From Octopus vulgaris (taxonomy: Eukaryota), in contig OX597826.1 in NCBI GenBank assembly GCA_951406725.2, positions 32,984,001 to 33,048,000 of the forward strand: a stretch of DNA of 64,000 nucleotides, read 5' to 3'. The position numbers were made by a program, and so were the translations under genes. Positions 1-64,000 of the stretch are shown here, piece after piece (the stretch's first letter is position 1; the number at the start of each line of letters is the position of its first letter). The notes beneath the pieces were generated by a model. It was not told the origin of the DNA and did no database searches. It worked only from the letters and a program-made list of their open reading frames with translations.

Positions 1-49
1 GTGTGTGCGTAAAAATGAAATTGAAAAACAAAGAGTATTTTTTGCGGCA

Positions 50-155
50 GTGACACACACACACACACAAATACATACATGCATGTATATATTATATATA
101 TATATACATATATCTGATGTAATATATAAATGTATATATTTGTATATATATATTT

Positions 156-192
<37 letters not shown>

Positions 193-309
193 CATATATA
201 TATGCATACACATATATTTGTATAAATATAGGTAGACATATAGATAGATAGGTAGATAGATAGACAGACAGACAGGCAGACAGACAGATAGACAGACAGA
301 TAGATAGAA

Positions 310-350
<41 letters not shown>

Positions 351-547
351 TAGATAGATAGATACATACATACATACATACATACATACATACATACATA
401 CATACATAAATAGACAGACAGACAGATAGAGATAGATAGATAGATAGAAAGATAGATAGATAGATACATACATACATACATACATACATACATAAATAGA
501 CAGACAGACAGATAGATTGATAGATAGATAGATAAATAGATAGATAA
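50..547. repeat. Compound microsatellite (CA)n/(TA)n/(TAGA)n/(CATA)n
   Basis: Directly visible simple repeats; overlapping ORFs are YI/LSIY low-complexity translations. Confidence 0.95.
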
Positions 548-1406
548 CTTTCGTTTATTAGCCACACAGGGCTGAATACAGAGGGGACACATACAAATGC
601 AGAGCTTTTCTTTTCGAGGGTGGAAAAAAAGAAAATAAATGTAAGATTGCGATCAAAAGGGATCGAGAGGAGAAAAGCCTACAGAAAAGACCACGGGAAC
701 CTCAGTCAGGGAGGAAATAACCACATGAGATCAAAATGCTCTCTTTCTTTCTTTTTTACGATCTACAGGATCATGCTCAAAATGGTTTCATTACTAGCAC
801 GCACCATCTTTGCAACATTCACCCATCTTTTTGAATCTTTCGCGAGACAAAACTTCCCTCTCCATTCTCACCTTCCTTTTCAAGTGGTACTTGAAAAAGT
901 TGATGAGCGATTGGCCAGAGAGGTAAGTGTTTGTCTCTAATCCTTTCGCTTCGAGTCCACCACACACATTCTTTCACCATGGCCACCAGTACGATGAAAA
1001 CTGCCTTGCCTTCCCGGTTGAGGGAAGGGGGTGGAGCAATTCTCACGATAGATTCGGCCGATAGGCGGATACGTCCCACATGTGACAGCAGCCGTTCGGC
1101 ATAAGCCCACAGGTCGGAAATGGTTGGACATTGCACGAGTGCGTGCAGAATGGTTTCGTCGCTCTGACCGCATCTCGGGCAAGTCGGTCCAGTGTGTCTG
1201 GAACCGTGACTGTAGAGCTTATCCCGAACAAGTAATGCTTCTCGATAGCACTGCCAGGCCAGGGATCTTTGGTGATTGTTCATAGGTCCCGGCCCGAAAG
1301 TTGTCCTGAACAGGCGGGTCAGGTGTTCCTCGTCGACGCCCAGACTCTGCCCGAGTTCGTCGTCGCACCTCCCCTCCACTAATCCTCTATAGAATGCCTT
1401 TGTTGT

Positions 1407-1407
<1 letters not shown>
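548..1407 (-). mobile_element. 5'-truncated Tx1/L1-clade LINE: ORF2 C-terminus (zf-RVT-like zinc knuckle) plus 3' UTR, embedded in (GATA)n
   Basis: ORF 819-1379(-) has SLAWQCYREALLVRDKL..TCPRCGQSDETILHALVQCP..LW, a typical CxxC..H..C knuckle of L1/Tx1 ORF2; 3' end with AATAAA near 555-560; (GATA)n on both sides. Confidence 0.85.
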
Positions 1408-1479
<72 letters not shown>

Positions 1480-1511
1480 GGATAGATAGATAGATAGATA
1501 AATAGACAGAC

Positions 1512-1602
<91 letters not shown>
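1408..1602. repeat. (GATA)n microsatellite
   Basis: Direct inspection. Confidence 0.95.
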
Positions 1603-2071
1603 CAAAAGTTGTTGCAGCTAATAAGAGGCTAATCTTCATTGCTTTTAAATCTCAATAGATAACAGGATTTCAAAAGCTACACTATTCGGGCTCAGTCAAT
1701 TATTTTCCAATGTGGTCATGAAAATTGCAAATTCATAAGATTATTGAGGCATTTTGACTTTGTCTTCATATAATTTCTTCAGGATAAGTCAACCCAAGGG
1801 GACACAGTCCTTATCTAAACCAAATTAATAGGAGAGATTCAGACTGTTGGACAGGGACACTAAACCTGATTTTGTCTTTTAGCTTGTTGTCCACCATCCA
1901 CACTTTATTGCTACAACAATATCCACCCTTTAACCCATACACACCCATAAAATAATGAAGTCTTGACATTTCACTGTATTTAGATTAAACATTATGGTAA
2001 GCTTTCACGATCTGGAAGAGAAGGACAGTATGCAACTGTTAGCTATGAATGTCAACTACCTACGGAACATT

Positions 2072-2374
2072 ATTTACATTATTTATATTTAACAGATATT
2101 TGTCCTCATCTTGTTTGTTGTTAACCCAACCCTAAAATTCACTTCATAATTGCCCATGGGCATATGGCATAAAGGTGTAGTGGTTAAGATTCCAAGTTCG
2201 ATTCCAAGCAGTGACCTGAATAATAATAATAATAATGATAATAATAATAATAATAATAATAATGATAATAATAATAATAATAATAATAAAAATGATGATG
2301 ATGATGTTGATGATGAGGATGATGAAGATGATGAGGATGATGAAGATGATGACGACGATGACGACGACGACGAC

Positions 2375-2419
<45 letters not shown>

Positions 2420-2591
2420 AACATCGAAAAATACTTTGGGAATGAGAACATAGGTTCGAAATTACTCCAAGACACCTGATGAAGGCTGGAGGGTATATCA
2501 GCCGAAACGTTGTGCTAACAAGATGAGGACAAATATCTGTCAAATGTAAATAATGTAAATAATTCCTCATCTCTTAAATATAGAATTGTAT
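2072..2591 (+). mobile_element. tRNA-headed hammerhead element, locus 1 (inverted tail ~2072-2130 + direct copy ~2131-2590)
   Basis: A/B-box-like head (gtagtggttaag..gttcgattcc), (AAT)/(GAT)n core, hammerhead 2471-2516; degenerate flanking direct repeat tacctacggaacatt 2057-2071 / tgcctgtggaacatt 2592-2606. Confidence 0.85.
2471..2516 (+). ncRNA. Minimal type-I hammerhead ribozyme motif (Penelope-like)
   Basis: GACAC-CUGAUGA-A-GGCUG(GAGGGUAUAU)CAGCC-GAAA-CG-UU-GUGCU: intact catalytic boxes, 5-bp stem II, loop-less palindromic stem III (AACGUU). Confidence 0.75.
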
Positions 2592-2703
2592 TGCCTGTGG
2601 AACATTTCGTATGCTCAGTCAGATGCTTTCCAATGAGTTTGTGTCCAAACAAGTAAGAGCAGGCTTTGTGTTGTGCAAACACAACCAGGGGTATATATGG
2701 TTC

Positions 2704-2975
2704 GAGGTCACATGGCCCAGTGGTTGGGCTGTTGTACTCACAATCATGAAATTGGGGTCTTAGTTCCAAAACCAAATGGTGTGTTTTGTTCATGAACAAA
2801 AGACTTCATCTCATGTTGCTCGGTGATCACTTTGATACCTGATATGTGGGACACACCATGCACCTGTTCAGGTAACATCGATTTGATGAAGGGAGTGAGC
2901 TGACATACAGCATGAACAAATCACTATAAGCAAATCATTTGTGCTGGTTCTCAGTAAGAAACTGAAGAACTGTCT
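2704..2975 (+). mobile_element. Old tRNA-derived SINE (CORE-like)
   Basis: tggcccagtggtt A-box, degenerate B-box, gttcatgaacaaaagacttcatctcatgttgctc CORE-like segment. Confidence 0.55.
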
Positions 2976-3639
2976 TTTTTGGACTTAGAGAGACTAACAT
3001 CATACTTTCACCACATAAAAGGTCAGGCAGAATAAAAAAAAAACTCCACGATAATGGAGATTTCGAGTGATTTGTGAATATATTTATATAAATATAAACC
3101 AAACCAAACAATATTTTATCTATTGTGGAACATATTTAGTCATTGTGTAGCATTAGTAATCGCACTGCGTTAAAGTACAGATTTCAGCCGACAAGTAAAA
3201 CTAGCATGACATAAAAAGCGATGGCGAAAAAATATTGAAGTTATAAAACGAATACAAAACTTTCTTTGATTTCTCTTCATCGTGTTGATGCTGTAGGTTT
3301 TACTTGCAAGCTGGTGGTGGGCAGGTCAAGTTATATCTTTATGTATTTAAAAAAAAATATCTAATTATATATTTATTTATTCATACATATGATATCCAAT
3401 ATTGATGTTAATTATTTGTAAGCACATCACTAGCCAGCAACCATCTTAAGTTCCTTCGTTTTGCTCAAGAAAGCTATTGTTACAGCTGTTATCAATGTTA
3501 TGTATGTGTCTCTTTTGCCTCACTGCAATCAAAGTGTACTTATCTCATCCTTCCCATGCATTTCTGCATACATAAATATTGACTTTCAATTGTGTTGCAT
3601 GATGCAGTGTAATATACCTAACTCTCAGTAACATAAAAA

Positions 3640-3762
3640 TACACACTCACTTGTATACATACATATATACATATATAAAAATACATATATATATATAAGT
3701 ATACTTATATGTATACATATAGTTTGGAAGTATGTACATCCATATCCATATACTTATATTTA

Positions 3763-3800
<38 letters not shown>

Positions 3801-4142
3801 TAGATAGATATATATACATATACATATATATATAAATGCGTGTGTGCAGGTGTGTGAATGTAGATACACATGCATATGTATATGGGTATGTATATAGATA
3901 TGTGAGTGTATAATCTGAATGAAAATATGCTTGGTGAAGAAGAGAATATAATAGAGCATCTCCTTTATCCATGTATGAATGAATATTTATGTGTGTATGT
4001 GTGTATGTATAAGTGCGTGCATATATATTTATATGTCTGTGTGAATGTGAATATATATGTATATATATGTATATATACTTGTGTGTTTAAATGTATGTGC
4101 ATGCATGATGATAGTTTGTATAAACACTTGTGTGTGTTTATA

Positions 4143-4175
<33 letters not shown>

Positions 4176-4307
4176 GGTGATTGTGTATGTGTATATAAAT
4201 ATATATACACATGTATATATATGTGCACTCATGCACACACAAATACATACTCATATACATTCACACAAATATTTACTCTGTGACACACATTTATACATAC
4301 ATATGCA

Positions 4308-4361
<54 letters not shown>

Positions 4362-4580
4362 CATATATATACATAAATATATGTATATGTATACACATAC
4401 ACACACGCATATATATGTATGTATTCAATATTTATATACATATATACATACATATATTTGCATAAGTAGCATATATTCATATTTATATGAATATTATATA
4501 TATGTAGTATATATACAAATATATATATATATACTATATATGTGTGTATATATACGTATATATATATATATATATAAATG
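3640..4580. repeat. Degenerate (TA)/(CA)/(TG) microsatellite field
   Basis: Direct inspection. Confidence 0.9.
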
Positions 4581-4833
4581 CGATAAACAAATATACAGAA
4601 TAAATAGATTAAATGCTTTTATGCTTCAGCAAGTGCCTGAGAACTAAATGTTTTAAAAATAAGCCAAAACACTTGCGTCTTTGACTGAAATTGCGGGAAA
4701 GAAAATGAGAAATAATTGCTTATCTTCAACTATATTGCTTCACAAGATTGAAATGCTTGTAAGAACAATTTGGAAAACGGTGAAATAAAAGAAAAAACAA
4801 ACAACAAAAAAAACAAAACCAAAGCATATATAT

Positions 4834-4866
<33 letters not shown>

Positions 4867-4894
4867 GGGTAAGAAAATAACATCCTCAATAGCA

Positions 4895-6010
4895 CTGACA
4901 GCAGCAGCAGTAGCACCACAACCACCATCACCGCCACCACCACCACCACCACCACCACCACCACCACCATCATCACCATCATCACCATCATACCACCATC
5001 ATACCACCATCACTGCCATCTCCATCATGATGACTACCCTCTTCCCTACCACCATCCCTACCATCCCACTGTTCTCAACACCACCACCACCACTAACAAC
5101 AAACCTCCACCACAACTATCATTACAACTACTTCTCTATACCACAGTGCCACCTATACAAACATTATTATTACCTCATCACTCCACCACCACCACCATCG
5201 CCTACACCACCTACACCACCACCACCACCACCACCGCCACCACTACCACTGCTCCACCCTCCTCTAAGTAAAAGCACCAGCTGCACTCAAAACACATCAT
5301 TAACAATTTAAAACCAAGAAGGAAGCTCCTATGTGGTAGCTTGATCAACATGAAATAGCAGCCAAATCTCCCTGAACTCACTTGCTGGCTTTGGAAGAAA
5401 GAATGTATTAAATAATGTGATCATAGGTCGTGAATAGATTGTATTTGGTTACCTGTGTATGCGTTGAGAACTGGCCTAGGGTTAAATGATAAAGAGAAAT
5501 ATAACGAAAGCTGTAACGATGACGAGGACACACCATGACAATAATGCAGAACAAAGCAATCATTACCATCACCAGCACCACCATCATCACAGCACCACCA
5601 CCACCACACCACCACCACCATCATCATCATCATCACCGCCACCATCAACACCACTACCACCACCATCACCACCCCAACACCATCACCACCACCACCTCCA
5701 CCGCCGCCACACTCACCACCACCGCCACACTCACCACCACCACCACCAGAACCGCCACCGACATCACTACCACTACTACCGTCACCAACAGCGGCAGCAA
5801 CACCACAGCAACCACCGTGCCCCCCCCCCCCCCGCTTCTACCATACCTACCACTGCCAGTATGATGATGACCACCACCACCATGAGACCCTCCTCCCCTA
5901 CTGAATACAACTACAATCATAGCTACAACAGCAACAACTACCACACCCACCATCACCACCACCATAATCACCTCTACCACCACTACCATCAACAAAACAA
6001 CCACAACTGT
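4895..6010. repeat. (CAC)/(CAT) trinucleotide low-complexity field
   Basis: Direct inspection; poly-His/Pro/Thr ORFs arise in several frames. Confidence 0.9.
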
Positions 6011-6665
6011 AGCCTCTACAACATTGTTAACAAGTTCGTTAAAAACCAATCATGTTGTTCCCTTCAAGTATTCTTTAAATCTCTTATTCTAAACATTCCT
6101 TCATTCTTTTATTCCCTTACTTCATTATTTTCAACTTTCTGAAGTGATTTTCTTTCACTTCTTCTGATGGAGAAACAAAACTCATAAATTGATGCTGATT
6201 CTTTGTTTCTTGATGAATCAACCATTCTTTCTGGCTCCATGTCTGTCGATCTGTCTCTGACTGTCTGTCTGTCTGTCTGTCTCTGTCTCTCTCTCTCTCT
6301 CTCATACACACACAGTCTGTCTATCAGTTTTTCTATAGGAATCTATCCATCTCTTACTCTTTATTGGATTAGCATTGTACGCACACACACACACACACAC
6401 ACAAACACACAAATATGGATGAATGTAAAATGTACAATATATATATACTATGTATATGTGTGTGTATGTGTATGAATGTGTGTGTATATATATGTGTGTG
6501 TATAATTCTATGGGTTTATTTGTAAATGTACATGACTATCATCATCATCATTTAATGTGCATCTTCCACAGTGGCATTAAACAAGATGATGATATATATA
6601 TATATTTATATATATGTATATATATATATTTACATGTATATATATATTCACATATATATTTATAC

Positions 6666-6702
<37 letters not shown>

Positions 6703-6731
6703 TATAAACATATATATAAATATATATATAT

Positions 6732-6774
<43 letters not shown>

Positions 6775-7167
6775 TACATATATGTATATACATATATGCA
6801 CACACACACATATATATGTGTGTCTATATATATTTATATATATGCATATATACACATATATATATTCAAATATATATATATGTTTATATTAATATTAATA
6901 TATATATATGTAAATATATATATATGTATGTATACAGTTATACATATATATATACATATATAGATTTGCACACATATATGTACATATGTCTATGCATACA
7001 TGCATACATACATCTATACATGAATGCATATACATGTGTATGTGTATATATATACATATATATATATTTGTATATAGATATATATATATATATACACACA
7101 CACACATATATACACACATATATATACACTTATATACACTCACACATACACTGTATGTATGTATATA

Positions 7168-7325
7168 ATTAAGTCAACTGGAATTAGAGTCCACCCTTAT
7201 CCCTGGATTTCACAAGACTCCAAATTTATACTTTGATTGTTCGGCTGGCAAGCTCCACTGAGGCAAAAATTTTAGATGGTGTGAAACCCAGGGTATAGAG
7301 AAACTTTGATTCCAACTGACTTAAT
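7168..7325 (+). mobile_element. Penelope-like remnant with terminal inverted repeat and degenerate hammerhead (7253-7300)
   Basis: attaagtcaactggaat ... attccaactgacttaat inverted ends; CUCCA-CUGAGGC...GAAA-CCCAGGG-UA-UAGAG. Confidence 0.45.
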
Positions 7326-7469
7326 AAATTATACACCCTGCGTCATCTATTGCACACTTTCTTCCATCCGTAACCACCAACATGTCTATATGTGTTTATA
7401 TATATATAGACTCACACACACACATAAATATATGCACGCACTCACATATATGTGTGTGTTGATATATGC

Positions 7470-7523
<54 letters not shown>

Positions 7524-7532
7524 ATTAATATA

Positions 7533-7563
<31 letters not shown>

Positions 7564-8512
7564 ATATATATATATATATTTATATCATCATCATCATCAT
7601 CATCATCGTTTAACTACATACACATATATATATATACACACATATATATATATATGTATATATGTATATGTATATATATTTATATCTGTATGTGTGTGTA
7701 TAGATGTATATATATGTGTGTGTGTGTGCCTGTATGTGTATATGTATTTATGTGTGACTAAAATGCTGTCATCCATGAACAATAGTTCTCTTTCTTGGAT
7801 CTTGGTGCTTCTTGTTTTTGCTCTAAAATGGATAATATTAAGGAGTTCTTCAGTTTGGCAGAGCTGGGAGAATTATTACCTCACTTGGAAACAAGGGGTG
7901 GGGGAACTGTTGAAAGGGAAAGCATCAGTTTGAGGAAAATTCTGCTGCAATCATCTCCCATCTGACTCATGCCAGCATGGAAACATAGATGTTAAAATGG
8001 TGACAACGATGATGTTTATGATAATCACACACACAAACACACACACATGTATATACTGACAGAGAGAGGGAGAGAAGGAAAGAACTGAAGGAAGAGACAG
8101 AGAGAGGATAAAGAGAGGCAGACAGGTGAACCAAAAGATAGGTAACTGATCTACAACAAACATTATATTATACTACAGAGATAAGTACAAGTTTTGAACA
8201 TACAAACCGTTGCTAGCAATTCATCTACATTATAAATCAGAAAAGACTAACACCTGTGCATTGATATTTTATGTGGCTCATGGTGGCCTCACCTGAATGA
8301 AACAATCACAATTTAGTGATGTTAATAATAAATAATAATAATAATAATGCAAGGTAATAATAATAGATAATAATAATAATAATAATAATAATAATTGCCC
8401 CAGAATGGCTTTATTTGTGACAGTTATGGCAAATTAGAGAATATGGAACATAATATACACAGCAAGAGTTTAATTAGCCTGTTTGTATCATATCTGTAGT
8501 GTATATATAATA

Positions 8513-8902
8513 TTTTCTTCTCTAGGCGCAAGGCCCGAAACTTTTGGAGAGGGAGCCAGTCGATTAGATTGACCCCAGCACACAACTGGTACTTAATTTA
8601 TCCTCCCCAAAAGGATGAAAGACAAAGTTGACCTTGGCGGAATTTGAACTCAGAACATAACGGCAGATAAAATACCTATTTCTTTACTACCCACAAGGGG
8701 CTAAACACAAAAGGGACAAACAAGGACAGACAAACGGATTAAGTCAATTATATCGACCCCAGTGTGTAACTGGTACTTATTTAATCGACCCCGAAAGGAT
8801 GAAAGGCAAAGTCGACCTTGGCCGAATTTGAACTCAGAACGTAGCAGCAAATGAAATACCACTAAGCATTTCACCCGGCGTGCTAACGATTCTGCCAGCT
8901 CA

Positions 8903-8903
<1 letters not shown>
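8513..8903 (-). mobile_element. Two tandem tRNA-derived SINEs with a Meta-like central domain and different tails
   Basis: Both carry gaccccagt..aactggtactta..gaaaggatgaaaggcaaagtcgacct..gaatttgaactcagaac; tails differ (tctaggcgcaaggcccgaaa vs ctacccacaaggggctaaacac). Confidence 0.85.
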
Positions 8904-8974
<71 letters not shown>

Positions 8975-9418
8975 TTGTAATGATAATAATAATTTATTTT
9001 CTTTTGTATTTGTAGTGTCATCATTATGCTTCATGCATATGACACGTGATGACAATGACGCTGATGGACAAATAAATATTAAAAGAAAAGTGAGAAAAAA
9101 CAAGGTGTGGTCAAGATAGACCCATGGATCAGTGTGGTGACAATTATGAAAATAATAAAAAAATATTCATGATAGCTTCCAATATTGCTAATGCATTTAT
9201 TGTTTTTGATTCATTACTGGTAGGTGTTTGGTAATTATCATAACGACCCTGAATGAGATTAAAGGCAAAGATGTGCTTCATTGGATTTGAATACAAAACT
9301 GGGAGAAATGAAACTTAAGTCTAATGTATATGTGTGCATGTATGTGCGTGTGTGTGTGTGCGTATATATGTATGTACACATATGTTTTTATATGTATATA
9401 TATATATGTGTGTGTATG

Positions 9419-9452
<34 letters not shown>

Positions 9453-9627
9453 TACATATATATATATTTATATATGTATGTGTGTATATATATATATATA
9501 TACAATATATATATACACATATATACATGTATGTATATATACATATACATATATATGTGCATGCGTGTGATGTGTGTGTGTATAGATATATATATTCACT
9601 CACACACAAACACATGTATATGACTGT

Positions 9628-9963
9628 GAAGGTGCATGGCTCAGTGGTTGGAGCCTTAGACTCACAATCATGTGGTAATGAGCTCAATTCACAGACCAGG
9701 CTGTTCGGGGTGTTCTTGAGCAAGACATTTTGCTCACTCCAGTTCACTCAGCTGTAGAAATGAGTTGCGACATCATTGGTGCCACACTGTATCAATTTTT
9801 TGCCTTTCCATTGGATAACATTGATGGCGTGGAGAGTGGAGGCTGGTATACATGGGCAACTGCTAGTCTGCCACAAACAACCTTTCCCAGACTTGTGCCT
9901 TGGTGGGGAACTTCTTAAGGGCAACCCCATGGTCATTCATGTCCAAAGGGAGTTTTTACCCTT
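9628..9963 (+). mobile_element. tRNA-derived CORE-type SINE
   Basis: tggctcagtggtt A-box, gtgttcttgagcaagac CORE-like box; homologous to 12883-13217 and 21580-21890. Confidence 0.8.
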
Positions 9964-10444
9964 GTATATGAGTAAACACATAAACAAACTGACACATATG
10001 CATACACACAGGTACATATGTGTATGTGTATAGGTGAAATAAACATTAGAGATGCTCTATCTTCACAAAGACAGTAGGAGTTACGCGGAGGTTTTTCAAG
10101 CTCTTCTAAATTTATCGTAATAATGGAAACCCTCCTGTATAAGGAGGGATCTCGGGGTCACCCCTTAGCCAGTATGCTTCACCTAAGTGGGGCAGTGATA
10201 GACTTTGCTAGCAGAAAGGTTCCACTTATGATTCCTTATATATAGGCACAGCCACGAGTACACAAAAGCTTCCTTCCCAGCTGTGCCATTTTCAGTACAG
10301 TCCCAATGCGTGGCACCTTGGGCAAATGTCTTCTGCTAGAGCCTTTGACCGGCCAAAACATTCTTTCAAAAGTTGAAAGAATCCGACCCATGCTAGCATG
10401 GAAAGCGGACGCTAAATGATAATGATGATGATGATCACCATGAT

Positions 10445-10622
10445 AGATTGTTAGCCATGAAACCTTTTTTATTTTCTCTCCCTATTTATTTTTGTGTTTC
10501 TTTCTGTCGAAGAGCGTAGGCTCAAAATATAAAAGACTGTCTCATTTCCCAAGCATTAAACTAATACATCCGCTTGTTGTTTACACACCCGTCTTCGTCT
10601 TTGTCTTTTTGTAAATTCTCAC
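10445..10622 (+). mobile_element. Penelope-type remnant with decayed hammerhead-like motif (10499-10535)
   Basis: CUUU-CUGUCGA-A-GAGC(GUAG)GCUC-AAAA-UAUA-AAAG; a related reverse remnant lies near 35400-35480. Confidence 0.45.
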
Positions 10623-10646
10623 TAGATAGATAGATAGATAGATAGT

Positions 10647-10769
<123 letters not shown>

Positions 10770-10781
10770 TTATATATTTAT

Positions 10782-10846
<65 letters not shown>

Positions 10847-11159
10847 TAGATAGATAGATAGATAGATAAATAGATATACATACATATGTCAAAACAAATT
10901 TTTGGCATTTTGATATTTTAATAATTGGTTATGCTATCTTATATTATATTATATCATATTCTTAGTATATTATGTTATATTATAATATAAATATATTATT
11001 GGATTGTCAATTATATCTCTCTACTTAATTTTATCTTTGTAATTTGCATTATATCAATATTTATATGGTATCCAACTGACGTACCAGTGAATTGGTAGCT
11101 TCACACACCCACCTGAAAAGAAATTTTTTCTTTAGTTTGTTCATTTATATATGTACACA

Positions 11160-11556
11160 TTCTTTTATTCTTTTATTTGTTTCAGCCAAGTGACTGTGGC
11201 CATGCTGGAGCACCACCTTTAGTTGAGCAAACCGCCCCCTGGATTTATTCTTTCTAAGCCTAGTATTTATCCTATCGGTCTCTTTTGCCAAACTGCTAAG
11301 TTACGGGTACATAAACACACCAGCATTAGTTGTCAAACAACGTCGGTGGGGGGGGGGACAAATACAGACACAGACACACGCACATACATATATATATACC
11401 ACAGGCTTCTTTCAGTTTCCGTCTACCAAATCCACTCACAAGGCTTTGGTTGGCTCAAGGCTATAGTAGAAGACACTCGCCCAAGGTGTCACTTAGTGGG
11501 ACTGAACCCAGAACCATGTGGTTGGTAAGCAAGCTACCTACTACATAGCAACTCCT
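11160..11556 (-). mobile_element. Abundant octopus-type tRNA SINE (OK/Octopus-SINE-like), near full length
   Basis: gactgtggccatgctggagcacc tail ... ttcagtttccgtctaccaaatccactcacaagg ... gggactgaacccagaaccatgtggttggtaagcaagc head; more than 10 copies in window. Confidence 0.85.
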
Positions 11557-11894
11557 AATATATATATGTTGATATACATATTATATTATGATGTGATGTG
11601 TGTGTGTGTATGCATTTGTATGTATGTGTGCAAGAGTCTGTGCGTACACTTGTTTTCATATCACATGATTGTTGTAAAAGAGCATCATCATCATCGTATA
11701 AGCATTGTTATTTATCTCCAGTTTCCATGGAAAATATGTCTGGCCAAGGAGAAACATTAACTTGCTTGGAAACAAGCAAATGTTGGTGCTGAGAAGGGTG
11801 TCTGGCTACAAATGTTGCCTCAACAAATTCCATTGGCTCTCATGGGTATGGAAAAGTGAATATTAAAACGATGCGGCTATTATATATACACATG

Positions 11895-12095
11895 AAGGCA
11901 GTGAGGTGGCAGAATTGTAAACATACCAGACAAAATGGTCAGTGGCATTTTGTCCATCTTGCCGGACAAATTCTGTCATGGTCAACTTAAACTTTCATCT
12001 TTTGAGGGTCGAAAAGTTAAGTACCAGTTGATTACTGGGGTCGATATAATTGGTTTGCCCTCTTCCACAAATTCCAGGCCTTATGCCTATAATAG
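11895..12095 (+). mobile_element. Degenerate Meta-like SINE
   Basis: ctttcatcttttgagggtcgaaaagttaagtaccagttg..ctggggtcgat..ggccttatgcctata. Confidence 0.65.
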
Positions 12096-12376
12096 AGTGG
12101 ATATCATAAGCAAACACCCTACCCCCCATGTACATATTTCCCCCCTGTTTTTATTGCCCTCTACTTTGCACTCTACTTTGTCTCCTAACCACTTTTCTTT
12201 TTCTTCTTCCCTATCCCTTTATCCCCTCTCATTTCTTCTCTCCATCCTTCTTTCTTCCCCCACTATACCCGTCCTCCACCCCTTCCTACCCTAAGCATGC
12301 ACACAACACCCCATCTTTTCCTTCTCTTCTTAAATCTCCCTCCATAGGACCAGCTTTCCTAAACTTCTTTCTCTAT

Positions 12377-12507
12377 TTCTTCTTCTTCTTCTTCTTCTTC
12401 TTCTTCTTCTTCTTCTTCTTCTTCTTCTTCTTCTTCTTCTTCTTCTTCTTCTTCTTCTTCTTCTTCTTCTTCTTCTTCTTCTTCTTCTTCTTCTTCTTCT
12501 TCTTCTT

Positions 12508-12537
<30 letters not shown>
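12377..12537. repeat. Pure (TTC)n microsatellite
   Basis: Direct inspection. Confidence 0.97.
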
Positions 12538-12540
<3 letters not shown>

Positions 12541-12882
12541 CCCACTTTTCTGCCCTTTCAGTTTTTCTGATGAAGGACTGACATCTGAAAAGTTAAAGAA
12601 CATTTTCTTTTCCACTTTTGTTAAAATTGCTCCTTCTTGAGTTTTTTCTTCATTTTGTTCATTCATCATTTATGTATCATTCACTATTGTCTTTTTGCTT
12701 TTCTTTTTACATTTCATAGATACTGACCAATGCTTGTCTATTCTTGTACACTTTTGGAGAATTTTCGTTACAGGCTCTATTGTTCCATCAGTTTTCATTA
12801 GGCTTGTTTTTGGTATGGTATCATATTTGTGACAGGAAATAACCCGAAGAACAACATATCTAGTTGTCTCTATTTGTATTGT

Positions 12883-13217
12883 GAAGGTGTATGGCTCAGT
12901 GGTTAGAGCATTGGACTCACAATCTTAAGGTAGTGAGTTCAATTCCTAGTCTGTCTTGAGAGTTGTGTTCTTGAGCAAGACACTCTATTTCATATTGTTC
13001 CATTTCACTCAGCTGTAGAAATGAGTTGTGATGTCACTGATGCCAAGCTGTATTGGCCTTTGCCTTTGTCTTGGATAACATCAGTGACGGGAAGAGGGAG
13101 GGTGATATGCATGAGTGACTGTCAGTCTTCCATAAACAACTTTGCATGAACTTGAACCTCGGAGGGGAACTTTCTAGATGCAATCCATGGTCATTCGTGA
13201 TTGAAGGAGGTCTTTAT
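12883..13217 (+). mobile_element. tRNA-derived CORE-type SINE
   Basis: tggctcagtggttagagc..gagttcaattcc..gtgttcttgagcaagacact; homologous to 9628-9963. Confidence 0.85.
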
Positions 13218-13865
13218 ATGTTTGTGCTATGGTCTACATCTTTTAAGTTTTTGGTTTGCTCTTCCTTGGGTTGGTGTTATCACCTCAAGTCACAGAAATT
13301 GAATGGTTTCTTTTTTTTTTTTGCCTTAATATGATTCTTAATATGACAGAATCATTAACATGTTATACAGAATGCTTCACAACGTTGCATTCTTCTTTAT
13401 TATGTTCTGAGTTCAAATTCATCTTTTATCTTTTCAGCATTGGTAAAACTAATAACCAATCAGGTACTGGGGTTGATGTAATCAACCTACACCCCCTCAG
13501 AATTACTGGCCTTGTGCCAAAATCTGAAACCAGTATGTTTATTTCACTTGTGTTATAATTTCTAGCAACATGGTGTCCTTTTCCCGAGTAAGTTCTTTGT
13601 TATATAGATACTGTTTTGTAACTATAACTTATTACTAATCGTTTTCTTTGATGTTTTTCTTGAAGTAATAAACAAGTATTAGAGTAATCAACATATTCTG
13701 CTAATATTTTTGTTCCTGTTGATTACTTTTGATTGCCAAGCAGTGTTTGTGGAATCATGGTTTGTGGAGAGATTACTTACGTTGATAATGGTTGTTTTTC
13801 TTCATAGTTAATCTTATTAAGCTTCGATAACATTTATTACTGGTGTCTAGTTTGGGGAGGTTCTG

Positions 13866-14275
13866 TGGCAAGGAAGGTTATTGTGTAAGGCCGGTACAAT
13901 GTGAGAAGATATAAAGTAAACTACAAAACAAAAAGAAAACAAAACAAAGTTGCAGTTTTATTTTGTATTTTTATATTTCGGGGTGAAGAGCCCGTCTTCA
14001 GGACATTTTTCAAATGTCCTCTTATATATATACCAACCCATGCTAGCATGGAAAGTGGACGCTAAGCGAAGATGATGATGATGATATATATATATATATA
14101 TATACATGTGTGTGCTTTTGTGTTCGTGTATGGCAAGAAAGGTTGTTGTGTAAGGCTGGAACAATGTGAGAAGGTATGAAGTAAACTACAAAATGAAAAG
14201 AAAACAAAAACAAAAATTGTATTTCTGTATTTCGGAGTGAAGAGCCCTTCTTCAGGGCATGTTCCAAATGTCCTC
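13866..14275 (-). mobile_element. Tandem ~150 bp direct repeat (13866-14021, 14131-14275) with hammerhead-like cores; Penelope pseudo-LTR-like
   Basis: Two similar units; each reads CUGAAGA-(N)GGG-CUCUUCA-C(C/U)CC-GAAA on the minus strand. Confidence 0.5.
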
Positions 14276-14334
14276 GTTAATATAATTGTGTGTGTGCCTC
14301 TGTGTGTATGTATATGTATTCTCTTTTTTTAATA

Positions 14335-14740
14335 CTTTTACTTGTTTCAGTCATTTGACTGTAGCCATACTGAAGCACCTCATTAAAGGGTTTTAGTTGA
14401 AGACATCAACGCCAGGACTTATTATTTGAAAGCCCAGTACTTATTCTATCGGTCCCTTTTGCCAAACTGCTAAGTTATGGGGACATAAACACACCAACAT
14501 CGGCTGTCATACGATGGTGGAAGGACAACCACAGGCACAAAGACACACACACATAAATATGTATATATATATATATATATATATGTATAATGTGGCTCAT
14601 TTAGTTTCCATCTACCAAATCCAATTACTAGGCTTTGATCAGCCTGAGGCTATAGTAGAAGACACCTGCCCAAGTTGTCACACAGTCGGACTGAACCCAG
14701 AACTATGTGGTTGGTAAGCAAGATTCTTACCACACAGCCA
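14335..14740 (-). mobile_element. OK/Octopus-SINE-like element
   Basis: Same family as 11160-11556. Confidence 0.8.
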
Positions 14741-15054
14741 TACATCATCATCATCATCATCATCATCATTATCATCACCATCATCATCGTTTAACATCCG
14801 TTTTCCATGCTATATATATACACACACACATATATATATATTATAGCTGGAAGATGACAGAGGTAAAAGCTTTCAGGATTTTCTTCATTTTATATGTATT
14901 CTATCAACTATATTTTCCAAACATTCTCCTCTACGGTTAATTTGGTCACAAAGGTAACATAAGCTATTTATACACACACACACACACACATATATATATA
15001 CTTATTATTACAAGGATATATCTATATCTCTTAAAGGGATGTTATTCAATTAAT

Positions 15055-15489
15055 TACAGGGTTATTCAAAAAGAATGAACCGATTTCATTACGCAATATT
15101 TTAATAAGGAAAAACAATAGAAAACTCCAGCTGAGTCACAAGTATTTACTCACAATCAACTTTTATTTCCTGTCTTACAAGTGTTCGATGTGGTCACCAC
15201 CTGCAGCATGGGCAACATCAATGCGATAAGAGAATTCCTCCCAGACACACATCAGCATATCACGATCTACTGAGTACTTATTTGGCTGTCTGGTTGAATG
15301 CTTTATCGAAGTTTTTCCATTTCCCTTCTCTGTCAATATCTTCTGGAATCACCTCAAGCAAAGCAAATTCATTCTTTAGTTCCATAATGAACTTGTTTTT
15401 GATATACTGATACGCTTATGAGAGGAATTCTCTTATTGCATTGATATTGCTCATGCTGCAGGTTGTGGCCACATTGAATACTTGTAAGA
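15055..15489 (-). mobile_element. Tc1/mariner-superfamily remnant: TIR plus transposase C-terminus, with an inverted second C-terminal copy
   Basis: TA-cagggttattcaaaaagaatg TIR-like end; minus strand ~15272-15174 reads VDRDMLMCVWEEFSYRIDVAHAAGGDHIEHL*; plus-strand homolog at ~15400-15489. Confidence 0.75.
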
Positions 15490-17774
15490 ACCAGTTTGAA
15501 TACTGGGGTCGATCCAAGATTCAGTCCCCCTCACTAAAAATTTCAGGCCTTGAGTCTTTCAGGCACATGCATCCCAATCATTCGTGCATGACATGATGAC
15601 CTCTTATCAAGATAAACTGCGCATGACCTTGCAGGTGGAGTCCAGTTAGAATTTCCTTCAGCTTGAGTAGCCCATCCTGCTCGAAAGGTCCCTGATTAAG
15701 GGTTGTTTAAGGATGTTGAACAAAACACATACGTTTCCAAATGTGAATCATTCAAACCCAAAAGGATTCTTCTCAACACAAGGCTATGATGCTGTCCTAC
15801 TACTACTACTATCAACATCATCATCATCACCACCACCACCACCACCACCACCACCATCATCATCTTCATCATCATCACCACCATCATCACCATCATCATC
15901 ATCACCATCATCCTCATCATCATCACCATGATCATCATCATCATCATCATCATCATCATATTCTGCTGCTGTTGTTGTCGATAGCAGCATTATCTTCTCT
16001 ATTGCTAAGGAAATCAATCAATATTTTTAAAGTTTTTTTTTATATCTGAATTTTTTTTCCTCCTTATTTTTTTTAGAAATTTGTTTTTTAATAAGTATCC
16101 TCCTTGCTCGTGTTGCAGTTGTTGTTGTCGTAGTTATTACAATTAAAGTAGCGAGAATGTTGAAAGCAATTGACAGTTTCAATCCTGATTGAAGATCGTA
16201 AGTTGATTTGCTTAAGTGAGCATCACTAGAATAATTGCTTGATAAACACTAATATATTCTATAGTTCTCTTTCTCCATTTTATTTTAATGCACGCCTTGT
16301 ATACTACACACTCACAGCCATATATACAAACACACATATATATATACATATATACATATATACATATATATATATATACATACATACACGTATATATAAG
16401 TATATATAAAATATATAATTTTATATGTGTATATATATATATGCACACAGACAAACATATATATATATATATATATATATACACAAACACATGTATGTAC
16501 ACGTATACACATGCACACACATATACATATATATGTATAAGAATATATACATATGTGTGTGTATTTGTATATGTAACATATATACATGTACACAAAATGT
16601 ATATATATTTATATAGGTGTGAGTATATACATATAGACGTATATATATGTTTGTAGTTATGCATATAAGTATATATACATATATATATATGTATGTATGC
16701 ATGTATGTATGTATATGTTTATATAAATATATACTACATATATATATTCATATATGTATATATATATTCATCTACACATACGCACACACATGCATATATA
16801 TGCATGTAACACACACACACACCTAATGCTTCTTTAGTACATGAATAAGAAATGGATGTATATATTTCTTAACAGTATAGGGCAGGGGAAGAGGACACTT
16901 TGGAGGGGAAGGGTTCATAAGTTAGCGTGTGTATTTTCATGCACATGTTCAGTTTGTGTGTATATGCATTTGCGTGCGGGTGGGAAGTGAATATTAAAAG
17001 AGAGAGAGAGAGAGAGAGAGAGATGGAGGAGGGAGAGCAGGCAATGTTGATATAGAAATCATCAATGTGAAGGAATCAAATGAAGCGAGGTGCATAGGAA
17101 GAAGTAAATAAATATATATATAAATTATATAACAAAAAAAACGCACAAATAAAAATATGTAATATGCGCTCGGAAAGCACTTGTCTCCTCTGATGTGCTT
17201 TCTTTCATTTATTCATTCTAGCAATTGTTTAGCATCAACTTATATAAAGCTTAACAATTATAGCATTTGTCCCAGAAACCAGATTCTGTATGCTTGCTTT
17301 CTGCTTGCATCCTGGCGATGCTTTTAAAGAAAAATGAATAGATAAACACATTAATATGTGTAATAAAGTGTTCCGTGTATTGCGTTTATTAATGTAACAT
17401 GTTAAAAGCTTGCAGAAAGTAGAGGAGAAATGAAAAGGGAGAAAAAAAAATATGAGCAAGAAAGAAAGAAAAAAACAAAAGAGAAGAGGTAAAGGGGGGG
17501 AAAATATGAAGGTAAAAATTGAGAAAGGAGTGAAAATAAAAGAAGTGGATGAAAAGACAATATCGAAAGGTGAGGGGGGAAAAACAACAAATTAATGTAA
17601 ACAATGACAAAAAAAAAATGTATAATGAAAGAAATATAGCATTATATGCCTTCCTCCAATGAACATAGACACACACTCACATATATAGATATGTGTATGT
17701 ATGGATTATATATGTGTTATGTATTCATAAAAGGAGAGGGGAAAAGGGGGATTCATGTAGATGGATGTATTTTC

Positions 17775-17811
<37 letters not shown>

Positions 17812-17920
17812 GCATGGAACATGGACGTTAAACGATGATGATGATAAACTGGAAGGGAGAGAGAAGAGTATTCGTGTACGTGGGTGTATTTTCACATACA
17901 AATATACGTGTGTGTATGTG

Positions 17921-17992
<72 letters not shown>

Positions 17993-18001
17993 CACATACA
18001 C

Positions 18002-18089
18002 ATATATATGTATATATACATATGTATGTATATATATATATATGCATATATAAGTGTGTGTACATTTATGCATGTTCTGCGTGTATCTG

Positions 18090-18121
<32 letters not shown>

Positions 18122-18216
18122 CATATATACAGATACACGCAGAACATGCATAAATGTACACACACTTATATATGCATATATATATATACATACATATGTA
18201 TATATACATATATATA
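18002..18216. repeat. Near-perfect ~90 bp inverted repeat around a (TA)n spacer
   Basis: taagtgtgtgtacatttatgcatgttctgcgtgtatctgta vs tacagatacacgcagaacatgcataaatgtacacacactta. Confidence 0.9.
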
Positions 18217-18857
18217 TTAATATATATATGTATGTAAATATTTGTGTATGTGTCTCTGTGTTTGTCCCTACGCCATTGCTTGACAACCTATGTTGGCGTG
18301 TTTATGTCCTCCTAATTTAACTGTTCTGCAAAAGAGGCCAACAGAATAAGTACTAGGCTTACAAAAAATAAGTCCTGGGATCGATTTGTTCAGCTAAAAG
18401 CAGTGCTCCAGCATGGCTGCAGTCAAATGACTGAAACATATAAAAGTATAAAAGAATATACATACATCATCATCATCATTATTTAACATTCATTTTCCAT
18501 GCTGGCATGGGTTGGACAGTTTGACAAGAACTGGTAAGGCCTGGGTCCATACCAGGTTCCATTATTTGTTTTTGGCATGGTTTTTACAGCTGGATGTGCT
18601 TCTTAATGGGAACCACTTTACAGAGTGTAACTGGGTGCTTTTTATGTGGCACCATCATCAGTGCTTCTTATGTGGCAAATAAGCACATAACAATATGTGT
18701 TTTATTCCTTTCACTAAGGTGAATAAATAAATAAACAATATGGATCCCTAGCAAGACATGTGTCCTCTATGCCACTGAGGTGAGCAGCCTAGCATTTGAG
18801 ATCTTAGGATTCATCATAGAAAGTCATTGGAATGGCTTGAAACTAAGATCTGACATT

Positions 18858-19161
18858 ATTTACATTTGACGGATATTTGGCCTCATCTTGTTTGTTGTTA
18901 ACATAACGTTTTAGCTGATATTACTCTCCAGCCTTTATGAGATGTCTTAGGGAAATTTCGAACCTGGGTTCTCATTCCTAAGGTATTTTTCGATGTTGTT
19001 GTTGTTATTATTATTATTATTATTATTCAGGTTACTGCCTGGAATTGAACTCGGAATCTTGGGGTTAGTAGCATGCGCTCTTAACCACTACACCATATGC
19101 CCATCAAATGTAAGTAATGTAAATAATGTACATAGTTCCTCATCTCTTAGATATATAACTG
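18858..19161 (-). mobile_element. tRNA-headed hammerhead element, locus 2 (inverted copy 18858-19101 + direct tail 19103-19161)
   Basis: Family sequence with decayed core; flanks taagatctgacatt 18844-18857 / taatatctggcatt 19162-19175 (TSD, 12/14). Confidence 0.85.
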
Positions 19162-19349
19162 TAATATCTGGCATTTTTAATTTCGTGAGAAGAACAACAT
19201 CTATTTAGTTTCCAAAAAATGTTGTTTGATTAATGTAATTTGGTGGAGAAATATATGCGACATACAAACATTCTTGTTTGAAGAAATTGTTTTTGATTCA
19301 GGAGTCAAATGATGCATCATTATACTGCAGAATTTTTATAAATAATTCG

Positions 19350-19992
19350 ACATGGGTTAGCAGTAAAAAGTTTGCTTCCCAACAACATAGTCCTGAGTTC
19401 AGTTCCACTGTGTGGCACCTTGTGTGAGTGTCTTCCGTGATATCCTTGAGTCGCCCAAAATCTTCTGAGTGGATTTGGTAGAAGGAAACTGAAAGAAGCC
19501 TGTCGCATCTTCATCATTATCATCATTGTTTAACGTCCATCTTCCATGGTGGCATGGGTTGGACAGTTTGACTGGGGATTGGCAAGCCAGGAGAGGCTGC
19601 AACAGGCTCCAGTTTGGTCAGGCAGTGTTTCTACTGCTGGATGCCCTTCCTAATGCCAACCACTCTGAGAGTGTAGTGGGTGCTTTTTATGTGCCACTGG
19701 CATGGGACCCAGTTAGGTGGCACTGGCAACGACCCATGCATGAATGGTGCATATTGCTTATATGTGTGTGTGTGTGTGAGTGAGTGTGTGAGTGTGTTTG
19801 TCCTCACTGCTTGACAACCAGTGTTGGTGTGTTTATGTCCCCGTAACTAAACATTTAGCAAGAGAGACCAAATAGAATAAATATCAGGCCTGCCAAAACA
19901 GACATTGATCCATTCAACTGAAATTTCTTCAAGGTGGTGCCCCAGCATGGCTGCAGTCTAATGACTGAAACAAGCAAAAGATAAAAGATAAA
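19350..19992 (+). mobile_element. OK-like SINE interrupted by an antisense RTE 3' tail (~19508-19750)
   Basis: SINE 5' half ends aagcctgtc, then catcattgtttaacgtcc..ggatgcccttcctaatgccaaccactc, then SINE 3' half. Confidence 0.75.
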
Positions 19993-20057
19993 AGGCAACA
20001 TTTGAATAAGGAAACAAAAATGGATTCAAACTTGCAACAATATTTCCAGTAGCAAAT

Positions 20058-20295
20058 GTGGCAAGCTGGCAAACTCGTTAGCATGCTGGCAGACTCATTA
20101 ACATGCTGGTAGACTCGTTAGCATGCTGAGCATTTTGTCTGTCTCTATGTTCTGAGTTCAAATTTCGTTGAGGTCAGCTTTGCCTCTCATCCTTTTGGGG
20201 TCAATAAAATAAATACCAGCTGAATAGTGGGGTCGATGTAATTGGTTTATCCCCTTCCCCTGTGTTGCTGGCCTTGTGCTAAAATTCGAAATCAA
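20058..20295 (+). mobile_element. Meta-like SINE with triplicated 20-bp head segment
   Basis: gctggca(a/g)actcgttagcat x3, then ttctgagttcaaat..tttgcctctcatccttttgggg. Confidence 0.7.
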
Positions 20296-20744
20296 TATTT
20301 CCAATAACAAGGAAAACAAAACAAAAAGAAAAAAAAGAAAAGTAAAGATTTTGACTTCATGAAGTTAAAAGTGCACAGGAAACAACATTCTATTGTACAG
20401 TTCACCAAGATGTTGTTCCATTACATTGAATAAAAGAATGCTTTCTGAGGCATTTTAGAATTTATTTCTCCAATCAAAGAGGAATTAAAATCAAAATAAA
20501 GAGATTAAATTAAAAAACAAACAAACAAGCAAAACTGATGATGTTTCACCATAAACAGTGAGTTGCATGACAAACATGTCATATCAGCGAAAATATTACA
20601 GTCAAAGAAAATTAATTTATTAGTAAAACTCATAAATAATTGTCATCTCATATTTTATACCTCAAGGTAAACTTAATCCGGGTCTCTTTTCTAAAATACT
20701 TGCAATTTCATTTTCCTTTATATCAGCAGGTGTCTGTGCTTGTA

Positions 20745-21200
20745 ATTCTTTTCTGCTCTAGGAACAAGGCCTGAAATTTTGTGGGAGAGGGCCAGTCGAT
20801 TAAATCGACCCCAGTATGGAACTGGTACTTAATTTATCAACCCTGAAAAGATGACAGGCAAAGTTGACCTCGGTGGAATTTGAACTCAGACCGTAAAGAC
20901 AGACAAAATACCGCTGAGCATTTCACCCAGTGTGCTAATGTTTCTGCTAGATCGCCGCCCTTAAAAAATATTTATTTCTTTATTGCCCACAGGGGGGATA
21001 AACATAGAGGAGACAAAGAAGGACAGACAAAGGATTAAGTTGATTACATCGACCTCAGTTCATAACTGGTACTTATTTAATCAATTCCAGAAGGATGAAA
21101 GGCAAAGTCGACCTCAGTGGAATTTGAACTCAGAACGTAACAGCTGTCGAAATACTGATAAGCATTCCGCCTGGCATGCTAACAATTCTGCCAGCTTGCC
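20745..21200 (-). mobile_element. Tandem pair of Meta-like SINEs with alternative tails
   Basis: Same arrangement as 8513-8903. Confidence 0.85.
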
Positions 21201-21579
21201 AATCTCGTTATACTCCACAACTAAGTAATCTATTTTAATTAGCTTTAGAAAAGTCAGTTGAATTTTATTTTATTAAATTTATTTTGTCCCTCTGCCCCCT
21301 TTCCAGGATTTTTCATTAATTTTCATTAGTTATTACTTTATTATTTTACCTGTTTCAGTCATTTGACTGTGGCCATGCTGGAGCACTACCTTTAGTCAAA
21401 CAAATCGACACCAGGACTTATTATTTGTAAGCCTGGTACTTATTCTATCGGTCTCTTTTGCTGAAGTGCTAAGTTATGGGTGACATAAACACACCAGCAT
21501 TAGTTGTCAAGTGACAGTGGGGGGATAAACAGACACACAAATACCTACGTATATGTATATATATATATATACACATACA

Positions 21580-21890
21580 CATGCCTTTCCCTTAGATAAC
21601 ATTGGTGGTGTGGAGAGTGTAGGCTGGTATGCATGGGTAGCTGCCTGGACTTGTGCCTCAGAGGGGAACTTTCTAGGTGCAATCTCATGGTCATTCATGA
21701 CCGAAGGGGGTCTTTACCCTTTACCCTATGTACATATGATAGCATGGAGAGGGGAGTCTGGTATGCATAGTCCACTGCTGGTCTTCCGTAAACAACCTTG
21801 CCTGGGCACATTCTTTGGAAGGGAACTTTCTAAGTGCAATCCCATGGTCATTCATGACTGAAGGCAGGGTCTTTACCCTTGTACCCTTTT
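21580..21890 (+). mobile_element. Two tandem 3' halves of the CORE-type SINE
   Basis: ggagag..ctggtatgcat..ggaactttcta..tgcaatc.catggtcattcatgac..ctttaccctt repeated twice. Confidence 0.7.
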
Positions 21891-23279
21891 ATCAATCAAA
21901 AATAGAATTGATAATTTCTGCTTCTGCAATACTTTTTCAATATCTCCTGCAAGTACCATTTTCATATCCACTGCAAAAAAGATTTGTTTGATTCTTGAAG
22001 AAAATCTGAAGAATTGTCTTTGAGGTCTCTCGGTGAGGTTGTTTGCCCATTTTCTGTCTTAAAACTGGTGCTTTGACTACAGAATTAAATTTCCTAGTCA
22101 TTCCTATAATGATTTTAATTATCCACAAAAAAAACAAGATTGATATTTTATGCTTCTGCCTTACTTTTCCCATATCTCTTGCAGGTTTGGTTTCATGGCC
22201 TCCATCAAAAGTATTTGATTCTTACTCTGTGGAGAGAGGTTTGATGAAAAATGTGAAAAAAATTAAGAAAATCTGAAAAATTGTCTTTTGTAAAAAAGTG
22301 TCACTGGGAAAGTCTTTGCTTCTCACAGCATAAAGAGAGGTTTTTTTTTTCAAAGCCATGGGGTAAGACCATTTTCTGCACTTAAAGGTAATAAAATTTG
22401 AGGTGGATATATCCATTTTCAATGTTCAAATGGTTAAAAGATGTTGATGATGATGACAATGATATTGATGATGATGACAATGATATTGATGATGATGGTG
22501 ATAATGATGATTGTGGTGGTGATGATGATGACGACAGTGGTGGTGATGTTGATGACGATGATGGTGGCGATGGTGGTGGTGATGATGATGATGACAATGA
22601 TGATAATGATGAGGATGATGATGATATACCTTAATAAGGCCAGTCCAGTGACTTGCCAATCAGGAGTTTCCATGGCATTCAGTCATTTCTTCAAAGAACT
22701 CAAAACCGAAGAATTGGCTGCAGGCTGAGAAAATTCCTTGGTGAAAAAAAAAAGAAAAACAAGAGCAAATCGGGAAACAAAAAGCAAAATACAAAAACCC
22801 CAACTCCAAAGAACTTCTCTGATTAACATTGCATAGTTCACCATTTTTTCTTTTTGATGCCAGTTACATCATCCTCTTACTTCTACTGCAGAAAAATTCC
22901 TTACCAAATTTAACACCATTTAATATAAAGGATGATGAGGTAGGGTTGATGGTGGAAGTGATGGTAATGTTGCTGAAGAAGAAGATGATGATGATGAAGA
23001 TGATGATGATGATGATGATGATAGTGATGATTACGAAGCAGCTCCTCCTGCTGTCGTTGATGATGATGTTGATGATAATGATGATACTGATGACTATGAG
23101 GATGGAGAAGATGCAAGATGGAGAATGATGCTGATGATGATTATTGATGATGATGATGATGATGGTGAAGATGCAAGACGATCATGGCACTAATGGTGAC
23201 GATGAGGAGGATGAGGAAGATGCTGCTGCAAATGATGATGATATTGATGATGATGATGACGACGATAACGATGATAAAA

Positions 23280-23314
<35 letters not shown>

Positions 23315-24149
23315 CGATGATGATAAAAGATGATGATGATGATGATGATGATGATGGCGGTAATAATGGCAACAATCTCTGTAGACTTGGTTCTGCAATG
23401 ATTTATTGATTTTAATTCACTTTTCATTTTATTTACATTCCACCACCTCCACCACCACCACCACGTGTACTATCCATAGTTTCCAAATTAACCCTTTCAT
23501 TAGAGTCCCTTCAAAACACACCTTTATTTCAATTCTTTCCTGTCTTTCAATTCCACTCTCTCCTCAAATTACCATTCTATCAACATTCATTGCAAATTTT
23601 TCAATATTTCTTCCCTACATTTCTCTTGTGTTCTTCCTGATAATATCAAATATCCAACTAGCATATTTACAAAAATACATTCTGGCAAATATTTTCTAAT
23701 ATTTTTAACATTTTTATAATCGTTGATGTTTAAAAATTTCTCCTCCTCCTCCTCCTCCTCCTTGTTGCCTTCTTCTTGCTGCCACCATTGTCATAGCTGT
23801 CATCAGTAGTGGCAGCAGAGGCAACAAAAGTGTCGTTGTCATCACCGCCACCACCACCATCTCCACCACCACCACCACCACCACCACCACCACCATCATC
23901 TTTGTTGTCGTTGCCTTCATCATCATCATCATCATCGTCATTGTTGTTGTCATCATCATCATCATCATGACAACCACCACCACCATCACCATCTTTCATT
24001 CATTGATATTTCATGTGACTCTTTCAATCCTATTTCCTTGTCTTCCTCTTGAAGTACTTATTTCATACACTCACACTACTCAAAGTACTCATCTAATGTC
24101 CTCACTTTATCAACTTCCTCTTTCCTCCAATTTTCTACAATCTCTTTGT

Positions 24150-24412
24150 CGTTGTGAAAATGGTACTCCCCTTCCCAGGTGACAAAGTGGTAGGACCGAG
24201 CCACTATAAAGTCAAACAGTCAGTCATTGTAGGAGGTCAGTAGTAGTAGAGTCATCGTATGAGTTCTCAGTCGGAGTCAGTGTCAGTTACATGATATATA
24301 CGAGTTTGAGTTACTGTCAAGGTAGACGTTTCAAGCCATTGTCTCGTGGAGCTATCAGCGATAGCACAATAGACACAGAATACTGCCACAACATAAAAGT
24401 GGCAACAAGATT
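24150..24412 (+). mobile_element. LTR (24150-24393) with adjacent primer-binding-site remnant, gypsy-like
   Basis: (c)gttgtg...cacaaca inverted termini, internal TATAAA at ~24205, followed by taaaag-TGGcaacaagat (PBS-like). Confidence 0.55.
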
Positions 24413-25227
24413 ATTGCAGTGCCAACAATAATATACAAGTGGACAAGGATCTACATTATAACACTCTTTTCTCCTCTTTTCCTTGTATTCTTTTAAATCA
24501 TTTACTTTTCTTAATTATTTTTTTGAATTTCTGTCTTTAACTTTTCTTGTCATATTTTCCAATTTTTTTCTCTGACTTATCATTATAATGATGACAATAT
24601 TTCACTTCATATATTTCGTCTTTCTTCCTTTGTTGTTTAATAAATTCTACTTTAATTTTTCTTTTTCTTTCAGTTGTGTTGTTTTTAAATAATATTGAAG
24701 AATTTCTTCCTCTTTGATGGTTTCTGTTTTAATTCCTGTAATTTTTCGCTGCATCTTTTGACAGTATTTCATCTGAAATTAACATTAAAGCGTTTTTGCC
24801 GGTGCACTAATTCAGTACCTAATTCGGTCCACTGATTAACAACATTTCACCTTTGTTGCACCATCACACCAAACAACAACGTCTGCGGATGTTTTGCAGG
24901 GTTTTATTCGGCAGCGTTTCTGCTTCATCTTAGCAACATCAAAGCCACCAAACTGTTGACAATGAAATCATGAGATACTTTGGCTTTCTCCGGAATAATA
25001 CATGCACACACACACATAAACAAATACATATACACATAAAAACACCTACATAGACATATTTTTCACTCACGCACACACAAATACATATGCCTACATAGAC
25101 ATATTTTTCACACACATACACAAACACGCACACACACACAAACACACACCTACATAGACATACATTCACTCACACACACACACACACACGCACACAGACA
25201 TTGCAAAAGAAATAATCAGCGACTAAT

Positions 25228-25460
25228 ATTTATTTCTTTATTGCCCACAGGGGGCTAAACATAGAGGGGACAAACAAGGACAGACAGAATAAGTGATTAA
25301 GTCGATTATATCAACCCCAGTGAATAATTGGTACTTATTTAATCGATCCCGAAAGGATGAAAAACAAAGTCAACCTTAGCGGAATTTGAACTCAGAACGT
25401 AATGGCAGACGAAATACCGCTAAGCATTTCACCCGGTGTGCTAACGATTCAGTCAGTTCA
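25228..25460 (-). mobile_element. Meta-like SINE with Tx1-like tail
   Basis: tttattgcccacagggggctaaacatagaggggacaaac tail plus shared body/head. Confidence 0.85.
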
Positions 25461-26559
25461 TCACTCTATCAAGGACTAATATTAATTGCAAAACAATTTA
25501 ATAAAAAAATTAAAACAAAATATTCAGGTGGAAATAATTAAAAGATATTTGATTCAGTGTGTTGTTGTTTTCCGTTTCTCAGGTAAAAGCTGGAAATATT
25601 GTGCATGGTGGATGTATGGCCATTCAATACTTATTCTTTTTAATTTTCTTTATTATTCTCACACCCATCTCTATCTCTACCCACCTCACATCCTCCATGC
25701 ATTCTTGCAACCTCTACCCACCCACCCATACACCCACCCCACACATCTAGCCTTTCTGCTCTCTCTCACTTCTATGCGAACCATATCCACCCTCATACTT
25801 TATCTCCACTATTTTTATCTCTTTACAGCACCACCCTTATCACTCTCCTCCTCCTCCTCATCATCATTGTCATCGCTACCAAAACTGCTGCTGCCACCAC
25901 CACCGCCACCACCACCACCACCACCCACCACCACCGTTTATCCATGCTGGCATGTGTTGGCCACTTTGACAGGAGCTGGCAAGGCTGGGACCTGCAGCAG
26001 GCCCCCAGTGTTTGCTTTGACATGGTTGCTATGGCTGGATCTCCTTCTTAACATCAACCATTTTACAGAGTGGATTCCAGCACCAGGGATTCCTTTCACC
26101 ACTTACTGGGTAAGATGGTGAAAATAATAAAGAATAATAAAGAAAATAATGAAGAGACAGTGTTGAACGCCCCCACATCCACCAATGACAGCAAATATAA
26201 ACACAATATTTGCATAGTTTACCTGAGAAACAAAAAACAAGCACCTCACTTCTGCGGTGTAACCTTGAGGGGTAACCATATTCGTAACCATGTAGCTCCC
26301 CTCCCTCTTCTTTGCCTCCGTCTGTCATGCTTTAACACTTCATTCTCTTCCATAAACCCATGTATCACAGGAGTCAAAGCTTTGTAAAATGCATTTAGCA
26401 GAATCCACTCTGTTCCAAGGGTTCTGGTTTGGAAATATTTCCTCCCTTTGGTGGCCATCTCTTAGTTTCTACAACTTGATGCCCTTCTTAATGCCAACCA
26501 CTTTATAGCATGTTCAGGACATCTTTTTTTTTTAATGAAACCAGCACTTAAGTTAGTGC

Positions 26560-27022
26560 TAGAAGAAAAATGACCGTCTTTGGTTTCAAGATGAAAGATG
26601 TTCTTCCTTCAGGATAATGCTCAGCCACATACAGTGAGGATAACATTCCAAAGACTGGAGCAGTTTGAATGGATATTTGATGCCCCACCCACCTTATTCA
26701 CTTGGAAATTGCTCCATCTAATTATCATTTATTCTGCAGTCTTCAAAATCATTTCGAAGGAGAATAAATAAATTCTGTAGATGAGGTCAGAATATTTTTC
26801 ATCGTCCAACCCATGCTAACATGGAAAACGGACGTTAAACGATGATGATGATGATGACACATGAATTTTGGAAGAGGGGTCTTGCAAGTCAACCAGATAG
26901 ATGAAAGAGCATTGTAGAAGATGAAGGAAAAGATATTTAAGATTAAGGCAGAACTTTGTTTGTCCTAGTTTTGAAAAATAAAAGAATTAAAAAAATCACA
27001 TTACTTATGGGATGACCCAATA
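26560..27022 (+). pseudogene. Decayed mariner (DD34D-type) transposase 3' half with terminal inverted repeat
   Basis: Frameshifted/stopped translation ..FFLQDNAQPHT..RLEQFEW..PHPPYS..IAPSNYHLFCSLQNHF..FWKRGLAS.PDR*KSIVEDEG; ends cattacttatgggatgacccaaTA; RTE tail inserted ~26803-26857. Confidence 0.85.
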
Positions 27023-27039
27023 TATATATGTGTGTTTAA

Positions 27040-27146
<107 letters not shown>

Positions 27147-27206
27147 AGAGTAAAAGAGTATATATATATCATATATCAAAATAAGCAACAAGGATATCCA
27201 GAGGTA

Positions 27207-27294
27207 ATGCAGTACAATCGTTTCATGCAACTCCATTTAATTGAACAATGCAGTCATTACATCAATTTAAATGCAGAGCAATCTTCAGCTGCAC
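27207..27294 (-). ncRNA. Type-I hammerhead motif with long stem II (family B, copy 1)
   Basis: GUGCAG-CUGAAGA-[long stem II]-GAAA-CGAUUG-UA-CUGCAU; homolog at 35843-35930. Confidence 0.6.
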
Positions 27295-27434
27295 AAAGAC
27301 ATAGAATTAAATTAAATTAAAACAGATGGACACATTATATATATCATATATATATGTGTGTGTGTATATTATTGATAAATGTACTTGAGGTGTATGTATG
27401 AGTAATGAAAATATACTCTGTATACATCTTTATA

Positions 27435-27860
27435 ATGGTTTCACATTTTGGCACAAGACCTGCAGTGTTAGTGGGAGGGGTAAATCAATTATGTCAACCC
27501 CATTGCTCGACTAGTACCTAGTTCATTGACCTAAAAGAATGAAAGGTGAGGTTGACCATGGTGGAATTTGAACTCAGAACATAAGAATTGGAAAAAAGGT
27601 TGCTTAGTACTTTGTCTGATGATGTGCTAATGGTTCTGCTAGCTCATTATCTTTATAACTCTTTCTGCTATGGGCACAAGGCCTGGAGTATTGGGGGAGG
27701 TGGCCAGTTGATTTCATCAATGCCAGTGTTTAACTGGTACTTACTCCATTGACCTTGAAAGGATAAAAAGCAAAGTCACCCACAACAGAATTTGAACTCA
27801 AGAGATAAAGATTGATGAAGGGGAACCAAGCATTTTGTCTGATGTGGTAACAGTTTTGCT
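27435..27860 (-). mobile_element. Two degenerate Meta-like SINEs
   Basis: ggcacaag.cctg..; gaatttgaactca B-box complement twice. Confidence 0.65.
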
Positions 27861-29327
27861 AACGCACTGTCTTTGTAATAAACACTGGATTGCATCAGGT
27901 TCTGAAATACAGCAGGTGGGCATTGGTCTGTATTTGCATTCACATTGTACACAAGGAAATACAATAGATACAGCTAGAAATCAAAAGAGCTTAGGTTTAA
28001 AGAAGGTTATCGTTTAAGTTACGATGCCAATGCTTATCATGGATGTAGTGTACAAAGCTAAAAGTTTCCAGATAAGTTTAAGAGACAAACTTTTAGAGCA
28101 GAAGCTTCTAACCTAAACAAACGGGATTCACAAAAGAAATTATCTGGGTTTGCAAAATTTCTTTATGACTCAGCTTTGAATTCCGATAATCAAATGGTAA
28201 TTGGATAATCGTAATGAAAATTCATTTAATTCTTCGATGGTAGGAAAGAAAAGCAAAGTTATCCAGTTGAATACCAGTTCTATTGCACTGGATGTTTGTT
28301 GATGCAATTTCTATGAATTTCGGTTATTCCATAGGGACAAAAGAGCAGCATGCTCAACCTAACTTAACTAAATAGACGAGAAATGACAACTATCGGAATT
28401 TACAAATTTGCTATGAATAAGAAAGTTGAAATTATTGAGGGATCTGTTTATAGGTGAAAAAGACTTATGTGTCTGTTACTTCAATTAACTAATTTACTCA
28501 CACGTCTTGCTGGCTTCGTTTACAAAGTTAATGAATGATTCACACTCTGGTGCCACATGTTATTGGGTAACATTTTTATTGGATTTTAAAGAAAAAAGAA
28601 AATTCTTCTCACCTAATCAACGTATATTGAATTAGACGATCAACACAGACTTGCCCCACCCACCCCTCTTTTCCTTCCACCTCTCTCTCTCTCTCATCCA
28701 TTTCTTGCATTGGATCATTGATTCTTTGAGTCATGAATGTTCTTCGATATTCTTTTAACAAATACCTCCCTCCCCCATAGGCACATCACATTTTCTTAAA
28801 TAACTGGTTTTTAGTTCTGGTCAGGACGAAGCATGGCGGGGGAAAAAAAAAACTATTAAAACTTTGTGTCATCATCCAATTTATGCTGATAAACATCTTG
28901 TTTTCTATTGAACGTTTTCACTTCAGCTTTTTGCCATGGCTAAACAGCTTAATGTTGCTTTGTGGCCCGATGCAACCGTGATGGTGCATGGCAAAGGGAG
29001 ACGCATGCTGGACAGGAAAATATTTAAACAACATCAAATGAGAAAACTGTATTTGTTAGTTTTTATTTCTTAAAACATTCCACACATGTTGTACAAGCTT
29101 GAACGTTATTCTCCAGTTGTAATACACAGGATTTAAACAGTTTATACAAGCTGTCTATAAAATGGATCAGGAACTCCATTTTTAGAATTCCACAGATCAA
29201 TTGCCTCATTGGTTGGCATTATCCTGTTGCGTACACATTTACGTTTGTGCATATTGTAAGTGTGCATGTGTGTGTGTATATGTAACCACATGACTGAAGT
29301 ATCTGTACTTGTAAGAGCATGTGTGTG

Positions 29328-29367
<40 letters not shown>

Positions 29368-29646
29368 TGCGTGCGTGCATGTATGCATTATGTAGAAGAA
29401 ATCAAGTTTGGTCATAACAGAATTTCAGACAAACACCAAACCTGTTGGAAATCCCACTTGACAAACATGACATTATCAAATGAAAACCCCACCTATTTCT
29501 ACCATTTTCAAGTGGAATTCCTTGCTATTAGTAGTAGAAACGCTTTCCAGCATCTTTCAAAACTTCATCACTTTTCTTCATCACAATCTCACCATTAACA
29601 ATAGATTCACAAATTAAAATACAATTTCTCATTTTATCCTAAACAC

Positions 29647-29947
29647 TTAATCCTTTAGCTTTCAGATTATTACTCTGTCAAGCATAATCCTTATTTATTC
29701 ACATTATTTTGAATTAATTATGTATTTTCTTGTACCTTTGTGAATTCAATGATGTGATCGTTTATTTTTAGACTGATATTGTAGGGTAGATTATTTACAT
29801 TATTTACATTCGATGGATATTTGTCCCGATCTTGTTTGTTGTTAACACGTTTTGGCTGATATACCCTCCAGCCTTCATCGGGTGTCTTGGGGAAATTTTG
29901 AACCTGGGTTCTCATTCCAAAGGTATTTTTCGATGTTATTATTATCA

Positions 29948-30005
<58 letters not shown>

Positions 30006-30018
30006 CATTATTATTATT

Positions 30019-30064
<46 letters not shown>

Positions 30065-30256
30065 TCACTGCCTGGAATCGAACTTGGAGTCTTGGGATTA
30101 GTAGCCCATGCTCTCAACTATGCCATATGTCCGTGGACAATTATGGAGTGAATTTTAGGGTGTATAAATCATATGATGTAGTGGTTAAGAGCGTGGGCTA
30201 CTAACTCCAAGATTCCAAGTTCAATTCCAGGCAGTGACCTGAATAATAACAATAAC

Positions 30257-30287
<31 letters not shown>

Positions 30288-30545
30288 TCGAAAAATACCT
30301 TAGGAATGAGAACCCAGGTTCGAAATTTCCCCAAGACACCTGATGAAGGCTGGAGGGTATATCAGCCGAAATGTTGTTAAGAACAAACAACATGAGGACA
30401 AATATCTGTCAAATGTAAATAATGTGAATAATGTACATAATTCCTCATCTCTTAAATATAGAACTGTATTGTAGGGTAGGTGTGAGATGCTGGATCTGGC
30501 TTATTTGAACATAAAACATGTAGAATATCTGGGCTGGACATGGCA
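29647..30545. mobile_element. TTAA-flanked piggyBac-like MITE split by the fold-back hammerhead element
   Basis: ttaatcctttagc.. left end; halves join at duplicated tattgtagggtag; intact relatives at 41420-41648 and 42330-42548 (..aatgctaaagggttaa). Confidence 0.7.
29790..30466. mobile_element. tRNA-headed hammerhead element, locus 3: head-to-head inverted dimer
   Basis: Minus copy ~29790-30168, plus copy ~30170-30466; perfect 13-bp TSD tattgtagggtag 29777-29789 / 30467-30479; hammerhead 30335-30378. Confidence 0.9.
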
Positions 30546-30574
30546 CCACGACAATCTTCATCATCATCACCACA

Positions 30575-31278
30575 ACACAGGGATTCAGTCCCACTGTGTG
30601 ACACTTTGGATAAGTATCTTCTACTAAAGCTGTGGGCTGACCAAATCCTTGTGAGTGAATTTGGTGGACAGAAACCTAAAAAGGCCTGTCATGTAGCTCC
30701 TGTGCCAGTGGCACATAAAATGCATCATTTGAGTGTGGTCAATACCAGTGCCACCTGACTAGCTCCCATGCCAGTGGCACGTAAAGAGCACCATTTGAGT
30801 GTGATCAATGCCAGTGATGCCTGACTGGCCCCCATGCTGGTGGCACATAAATAGCAGCTACTACACTCTTGGAGTGGTTGGTGTTAGGAAGGGCATCAAG
30901 CAGTAGAAACTCTGCCAGATCAGATTGGAGCCTGGTGTGGCCTTCTGGCTTGCCAGTCCTCAGTCAAAACATCCAACCTATGCCAGTATGGAAAGTGGAT
31001 GTTAAATGATGATGATGAGGATGATGACCTATATACATACAGCTATATCTGTGTGTATGTGTGTGTGTTTGGTGTCTGTGCTTGTCCCCACACTCACTGA
31101 TTGACAACTGGTGTTGGTGTGTTTACGTTCCTGTAACATAGTGGTTCAGCAAAAGAGACTAATAGAATAAGTACTAGACTTTAAAAAAATAGGACCTGGT
31201 GTCGATTTGTTTCACTAAAACCATTCAAGGAGGTGCCCCAGTATGGCCACAGTCATGACTGAAACAAGTAAAAGAATA
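30575..31278 (+). mobile_element. OK-like SINE with nested RTE 3' end (~30691-31027)
   Basis: SINE 5' half to aggcctgtc, tandem gccagtggcac repeats + gttaggaagggcatc..gttaaatgatgatgat tail, then SINE 3' half. Confidence 0.75.
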
Positions 31279-31700
31279 AATATGCATACATACTCACGCA
31301 TACCATACACACATACATACACACACATGCACACAGACACACAGAACAATGACAATATCTGTAATCAAAAAAACAAAAACAAAAAGGAAGACAGCACAAG
31401 GGAATGTTGTTTTCATAATTAACAAGTTCGTTATCACAGTACCCAATACTAAACGATCTATTACAATACCAAATGTTATTATGACAATAGCGGATACTAA
31501 TTGATCTAATTTTATTAATGATTATAGATCCCGAAAGACTGGAATGTTGAATATAAAATTGGTCCTTGGAGAATCCGTTAGAATTTAGAAGTTCAATTCC
31601 ATGACAGGACAACTGGCATTTCATGTCTCATGTGGGCTGCACTAAGGCATGCTGGGAAGACAGTGTGATGAGTTTTAATAATTTGACATCCGTTAATTTA

Positions 31701-31750
31701 TCATTCACTGATCATGTTAATGGACTGGTCCAACGCTGCAATGGATTCAT
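31701..31750 (-). CDS. Candidate terminal coding exon (phase 1): (D)ESIAALDQSINMISE*
   Basis: Minus-strand acceptor ttatctacttacag|AT GAA TCC..GAA TGA within a non-repetitive island; no upstream exons identified; alternative plus-strand exon 31608-31752 possible. Confidence 0.25.
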
Positions 31751-31878
31751 CTGTAAGTAGATAACACTGGATTTTATCAGACATTTCTGCGGTGTGATGG
31801 AAACGGTGGAGTAGGGTAGGAGTGGGTGGGGTTATATACAGCAGTGAAGAGGAAGACTTAATAACAAGGAGAATAATG

Positions 31879-31924
<46 letters not shown>

Positions 31925-31925
<1 letters not shown>

Positions 31926-32455
31926 TTATTCTTTTATAAGCCACAAGCGCTCATATAGATTAACATTAAAAGACATGCAACAACCTAAAAGACAAAAACA
32001 GACGATACAAATGGTTTTACGGCATGTAAACAATATAAATAACAATTAAAAATTAAACTAATTAAAACTCTCAGTAAAGGAGGTGCTTTCAGGTCCTCAT
32101 GGAAAAACCCACAAAAGCCATGGGTGCCTGAACAACAGAGCAAGAGCCCTTCTCCTTTGATACCCTTTTTACAGGTGCATGCTCGGAATTGGTCCTTTCA
32201 CATTGGCCATTCTTCTAACATTCACCCACCTTTCAACAAACTTGCTACAAGGCAACTCAACTTCTTTTTCAAGTGAAACTTGAAAAAGTTGGTGAGGGCT
32301 TGGCCAAAGAGGAAAGTGTCTGTCTTTAGCCCTTTCAAATAGGTCCACCATACAAACTCTTTCACTACAGCCACTAGACAAATAAAAATTGCCTGCCCCT
32401 CTCGACCAGAAGTGGGCAGTGGGGCAATCTTCTCAATGGATTCAGCTGATACGTT
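31925..32455 (-). mobile_element. Decayed Tx1/L1 3' end related to 548-1407, abutting (TAA)n
   Basis: ORF 32169-32381 DRHFPLWPSPHQLFQVSLEKE aligns with DKHLPLWPIAHQLFQVPLEKE; 3' end cttgtggcttataaaagaataa. Confidence 0.75.
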
Positions 32456-32647
32456 TCTCTACTCGTTATGAGAAAAGGTGACTAAAACAGGTGGGAATAG
32501 TACTTGGCCCTTGAAAAGGCCTCCCCAGCAACGACAACCCAGAGAGAGACCCATGGGTTGAAGGGTTGTCATGTGAATGATGCAAAGGTGTTGTTGCCAG
32601 GTGTAGTTGAGAATTCCCAACAAATGGGAGATGCAGCAAGGTGGTGT

Positions 32648-32700
<53 letters not shown>

Positions 32701-32774
32701 ATACTACTACTGCTACTGCTGCTGCTGCCACTGCTGCTGCCCCTGTTACTACTACTACCACCACCACCTACAGA

Positions 32775-33010
32775 ACACCAAATGGTAACCACCTCACTGG
32801 GAACAGTGAGTAAAAGTCTTGAGAAGTACATGGAACAAATAGGGACTGCAATAAGGGTGGATCACTTGCAGAAAACAGCACTGTTTGGAACCGTTCAAAT
32901 AGTCTGGATGGTGCTCAAAAAATGAGGGGTGTTACCTTAGTTCACTGGTAGTGAACTGCTGACACCATAGTACATCTCCAGCATTAGAAGCTGTGCAAAG
33001 ACAACAAATA
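32775..33010 (+). mobile_element. R4/Dong-type (RLE) LINE 3' end running into (TAA)n
   Basis: SLGTVSKSLEKYMEQIGTAIRVDHLQKTALFGTVQIVWMVL* matches the RLE C-terminal GALG..LQK.ALLGTA.IL motif; (TAA)n tail. Confidence 0.75.
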
Positions 33011-33016
33011 ATGATG

Positions 33017-33062
<46 letters not shown>

Positions 33063-33114
33063 TGATAATAATAATAATAATAATAATAACAACAACAATA
33101 ATAATAATAATAAG

Positions 33115-33490
33115 ATGGATTGTGTAATCGAACACTGTCATATTGAATAAGAGAGGCAAATACTGTCAGATCATTTATGTAGCCATACCAAATGACATGA
33201 ATGCTGTGAGTAAAGAGGTTGAAAAAGTCTCCAAGTACTATGAATTGAAAGTGGAAAGAGCAAGACTGTATGGAATGTGAGAAGATAATGTAAAAGTGAT
33301 CGGAGCGTTGCACTCAATCCCACTGAAACTTCAAGACTTCTTAAGGCAACTGGAAATCCCATGCAAGATTGATTTCTTGCAAAAATCAGCCTTATTGGGC
33401 ACAGCACACCATCTTAAGGTCCTTGTGGCTTGACAGACGACTAAAGACTCCGGTGCATTTTTACCTATTCTGTGTTATGAAGGAATTATA
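33115..33490 (+). mobile_element. Second R4/Dong-type LINE 3' end between (TAA)n tracts
   Basis: LNKRGKYCQIIYVAIPNDMN..KEVEKVSKYYELKVE..VIGALHSIP..LQKSALLGTAH. Confidence 0.8.
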
Positions 33491-33514
33491 ATAATAATAA
33501 TAATAATAATGATA

Positions 33515-33880
33515 TTGGTTCTAGATTTTGGCACAAGGTCACCAGTTCCAAAGGAGGGTGTAAGCCAATTATATTGTGCCCAGTGATCAGCTGGTATTAT
33601 TTTATCAATTAGGTGTTAGGAAGGGCATCCAGCCGTAGAAACATTGCCAGATCAGACTGGGCCTGGTGCAGCCTTCTGGCTTCCCAGACCCCAGTTGAAC
33701 TGTCCAACCTATGCTAGCATGGAAAGCGGACGCTAAATGAAGATGATGATGATGATGAATTCTGAAAGGATGAAAGGCAAAGCTGACTTCGGATGAATTT
33801 GAACTCAGAATGTGAAGATGGTTGAAATGCCATGAAACATTTTGCCTGGAATGCTGATGCTTCTGTCAGCTTGCCATGTT
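33515..33880 (-). mobile_element. Meta-like SINE interrupted by plus-strand RTE tail (~33610-33757)
   Basis: SINE halves flank gtgttaggaagggcatccagccgtagaa..gctaaatgaagatgatgat. Confidence 0.7.
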
Positions 33881-34691
33881 ATTCTTTTATTGTTTATATT
33901 AACAACAAAAACGACAAAAACCCACTTTAACAATAAAGATGCAACAATAACCATATTAACAACATCATCAGCAACAAAAAACAAAAGCACCTACAACATA
34001 AACAGCAGCAAGAGCACAAGGAACAACAACATCAACTATAACAACAACAACAACAACAGCAGTGACCTCGACAACAACATCAACAATATCCCCATTAATA
34101 ACATAAACACCACCAGCCCCTTCAACGACAATAGAATTAACAACAGCAACACGAACGTCAACAACAACAACAACAACGTCAACATCAACAAACAACACAA
34201 AATGGACAACAATCTGACAAAAGAGCCTGAAATGTGGTCTATCAAAAGTTACAAGATCTCTTGGCTGTTTGGAAATGTTTTATTGTCTCCCCTTGAGTGT
34301 CATCTCCCATCTAACAGAGCAGAACCGAATTGATGCCGTTTGAAGACATAACACAATAACAAAAAACAAAGCAAAAAAAAAACAGAAAAAAAACAATGAC
34401 AAATAATACAGAACACAAAGTTAACTTGATGCAGATACACTCACTTATGACTGGTAAATCGATTCTCTTTGAAAAATAATAAATAAAAGTTCATCCCCCA
34501 ACCCCCGCATTGTACCAAAAACACAAAAAAAAGCATACAGTACATCAACCCCTGCTGTGACAAGTTACCCATCAATGGAGAATTCTTCATCATTGAATTA
34601 TAGAACAGAAATCATACACTTAATCTCTTTGAGGTATGTTTGGCTACATATACATACAAACATATATATACATATATATACATACATATAC

Positions 34692-34741
<50 letters not shown>

Positions 34742-34743
<2 letters not shown>

Positions 34744-34970
34744 TGCCCACAGGGTGGCTAAACATAGGGGGTAGAAACAAGGACAGACAAAGGGATTAAT
34801 TTAGTCGATTACATTGACCCCAGTGCATAACTGGTACTTATTTCATCGGCTCCCGAAAGGATGAAAGGCAAAGTCGACCATGGTGGGATTTGAACTCAGA
34901 ACGTAATGACAGATGAAATACCACAAAGTATTTCACCTGGCATGCTAACACTTCTGCCAGCTTGCTGCCT
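34742..34970 (-). mobile_element. Meta-like SINE with Tx1-like tail
   Basis: attgcccacagggtggctaaacatagggg tail plus shared body. Confidence 0.8.
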
Positions 34971-34984
34971 TATATATATATATG

Positions 34985-35350
34985 TAGGCATAGGAGTGAC
35001 TGTTGGCTGTGTGGTAAGAAGTTTGCTTTCCAACCAAATGATTCTGGGTTTCTAACCAAATGGTTCTTTTACTATAGCCTCAGGTTGACCAAAGCCTTGT
35101 GAGTGAATTTGGTAGATGAAAACTGAAAGAAGCCTGATGTATATATGTGTGTCTGTGTGTTTGTCACTCATCACCATTTGACAATTGGTGTTGGTGTGTT
35201 TATATCTCTGCAACTTTGCAGCTCAGCAAAAGAGACTGATAGAATAAATACAAGGCGTAATAAAGAACAAACAGTACTGGGGTCGATTCATTCGACGAAA
35301 GATTTTTCAAGGCAGTGCTGCAGCATTGCCACAGTGTAAGGAGTAAAAGA
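34985..35350 (+). mobile_element. OK-like SINE
   Basis: tggctgtgtggtaagaag head, gagtgaatttggtagatgaaaactgaaagaagcc body. Confidence 0.75.
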
Positions 35351-35842
35351 TGAAATACATATAGTCAATAGAAAAAACAAACAATCAAAAGATAGAGAAA
35401 ACAAGGGAAAAACAAACGTGAGAACGTGCACAAGAAATGTATTAATTTGGCACTCGGTGAAGGGAGGGAGTTGTTAACATTTCAAGCATGGCTCTTTATT
35501 TTTATCAACTACCAAATCTAAGGCTATAGGACTGAATTGAAATGTTCGTAGGCTTTATTTGGCAGTATGTAAACAAATTCATTTTATATCCATACCAAAT
35601 TTCTATTCTTCTTCTTTAATCATATTTATACTTATAATAAAAAAAAAGACTAATAAACTGAAAGTGAACCACAATTCTTTACAAGCTATGGCCCCTAACA
35701 AACTTCATACAGTTCTTAGAAGTGTAGTATATTCTGGGTCACATTATTAGCAATAGGAACTTTCTCCATCTTCTTGCTCTATTAGAGAATTTGAGTAAAT
35801 TTATATTAATGTGTCCTACTGATTAAAAAAATTCTATTTATT

Positions 35843-35930
35843 ATGCAGCTGAGGATATCCCTGCGTTTAAATTGATGTAATGGTTGCATTGCTCAATAAA
35901 ATGGAGCTGCTTGAAACGGTCGTACTGCAT
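35843..35930 (+). ncRNA. Type-I hammerhead motif with long stem II (family B, copy 2)
   Basis: AUGCAG-CUGAGGA-[stem II]-GAAA-CGGUCG-UA-CUGCAU with perfect 6-bp stem I. Confidence 0.65.
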
Positions 35931-36479
35931 CACCTCTTGATATCCTGTTGTTTATTTTGATTATATATTTATATATATATATATATTAGAGGGAAACCAC
36001 TATGTGGACACCCATATGCTAGAAATAGATCCGCTACGGTCCCACCACCAAGAAATGTTCTCAAGAAAAATTTAGCAAAACAACCAAAACGTAATCGAGC
36101 ACGACAAAAGAAAAAGTAATAAAAATATGGATTACTCGTATACATGTTTCACTATCAACAAATTATGCAATCTTACTTATGTAACTCATGTATTATTATA
36201 CGTATAATTATTATTATACTTACGTATTATTATATATATATATATATATATATATACATACATTAAACCATGGTAGCCACAAATAAAGAATATTTATCCA
36301 CCAATGCACCATTTGAGCACTCTTTCTGACTGATATTAGGGTATATATAAATTATATTTATATATATGGATAAGGTAGATTTAGTTTTCATCCAATACTG
36401 TGGGATTGAAACTAAGACCACATAGTTTGGAAGCAACCATCTTTACCACATATCTACATTCGTGCCTATGTATAAATAT

Positions 36480-37035
36480 ATAGGTGTGGCTATGTGGTAA
36501 GAAGCTTGCTTCCCAACCACATTATTTTCAGTTCAGCTCCACTGCATGGCACCTTCAGCTAGTGTCTTCTACTATAGCTTCTGTCCAAATGAAACCTTGT
36601 GAGTGGATTTGATATATGGAAACAGAAAGAAGCCTGTCACATCATCATCATTTAATGTCCATTGTCCATACTGGCATAGGTTGGACAGTTTGACTGGGGT
36701 GGCATGCTGGAAGGCTGCACCAGGCTACAGTTCTATTTGGCATGGTTTTCTACAGCTGTTTGCCCTTCCTAATGCTAACCACTCCGAGAATGTAATGGGT
36801 GCTTTTACATGCCCACCGGCATGGGTGCCATTTGTGTGACACTGGGGTGCTTTGATGTGACACTAGCATAGGTGCCAGTTTGCATGACACCAGTATCTGC
36901 CATAACTGTAATTTTGCTCGGCATCATGAGTCTTCTTCTCAAGCATTACATAATACCAAAGGTTTTCATCATTGCCTCTGTGAGGCTCAACATTCAAAAG
37001 ATGTTCTTTACATGCCACCAGCATGGGTGTACTTG
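36480..37035. mobile_element. OK-like SINE 5' half followed by antisense RTE 3' end
   Basis: ..aagaagcctgtc|acatcatcatcatttaatgtcc..gcccttcctaatgctaaccactcc..tcttctcaagca. Confidence 0.7.
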
Positions 37036-37037
37036 GT

Positions 37038-37093
<56 letters not shown>

Positions 37094-37707
37094 TATAATA
37101 ATAATAATAATAATAATATAATATATATAATGTATATATTATATACATGCTTACACATAAATATGTGTGTATGTATGTATGTATGTATGTATGTATGTAT
37201 GTATGTATGTATATATGTATGTATGTATGTTTGTATGTATGTGTGTATGTACTACTTGCTGTTGAATAGAAAACCAAAGAAGGAATATGGCATGAATGGA
37301 AATGTTTTATTGCTTAAACATTAAATTTTGATGGTGTTAAATAATATTTGTTTTCTTTTTCATTTCTAGTTCTCTTTTACATTCCGAAATGCATTGAATG
37401 AGGTTTATTATGATAATTATCAAACAGGTTTGAAACAATATTCTCTTGATGTGAAATGAGAGTATTTTTTTTTTTGAAAAATTAAAATTAATTAATTTTA
37501 GTTTAGAAATTCGAGAATAAAATAAATTTAAAATATGGAAGCAAATAAAAAACAACAAAAAGACAAAAACAAGGCAAAATAAAAAGGAAGAACACCAAAG
37601 TGCTTGTTTTATGTAACATATTCCATTACACATTGTATATTAGAGTTTACAGAAGGTCACATGCATAGAAATACACACACGTTTGTGTGTAATTATGTGT
37701 GTGTATA

Positions 37708-37739
<32 letters not shown>

Positions 37740-37878
37740 CATATAGAGAGAAAGGGGAAACAAAAGAGATCTCATTTTTATATGATTACACTGAAGGATA
37801 CAAATACATACACATATATAGCAACATATATACTTACATGAAAAATGTGAGTATAACTGCATGTCTGTATGTCAGAAC

Positions 37879-37912
<34 letters not shown>

Positions 37913-37973
37913 TTATATATGTGTCTATGTCTGTGCGAATGGCTAGTTATCTATCTATCTATGTACATACCTA

Positions 37974-38029
<56 letters not shown>

Positions 38030-40783
38030 TGTATGTATATAAATTCATGTGTGTCTGTGTGTTTGTGAAATTGTATCTATCTAATAAAATTTGCTGGAGT
38101 CATTTTGCAATTAAATTAGTCACAATGTCTCACAAAAGCTGCACTGATATAAATAAATAATGCATATTTTTACTCAGTGAACCATGAACAATTATTCGAT
38201 TTTGTCCACCATGTAGAGACCCGATTACTTAAACATACTCTGTCTGACGTGCATCCCACTTACTAGTTCTAAAGATTTCCTCTTCCTCTTTGCTCTCTCT
38301 TCTCTCCTCTCTGTATCTCTCTGTCTCTTCCTGTCTATTCTCTCTTTCTATTGACTCTTTCTCTCTTTTTTCCCTCGTTTGGTTCTCCCCAAAACTTGTG
38401 CAATGATGAACGACTAATATCCAACTAGCATGCAAACGGGTGTCTTTGAAGAATTCTTGTATTTCCTAACCTTAATTAAATCATACATGGTGAATTCAGT
38501 TTTCCCCGTTGATAAATTTATTGCCCTCCATCTACTGAATTTTATGTTTTTGCGTTTGGCAAAGAGTGATCAAGAAAGAGAGGAAGAGAAAGACAGAGAG
38601 TTGCAGGTAAGCATATTGATAGGGTGTTGGTTTCCAGGCAGAAAAGGTCAAAACTATATATTCTATTGCAAGCATCGAACCATGTCCATGGCAAACATAC
38701 TAAATACATAATCATGAAAGCTTGTCTACTGAACTATGTATATATATGGATAGCCATAAGAACAAGGAGACACACATTACTACAACGAATAGTGGTAGTC
38801 GGTATAGTGAGTTAACGACTTGTAGTTCTGGTTACAATTCCTTATATTGGTAAATTCTTTGACAAGGGGTGGGTTGTCCTCTTCTTCATAGGAAGAGATA
38901 TCACTGAACTGTGTAACAACATGAAAACTAGAATGAATTTTTACATTGCGCAACACCTTAAGACAAAAAGACCTTCAAGAGTCAATTTGACTTTGTAGAA
39001 ATAGCAACCAAAACACTACTTGCTATAAAATATTTATTAATACCGAAGCAGCATTAATACCAAAGCAGTCTTTATTTCCTACTTAATGTGGGTGATCTGG
39101 GAGAATGCTGAATACATAATGCAATATTCAATGCTCTAATTCTGTTATGTTTCATATAAAGATAGTTTTAAGACTTTCATTACAATTTCTCTGTTGATTT
39201 ACACTGCTTTTGTTTCAAATCATTTTGGAAATAATGAAGTATTTTGTAAATTAATTTGGTCATTATGAAGCTGGTTTTGGAGCATGAATTAACATGAAAT
39301 TTTGATGGGAGGTTGTAGTTTGGATCACTTTCAAATGAAAAATAGAACCAAAATTGGTCTCAAGCAGAATGGTATCGGAAAGACTAATTTCCTGGCACTT
39401 CTTAAACACACTCTCACTTGAAATTCATTTCAAATAATTTTGAAAATATCAAAGAATTTCATAACTTATTTTGTTATCATTAATCTGATGTTTGAAACAT
39501 ATATCAACCGTTTTAATACCAAGCTGCCAAAAAACTGCTCTGAACCACTAAGTTAGGAGGAAATAAAGACACCAGCACTGGTTGCGAAGCAGTGGTGGAG
39601 GACAAACTCGGGCCCAAAGACACACATACACATGCGCATACACACATGCCGCACACACACAAACACACACACATAATGGATTTCTTTCAATTTTTATCTA
39701 TCAAAACTACTCACAAGGCTTTGGTCAGCCTGGAGCTGTAGTAGGTGACACTTGGGGACTGAACTCAGAACCATGTGATTGGGAAGCAAACTTTTTACCA
39801 GACACCCACACCTGCACTTTAATAAATGTACAAATACATGCATGCTTACATACACTCACACAAGCATACACACACATGCACACACATGCACACATACACA
39901 TGCACATACACATACACACACATACACACACAAACACACACACATACTCATGCACATACACACACACATACACACACAAAAACACACATACACACACGCA
40001 CACAACCATACATCTACACACATACAAACACACATACACACACACATACATATATATATATAGATAGATGGATACATAAATATATATATATATATATATA
40101 TATTTGTACGTGTTTTTATTGATTATGAATTATGTAAATGCTTTTCATATACACACAGGCACAAATGTAAATATATGTATATACGTGTGTGTGGGGGTGG
40201 GAGGCTGCTTGTGATACCCATTGGGGAGCCCCACCTCACTTCTCTACAAATTCTGATTCATTTACGATTGCCACTCCCACAACGGCAGTTAATGATGTAG
40301 GAGTGGCATGGCAGATCCCCATCACCAACACTTTGGCTACACCAACGCCCCCGCCAGCACCACCACCAGAACCACCACCTGACATCCTGCTCATCCACCA
40401 CAACCACACCACCACCACCACCACCACCACCACCACAAGCACCACTACCTGATACTGCTCCATCACCACCACCACCACCACCACCACCACCAGTACCTCA
40501 CTGCTTCCACTGCTACCACTACCACCACTGCAACTAATACCACCACCATTACTACTACCACTCCCAAGATGACATTGAGATATGAAGTAACCCTGCTGAT
40601 AGCCAGACCCTCAATAGCTGTAGGTGTGCCTACATATACGTATGTGTGTGTGTGTGTTTGTGCATGTCTGTTGATGTGTGTGAATATATGTATGTACATG
40701 CACACGTGTCAGTGTGTGTAGGCATTGTGTATGTATCTGTGTATATATATAAATATCTATCAATCTATCTATATATATACATA

Positions 40784-40825
<42 letters not shown>

Positions 40826-41326
40826 TGAACATGTGTGTCTGTGTATGTATACCTGTGTTTGTGTGCATGTATGAGTGTAAATTTTCTGTGCATGTGTGCT
40901 GTGTGTGTGTGTGTACAGTCTTATACCTGTATTCATGTGTATGGTTGTAATTAGAAAGCAGGAGAGTGGTTGTGATGCGTCACTTTCGGCCATCAGAGGC
41001 TAGAAATGTTTACCTGTCTCAGTGATTAATGAATGTATGTTATAGATGTATATATTAAGTCCTACAGGGCCAAGGTGTACCACGCTGAAGGTGTTAGGGT
41101 TCATTAAGAAGGAGCTGGAAGGGCTTTGTTCTTGCGGTCATTGTTGCCATCATCATCATCATCCTCATCATCAACATCATCATCATCATCATCATCATCG
41201 TCATCATCATCCTCATTATCATCATCGTTGTTGTCATCATCGTCATCATTATCACAATCGTCATCATCATCATCTTCCTCATCATTATCATCATCGTCAT
41301 CATCATCACCATTATCATCAATGTTG

Positions 41327-41368
<42 letters not shown>

Positions 41369-41419
41369 CCATCGTCGTCACCACAACTACCACCGCCACT
41401 ATCATCATCGCCATCACCA

Positions 41420-41648
41420 TTAATCCTTTTGCATTAGGATTTCTTTATCAAATGAAATGCTTATTTATTTGTATTGTTTTGAATTAATCCTGCATTATCT
41501 TGTAGCTTTGAGGTTTCAATGACGTGATAGTTTTGGTTATAGAATGACATTGTCAAGCAAGTCTGAAAGGTCGGATGTGGTCAGTTTGAACATAAACTGG
41601 ATAGAATATTCGGGTCGAACATGACTGGATTAAATTCTAAATGGTCAA
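41420..41648. mobile_element. piggyBac-like MITE (TTAA ends)
   Basis: ttaatccttttgcatt...aattctaaatggtcaa; homologous to 29647 and 42330 copies. Confidence 0.6.
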
Positions 41649-42329
41649 AGTGGTTCACTGGTGAAGCCGTTAGCATGCTGGACAAAATGCTTAGTGGTGA
41701 TTTTGTCTGTCTTTACACTCTGAATTCAAATTTGCTTTTCGTCCTTTTTGTAGTCAATGCAATAAAGTACCCGTGAACCATTGGCACTGATGTGACTTTT
41801 CCCCTCCCCTCAAATCGATGAACTTGTTCTGGGTCAGAGCAAACCTGGAAACAACAACAGCTAAGTGATGGTTCCACACTCCTGAAAATCCTGGGACTCC
41901 TGGACCAGACTCACTACCTGCTCATTCTCTTAACATGTAAGTTTTCCATAGATACTGGTATCCTCAGTGTAACACAATACATAACACGACTATACCTTTT
42001 GATCCAGACTTCTTTATAGTTTCTATCCATGCAATTTCACTTACAAGCACAGGGTGATCTGGGCTATAGAAATGATGTGTGTCCTAGCTGCTGTGCAGTG
42101 AGATCGAACCCCTGACCTTATGGTTGTGAAGGAAAGCTTTTAACTATTTGGCTAAACCATATCTATACATATATACATATATACATATATACGCACATAC
42201 ACATATGCATGTTGCCCTTCTGTCATCAGGCAATATGCTATGCTTGAGAAGACCTGTTGAGTCAGGTTGATGCCAGTGCCACCTGACTGGCACCCATGCC
42301 AGTATGTCAGTGGCACATTAAAAAGTACC

Positions 42330-42548
42330 ATTTTTGCATTATTCTGCCAAAATTAATTCTTTTTTATCCACATTGCCTTGAACTAACCAAGCATTAATCT
42401 TGGTGCTATGAGATTTTGATGAGGTAGCTGTTAATTTTCAAAACAATATTGTAGGGTTGGTATGAGAGACCAGATCTGGCCAGTTTGAGCATAAAACAGG
42501 CAGAATACTTTTGGCCGGATATGGCCGGTTTAAATGCTAAAGGGTTAA
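42330..42548. mobile_element. piggyBac-like MITE
   Basis: Ends ggccggtttaaatgctaaagggTTAA. Confidence 0.65.
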
Positions 42549-42769
42549 GCATGGTTGATGCCAATGCTGCCTGGCTGGCACCCATGCCGGTGGCACATAA
42601 AAAGCACCATTTGAATGTGGTCGATGGCAGTGCTGCCAGACTGGACCCCAAAGTCCACTCTGCTGAGTAGTTGGTGTTAGGAAAGGAATCTAGCTGTAAA
42701 AGTCCTGCCAAAAGCAGTCACAGAAGTCTGGTGCAGGCTTGGAAGGCGGATATTAGGCGATGATGATAA

Positions 42770-42803
<34 letters not shown>

Positions 42804-45800
42804 GGTGGTGATGGTGATGATGACAATGACAATGATGTCGGTTGGCAGTGATGGCAGCAGCAGCGGTGATGATGGTGATGGCAGCAGCAGCGGTGATGAT
42901 GGTGATGACAACAATGAAGATAATGCTAAAGATGGTGAAGGTGACAATGGTGATGATAATGATGACAATGACATGGGTGACTGATGATGGTGGTGAAGAT
43001 GAGGATGACGACAGTGACAATGCCGATGGTGATGATGATGATAATGATGATGACGATGGTGATGATGATGATGAAGATGACAATGATGATTAGGATGACA
43101 ATAACATGGGTAACTGATGATGGTGGTGATGATGATGATGACGATGATGATGATGACAATGAGGGTGACGATGACAACGACAATGGCAATGACAATGATG
43201 ATGATGATGAAACTGTTACTGCTACTGCACCTGCTGCTCATGATGGCGATGATGATGATGACAAAGATGATGGCAAATATGATGTCAGACACTACCACTC
43301 TACTCTCCTTTCTCCCCCTCCCCGCTCTTTTTCCATATACGCACATGCACACATCTCCATGTCTACTCACACACACACACACATGTATACACAATATAGA
43401 AAAGCGTTTCTTACCATTATTCTGAAGCTTAGCACAACAAGAGAGTAAAATCTAGTTCAGCAAGAAACACATCAAACCAACTTTGATGCAGGACACTTGC
43501 TGGCTGTGAAACGAGACTCTAAGACAAAGGAAGAAACTTCAAATCTACTGTGGCACCACAACAGAGCTTTGGATTCTTTGAATTCTTCCGCTAGACACAC
43601 ACACACACACACACACATGCAGAAATAAATAGATAGGTGGCTAGATACATGCATGGCTGGATAGACAGAAAGATAGACATGTACATGTTTATGAGTGTGT
43701 ATATACATATGTATATACAATAATACATACATATATATACACACATATATATATTTATACATATATATATATATACATACACATTTATATACATATATAC
43801 ACACACACACTTACACACATGCACACACATTTATATATATATACACAGAGATACACACACACATATATAAATATACAGATACATATATATGTATATTTGT
43901 ATATGCCAGTGTGTATATATGTATTATGTGTGTATGCATATATATATATAAATATATATATAAACCTGTATATATGTACATATATGTATGTATGTGTATA
44001 TATATGTGTGTGTGTTTGTGATTCTACATACTGAAGTGACCATGTCAGCAACGGCGCTGCCAGCCACAACACCAAGAACATCAACAATCAAGACCAGGAC
44101 CGAAGCACCCCACCCAACCCCTGCTGACCACCCCACCCCACCACCGCCACCACCACGTCACAACAATAACAGAGACGTTACCATAATTTGATTGTTTCTT
44201 TGTTTTTGTTGTGTTGCTTTGTTAAAGAAGATTCATTTCGTTCGTGCTTGAGTGAATTTGGCTCCTAAGAGATCTGTGTTTGTGTGTCTTGCTTCAATGG
44301 TTTCGGCTCTAGAGTGTGTGTGTGTGTGTGTGTGTTAATTGAATAAATATCCCTATACATCAATGTCTAGGTCTTTGACATGACACAGCAATAGCAAGCA
44401 TGGAGAGCCGACATATAATGGAGCTATACACACACACACTCACACATGCACACACACACAGGTGCACATATACACAAACGCATACGCACACATGTGCGTG
44501 CGCACTTACACACACACACACGAGTCCACTCACCCAAGCATACATACCAACACATGCACAAAATACAACACATACATAAACACACAAACACACAATACAT
44601 ATACATATGCACAAACACACACATATATATATACACACACAAACAGTACATACATGCAAACACAGATGCACACACACACACACACACAGAAACAAATATA
44701 TGTACAAACATAAACAGTCATGCATATACACATACACTCACACACATACCCAGACACAGATATCCATAAACACGTACATATCTTCACACACACATACCTC
44801 CACACACATACCCTCCACAATACCCACACAAGCACACACACACATACCCCCAAACACATGCCCCCCCACACACATACCGAGACACGTACCCACATACACC
44901 CTTATCCACAAATTTAGCCGAACAGATTCCTGAGCATTATTTCACTGCAGGTTCTTCTTTTAGAGATATCCAAGATGTCTGATATTCCACAAACACTAAA
45001 GAAGAACTCTCATTGCAAGACAATATTTGGTTTAATAAATAGGAATTGGTTAGTGTCACCTGACTTTGGACAACTCAGCATTCTTTTATTCTTTTACATT
45101 TTTCATTCATTGCACAGCAGCCATGCTGGGGTGCCATACAGAAGTCTTTTAGTTGATAAAATCAACCCCAGGACTTATTTGATTTTTTAAGCCTGGTCTT
45201 TATATTATTGGTATTTTTAGCTAAACCATCAAGTTACAGGGATGAAAACAAACCAACACCAGTTGTCAAGAGGTGGGTGGAGGGACAAACATAAATAAAT
45301 ATATATATATGTGTATATACACATACACATATACAAACACACACATTGCATATTCCATCTGCAAATTAGGAATATAATGATTATTACATATTATATATTT
45401 CTGAACTTCCTGAAACAGCTGTTGACTTAAGAAATTATGGATTCTCTTCTTAGAATTTTGTATGTTTTATGTTCTTTGTAAATATATTTGCATAGATATA
45501 TATATGTATATCTATATATGTTGTTATCTGTCTGAATATATGTAGATATATTTGGGCTTCTTTCAGTTTCATTTACCAAATCCACTCACAAGATTTTGAT
45601 CAGCCCATGTCTGTAGCAGAAGAAACTTGACCAAGATGCCACACAGTGGAGCTGAACCCAAAACCATGTGAGTGGGAAGTTAACTTCTTACCACACAGCA
45701 ATGTCTGCACGTATGGTTCTAATCACATTGGTGAATCTGCAAAAGATATATGTCGCTCAGTTAAGAAATGAGACAGGATGTGATAATTGTTTTATCTATG

Positions 45801-46794
45801 GACATTTGAGGAAGATGAATTCAGAATAAAAAAGTTATTTATGTAACCAAATATTGAATTAGTCAAGAAATATATACAACAAAAAATGCGATAGAACCAA
45901 CGTTCATATGAATGCATCAAAATTTGTTTCAACCACAAGGAGAAGTCATTGTTATTGTACTTTGTACTTAAAATTATCAGACAAATAGTTAAAAAAATTT
46001 GAGCTGTCTGTATCTTCTCTGCACTCAGTAGGAAATCTGTTCTAAAAGTTTCTTAAAATGATGAACTTTTGACACCAAAATGTCAAGAGAATCAAAAGTG
46101 CACAACATACAAAAGCTTGTTAGAATGCTTATATGCTTTGGATATACACTTTAATTCTCAAATGACATCAGAGTTTATATTGTTTTAATTTAAAGTATAA
46201 CCAAAATCTTTTTACAGTTATTAGATATATGTTTTCCCAAAATATGTAACAAGAAAATCGAAAATAGAAACTGAATTGAAGTTGGTCATTCTACTACTGA
46301 GAATTTTGCAACATAGCAGTAAAATAATGATATGAATTCATCAACTATCTACAACACTATGAAATACAATTGCATTTTTACAATAATATATCTTCTAAAA
46401 ATGAAATTATTCAAATTATTTCATAGCTCAAAGGCGTTGACTAATAAGGATTCTAACAATGAAACCTTTCAAAACAAGTTATAATCATCATGAATATATT
46501 TTCATACTCCAGCAAGAAAATTAGGCTTAAATTTCCCCCTGTGTGAGTTTTAATATCCATAAATTAAAATGTTCATATAGAAAGGGAAAAAGTCATGAGT
46601 TTGATGCTTTAACAACCAGTGCAGTAATGTTTGTCAGCTTTGCTTATCAGAGAACAAACAAAAATTCTGTTCCACAATAGAAACATCCAGTCATAAATGA
46701 GAATCGGTTATATTTTGCTACCAAGTTGTGTTTTACTTTAAGAAATTTAAACAGAAGGAGAATAAGATAGTTACACCAATTATAAGACTACACT

Positions 46795-47064
46795 GGCATA
46801 TGGCGTAGCAGTTAAGAGTGAGGGCTACAAACCCCAAGATTCTAAGTTCAATTCCAGGCAGTGACCTGAATAATAACAACATCGAAAAATACCTTAGGAC
46901 TGAGAACCCAAGTTTGAAATTTCCTCAAGACACCTGATGAAGGCTGGAGGGTATATCTCAGCTGAAATGTTGTGTTAACAACAAACAAGATGAGGACAAA
47001 TATCCATCAAATGTAAATAAGGTAAATAATTTACATATTTCCTCATCTCTTAAATATAGAACTG
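46795..47064 (+). mobile_element. tRNA-headed hammerhead element, locus 4 (single direct copy, very short AAT core)
   Basis: ggcatatggcgtagcagttaagag..gttcaattccaggcagtgacc..gacacctgatgaaggctg..gaaatgttgtgtt..ctcttaaatatagaactg. Confidence 0.85.
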
Positions 47065-47329
47065 CATGAATTTAAGTTGTTGTAAATATTAATATTTATT
47101 TATACATAAATTGTCAATAAACATTATATAATAATTCAGAATATATTCATCTATGTTTATCTTTAATTGTCTGGAGAGTCTAATAAAAGGCATGCGTCTA
47201 TGTTCTAGCATCAACTAACATATAAAGTTTGATGAACTACTTTCCAAATGACTTTGTAGAAGTTAAAACTCTTGAAGTTGTCTGATGAGCTTCTACAAGA
47301 AATGGTAAGTATTGTCTGTTAAATAAAAG

Positions 47330-47550
47330 CTATAATAAATTATTTGTATGGCAAACTTGATGTATTATGTTGGTGCATGTGAATAACGGTGTACTGACAA
47401 GGATAGAGAAAAACTGCAGATAAGGGGAATTACATGTAGCACACAAGGGTGATGACTCTCTTCTTACAGCCATGTGATGTGCAAAGAGGGTGGCACTTAG
47501 GTAAACAGGAGCCACATGGTCTAAACACAAAGAAATGCGAAAGATCACAG
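47330..47550 (-). mobile_element. Possible I/Nimb-like LINE C-terminal zinc-knuckle remnant
   Basis: ..LFAHHMAVRRESSPLCATCNSPYLQFFSILVS.P resembles the P.C..C...LTV.HIL..CP motif after RNase H. Confidence 0.4.
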
Positions 47551-47662
47551 AATTTATGAGAAGAGGAGGTTAAATAATTGATATTTTAGTGAAATAAGTT
47601 TAAAATTCATGTTTTAATTCCTGTTGGCTTTAATGTTCAATGCCACGACATCAGGTCAAATA

Positions 47663-47696
<34 letters not shown>

Positions 47697-47808
47697 ATTA
47701 TGTTTTGGTTTTAGTATAATTTAGGATATTTTTTCACTGTACTTCATACATTTTCAAGTTTTACACTGTACAACTTGAAAATGTACGAAACATTGAAGTC
47801 AGTTTAAG

Positions 47809-47850
<42 letters not shown>

Positions 47851-47883
47851 CACTGCATCACTCTAAGAAACTAAAAGGAAGGA

Positions 47884-48042
47884 ATCATGTACATTATTTA
47901 CATTATTTACATTTGACGGATATTTGTCCTCATCTTGTTTGTTGTTAACACAATGTTTCGGCTGATATACCCTCCGGCCTTCATCAGGTGTCTTGGGGAA
48001 ATTTTGAATCTGGGTTCTCATTCCTAAGGTATTTTTCAATGC

Positions 48043-48104
<62 letters not shown>

Positions 48105-48207
48105 TCACTGCCTGGAATCAAATTTGGAATCTTGGAGTTAGTTGTGGTTAAGAGTGAAGGTTACTAATCCCAAGATTCCGAGTTCAATCCCAGGCAGTGA
48201 CCTGAAT

Positions 48208-48241
<34 letters not shown>

Positions 48242-48413
48242 ACAACAACAATAATAATAATAATAATAACAACATTGAAAAATACCTTAGGAATGAGAAC
48301 CGAGATTCGAAATTTCCTCAAGACACCTGATGAAGCCTGGAGGCTATATCAGCCAAAACGTGTTAACAATAAACAAGATGAGGACAAATATCGTCAAATG
48401 TAAATAATGTAAA
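47884..48413. mobile_element. tRNA-headed hammerhead element, locus 5: head-to-head inverted dimer
   Basis: Minus copy ~47884-48141, plus copy ~48143-48413; TSD taaaaggaagga 47872-47883 / taaaagggagga 48414-48425. Confidence 0.88.
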
Positions 48414-49085
48414 TAAAAGGGAGGAGTTAGTTGAAATGTATATTCAAAGTTAGAATACATTAAATGGAACTTAAAGCTCTGCTACTTATTCTAGTTTTTG
48501 CTTCGTTCAGCTCTAATCATTTTAATTATTTAACTTAAATATTTAATACAATATAATAACTTCTACAAACAAACTTAGATTGTCTGTACGATAAAAATGT
48601 AAAATGGCTTCAGGAGAAAAATAAATCTTTTTCATTTATACTTAATTAAATCGTAACGAAACTAACTAATCTTTTGAATTCTTAATTAAATTATGTGACA
48701 ATAAATATTAAGAAAAATCTTTGTACAATGTAAAAATTACTCTGAAGCTTCATGCAAATGTTACACAATGATGCTGAGATTTATCAGTGTTCTGCGATCT
48801 TCAGAAAAGTATCTTGGTTTGGTTTTGTTGATGTATCACTTTCTAAGAAATGCTTGATTTAGAGAATAATTTAAATCGGTAACGCTGTTACAGGGCCATA
48901 GATTTCGTGGGGAGGGAGGGATAAGGGATAATATCAAACCCAGTATTTTACTGGTATTTTATTATAGGGATCTCCAAAAGCCAAAGGAATCAAAAGGCAA
49001 AGTTGACCTCAGTCAGATTTGTACACATACACACTCACACACACACACACACACTTATACACACATGCATACATACACACATATA

Positions 49086-49117
<32 letters not shown>

Positions 49118-49248
49118 CAACCTATAAACAAGGGCAAAAGAAATTTATTTCAATAATTTTAACCTTTAAAGGTATTTTAATATGCTGCTACTTTTTTGAT
49201 GAAATTTTTTCTGTAAAAAAACTTCATCCTATATTAGTAGTAGTAGTA

Positions 49249-49296
<48 letters not shown>

Positions 49297-49639
49297 TCAC
49301 AAGTAGACTTTGGAGTAATCCATATATTTGATATTGTCAATTTTTATACTCCTGGAAGCCAATAAGGTTAAGGAAATATATTCAGAATTATCCAACGGAA
49401 TAATCCTCTAATTTCTTATCGTATTGGAACATTATTGGATTTATGTTAAGTGTTGAAGAACATATTCTGAATGCCTAACCAAGAGCGAACTGGTAAACTT
49501 TTGGGGTAATCTCTTACTTTTTACTATTACACGCATGCACACACACACATAAATATTTGTATATATGTGTGTATGTCTATATACATGCAGATTTGTATGT
49601 TTTGTTTTATGGAGCTCTTCTACTGCATATAGCTGCATA

Positions 49640-50290
49640 TCTAGACATGCTTATATATACTTAAATGATAAACTTCTGGAAAGTTTTACAGTGATAGAGT
49701 GAATCCGTAGTCTTTGAATCAGCTTTTTTTCTTTCTGATTTTGAGAAGCCTCATTTCTCAAGTTTGGTATCTAGTCAGTTTGTTACATATCTCAGGGCCC
49801 CAAGAATTACAGGTATAAACCTGAACTTGTAATCTGGATAGAGTAACTGTGGATTTCTCAATAGTTCAGAGTAGGTATTTTCTTTTTCACTGATCTTCAG
49901 CTTTATGTTAACATCCACTGGGCAGCTAATTTCCACAACTGTACACAGTTTCTCTTCCCTATCCCTAATCATTATATCAGGTCTGTTGTGCTTACATTTT
50001 ATCGAGGTCTTCACTGGTACATTCCACCAGTACACCTTTTTATTATGAGTTGGCTATGGCTCCTACCATACTGTGTTTTTATTCCTTTGTCCTTGGGGTT
50101 ATCCTTTTGAGTGTCCTAGCTGCATCATGACTCATCAGTAGATAGTACTGTGATGACATTTCGGACAACTGCTTATGATGTGGGTGACAAAGTCTGCATC
50201 AGTTGTCCCATTTTTACTTCATCTATCCCTTTTGTGCATCTAGTATTTGGTCGATATTTCCTGGTCCTGGATTGCAAATGCATGCCATTG
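49640..50290 (-). mobile_element. R4/Dong-type LINE fragment: zinc knuckle remnant plus restriction-like endonuclease
   Basis: ORF 49775-50035 WWNVPVKT..HNRPDIMIRDREEKLCTVVEISCP.D.N..EKENTY..L..IPVILGAL (PD..E..K RLE motif); upstream CRLC. Confidence 0.85.
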
Positions 50291-50702
50291 AAAGTGGGAG
50301 GTTGTATGTATGTTTGTATGTATGTACGTGAGTGTATCTATGTGTGTATGTATGTGTGTGTATGTATGTGTGTACGTATGTATGTGTGTATGTATCTATG
50401 TGTGCATGTATGTGTGCAAGTATGTATGTATGTGTGTATGTTTCCTTTAAGTATTTTTACTTGAAGAATTCAAGCTGGCCCCAAACCACATGGCAAGGCA
50501 TTCTTTTCTTCTTTCTTCAATTAAGACAGGTGTTGGGGGCTTGTGGTTGCCTGAATCGGTTGATCTGTATGTACAGATGCATGCTTGTACTCATGGAAAA
50601 ATTTGCATCTGTGTGGTGGCCATACGTTTCACTTTGGTAATACAACTGGCTGTGCTTCACACATTTTATGCCTTCAATAAACAAGTATTTGTCTTTCACT
50701 CT

Positions 50703-50706
<4 letters not shown>

Positions 50707-50778
<72 letters not shown>

Positions 50779-50786
50779 TGTGTGTG
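50707..50786. repeat. (TG)n microsatellite
   Basis: Direct inspection. Confidence 0.95.
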
Positions 50787-51454
50787 GAAAGTGTGTGGAA
50801 AGAAGAGAAAATTATAAGGAAATTCAAAAGCAGAGGTAAGTGTTAAAATATGAAGTCTCAGTTATCACATACACTCACACACACACAGATACACACACAC
50901 AAGCACACACTCACACACGGAGTTGCACACACACACACAGATACACGTACACTTACACACACACACACAGAAGCACACTCACACATACACAGAAGCACAT
51001 ATATACACCCACTTACACACAGAAAGGCCTACACACACTCACATACACGCAACACCCTCAAATTGCCCCCCCCCCCCCCATTCCGTTAAATATAATTTCT
51101 CTCATCTTACTTCCCAGATGTGGTCCTAAATTGATTTTGAAGGAAGTTCCACACCCTTTTGTTTGATAATAATTAATGGTACAGCACTTTGAACACCTGG
51201 GTACATAACGAGATAGCAGGATGGTGGAATAAACAGTGATAGGTGTGTCTATGCTGAGGGGGAAAGGGTAGGTTTAATAGTGGTGGCTGTGGTGTTACTG
51301 GTGGTGGTGTTGGTATACATGATTGCGGTGCAATTGGTGGTATGTGGGATGGTGGTAAGGGTGATGGTGGTGGTGGTAGGGGTAATAGTTGAAGGTGTTG
51401 TGTTGGTGCTAGTTGTGTTGTGAACAGTAGCTGGATCACTGTGATAGAGAAATG

Positions 51455-52091
51455 AAATGCAGTAGTCGTAGATGCAGTAGTAGTACTAGTAGTAGTAGTA
51501 GTAGTAGTAATTGTAGCATCAACAGCATAGCAGTAGTTGTAGTGGTAGTAACTGCTGTTCTAGTGGTGGTAGTGGTAGTAGTAGTAGTTTTTGTAGTAGT
51601 AGTAGTAGTGGTAGTAGTAACTGCTATTGTAGTGGTAGTAGTAGTAGTGGTAGGGTTTAGGTGGAGCTGAGGCTTGATGGTGAAGTTGTGCTGGTGATGG
51701 TATTGACAGTGATGGTAATTAGATGGTGTTGATGGGTTGGTGATGATGATGATGATGATGATGATGGCTATGGTGGTGATGACAACGAGAATACTGATGA
51801 TGATGACGATGATGACAATAATGAAGACAGTGTTAGCAACTATGATTATGATGATGATGATGATGATGATGATGATAGTGGTGGTTGTCACGAAGTGGAT
51901 GGTGATGACTAACGCTGCTAGTGGCAATGACAACAACACAATCACAACGACCATGACAACGAAAACGAAGACGACGATGTCAATGATGATGACGATGGTG
52001 ACGATGATGATGATGATGGTGATGGTGATGATGATGATGATGGTGGTTGTGGTGGTGGTGGTGGTGATGATGATGATGATGATGGTGATGG

Positions 52092-52122
<31 letters not shown>

Positions 52123-52213
52123 GATGATGGCAATGGTGATAATGATGATGATGTTGGTGATGATGATGATGATGGTGATAGTGAAGATGATGTTGATGGT
52201 GGTGATGATGATG

Positions 52214-52245
<32 letters not shown>

Positions 52246-52330
52246 GAACATGTTCATGATAACGATGATGGTGGTGGTGGTGGTGATAATCGCGATGCTG
52301 CTGCTGCTGCTGCTACCACTGCTGATGATA
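51455..52330. repeat. (TAG)/(GAT)/(GGT) trinucleotide field
   Basis: Direct inspection; source of the 304 aa and 219 aa spurious ORFs. Confidence 0.9.
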
Positions 52331-53129
52331 ATGGGTGTGTCTGTAAGCAATAAAAAAAAACCCCAACAAACACTAAGTCATGGCCAAAAGTTCTAAGGCC
52401 CGGCTCCATATTGCGTCCCACCTACCTACTAAATTATGGATCACCTCTTCAAAGGGTCTCATGTAATAACGATAAATGCATTATGGCTGCTGTGTTTTAG
52501 TAAAGTCTTTTGATGGACATAACAACAACAACAACAACAACGACCACAACAACAGCAACAACAACGACAACAATAATAATAATAACAATGATAATAATTA
52601 TTATCATATACTGTACAGACTGCTGTCGATGGTGGAGGTGGTGATTTGGTGTGTACTGTTATGGATGGCAAGTGGTGGTGGTGGGAGTGGTGGTGATGGG
52701 AATGGTGGTGGTGGGAGTTGTGGTAGTGGGTGCGGTGGTGGTGGTGGTAGTAGTGGGCAAGTCAGATGTAGAAGGAAATTGGAAAAAAAAAGATAAATTG
52801 TCTAATATATGAACGTATGTAACTATGTCGACATAACATATCATTGTCTATCTGTTTGTCTGTATGTCTTCCTCTCTCTCTTGCTGTATATTAATCATCT
52901 TCATCATCATCCCCACCACCACCACCATCACCACCACCACCATTACTGCCATCATCGCCACCACCAGCACAAGAGGCAGTACCACCACCAGCACAAGAGG
53001 CAGTACCACCACCACCACCATCATCATCATACCCCCACCATCTCCTCCACCACCACCACCACCATCAACATCATCATCATCCCCAAAACTACCACCACAC
53101 CACTATACCCCGCCACCATCATCATCAAG

Positions 53130-53507
53130 CATTGGGCCTCATGGAGGCAAAGTAGCTGATGCTGGTGGCATGTGAAGAATTCCTTTTGAGTGTTGGGCAT
53201 CAGGAGGGCAATAGCCAAAACTTTTGGCATTCTGTCATGCTTGAGAAGAAGACCCATCAAGCCAAGTAAAATTGTATTTGTGGCAGATACCAGTGTCACG
53301 CAAATGGCACCCATGCTGATGGCACATAAAGCATCCATCACACTCTCAGAGTCATTGGCGTTAAGAAGGGCATCCAGTCATAGAAACCATAGAAGCCAAA
53401 TCAGACTGGAGTCTGGTGCAGCCGTCTAGCAAGCCAGCTCTGGTCAAACCATCCAACCCATGCCAGCAGAGACAACAGTCGTTAAATGATGATGATGATG
53501 ATGATGA
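53130..53507 (+). mobile_element. RTE LINE 3' end with (GAT)n tail
   Basis: cttgagaagaagaccc..gaagggcatccag..ccaacccatgccagca..gttaaatgatgatgat. Confidence 0.75.
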
Positions 53508-53511
53508 TATG

Positions 53512-53554
<43 letters not shown>

Positions 53555-53792
53555 CATAAGTATACACATTCTTCTGTTGGAAACAAGTGCATTTCTATTT
53601 CTCCAGTTTTTCTTCTGAATTCCTTTCATTTCTTCTCTAACCATTCTTTCTGAAGAAGAATGAATACTCAAAATGCAAAAGACATTTCTTTCTTTTATTT
53701 CCAATTTCCTGACTGTGAAACCAATACAATCTGTGTTTGTTTTTCATGTCATCTGTGTACTGTACCTTTTGCACCATACACACATACATACA

Positions 53793-53836
<44 letters not shown>

Positions 53837-54006
53837 GATACATATACATCATCATCCTCATAGTTGTTTAACATCTGCTTTCCATGCTGGCATGGGTTGG
53901 ACATATATATATACAGATAAAGGGTGAAATATAATTAATTTAATAAAATCAACAAATTTCACCAAGTAGTTTTTCGGTATGGAAAAGGACCATATTTGGT
54001 AAAATT

Positions 54007-54522
54007 ATATATAATTATGACAATGAGGGTCTTTGCAACAGGTTGCTAGACCACATACCCTTTATCTGTATTGATTATTTTACTCCCCTACGACGGAACT
54101 ACGAATTCATTTTCAGCAGTATTATTTGTGACTCACGTGGGAAAAATTCTGGAGGGAGATACGAATTCACTTGTCTATATAAATGTGGATATGCTGGTCA
54201 GCTTCTGTATGTCCAATTTCGCCTGTTCGGAATATGGTGGTAAGATTCCCTGAAATTTCTAGATTTACTTATCGGAATATTATGTTGATGAAGGAAATGA
54301 ATCTCTGATTTTAATCCAGAAACGTATGCGTCCATAACTGACCGGACACTGTTTGATTTCGTTATTTTTCTTCGTTTTTTTTTGCCATAGCCATAGTGAG
54401 TTACAAATACTGATGTCTGTGGGACATATTTTTGTAGTAAAAGAAATAACAGTCGTCTGGCTGCTATTTCTAATACTTTCGGTATGTGGTGTAGCAACCT
54501 GTTGCAAAGACCCTCATTGTTA

Positions 54523-54532
<10 letters not shown>
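54007..54532 (+). mobile_element. Penelope-like remnant bounded by ~52-bp inverted repeats, containing a hammerhead motif
   Basis: tataattatgacaatgagggtctttgcaacaggttgctagaccacatacc (~54007-54059) vs ggtatgtggtgtagcaacctgttgcaaagaccctcattgttataattata (54481-54532). Confidence 0.7.
54280..54337 (+). ncRNA. Type-I hammerhead motif (family C), GUC cleavage triplet
   Basis: UUAUG-UUGAUGA-A-GGA..AAUC(UCU)GAUU..UCC-A-GAAA-CG(UAUG)CG-UC-CAUAA. Confidence 0.65.
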
Positions 54533-54564
<32 letters not shown>

Positions 54565-55598
54565 TATCTGTATGCCTATATGTATATATACATACATGTA
54601 TGTGTATGTACATGTGTGTGTGTGTGTGTGTGTGTGCTTGGCCATGTAACAAGATGTGCTTTTCTATCAACTGTTTTTCCTCCCCTCTGAACTTTTTCCT
54701 CTTTCTGATGAAGAGCCATAATAGAAACATCCTTTTCACTTCTATTTTCCCATCTGTAACACAACTTGCAGCTAGTCTGGGAATCGAAACCACAACCTCA
54801 CAATTGTGTGTGCAACAGGCTTAACAACTATACCAGGCACCTTCACAACAACTATTGCTACTATTAGAAGAAAAAAAGACCCAAAGGTTCTTCATGGGCC
54901 ACCATAAGCTCATGAGGATCGTTTCTCAGATTCTAGCGCATACATACTTTCTCTGCCCTGGAGAGGTTGCTTGACCATTACTGGGTGACAAATTTTTGCC
55001 AGCTGAGTGGGCAGGAACAACATGAAATGAAGTATTTTGCTCACAAACACAAAGCATTGACCATTCCAGCCCTAACTACTAAGCCGTGTGCCAATACCAG
55101 GAGATTAAAACCTCACTTGGAAACGGATTTGACAGGAAGGGCGTCCAAGCATACAAAACGGTTCTCTGACATACTTTGGTGCTTGACTCATGCAAGCTTG
55201 GTAAAGTAGACTTTAAAAACAATGATCGTGACGATGATGATGATGATGATGACAACGACAAGGATGCTGACGACGACGACTACGACGATGATGAAGCATG
55301 ATGATAACAACGATGACCAATAGGATCATGATAATGATGATGACGATGATGATGACGACGATAATTATGATGATGATAATAATGATGATGGTGATGACGA
55401 TGACGACGACGCTGATACATAAACATAGTATAAAGTAGGCTAGAATTTTAGCCAATCGGAGCTTTAGCTCTCAGCCACTTGGCACTTAGGTGCGGAATCC
55501 ATTGCTCTAGAGAAACAAACCTATATTTGGTCAAAGGGTTAAGCTTCATCATCATCATCATCATCATCATCATTATTACTATTATTATTATTAATATT

Positions 55599-55664
<66 letters not shown>

Positions 55665-55674
55665 ATTTTTATTA

Positions 55675-55726
<52 letters not shown>

Positions 55727-56191
55727 CATTATTATTATTATTATCCAACCAATACATGTATTGCCTGATGAAACGGTTATTCAGCTGTCTTGGAATTGAT
55801 TATTTGCAGTCATATATATTTGTTGTGGCATCTGAAAATTCTTTGCTGTAAGCAATGGAACTTTCTTGTCATACACACGGGAATATGAAACCGACTGATT
55901 ATACTGCCTAACGAACATTTGTTCGGTCGTTTGGGACTCGCCTCATTAACATATGCAAATATCTAATTCTCCGGACAATCAAGGAGAAAGAGAGAAAGTG
56001 AGGGAAAGAGAGAGAGAGAGAGAGATTGAGATAAATAGAAGGAGAGAGAGAGAGATCAAGGGAAAGGAAGTGTGTGGGTGGATGGATGGGTGGGTGGGGG
56101 ATGACAAGATAGATAATAAATAAATAAATGATGTATATTACAATGAAAGCATCCGGTTAAATTCAGCAATATGTATTGATTGCAATTAAAG

Positions 56192-56229
<38 letters not shown>

Positions 56230-56649
56230 GCTCTCTCTCTCTCTTCATATTAGAAAAATTAGTCATTAAAACAATGGCAGCAATGATGATGATGATGATG
56301 ATGATGATGAAGATCGTCATCATCGTTACCATCATCACCTTCATCATCATCCTCTTCATCATCACGAATATGATAGTCATCAGAAAGGTTTAACATCTAC
56401 TTTTCCATGGTGGCATGGGTTGGACAGTTTTTCTGAGACTGGGCACTTTTACAGAATGATACTTCATCCTGTGGCCAACACCTTTAGGTGAGTTTTATCA
56501 CTCATTGACATTCTGTGGGTACTGTTCTAAAACTGAGGTGTGACATGAAAGATGCTGATTTGATATTGTGGGAAGATTAGATCAAAAGGCTTCATGCTTA
56601 ATTCAAAGCTTTAGTTGGTAAAAGAAAAGGAACGAGAAGCAGATAGGAG

Positions 56650-56776
56650 GAGGAAGAAGAAGAAGAAGAAGAAGAAGAAGAAGAAGAAGAAGAAGAAGAA
56701 GAAGAAGAAGAAGAAGAAGAAGAAGAAGAAGAAGAAGAAGAAGAAGAAGAAGAAGAAGAAGAAGAAGAAGAAGAAG

Positions 56777-56806
<30 letters not shown>
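56650..56806. repeat. Pure (GAA)n microsatellite
   Basis: Direct inspection. Confidence 0.97.
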
Positions 56807-56807
<1 letters not shown>

Positions 56808-57018
56808 GCAGTGGTTAAGAGCACAGGTTACTAATCCCAAGATTTTGAGTTCGATTCCAAGCAGTGACCTGAACAATAATAATAATGATAACAGTGAAAA
56901 ATACCTTAGCAATGAGAACCCAGGTTCGAAATTTCCCCAAGACACCTGAAGAAGGCTGGAGGGTATATCAGCCGAAATGTTGTGTTAACAACAAACAAGA
57001 TGGGGAGAAATATCCGTA
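56807..57018 (+). mobile_element. tRNA-headed hammerhead element, locus 6
   Basis: gcagtggttaagagc..gttcgattcc..gacacCUGAAGAaggctg..cagccGAAAtgttgtgtt (56941-56986). Confidence 0.85.
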
Positions 57019-57271
57019 GAAAATTACCAATTATCATCTACTTAATGACTACTTAACTTTTTATTTCAAAAAAAATTTTTCTTTTATTCTTTTATTTGTT
57101 TCAGTTATTTGACTGTGGTCATGCTGGAGCGTCACCTTTAATCAAGCAAATCGATCCCAGGAGTTATTCATTGTAAGCCTAGCACTTACTCTATTGATCT
57201 CTTTTGCGGAACATCGGATGTCAACCGATGGTGGGTGGGGGACAAACAAAGACACACAAATACATATACAT

Positions 57272-57314
<43 letters not shown>

Positions 57315-57334
57315 CACACAAACACATACACACA

Positions 57335-58190
57335 TCATCATCACCATCATCATCATCGTCCTTAAACGTCTGCTTTGACTGCTGGCATGGGTTGGACGAT
57401 TTGACTGAGGACTGGCAAGCCAGGAGGCTGCACCAGACTCCAATCTGATCTGGCAAAGTTTCTACAGCTGGATGCCCTTCCTAACGCCAACCACTCTGCG
57501 AGTGTAGTGGGTGCTTTTATGATCCACCGGCACGAGGGCCAGGCAGGCATTTCTGTCAATGACCATGCTCAAAAGGTGTTTATTACATGTCACTTGCATT
57601 GGAACCAGTCAGCGGCCCAAGAATTGATCACGTTCAGATGGTGCTTTTAAAGTTCCACTGGCACAAGTGCCAATCAGGCAGTACTGTCATCGGCCATGTC
57701 AGCAATTTTGATTTCACTTGCCTCAACAGGTCTTTGCAAGCAAAGTTTATTGTCCAATAAAAGAAGGGTACTGATAAGTGGGTTTGTTATACACCACTGT
57801 CATAAGCCACGGGTTATGGTCTCACTTGGCTTGTCAGGTCTTCTCAAGCACAGCATATCTCCAAAGGTCTCAGACACTACTCATTGCCTTGGTGAGGCCC
57901 AATGTTTGAAGGTCATGCTTCACCACCTCATACCAGATCTTCCTGGATCTACCTCTTCCACAGGTTCCCTCAACTACTAGGGTGTGACACTTTTTCACAC
58001 AACTGTCCTCATCCATTCACAACACATGACCATACCAGTGCAGTCATCTCTCTTGCACACCACATCTGATGCTTCTTAAATCCAACTTTTCTCTCAGGAC
58101 ACTTGCACTCTCTCGTGTATGCACACCGGCATTACACATCCAGCAGAGCATACTGGCTTCATTCCTTGCAAGCTTATGCATGTCGTCAGC
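57335..58190 (-). mobile_element. RTE-clade LINE 3' fragment: ORF C-terminus plus 3' UTR with (GAT)n tail
   Basis: Minus strand DMHKLARNEASMLCWMCN..LREKLDLRSIRCGVQE..LHWYGHVL..DEDSCVKKC..GTCGRGRSRKIW.EVVK.DL..LGL; its 3' UTR matches the many RTE tails in the window. Confidence 0.85.
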
Positions 58191-58330
58191 ATATATATAT
58201 ATGTTTCATATATATATATACCGGAGTAAACACATAAATGTGAAACAAGGTGGAAAAAAATAAAAAAAAGAGTACTCAAATACCAGTGGTAGAGTAATAT
58301 GCTTTATTTAAAGCAGCAGAAAATTCAACT

Positions 58331-58376
58331 AAACCTGTTACTCTGAGTTTCATGTTTCCGTTCATCGGACAGTTTT
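58331..58376 (-). ncRNA. Degenerate hammerhead motif (family D) in a TA-flanked Penelope-type remnant (58220-58392)
   Basis: CUGU-CCGAUGA-ACG(GAAA)CAU-GAAA-CUCAGAG-UA-ACAG. Confidence 0.45.
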
Positions 58377-58388
58377 TGCTAGAATAGA

Positions 58389-58424
<36 letters not shown>

Positions 58425-58428
<4 letters not shown>

Positions 58429-58716
58429 TGTGATCATGTGACCGACCAGACCATCAGATGCTGTTACACATCACTGGTCACAATGCGTTCGCATTGTTTT
58501 AGCCTTCAAATGACGCCACCCCGCTGGCTAAGCGAGCAGGCCAACAGAAGAAAGAGTGAGAGAAAGAGTGGTGAAAGAGTACAGCAGGTATCACCACACC
58601 CTGGTGGAGCCTCGTGGGGCTTTTTAGGTGTTTTCGGTCAATAAACACACACAGCGCCCGGTCTGGGAATCGAAACCACGAGTCCACTGCCCTAACCACT
58701 GGGCCATTGCATCTCC

Positions 58717-58718
<2 letters not shown>
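58425..58718 (-). mobile_element. tRNA-derived SINE (distinct family)
   Basis: Minus strand tggcccagtggttagggcagtgg A-box, ggtttcgattccc B-box. Confidence 0.75.
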
Positions 58719-58761
<43 letters not shown>

Positions 58762-58789
58762 TATACATATACATATATATATATATATA

Positions 58790-59600
58790 TGACAGGCTTC
58801 TTTTAGTTTCTGTCTACCAAATCCACTCACAAGTTTTTGTTCAGGCCGAGGCTATAGCAGAAGACACTTGCCTGAGGTGCCACACAGTGGGACTGAACCT
58901 GGAACTATGTAGTTGGTAAGCAAGCTTCTTACCACACAGCCACTCCTGCACCCATTAATTTTTATTTAATTCACTTTATTTTCAATTCTTTTTATTCCCT
59001 GCATGGTAGCTTAAAAATGAAATTGGTTAAAAAAGACTTTTTTTATTTATAAATGTTCGAAAATATTTGGAGATAAAACATCAAAAATACCTCAAGGGAA
59101 TTGATGAAACAATTCTTTATTGTAACTGACCAGGTTCATCTTAGTAGAAAGATTCTCTGCTGAGATGAAATTGGTGAGTTTCTGTGAGGATATGTACTTT
59201 TAATTCCCCAATTCTCTTGATGAAAAATATATATTCTTCAGATGTAGATGCCTGATGAATGGATTTGGTAGGTGGAAAAGGAAAGAACAAATCAACCCCA
59301 GGACTTATTCTTTGTAAGCCTAATACTTATTCTATCAGTCTCTTTTGCCGAACAGTAAAGTTACAGGGACATAAAGACACCAACATCAGTTGTCAAGCGA
59401 TGGTAGGGAGGAAAAACACAGACACACAAACATATATATACGATAGGCTTCTTTCAGTTTCCATCTACAAATCTACTCACAAGTCTTTGGTCGGCCTGAG
59501 GTTGTTGTCGAAGACACTTGTCCAAGGTGCCACACGGTGGGGCTGAACCCGAAACCATGTGGTTGGTAAGCAAGCTTCTTACAACACAACCACTCCTTCA
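58790..59600 (-). mobile_element. Two OK-like SINE copies (58790-58952, 59285-59600)
   Basis: Family motifs aggtgccacac.gtggg.ctgaacc..tggtaagcaagcttctta. Confidence 0.75.
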
Positions 59601-59736
59601 CCCATATATGCTGATTACTACGATGATCCGGTTCTTGACTGAAGACTGAGGGTTTCGAATGTCCTGTCCGTGTTTATTGTGTCGTCTTCTAAGAGTTATA
59701 CGTTCTTGTCCATGTTGTATTTTTCTACATACCTTA

Positions 59737-59813
<77 letters not shown>

Positions 59814-59865
59814 CATATTATATTAAATTAGAGACAAAACAACTATTATGCAAATATATATAAAG

Positions 59866-59932
<67 letters not shown>

Positions 59933-60159
59933 GAGAGATATAGACAGATAGATAGAGAGATAGATAGATAGATAGATAATGCATACATATATACACACAT
60001 ATACATATTGATATACACGTGCACATACACACACACGTTTGTGTGCATATGTGTGTGTGTATGTGTGTGTGTGAAAGGTGACTTCATTGATTACTGAATT
60101 ACAAGTAAACCAAAGCAAATTCTATGAAATAATATCTACATTTATCCTCTTCATTTTAT

Positions 60160-61100
<941 letters not shown>

Positions 61101-61909
61101 ATGTTGATCATGATGTTGATGTTTCTATTGTTGTTATATTATTTAAAATTTCTTTTTTTTTCATCTTTGGTTTAATATTTTCGGATAAAATGAATAAATT
61201 CTGTCCTCCCCACCACCCCACTCCCCATGCATCAACATTTTGAATAGGTTTCATGCTTTGTCCATTAAAGAGAAAAATTAGACCATTCTTAATATACAAT
61301 GGCTAAAAACTGCAAAGAGTCACGATCAGAAAATCACATTAGTCAATTGTTTTGCTATGGTTTAGTATTGTTTTTGTTGTTACTAATTCTATAATTCATA
61401 AATATATATTATATATATATATATATATGTATAGAAGGAGAGAGATATGTATATACATATATACATATATATATATATGTATATATATATGTATATATGT
61501 ATATATATATGTATGCATGTATATACACACACAAATGCATATGCATATACATGTGCATACATATGTATATATTCAAGTGCATATGTATAAATATATATAT
61601 ATACATACATATATACACATATACATTGATGCATATATATATATATATATATACATATATGTATACACACATACACACACATGTATATGCACATACACTC
61701 ACACCAGCACACATGCACATATAAACACATCTACGCACACACATACATACACACACACACACACATATATATACATATACATATACAGGGATATAGATAG
61801 ATAAATAGATACATATACATACATATGAATATATATATTTAGTATGTACATATTTATATGTATATATAAATGTACATACATATATATATATACATATATG
61901 CATACATAC

Positions 61910-61968
<59 letters not shown>

Positions 61969-62766
61969 TATTCATATATAATATAATAGTATTTTTTATC
62001 TTTCTTCTGCATTATTGCGAACTTTCACTTGAAATGGTAAAAGAGTGGAAGCAATTTTTTTTTTTTTTTTAATTTCTATTGAAATTTTATTTCTGGAGCT
62101 GTTTAGCCTCTGGTGTGTATATTTGAAGTAGAATTTATGGCAAGGCACTACTGAATGGTAGGTATTACAAATAATTAAACATACACAAACAGGTTACATA
62201 TTAAAAGGCATTTCTCCTATGCCCCAATGAATTTTTGCATGTATAGCAATATTTGTGCATGCATGTGTGTGTGTGTGTATGTGTTTATATGTGCATGTGT
62301 GCTGGTGTGAGTGTATGTGCATATACATATGTGTGTATGTGTGTATACATATATGTATATATATACACACACACACACGCGCGTATGTATATATATATAT
62401 ATGTGTATGCGTTTGTGTGTGTATATATGTATATACACACACATATATATATAAATATATATATATGTATATATATATATACATACACACATATGTATGT
62501 ATATATATATATGTGTGTGTGCATGTGTATGTATATATACATCTATTTATAAAATATGTATGCATGTATGTATACACACATTTATTAATGTATGTATATA
62601 TAAATTTATATATACATCTATGTCTTTATGTATACATGTATATATTTATGCATATATAAACATAGATATATATACATTTATACATGCAAATATGTATATA
62701 CATACTGATATCTACACACACACACACATACACATACACACATATATATATATACATACATCATTG

Positions 62767-62828
<62 letters not shown>

Positions 62829-63479
62829 AGCACACACACACATACACACTTACACAGACCTATACATATATACATACGGTTAGATTTTTGAAATATTCAG
62901 AATTAAAAGGTTTTGAAATTTTTGGAAACTTTTCTGTTTATGATTTATTATTATTTTAATTCAATTATTATGCATTATCACACAATTTACATGTATAGTG
63001 ATTTTCCCCTTATTCCAACCGAGAACAATTTTCTAATTTGTTTAATGTTACCAATGCATTAAAAATTGCATGTTCTTTTGTTTATTTTATTGCTGTTTGT
63101 TATATATTGTTTTTTTTTTCTTTTGCATTTAATTTATTCGTTCGAATGTTCATTAAATAATTTGTATATTTATTTCAGTTTGGGCTTTGAGAGGTCTGCA
63201 TTTACTTAAAATAAACTTGAAATGTCAATAGATTTTTTAAAAAATTATTGCAAGAATTCATGAACTGTTTAGACTATCTGCCTGTCTGCCTGATTGCCAG
63301 TTTGCCTGTATGTCTGTCTGACTGACTGTGTGTCTGTCTGACTGTTGGTCAGTTGGTCTGCTTGTATATGTTTAACACTCTAAGTATAACTCTCTCTTTC
63401 TCTCTCCATGTCTTTTCTGGCTATCTCTCTATATATTATATCATCTTCATCATCATCATCATCATCATTATCCTTGTCA

Positions 63480-63720
63480 TCATCGTCGTTGTTTAATGTC
63501 TGCTTGACTGAGGACTGGCAAGCCAGTAGGCTGCACCAGACTCCAATCTGATCTGGCAATGTTTCTACAGTTGAATGCCCTTCCTAATGCCAATCACTCC
63601 TAGAGTGTACTGGGTGCTTTTTATGTGCCAACAGCATAGAAGCCAGTCAAGTGGGCCTGGCATCAATCACATTTGAATAGTACTTTTTACATACCACTGG
63701 CATGGGTGCCAGTCATACAT
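63480..63720 (-). mobile_element. RTE 3' tail
   Basis: gactgaggactggcaagcc..ctgcaccagactccaatctgatctggc..gcccttcctaatgccaa. Confidence 0.75.
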
Positions 63721-64000
63721 TAAAAATGGTCATGATATCCGGGACTACAAAATCCTGCAAGACCTTCTAAACATTTAAAGAATTATGAACAACAGAAAAT
63801 GCTTTTCTTCACAGCCTAGCTACTGAATAGGTGGTTGGTCAAAATGAACTCCAAATTAAAAAGAAAAAGAAAAGAATACACATACATGTAAGTATTTAAC
63901 ACATCATAAAGATATTACTATATATATATGTATATATATACATATATAGTAATATCTTTGTGGTGTGTTAAATACTGTGGTTGACTCTGGCCAAGGAAGG

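Follow-up and report, generated by a model that had tools for sequence, protein, structure and literature searches.

How a pair of related sequences came to lie head to head inside another transposon, as one piece or as two, from what element and by what route, is the question raised by positions 29790-30466 of the window studied here, a 64,000-nt stretch of the Octopus vulgaris genome (contig OX597826.1, 32,984,001 to 33,048,000, forward strand). Unless an L number marks another locus, all positions refer to this window, and its features are collected in Table 1. A first-pass annotation had described the pair as a dimer between perfect 13-bp duplications, and we can confirm this: the unit measures 677 bp, the duplications at its two ends are identical (by sequence and by script), and the 13-mer at 29777-29789 and 30467-30479 has no third occurrence within the window. 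The left arm (29790-30170) is the element in reverse complement and the right arm (30170-30466) is direct; they agree at 134/148 body and 61/72 head positions, about 85-90% overall. The left, tail-less arm extends ∼40 nt further 5′, including the last ORF codons, and only the right arm is tailed. The predicted RNA fold of the unit reaches -372.9 kcal/mol, compared to -139 ± 7 for shuffles (z -34), with a stem of ∼270 bp, bearing out the earlier expectation that such insertions leave long hairpins behind. No host gene was recognised in the ORF list of the window.

The host repeat decides the number of events. Among 20 pairings of the left and right flanks in other repeat copies, 13 join at gap 0 with a single target 13-mer, 2 carry small deletions, and the remaining 5 pair different neighbouring copies. 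Because 13 intact copies of the MITE hold the 13-mer once, the 677-bp unit is a single insertion with a 13-bp target site duplication (TSD). The proposals that the dimer splits a MITE, and that it arrived in one event rather than as two SINE insertions, are both upheld, since one TSD spans both arms and the host MITE is intact without the unit. The element family is also present in contigs of two other organisms, which show the same MITE joint, from paralogous copies, with the unique flank uncovered there and in one raw-read run. At our locus the host MITE is missing its right terminal repeat after ∼30544. Further copies with TTAA/CCC-type terminal repeats, which we take to be piggyBac-like, lie at 41420-41660 and ∼42330-42548.

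Table 1. Features of the head-to-head unit, its host MITE and the other copies of the family in the window
Feature	Position	Strand	Basis
Host MITE, left part (TTAA/CCC-type terminal repeat, decayed)	29648..29776	+	joins right part at gap 0 in 13 other copies; terminal repeat in other copies
TSD, left copy, 13 bp	29777..29789	+	sequence
Tail-less arm: pLTR body, from internal start (∼body position 155) via mutated hammerhead to ORF start	29790..29935	-	profile match, body 2-155
(AAT)n tract, inverted arm, expanded to ∼125 nt	29936..30060	-	sequence
tRNA-like head, inverted arm	30061..30132	-	profile and sequence
Spacer upstream of head, with last PLE ORF codons; absent from right arm	30133..30170	-	same sequence after GIY-YIG stop codon in L052, L059, L117, L184
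tRNA-like head, direct arm, from head position ∼+4 (A box, B box)	30170..30241	+	profile
(AAT)n tract, direct arm	30242..30285	+	sequence
PLE ORF, first ∼54 codons, within pLTR	30306..30466	+	frame unbroken into ORF in 5′ pLTR copies L223, L207, L218, L221, L210
Minimal type I hammerhead motif, slightly decayed at this locus	30336..30379	+	inspection against PMC4209133
∼30-nt tail, right arm only	30433..30466	+	unpaired in predicted fold; tail ends cluster at body position 182-187
TSD, right copy; first 4 nt also match element RNA past tail	30467..30479	+	sequence
Host MITE, right part, without terminal repeat	30480..30544	+	MITE copy comparison
Second head-to-head unit, TSD 11/12, no full tail on either arm	47884..48413		profile and TSD scoring
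Third unit, TSD 12/14; tail arm only ∼65 nt, tail-less arm up to head	18858..19161		profile and TSD scoring
Fourth unit, TSD 11/13 (or 12/15); tail-less arm only ∼65 nt, tail arm 29 nt past head	2072..2591		profile and TSD scoring
Single pLTR copy, tailed, without inverted arm	46791..47066	+	profile
Single pLTR copy, 3′ end missing, without inverted arm	56807..57021	+	profile

Judged by the sequence that surrounds its copies, the repeated element is the pLTR of an autonomous Penelope-like element (PLE) with reverse transcriptase (RT) and GIY-YIG endonuclease, not a SINE as the monomer had been called. The pLTR (tRNA-like head, (AAT)n, minimal hammerhead, ORF start, tail) is contiguous with a coding PLE and is therefore the end of that element. 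In three copies from a random sample (L052, L059, L117), what precedes the tRNA-like head on its 5′ side is the end of a GIY-YIG-type ORF, and we accordingly dropped the idea of a separate SINE that borrows the PLE enzyme. The 3′ pLTR is placed after the ORF stop codon, upstream walking reached RT motifs in L184, L181, L186 and L204, and in 5′ pLTR copies the tail leads into the ORF in a single frame, so that the 3′ end of the pLTR unit falls inside the ORF and the whole unit is a terminal repeat of the coding element. The majority of the aligned copies forms one 838-aa frame from an ATG inside the pLTR; individual copies lie ∼4-5% from this majority and their frames are broken. At the protein level, the RVT_1 match (E 1.3e-4) is below the cut-off and the TERT match weak (E 0.23), while 5 of 7 homologues carry PF00078. 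The endonuclease call is made from the motif and a weak alignment to the Pfam-positive domain of another PLE (E 2e-4), the Pfam GIY-YIG model giving no match to the endonuclease of this element. The CX2-5CxxC zinc-finger linker between RT and endonuclease is absent in L183 and L184, which is the mark of the Penelope/Poseidon clade in PMC8557442. Of the features of endonuclease-bearing (EN+) PLEs, we thus find the single RT + GIY-YIG ORF, two pLTRs with the ORF start, the inverted 5′-truncated copy with its one-ended tail inside a single TSD, and the minimal type I hammerhead motif in the pLTR; of those of a tRNA-derived SINE, we find the tRNA-related head with A and B boxes, but no non-coding, separate element.

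The Penelope-like nature suspected in the first-pass annotation is thus substantiated by RT motifs, the GIY-YIG-type ORF end and the pLTR structure, and the idea of a new insertion mode gives way, because the architecture is the standard published one: an inverted pLTR, a one-sided tail and a TSD are textbook PLE features (PMC3846280, PMC8557442). As far as sequence can tell, the unusual part is a candidate tRNA-type promoter inside the pLTR.

Several other elements came to light as well. Genome-wide Pfam GIY-YIG matches belong to other PLE families, the pLTR differing at the 20 loci examined. Many of these matches, with L037 and L042, represent a second PLE family that is younger and keeps its 781-aa frame intact at numerous loci; its 3′ region is a long tandem repeat, and its pLTR is unrelated. 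At L039:2810-3150 (oriented), an inverted pair of a different minimal hammerhead beside a PLE shows the head-to-head pattern again. A 254-aa open frame adjoins a PLE copy at L173 (-), presumably resembling a sulfotransferase exon, and window positions 819-1628 (-) hold a LINE-type ORF end fragment with a CCHC-like motif.

The head of the majority sequence agrees with genomic tRNA-Arg genes at 49/73 positions (z about 7 versus shuffles), tRNA-Arg being the best among a comparison set of 35 distinct genomic tRNAs of only 7 amino-acid types. ARAGORN called no tRNA in the window and 34 loci, and Rfam returned no tRNA or hammerhead match for the unit and one of the best copies. The hammerhead has the core CUGAUGA, one bulged base, a G-C closed helix II, GAAA-CG-UU and a helix I of 4-5 bp; by these features it matches the minimal type I hammerhead as described in PMC4209133, and its core is kept in 84 of 215 sampled copies. 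Among 66 body-truncated arms, 46 start at positions 86-130 and 11 at 40-85, a broad excess just 3′ of the cleavage site; since 5′ ends show no sharp pile-up at the site itself, hammerhead cleavage in vivo is only putative. LINE 3′ ends and other repeats occur in or beside the pLTR (AAT)n tract, often separating head from body (L009, L012, L059); we take these LINE ends to be Dong/R4-like. A separate cluster of seven tRNA-like genes, mostly tRNA-Cys, lies within 3 kb at L323:138-2854. In an unbiased sample of 120 evenly spaced 10-kb stretches (1,199,700 bases) we found 15 insertions, or about 12 per Mb, 6 of them inverted; extrapolated from these 15, the genome would hold roughly 35,000. At L259-L285, 14 of 30 tail-ORF-junction loci stop 200-266 nt into the ORF past the tail, where a further piece of pLTR follows, and L262 and L268 share an identical junction at a stop inside the ORF; these stops suggest internally deleted non-autonomous derivatives or a further start or jump zone.

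The family has six copies in the window. The three further dimers proposed there (Table 1) are all real, as are their duplications, and the inversion junction is indeed variable, differing widely among pairs. The proposal that the left arm is always inverted holds only in the sense that it is true of any head-to-head pair, as the tail may be on either side. Nor does that arm begin in the 3′ tail: the motif found there marks an internal site, and the true end lies ∼30 nt further downstream. Across 47 classifiable pairs (loci chosen by body, head or ORF rather than tail, the random sample and the window, duplicates removed), exactly one arm is tailed in 43, with 2 tail/tail and 2 without a tail (P 3e-9 versus 0.5); 3 of 50 tail-unselected pairs were unclassifiable, 15 tail-selected pairs are left out of the count, and most pair sets are best-scoring search matches rather than random ones. 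Tails end at body position 182-187, and tail-less ends are looser, at about 135-165, ∼25-50 nt upstream. In an automatic comparison of 5′ reach, blurred by missed heads, the tail-less arm is longer by at least 25 nt in 24 of 58 pairs, the tail arm in 17, and the two are within 25 nt in 17; a manual tally of clear cases gave 18 versus 8. The tail-less arm is longer by up to 1.7 kb (L190), and tail arms may be as short as 40-90 nt next to partners of up to 1.8 kb. The 5′ ends of the two arms stop independently of each other.

Tail/no-tail pairs score at least 9 for a TSD in 31 of 57 cases, compared to 1.0% of 1064 mismatched flank pairs; the modal TSD length is 12-13 bp, and 26 of the 57 are without a TSD above threshold. 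Arms of the same insertion have 27 non-consensus, non-CpG variants in common over 43 pairs, versus 6.4 ± 2.4 when re-paired, and none of 2000 permutations was as high; the complex locus L016 was excluded from this and from the TSD analysis. Among individual pairs, the arms of L186 have 8 shared variants in 714 sites (above any of 25 other copies), and those of L310 none in 208. Arm divergences are uncorrelated (rho -0.09), and about 87% of derived variants are unshared between arms, most arising after insertion. Microhomology at the outer junctions is 1.3-1.4 nt at both ends versus 0.4 in flank controls, a figure biased upwards by TSD extension and affected by register errors in the repeated end motif.

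We regard each such unit as one pLTR insertion of the autonomous PLE, in which two rounds of target-primed reverse transcription, both templated by one RNA, probably produced the arms. The PLE protein, probably a dimer, would cut both target strands ∼12-13 nt apart; one 3′-OH would act as primer where the tail ends, the other ∼30 nt away at the internal site. Both cDNAs would grow in the direction of the RNA 5′ end; the second would either displace the first or come to a halt immediately 3′ of the hammerhead, and the two cDNA 3′ ends would then be joined and filled in at a variable junction. Many short arms start just 3′ of the hammerhead, as would happen if one RT were held up by the other ahead of it, or by the structure. 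A weaker extension is that most copies would stem from internal priming in the 5′ pLTR of the transcript, so that reverse transcription ran off where the transcript begins, at the tRNA-like head. The origin of the inverted repeats and one-sided tail of PLEs is called open in PMC8557442 and PMC11167929. In vitro, the green anole element Poseidon_Ac is reported to cut and extend both strands, with a predicted dimer and two internal starts delimiting the tail (PMC11167929); as that account finds the two start sites used without strand difference, it leaves the one-tail rule unexplained.

The reading that we found in print is self-priming (PMC3846280), and head-to-head palindromes are interpreted in this way there. 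As a rival here, one cDNA (or an antisense template, as that paper proposes) would copy itself, and later deletions at the centre would make the arms unequal. Such fold-back, also the mode named in the first-pass annotation, would account for the private variants common to both arms, and many junctions fall on a 12-nt palindrome (head -7 to +5), where several single copies show an apparent snap-back of a few nt. A fold-back copy must nest in its template, however, and it fits poorly with the 24 of 58 pairs, and the locus at 29790-30466, in which the tail-less arm is the longer; large one-sided deletions would be needed every time, although non-nested arms could also result if a palindrome that was perfect at first lost sequence asymmetrically from its centre. 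Tail-less single copies (L232, L234, L242, L255, L292, L295) moreover show that reverse transcription starts at the internal site independently, in line with the in vitro work (PMC11167929). From the non-nested pairs and these singles we infer two primings, and consider fold-back unlikely. Whether the two primings used one RNA is a finer point: non-nested arms with independent 5′ ends would arise without strand displacement if each target strand were primed on its own RNA molecule, the two held by protein or by a hammerhead dimer, and minimal hammerheads are described as acting as dimers (PMC4209133). The preponderance of unshared variants would also agree with two molecules, though most postdate insertion. 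The 4-fold excess of shared variants points instead to one RNA or one donor locus, as does the tendency of both arms to derive together from a 3′-pLTR-type template, and these two observations favour one RNA; the shared variants could instead reflect later gene conversion in the hairpin, or fold-back. Two RNAs would not by themselves give the one-tail rule, and we hold this version to be improbable. The abundance of the family and the recurrent junction type in L005, L167 and L311 are what one would expect from separate SINE insertions, two per unit, or from an inverted master or MITE that is fixed and copied as a unit. That reading is largely refuted and very improbable: one TSD surrounds both arms, the host MITE is intact without the unit, 20/29 and 20/29 search-selected loci are inverted pairs with widely varying junctions, and L005 has the recurrent junction with tail and tail-less roles swapped.

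The 5′ ends pile up at the tRNA-like head, with 88 of 99 head-reaching arms stopping between -15 and +15 (hazard 0.03-0.05/nt versus 0.003-0.006 upstream), a count partly inflated at -7 by the 12-nt palindrome. The 5′ pLTRs L223 and L263 begin at +4 and -3. Among partner arms of 3′-pLTR-derived arms, only 4 of 11 stop at the head (manual tally, P 2e-4), still above background; RT stalling at the tRNA-like fold could be an alternative cause of the pile-up. The 2,643-nt unit contains no T4 run, with about 3 expected in the ORF (codon shuffles, P 0.022-0.027), and there is none in 5,007 nt of real open frames, compared to 6-7 per 1.8 kb in another PLE family and 0.8-4.2 per kb in other retroelements; the absence reaches only P about 0.02, and other retroelement ORFs are as low as 0.8-1.5 per kb. 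Together, the 5′ pile-up and the lack of T4 runs suggest Pol III transcription, and the tRNA-like head is likely the Pol III promoter of the PLE, which would explain why its products resemble tRNA SINEs. We put the full scenario forward tentatively, as possible rather than probable: a tRNA-Arg gene captured into the pLTR would let Pol III transcribe an autonomous coding PLE, which would have cleared its 2.5-kb ORF of T4 terminators and would mass-produce tens of thousands of strong-stop-like ‘SINEs’ whenever both target strands prime on one RNA within the 5′ pLTR.

In the titles and abstract openings that we searched, we found no PLE with a tRNA or Pol III head and no PLE twin priming; subscription papers, Repbase/Dfam and supplements (including the repeat library of PMC13282606) may differ. 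With its ∼35,000 insertions, the family is a source of countable rules: a tail on one arm only, arms that do not nest, and a shared template. If the tRNA head is the promoter, a coding retrotransposon would be made by Pol III, and some annotated cephalopod ‘tRNA SINEs’ would be PLE ends. Hairpins in transcripts may feed A-to-I editing.

In L1 twin priming, the second target strand primes at an internal site of the RNA that the first is already copying, and an inverted 5′ segment inside one TSD is left. The pairs L252, L256 and L304 are near-pure inversions of this kind; unlike in L1, the second site of the octopus element is fixed ∼30 nt from the end, and the arms usually duplicate hundreds of nt rather than abutting. 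The tRNA SINEs OK, OR1 and OR2 were reportedly found in octopus by Ohshima and Okada in 1994, and OR1 and OR2 are of tRNA-Arg origin; they share with our element a tRNA-derived head in an octopus. OR1 and OR2 are cited as CORE-SINEs in PMC4758252 and PMC4824008. The SINE-like Sm-alpha and Sj-alpha hammerhead repeats of Schistosoma likewise place a Pol III-type promoter before a hammerhead, but are described as tandem non-coding repeats with canonical hammerheads (review PMC6765202), whereas the octopus module is contiguous with a coding PLE.

The closest known relatives are other PLEs. Adineta Pen2a (PMC3846280), Drosophila virilis Penelope (PMC2377424) and PLEs in general (PMC8557442) share the ORF of ∼840 aa with RT and C-terminal GIY-YIG the ORF start in the pLTR, the adjoining inverted 5′-truncated copy, the 30-40-nt tail at one end, the unit-wide TSD and the pLTR-internal promoter, a candidate one in the octopus element. 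That promoter is of the TATA/Inr or DPE type in these PLEs, whereas the octopus head is tRNA-Arg-like with A and B boxes; the octopus TSD mode is 12-13 bp as opposed to 8-10 bp in Adineta (PMC3846280), and the octopus family differs in consisting mostly of solo pLTR pairs at high copy number. Poseidon_Ac (PMC11167929) has a hammerhead over the ORF start as well; its tail is bounded by two RT starts, it cuts and extends both strands, and it is predicted to be a dimer, all as we propose for the octopus element. The available part of that paper mentions no tRNA head of the kind carried by the octopus element. Whereas Poseidon_Ac in vitro shows no strand preference and no primer homology (PMC11167929), the octopus insertions carry the tail on exactly one arm in 43 of 47 pairs, and their ends show slight microhomology.
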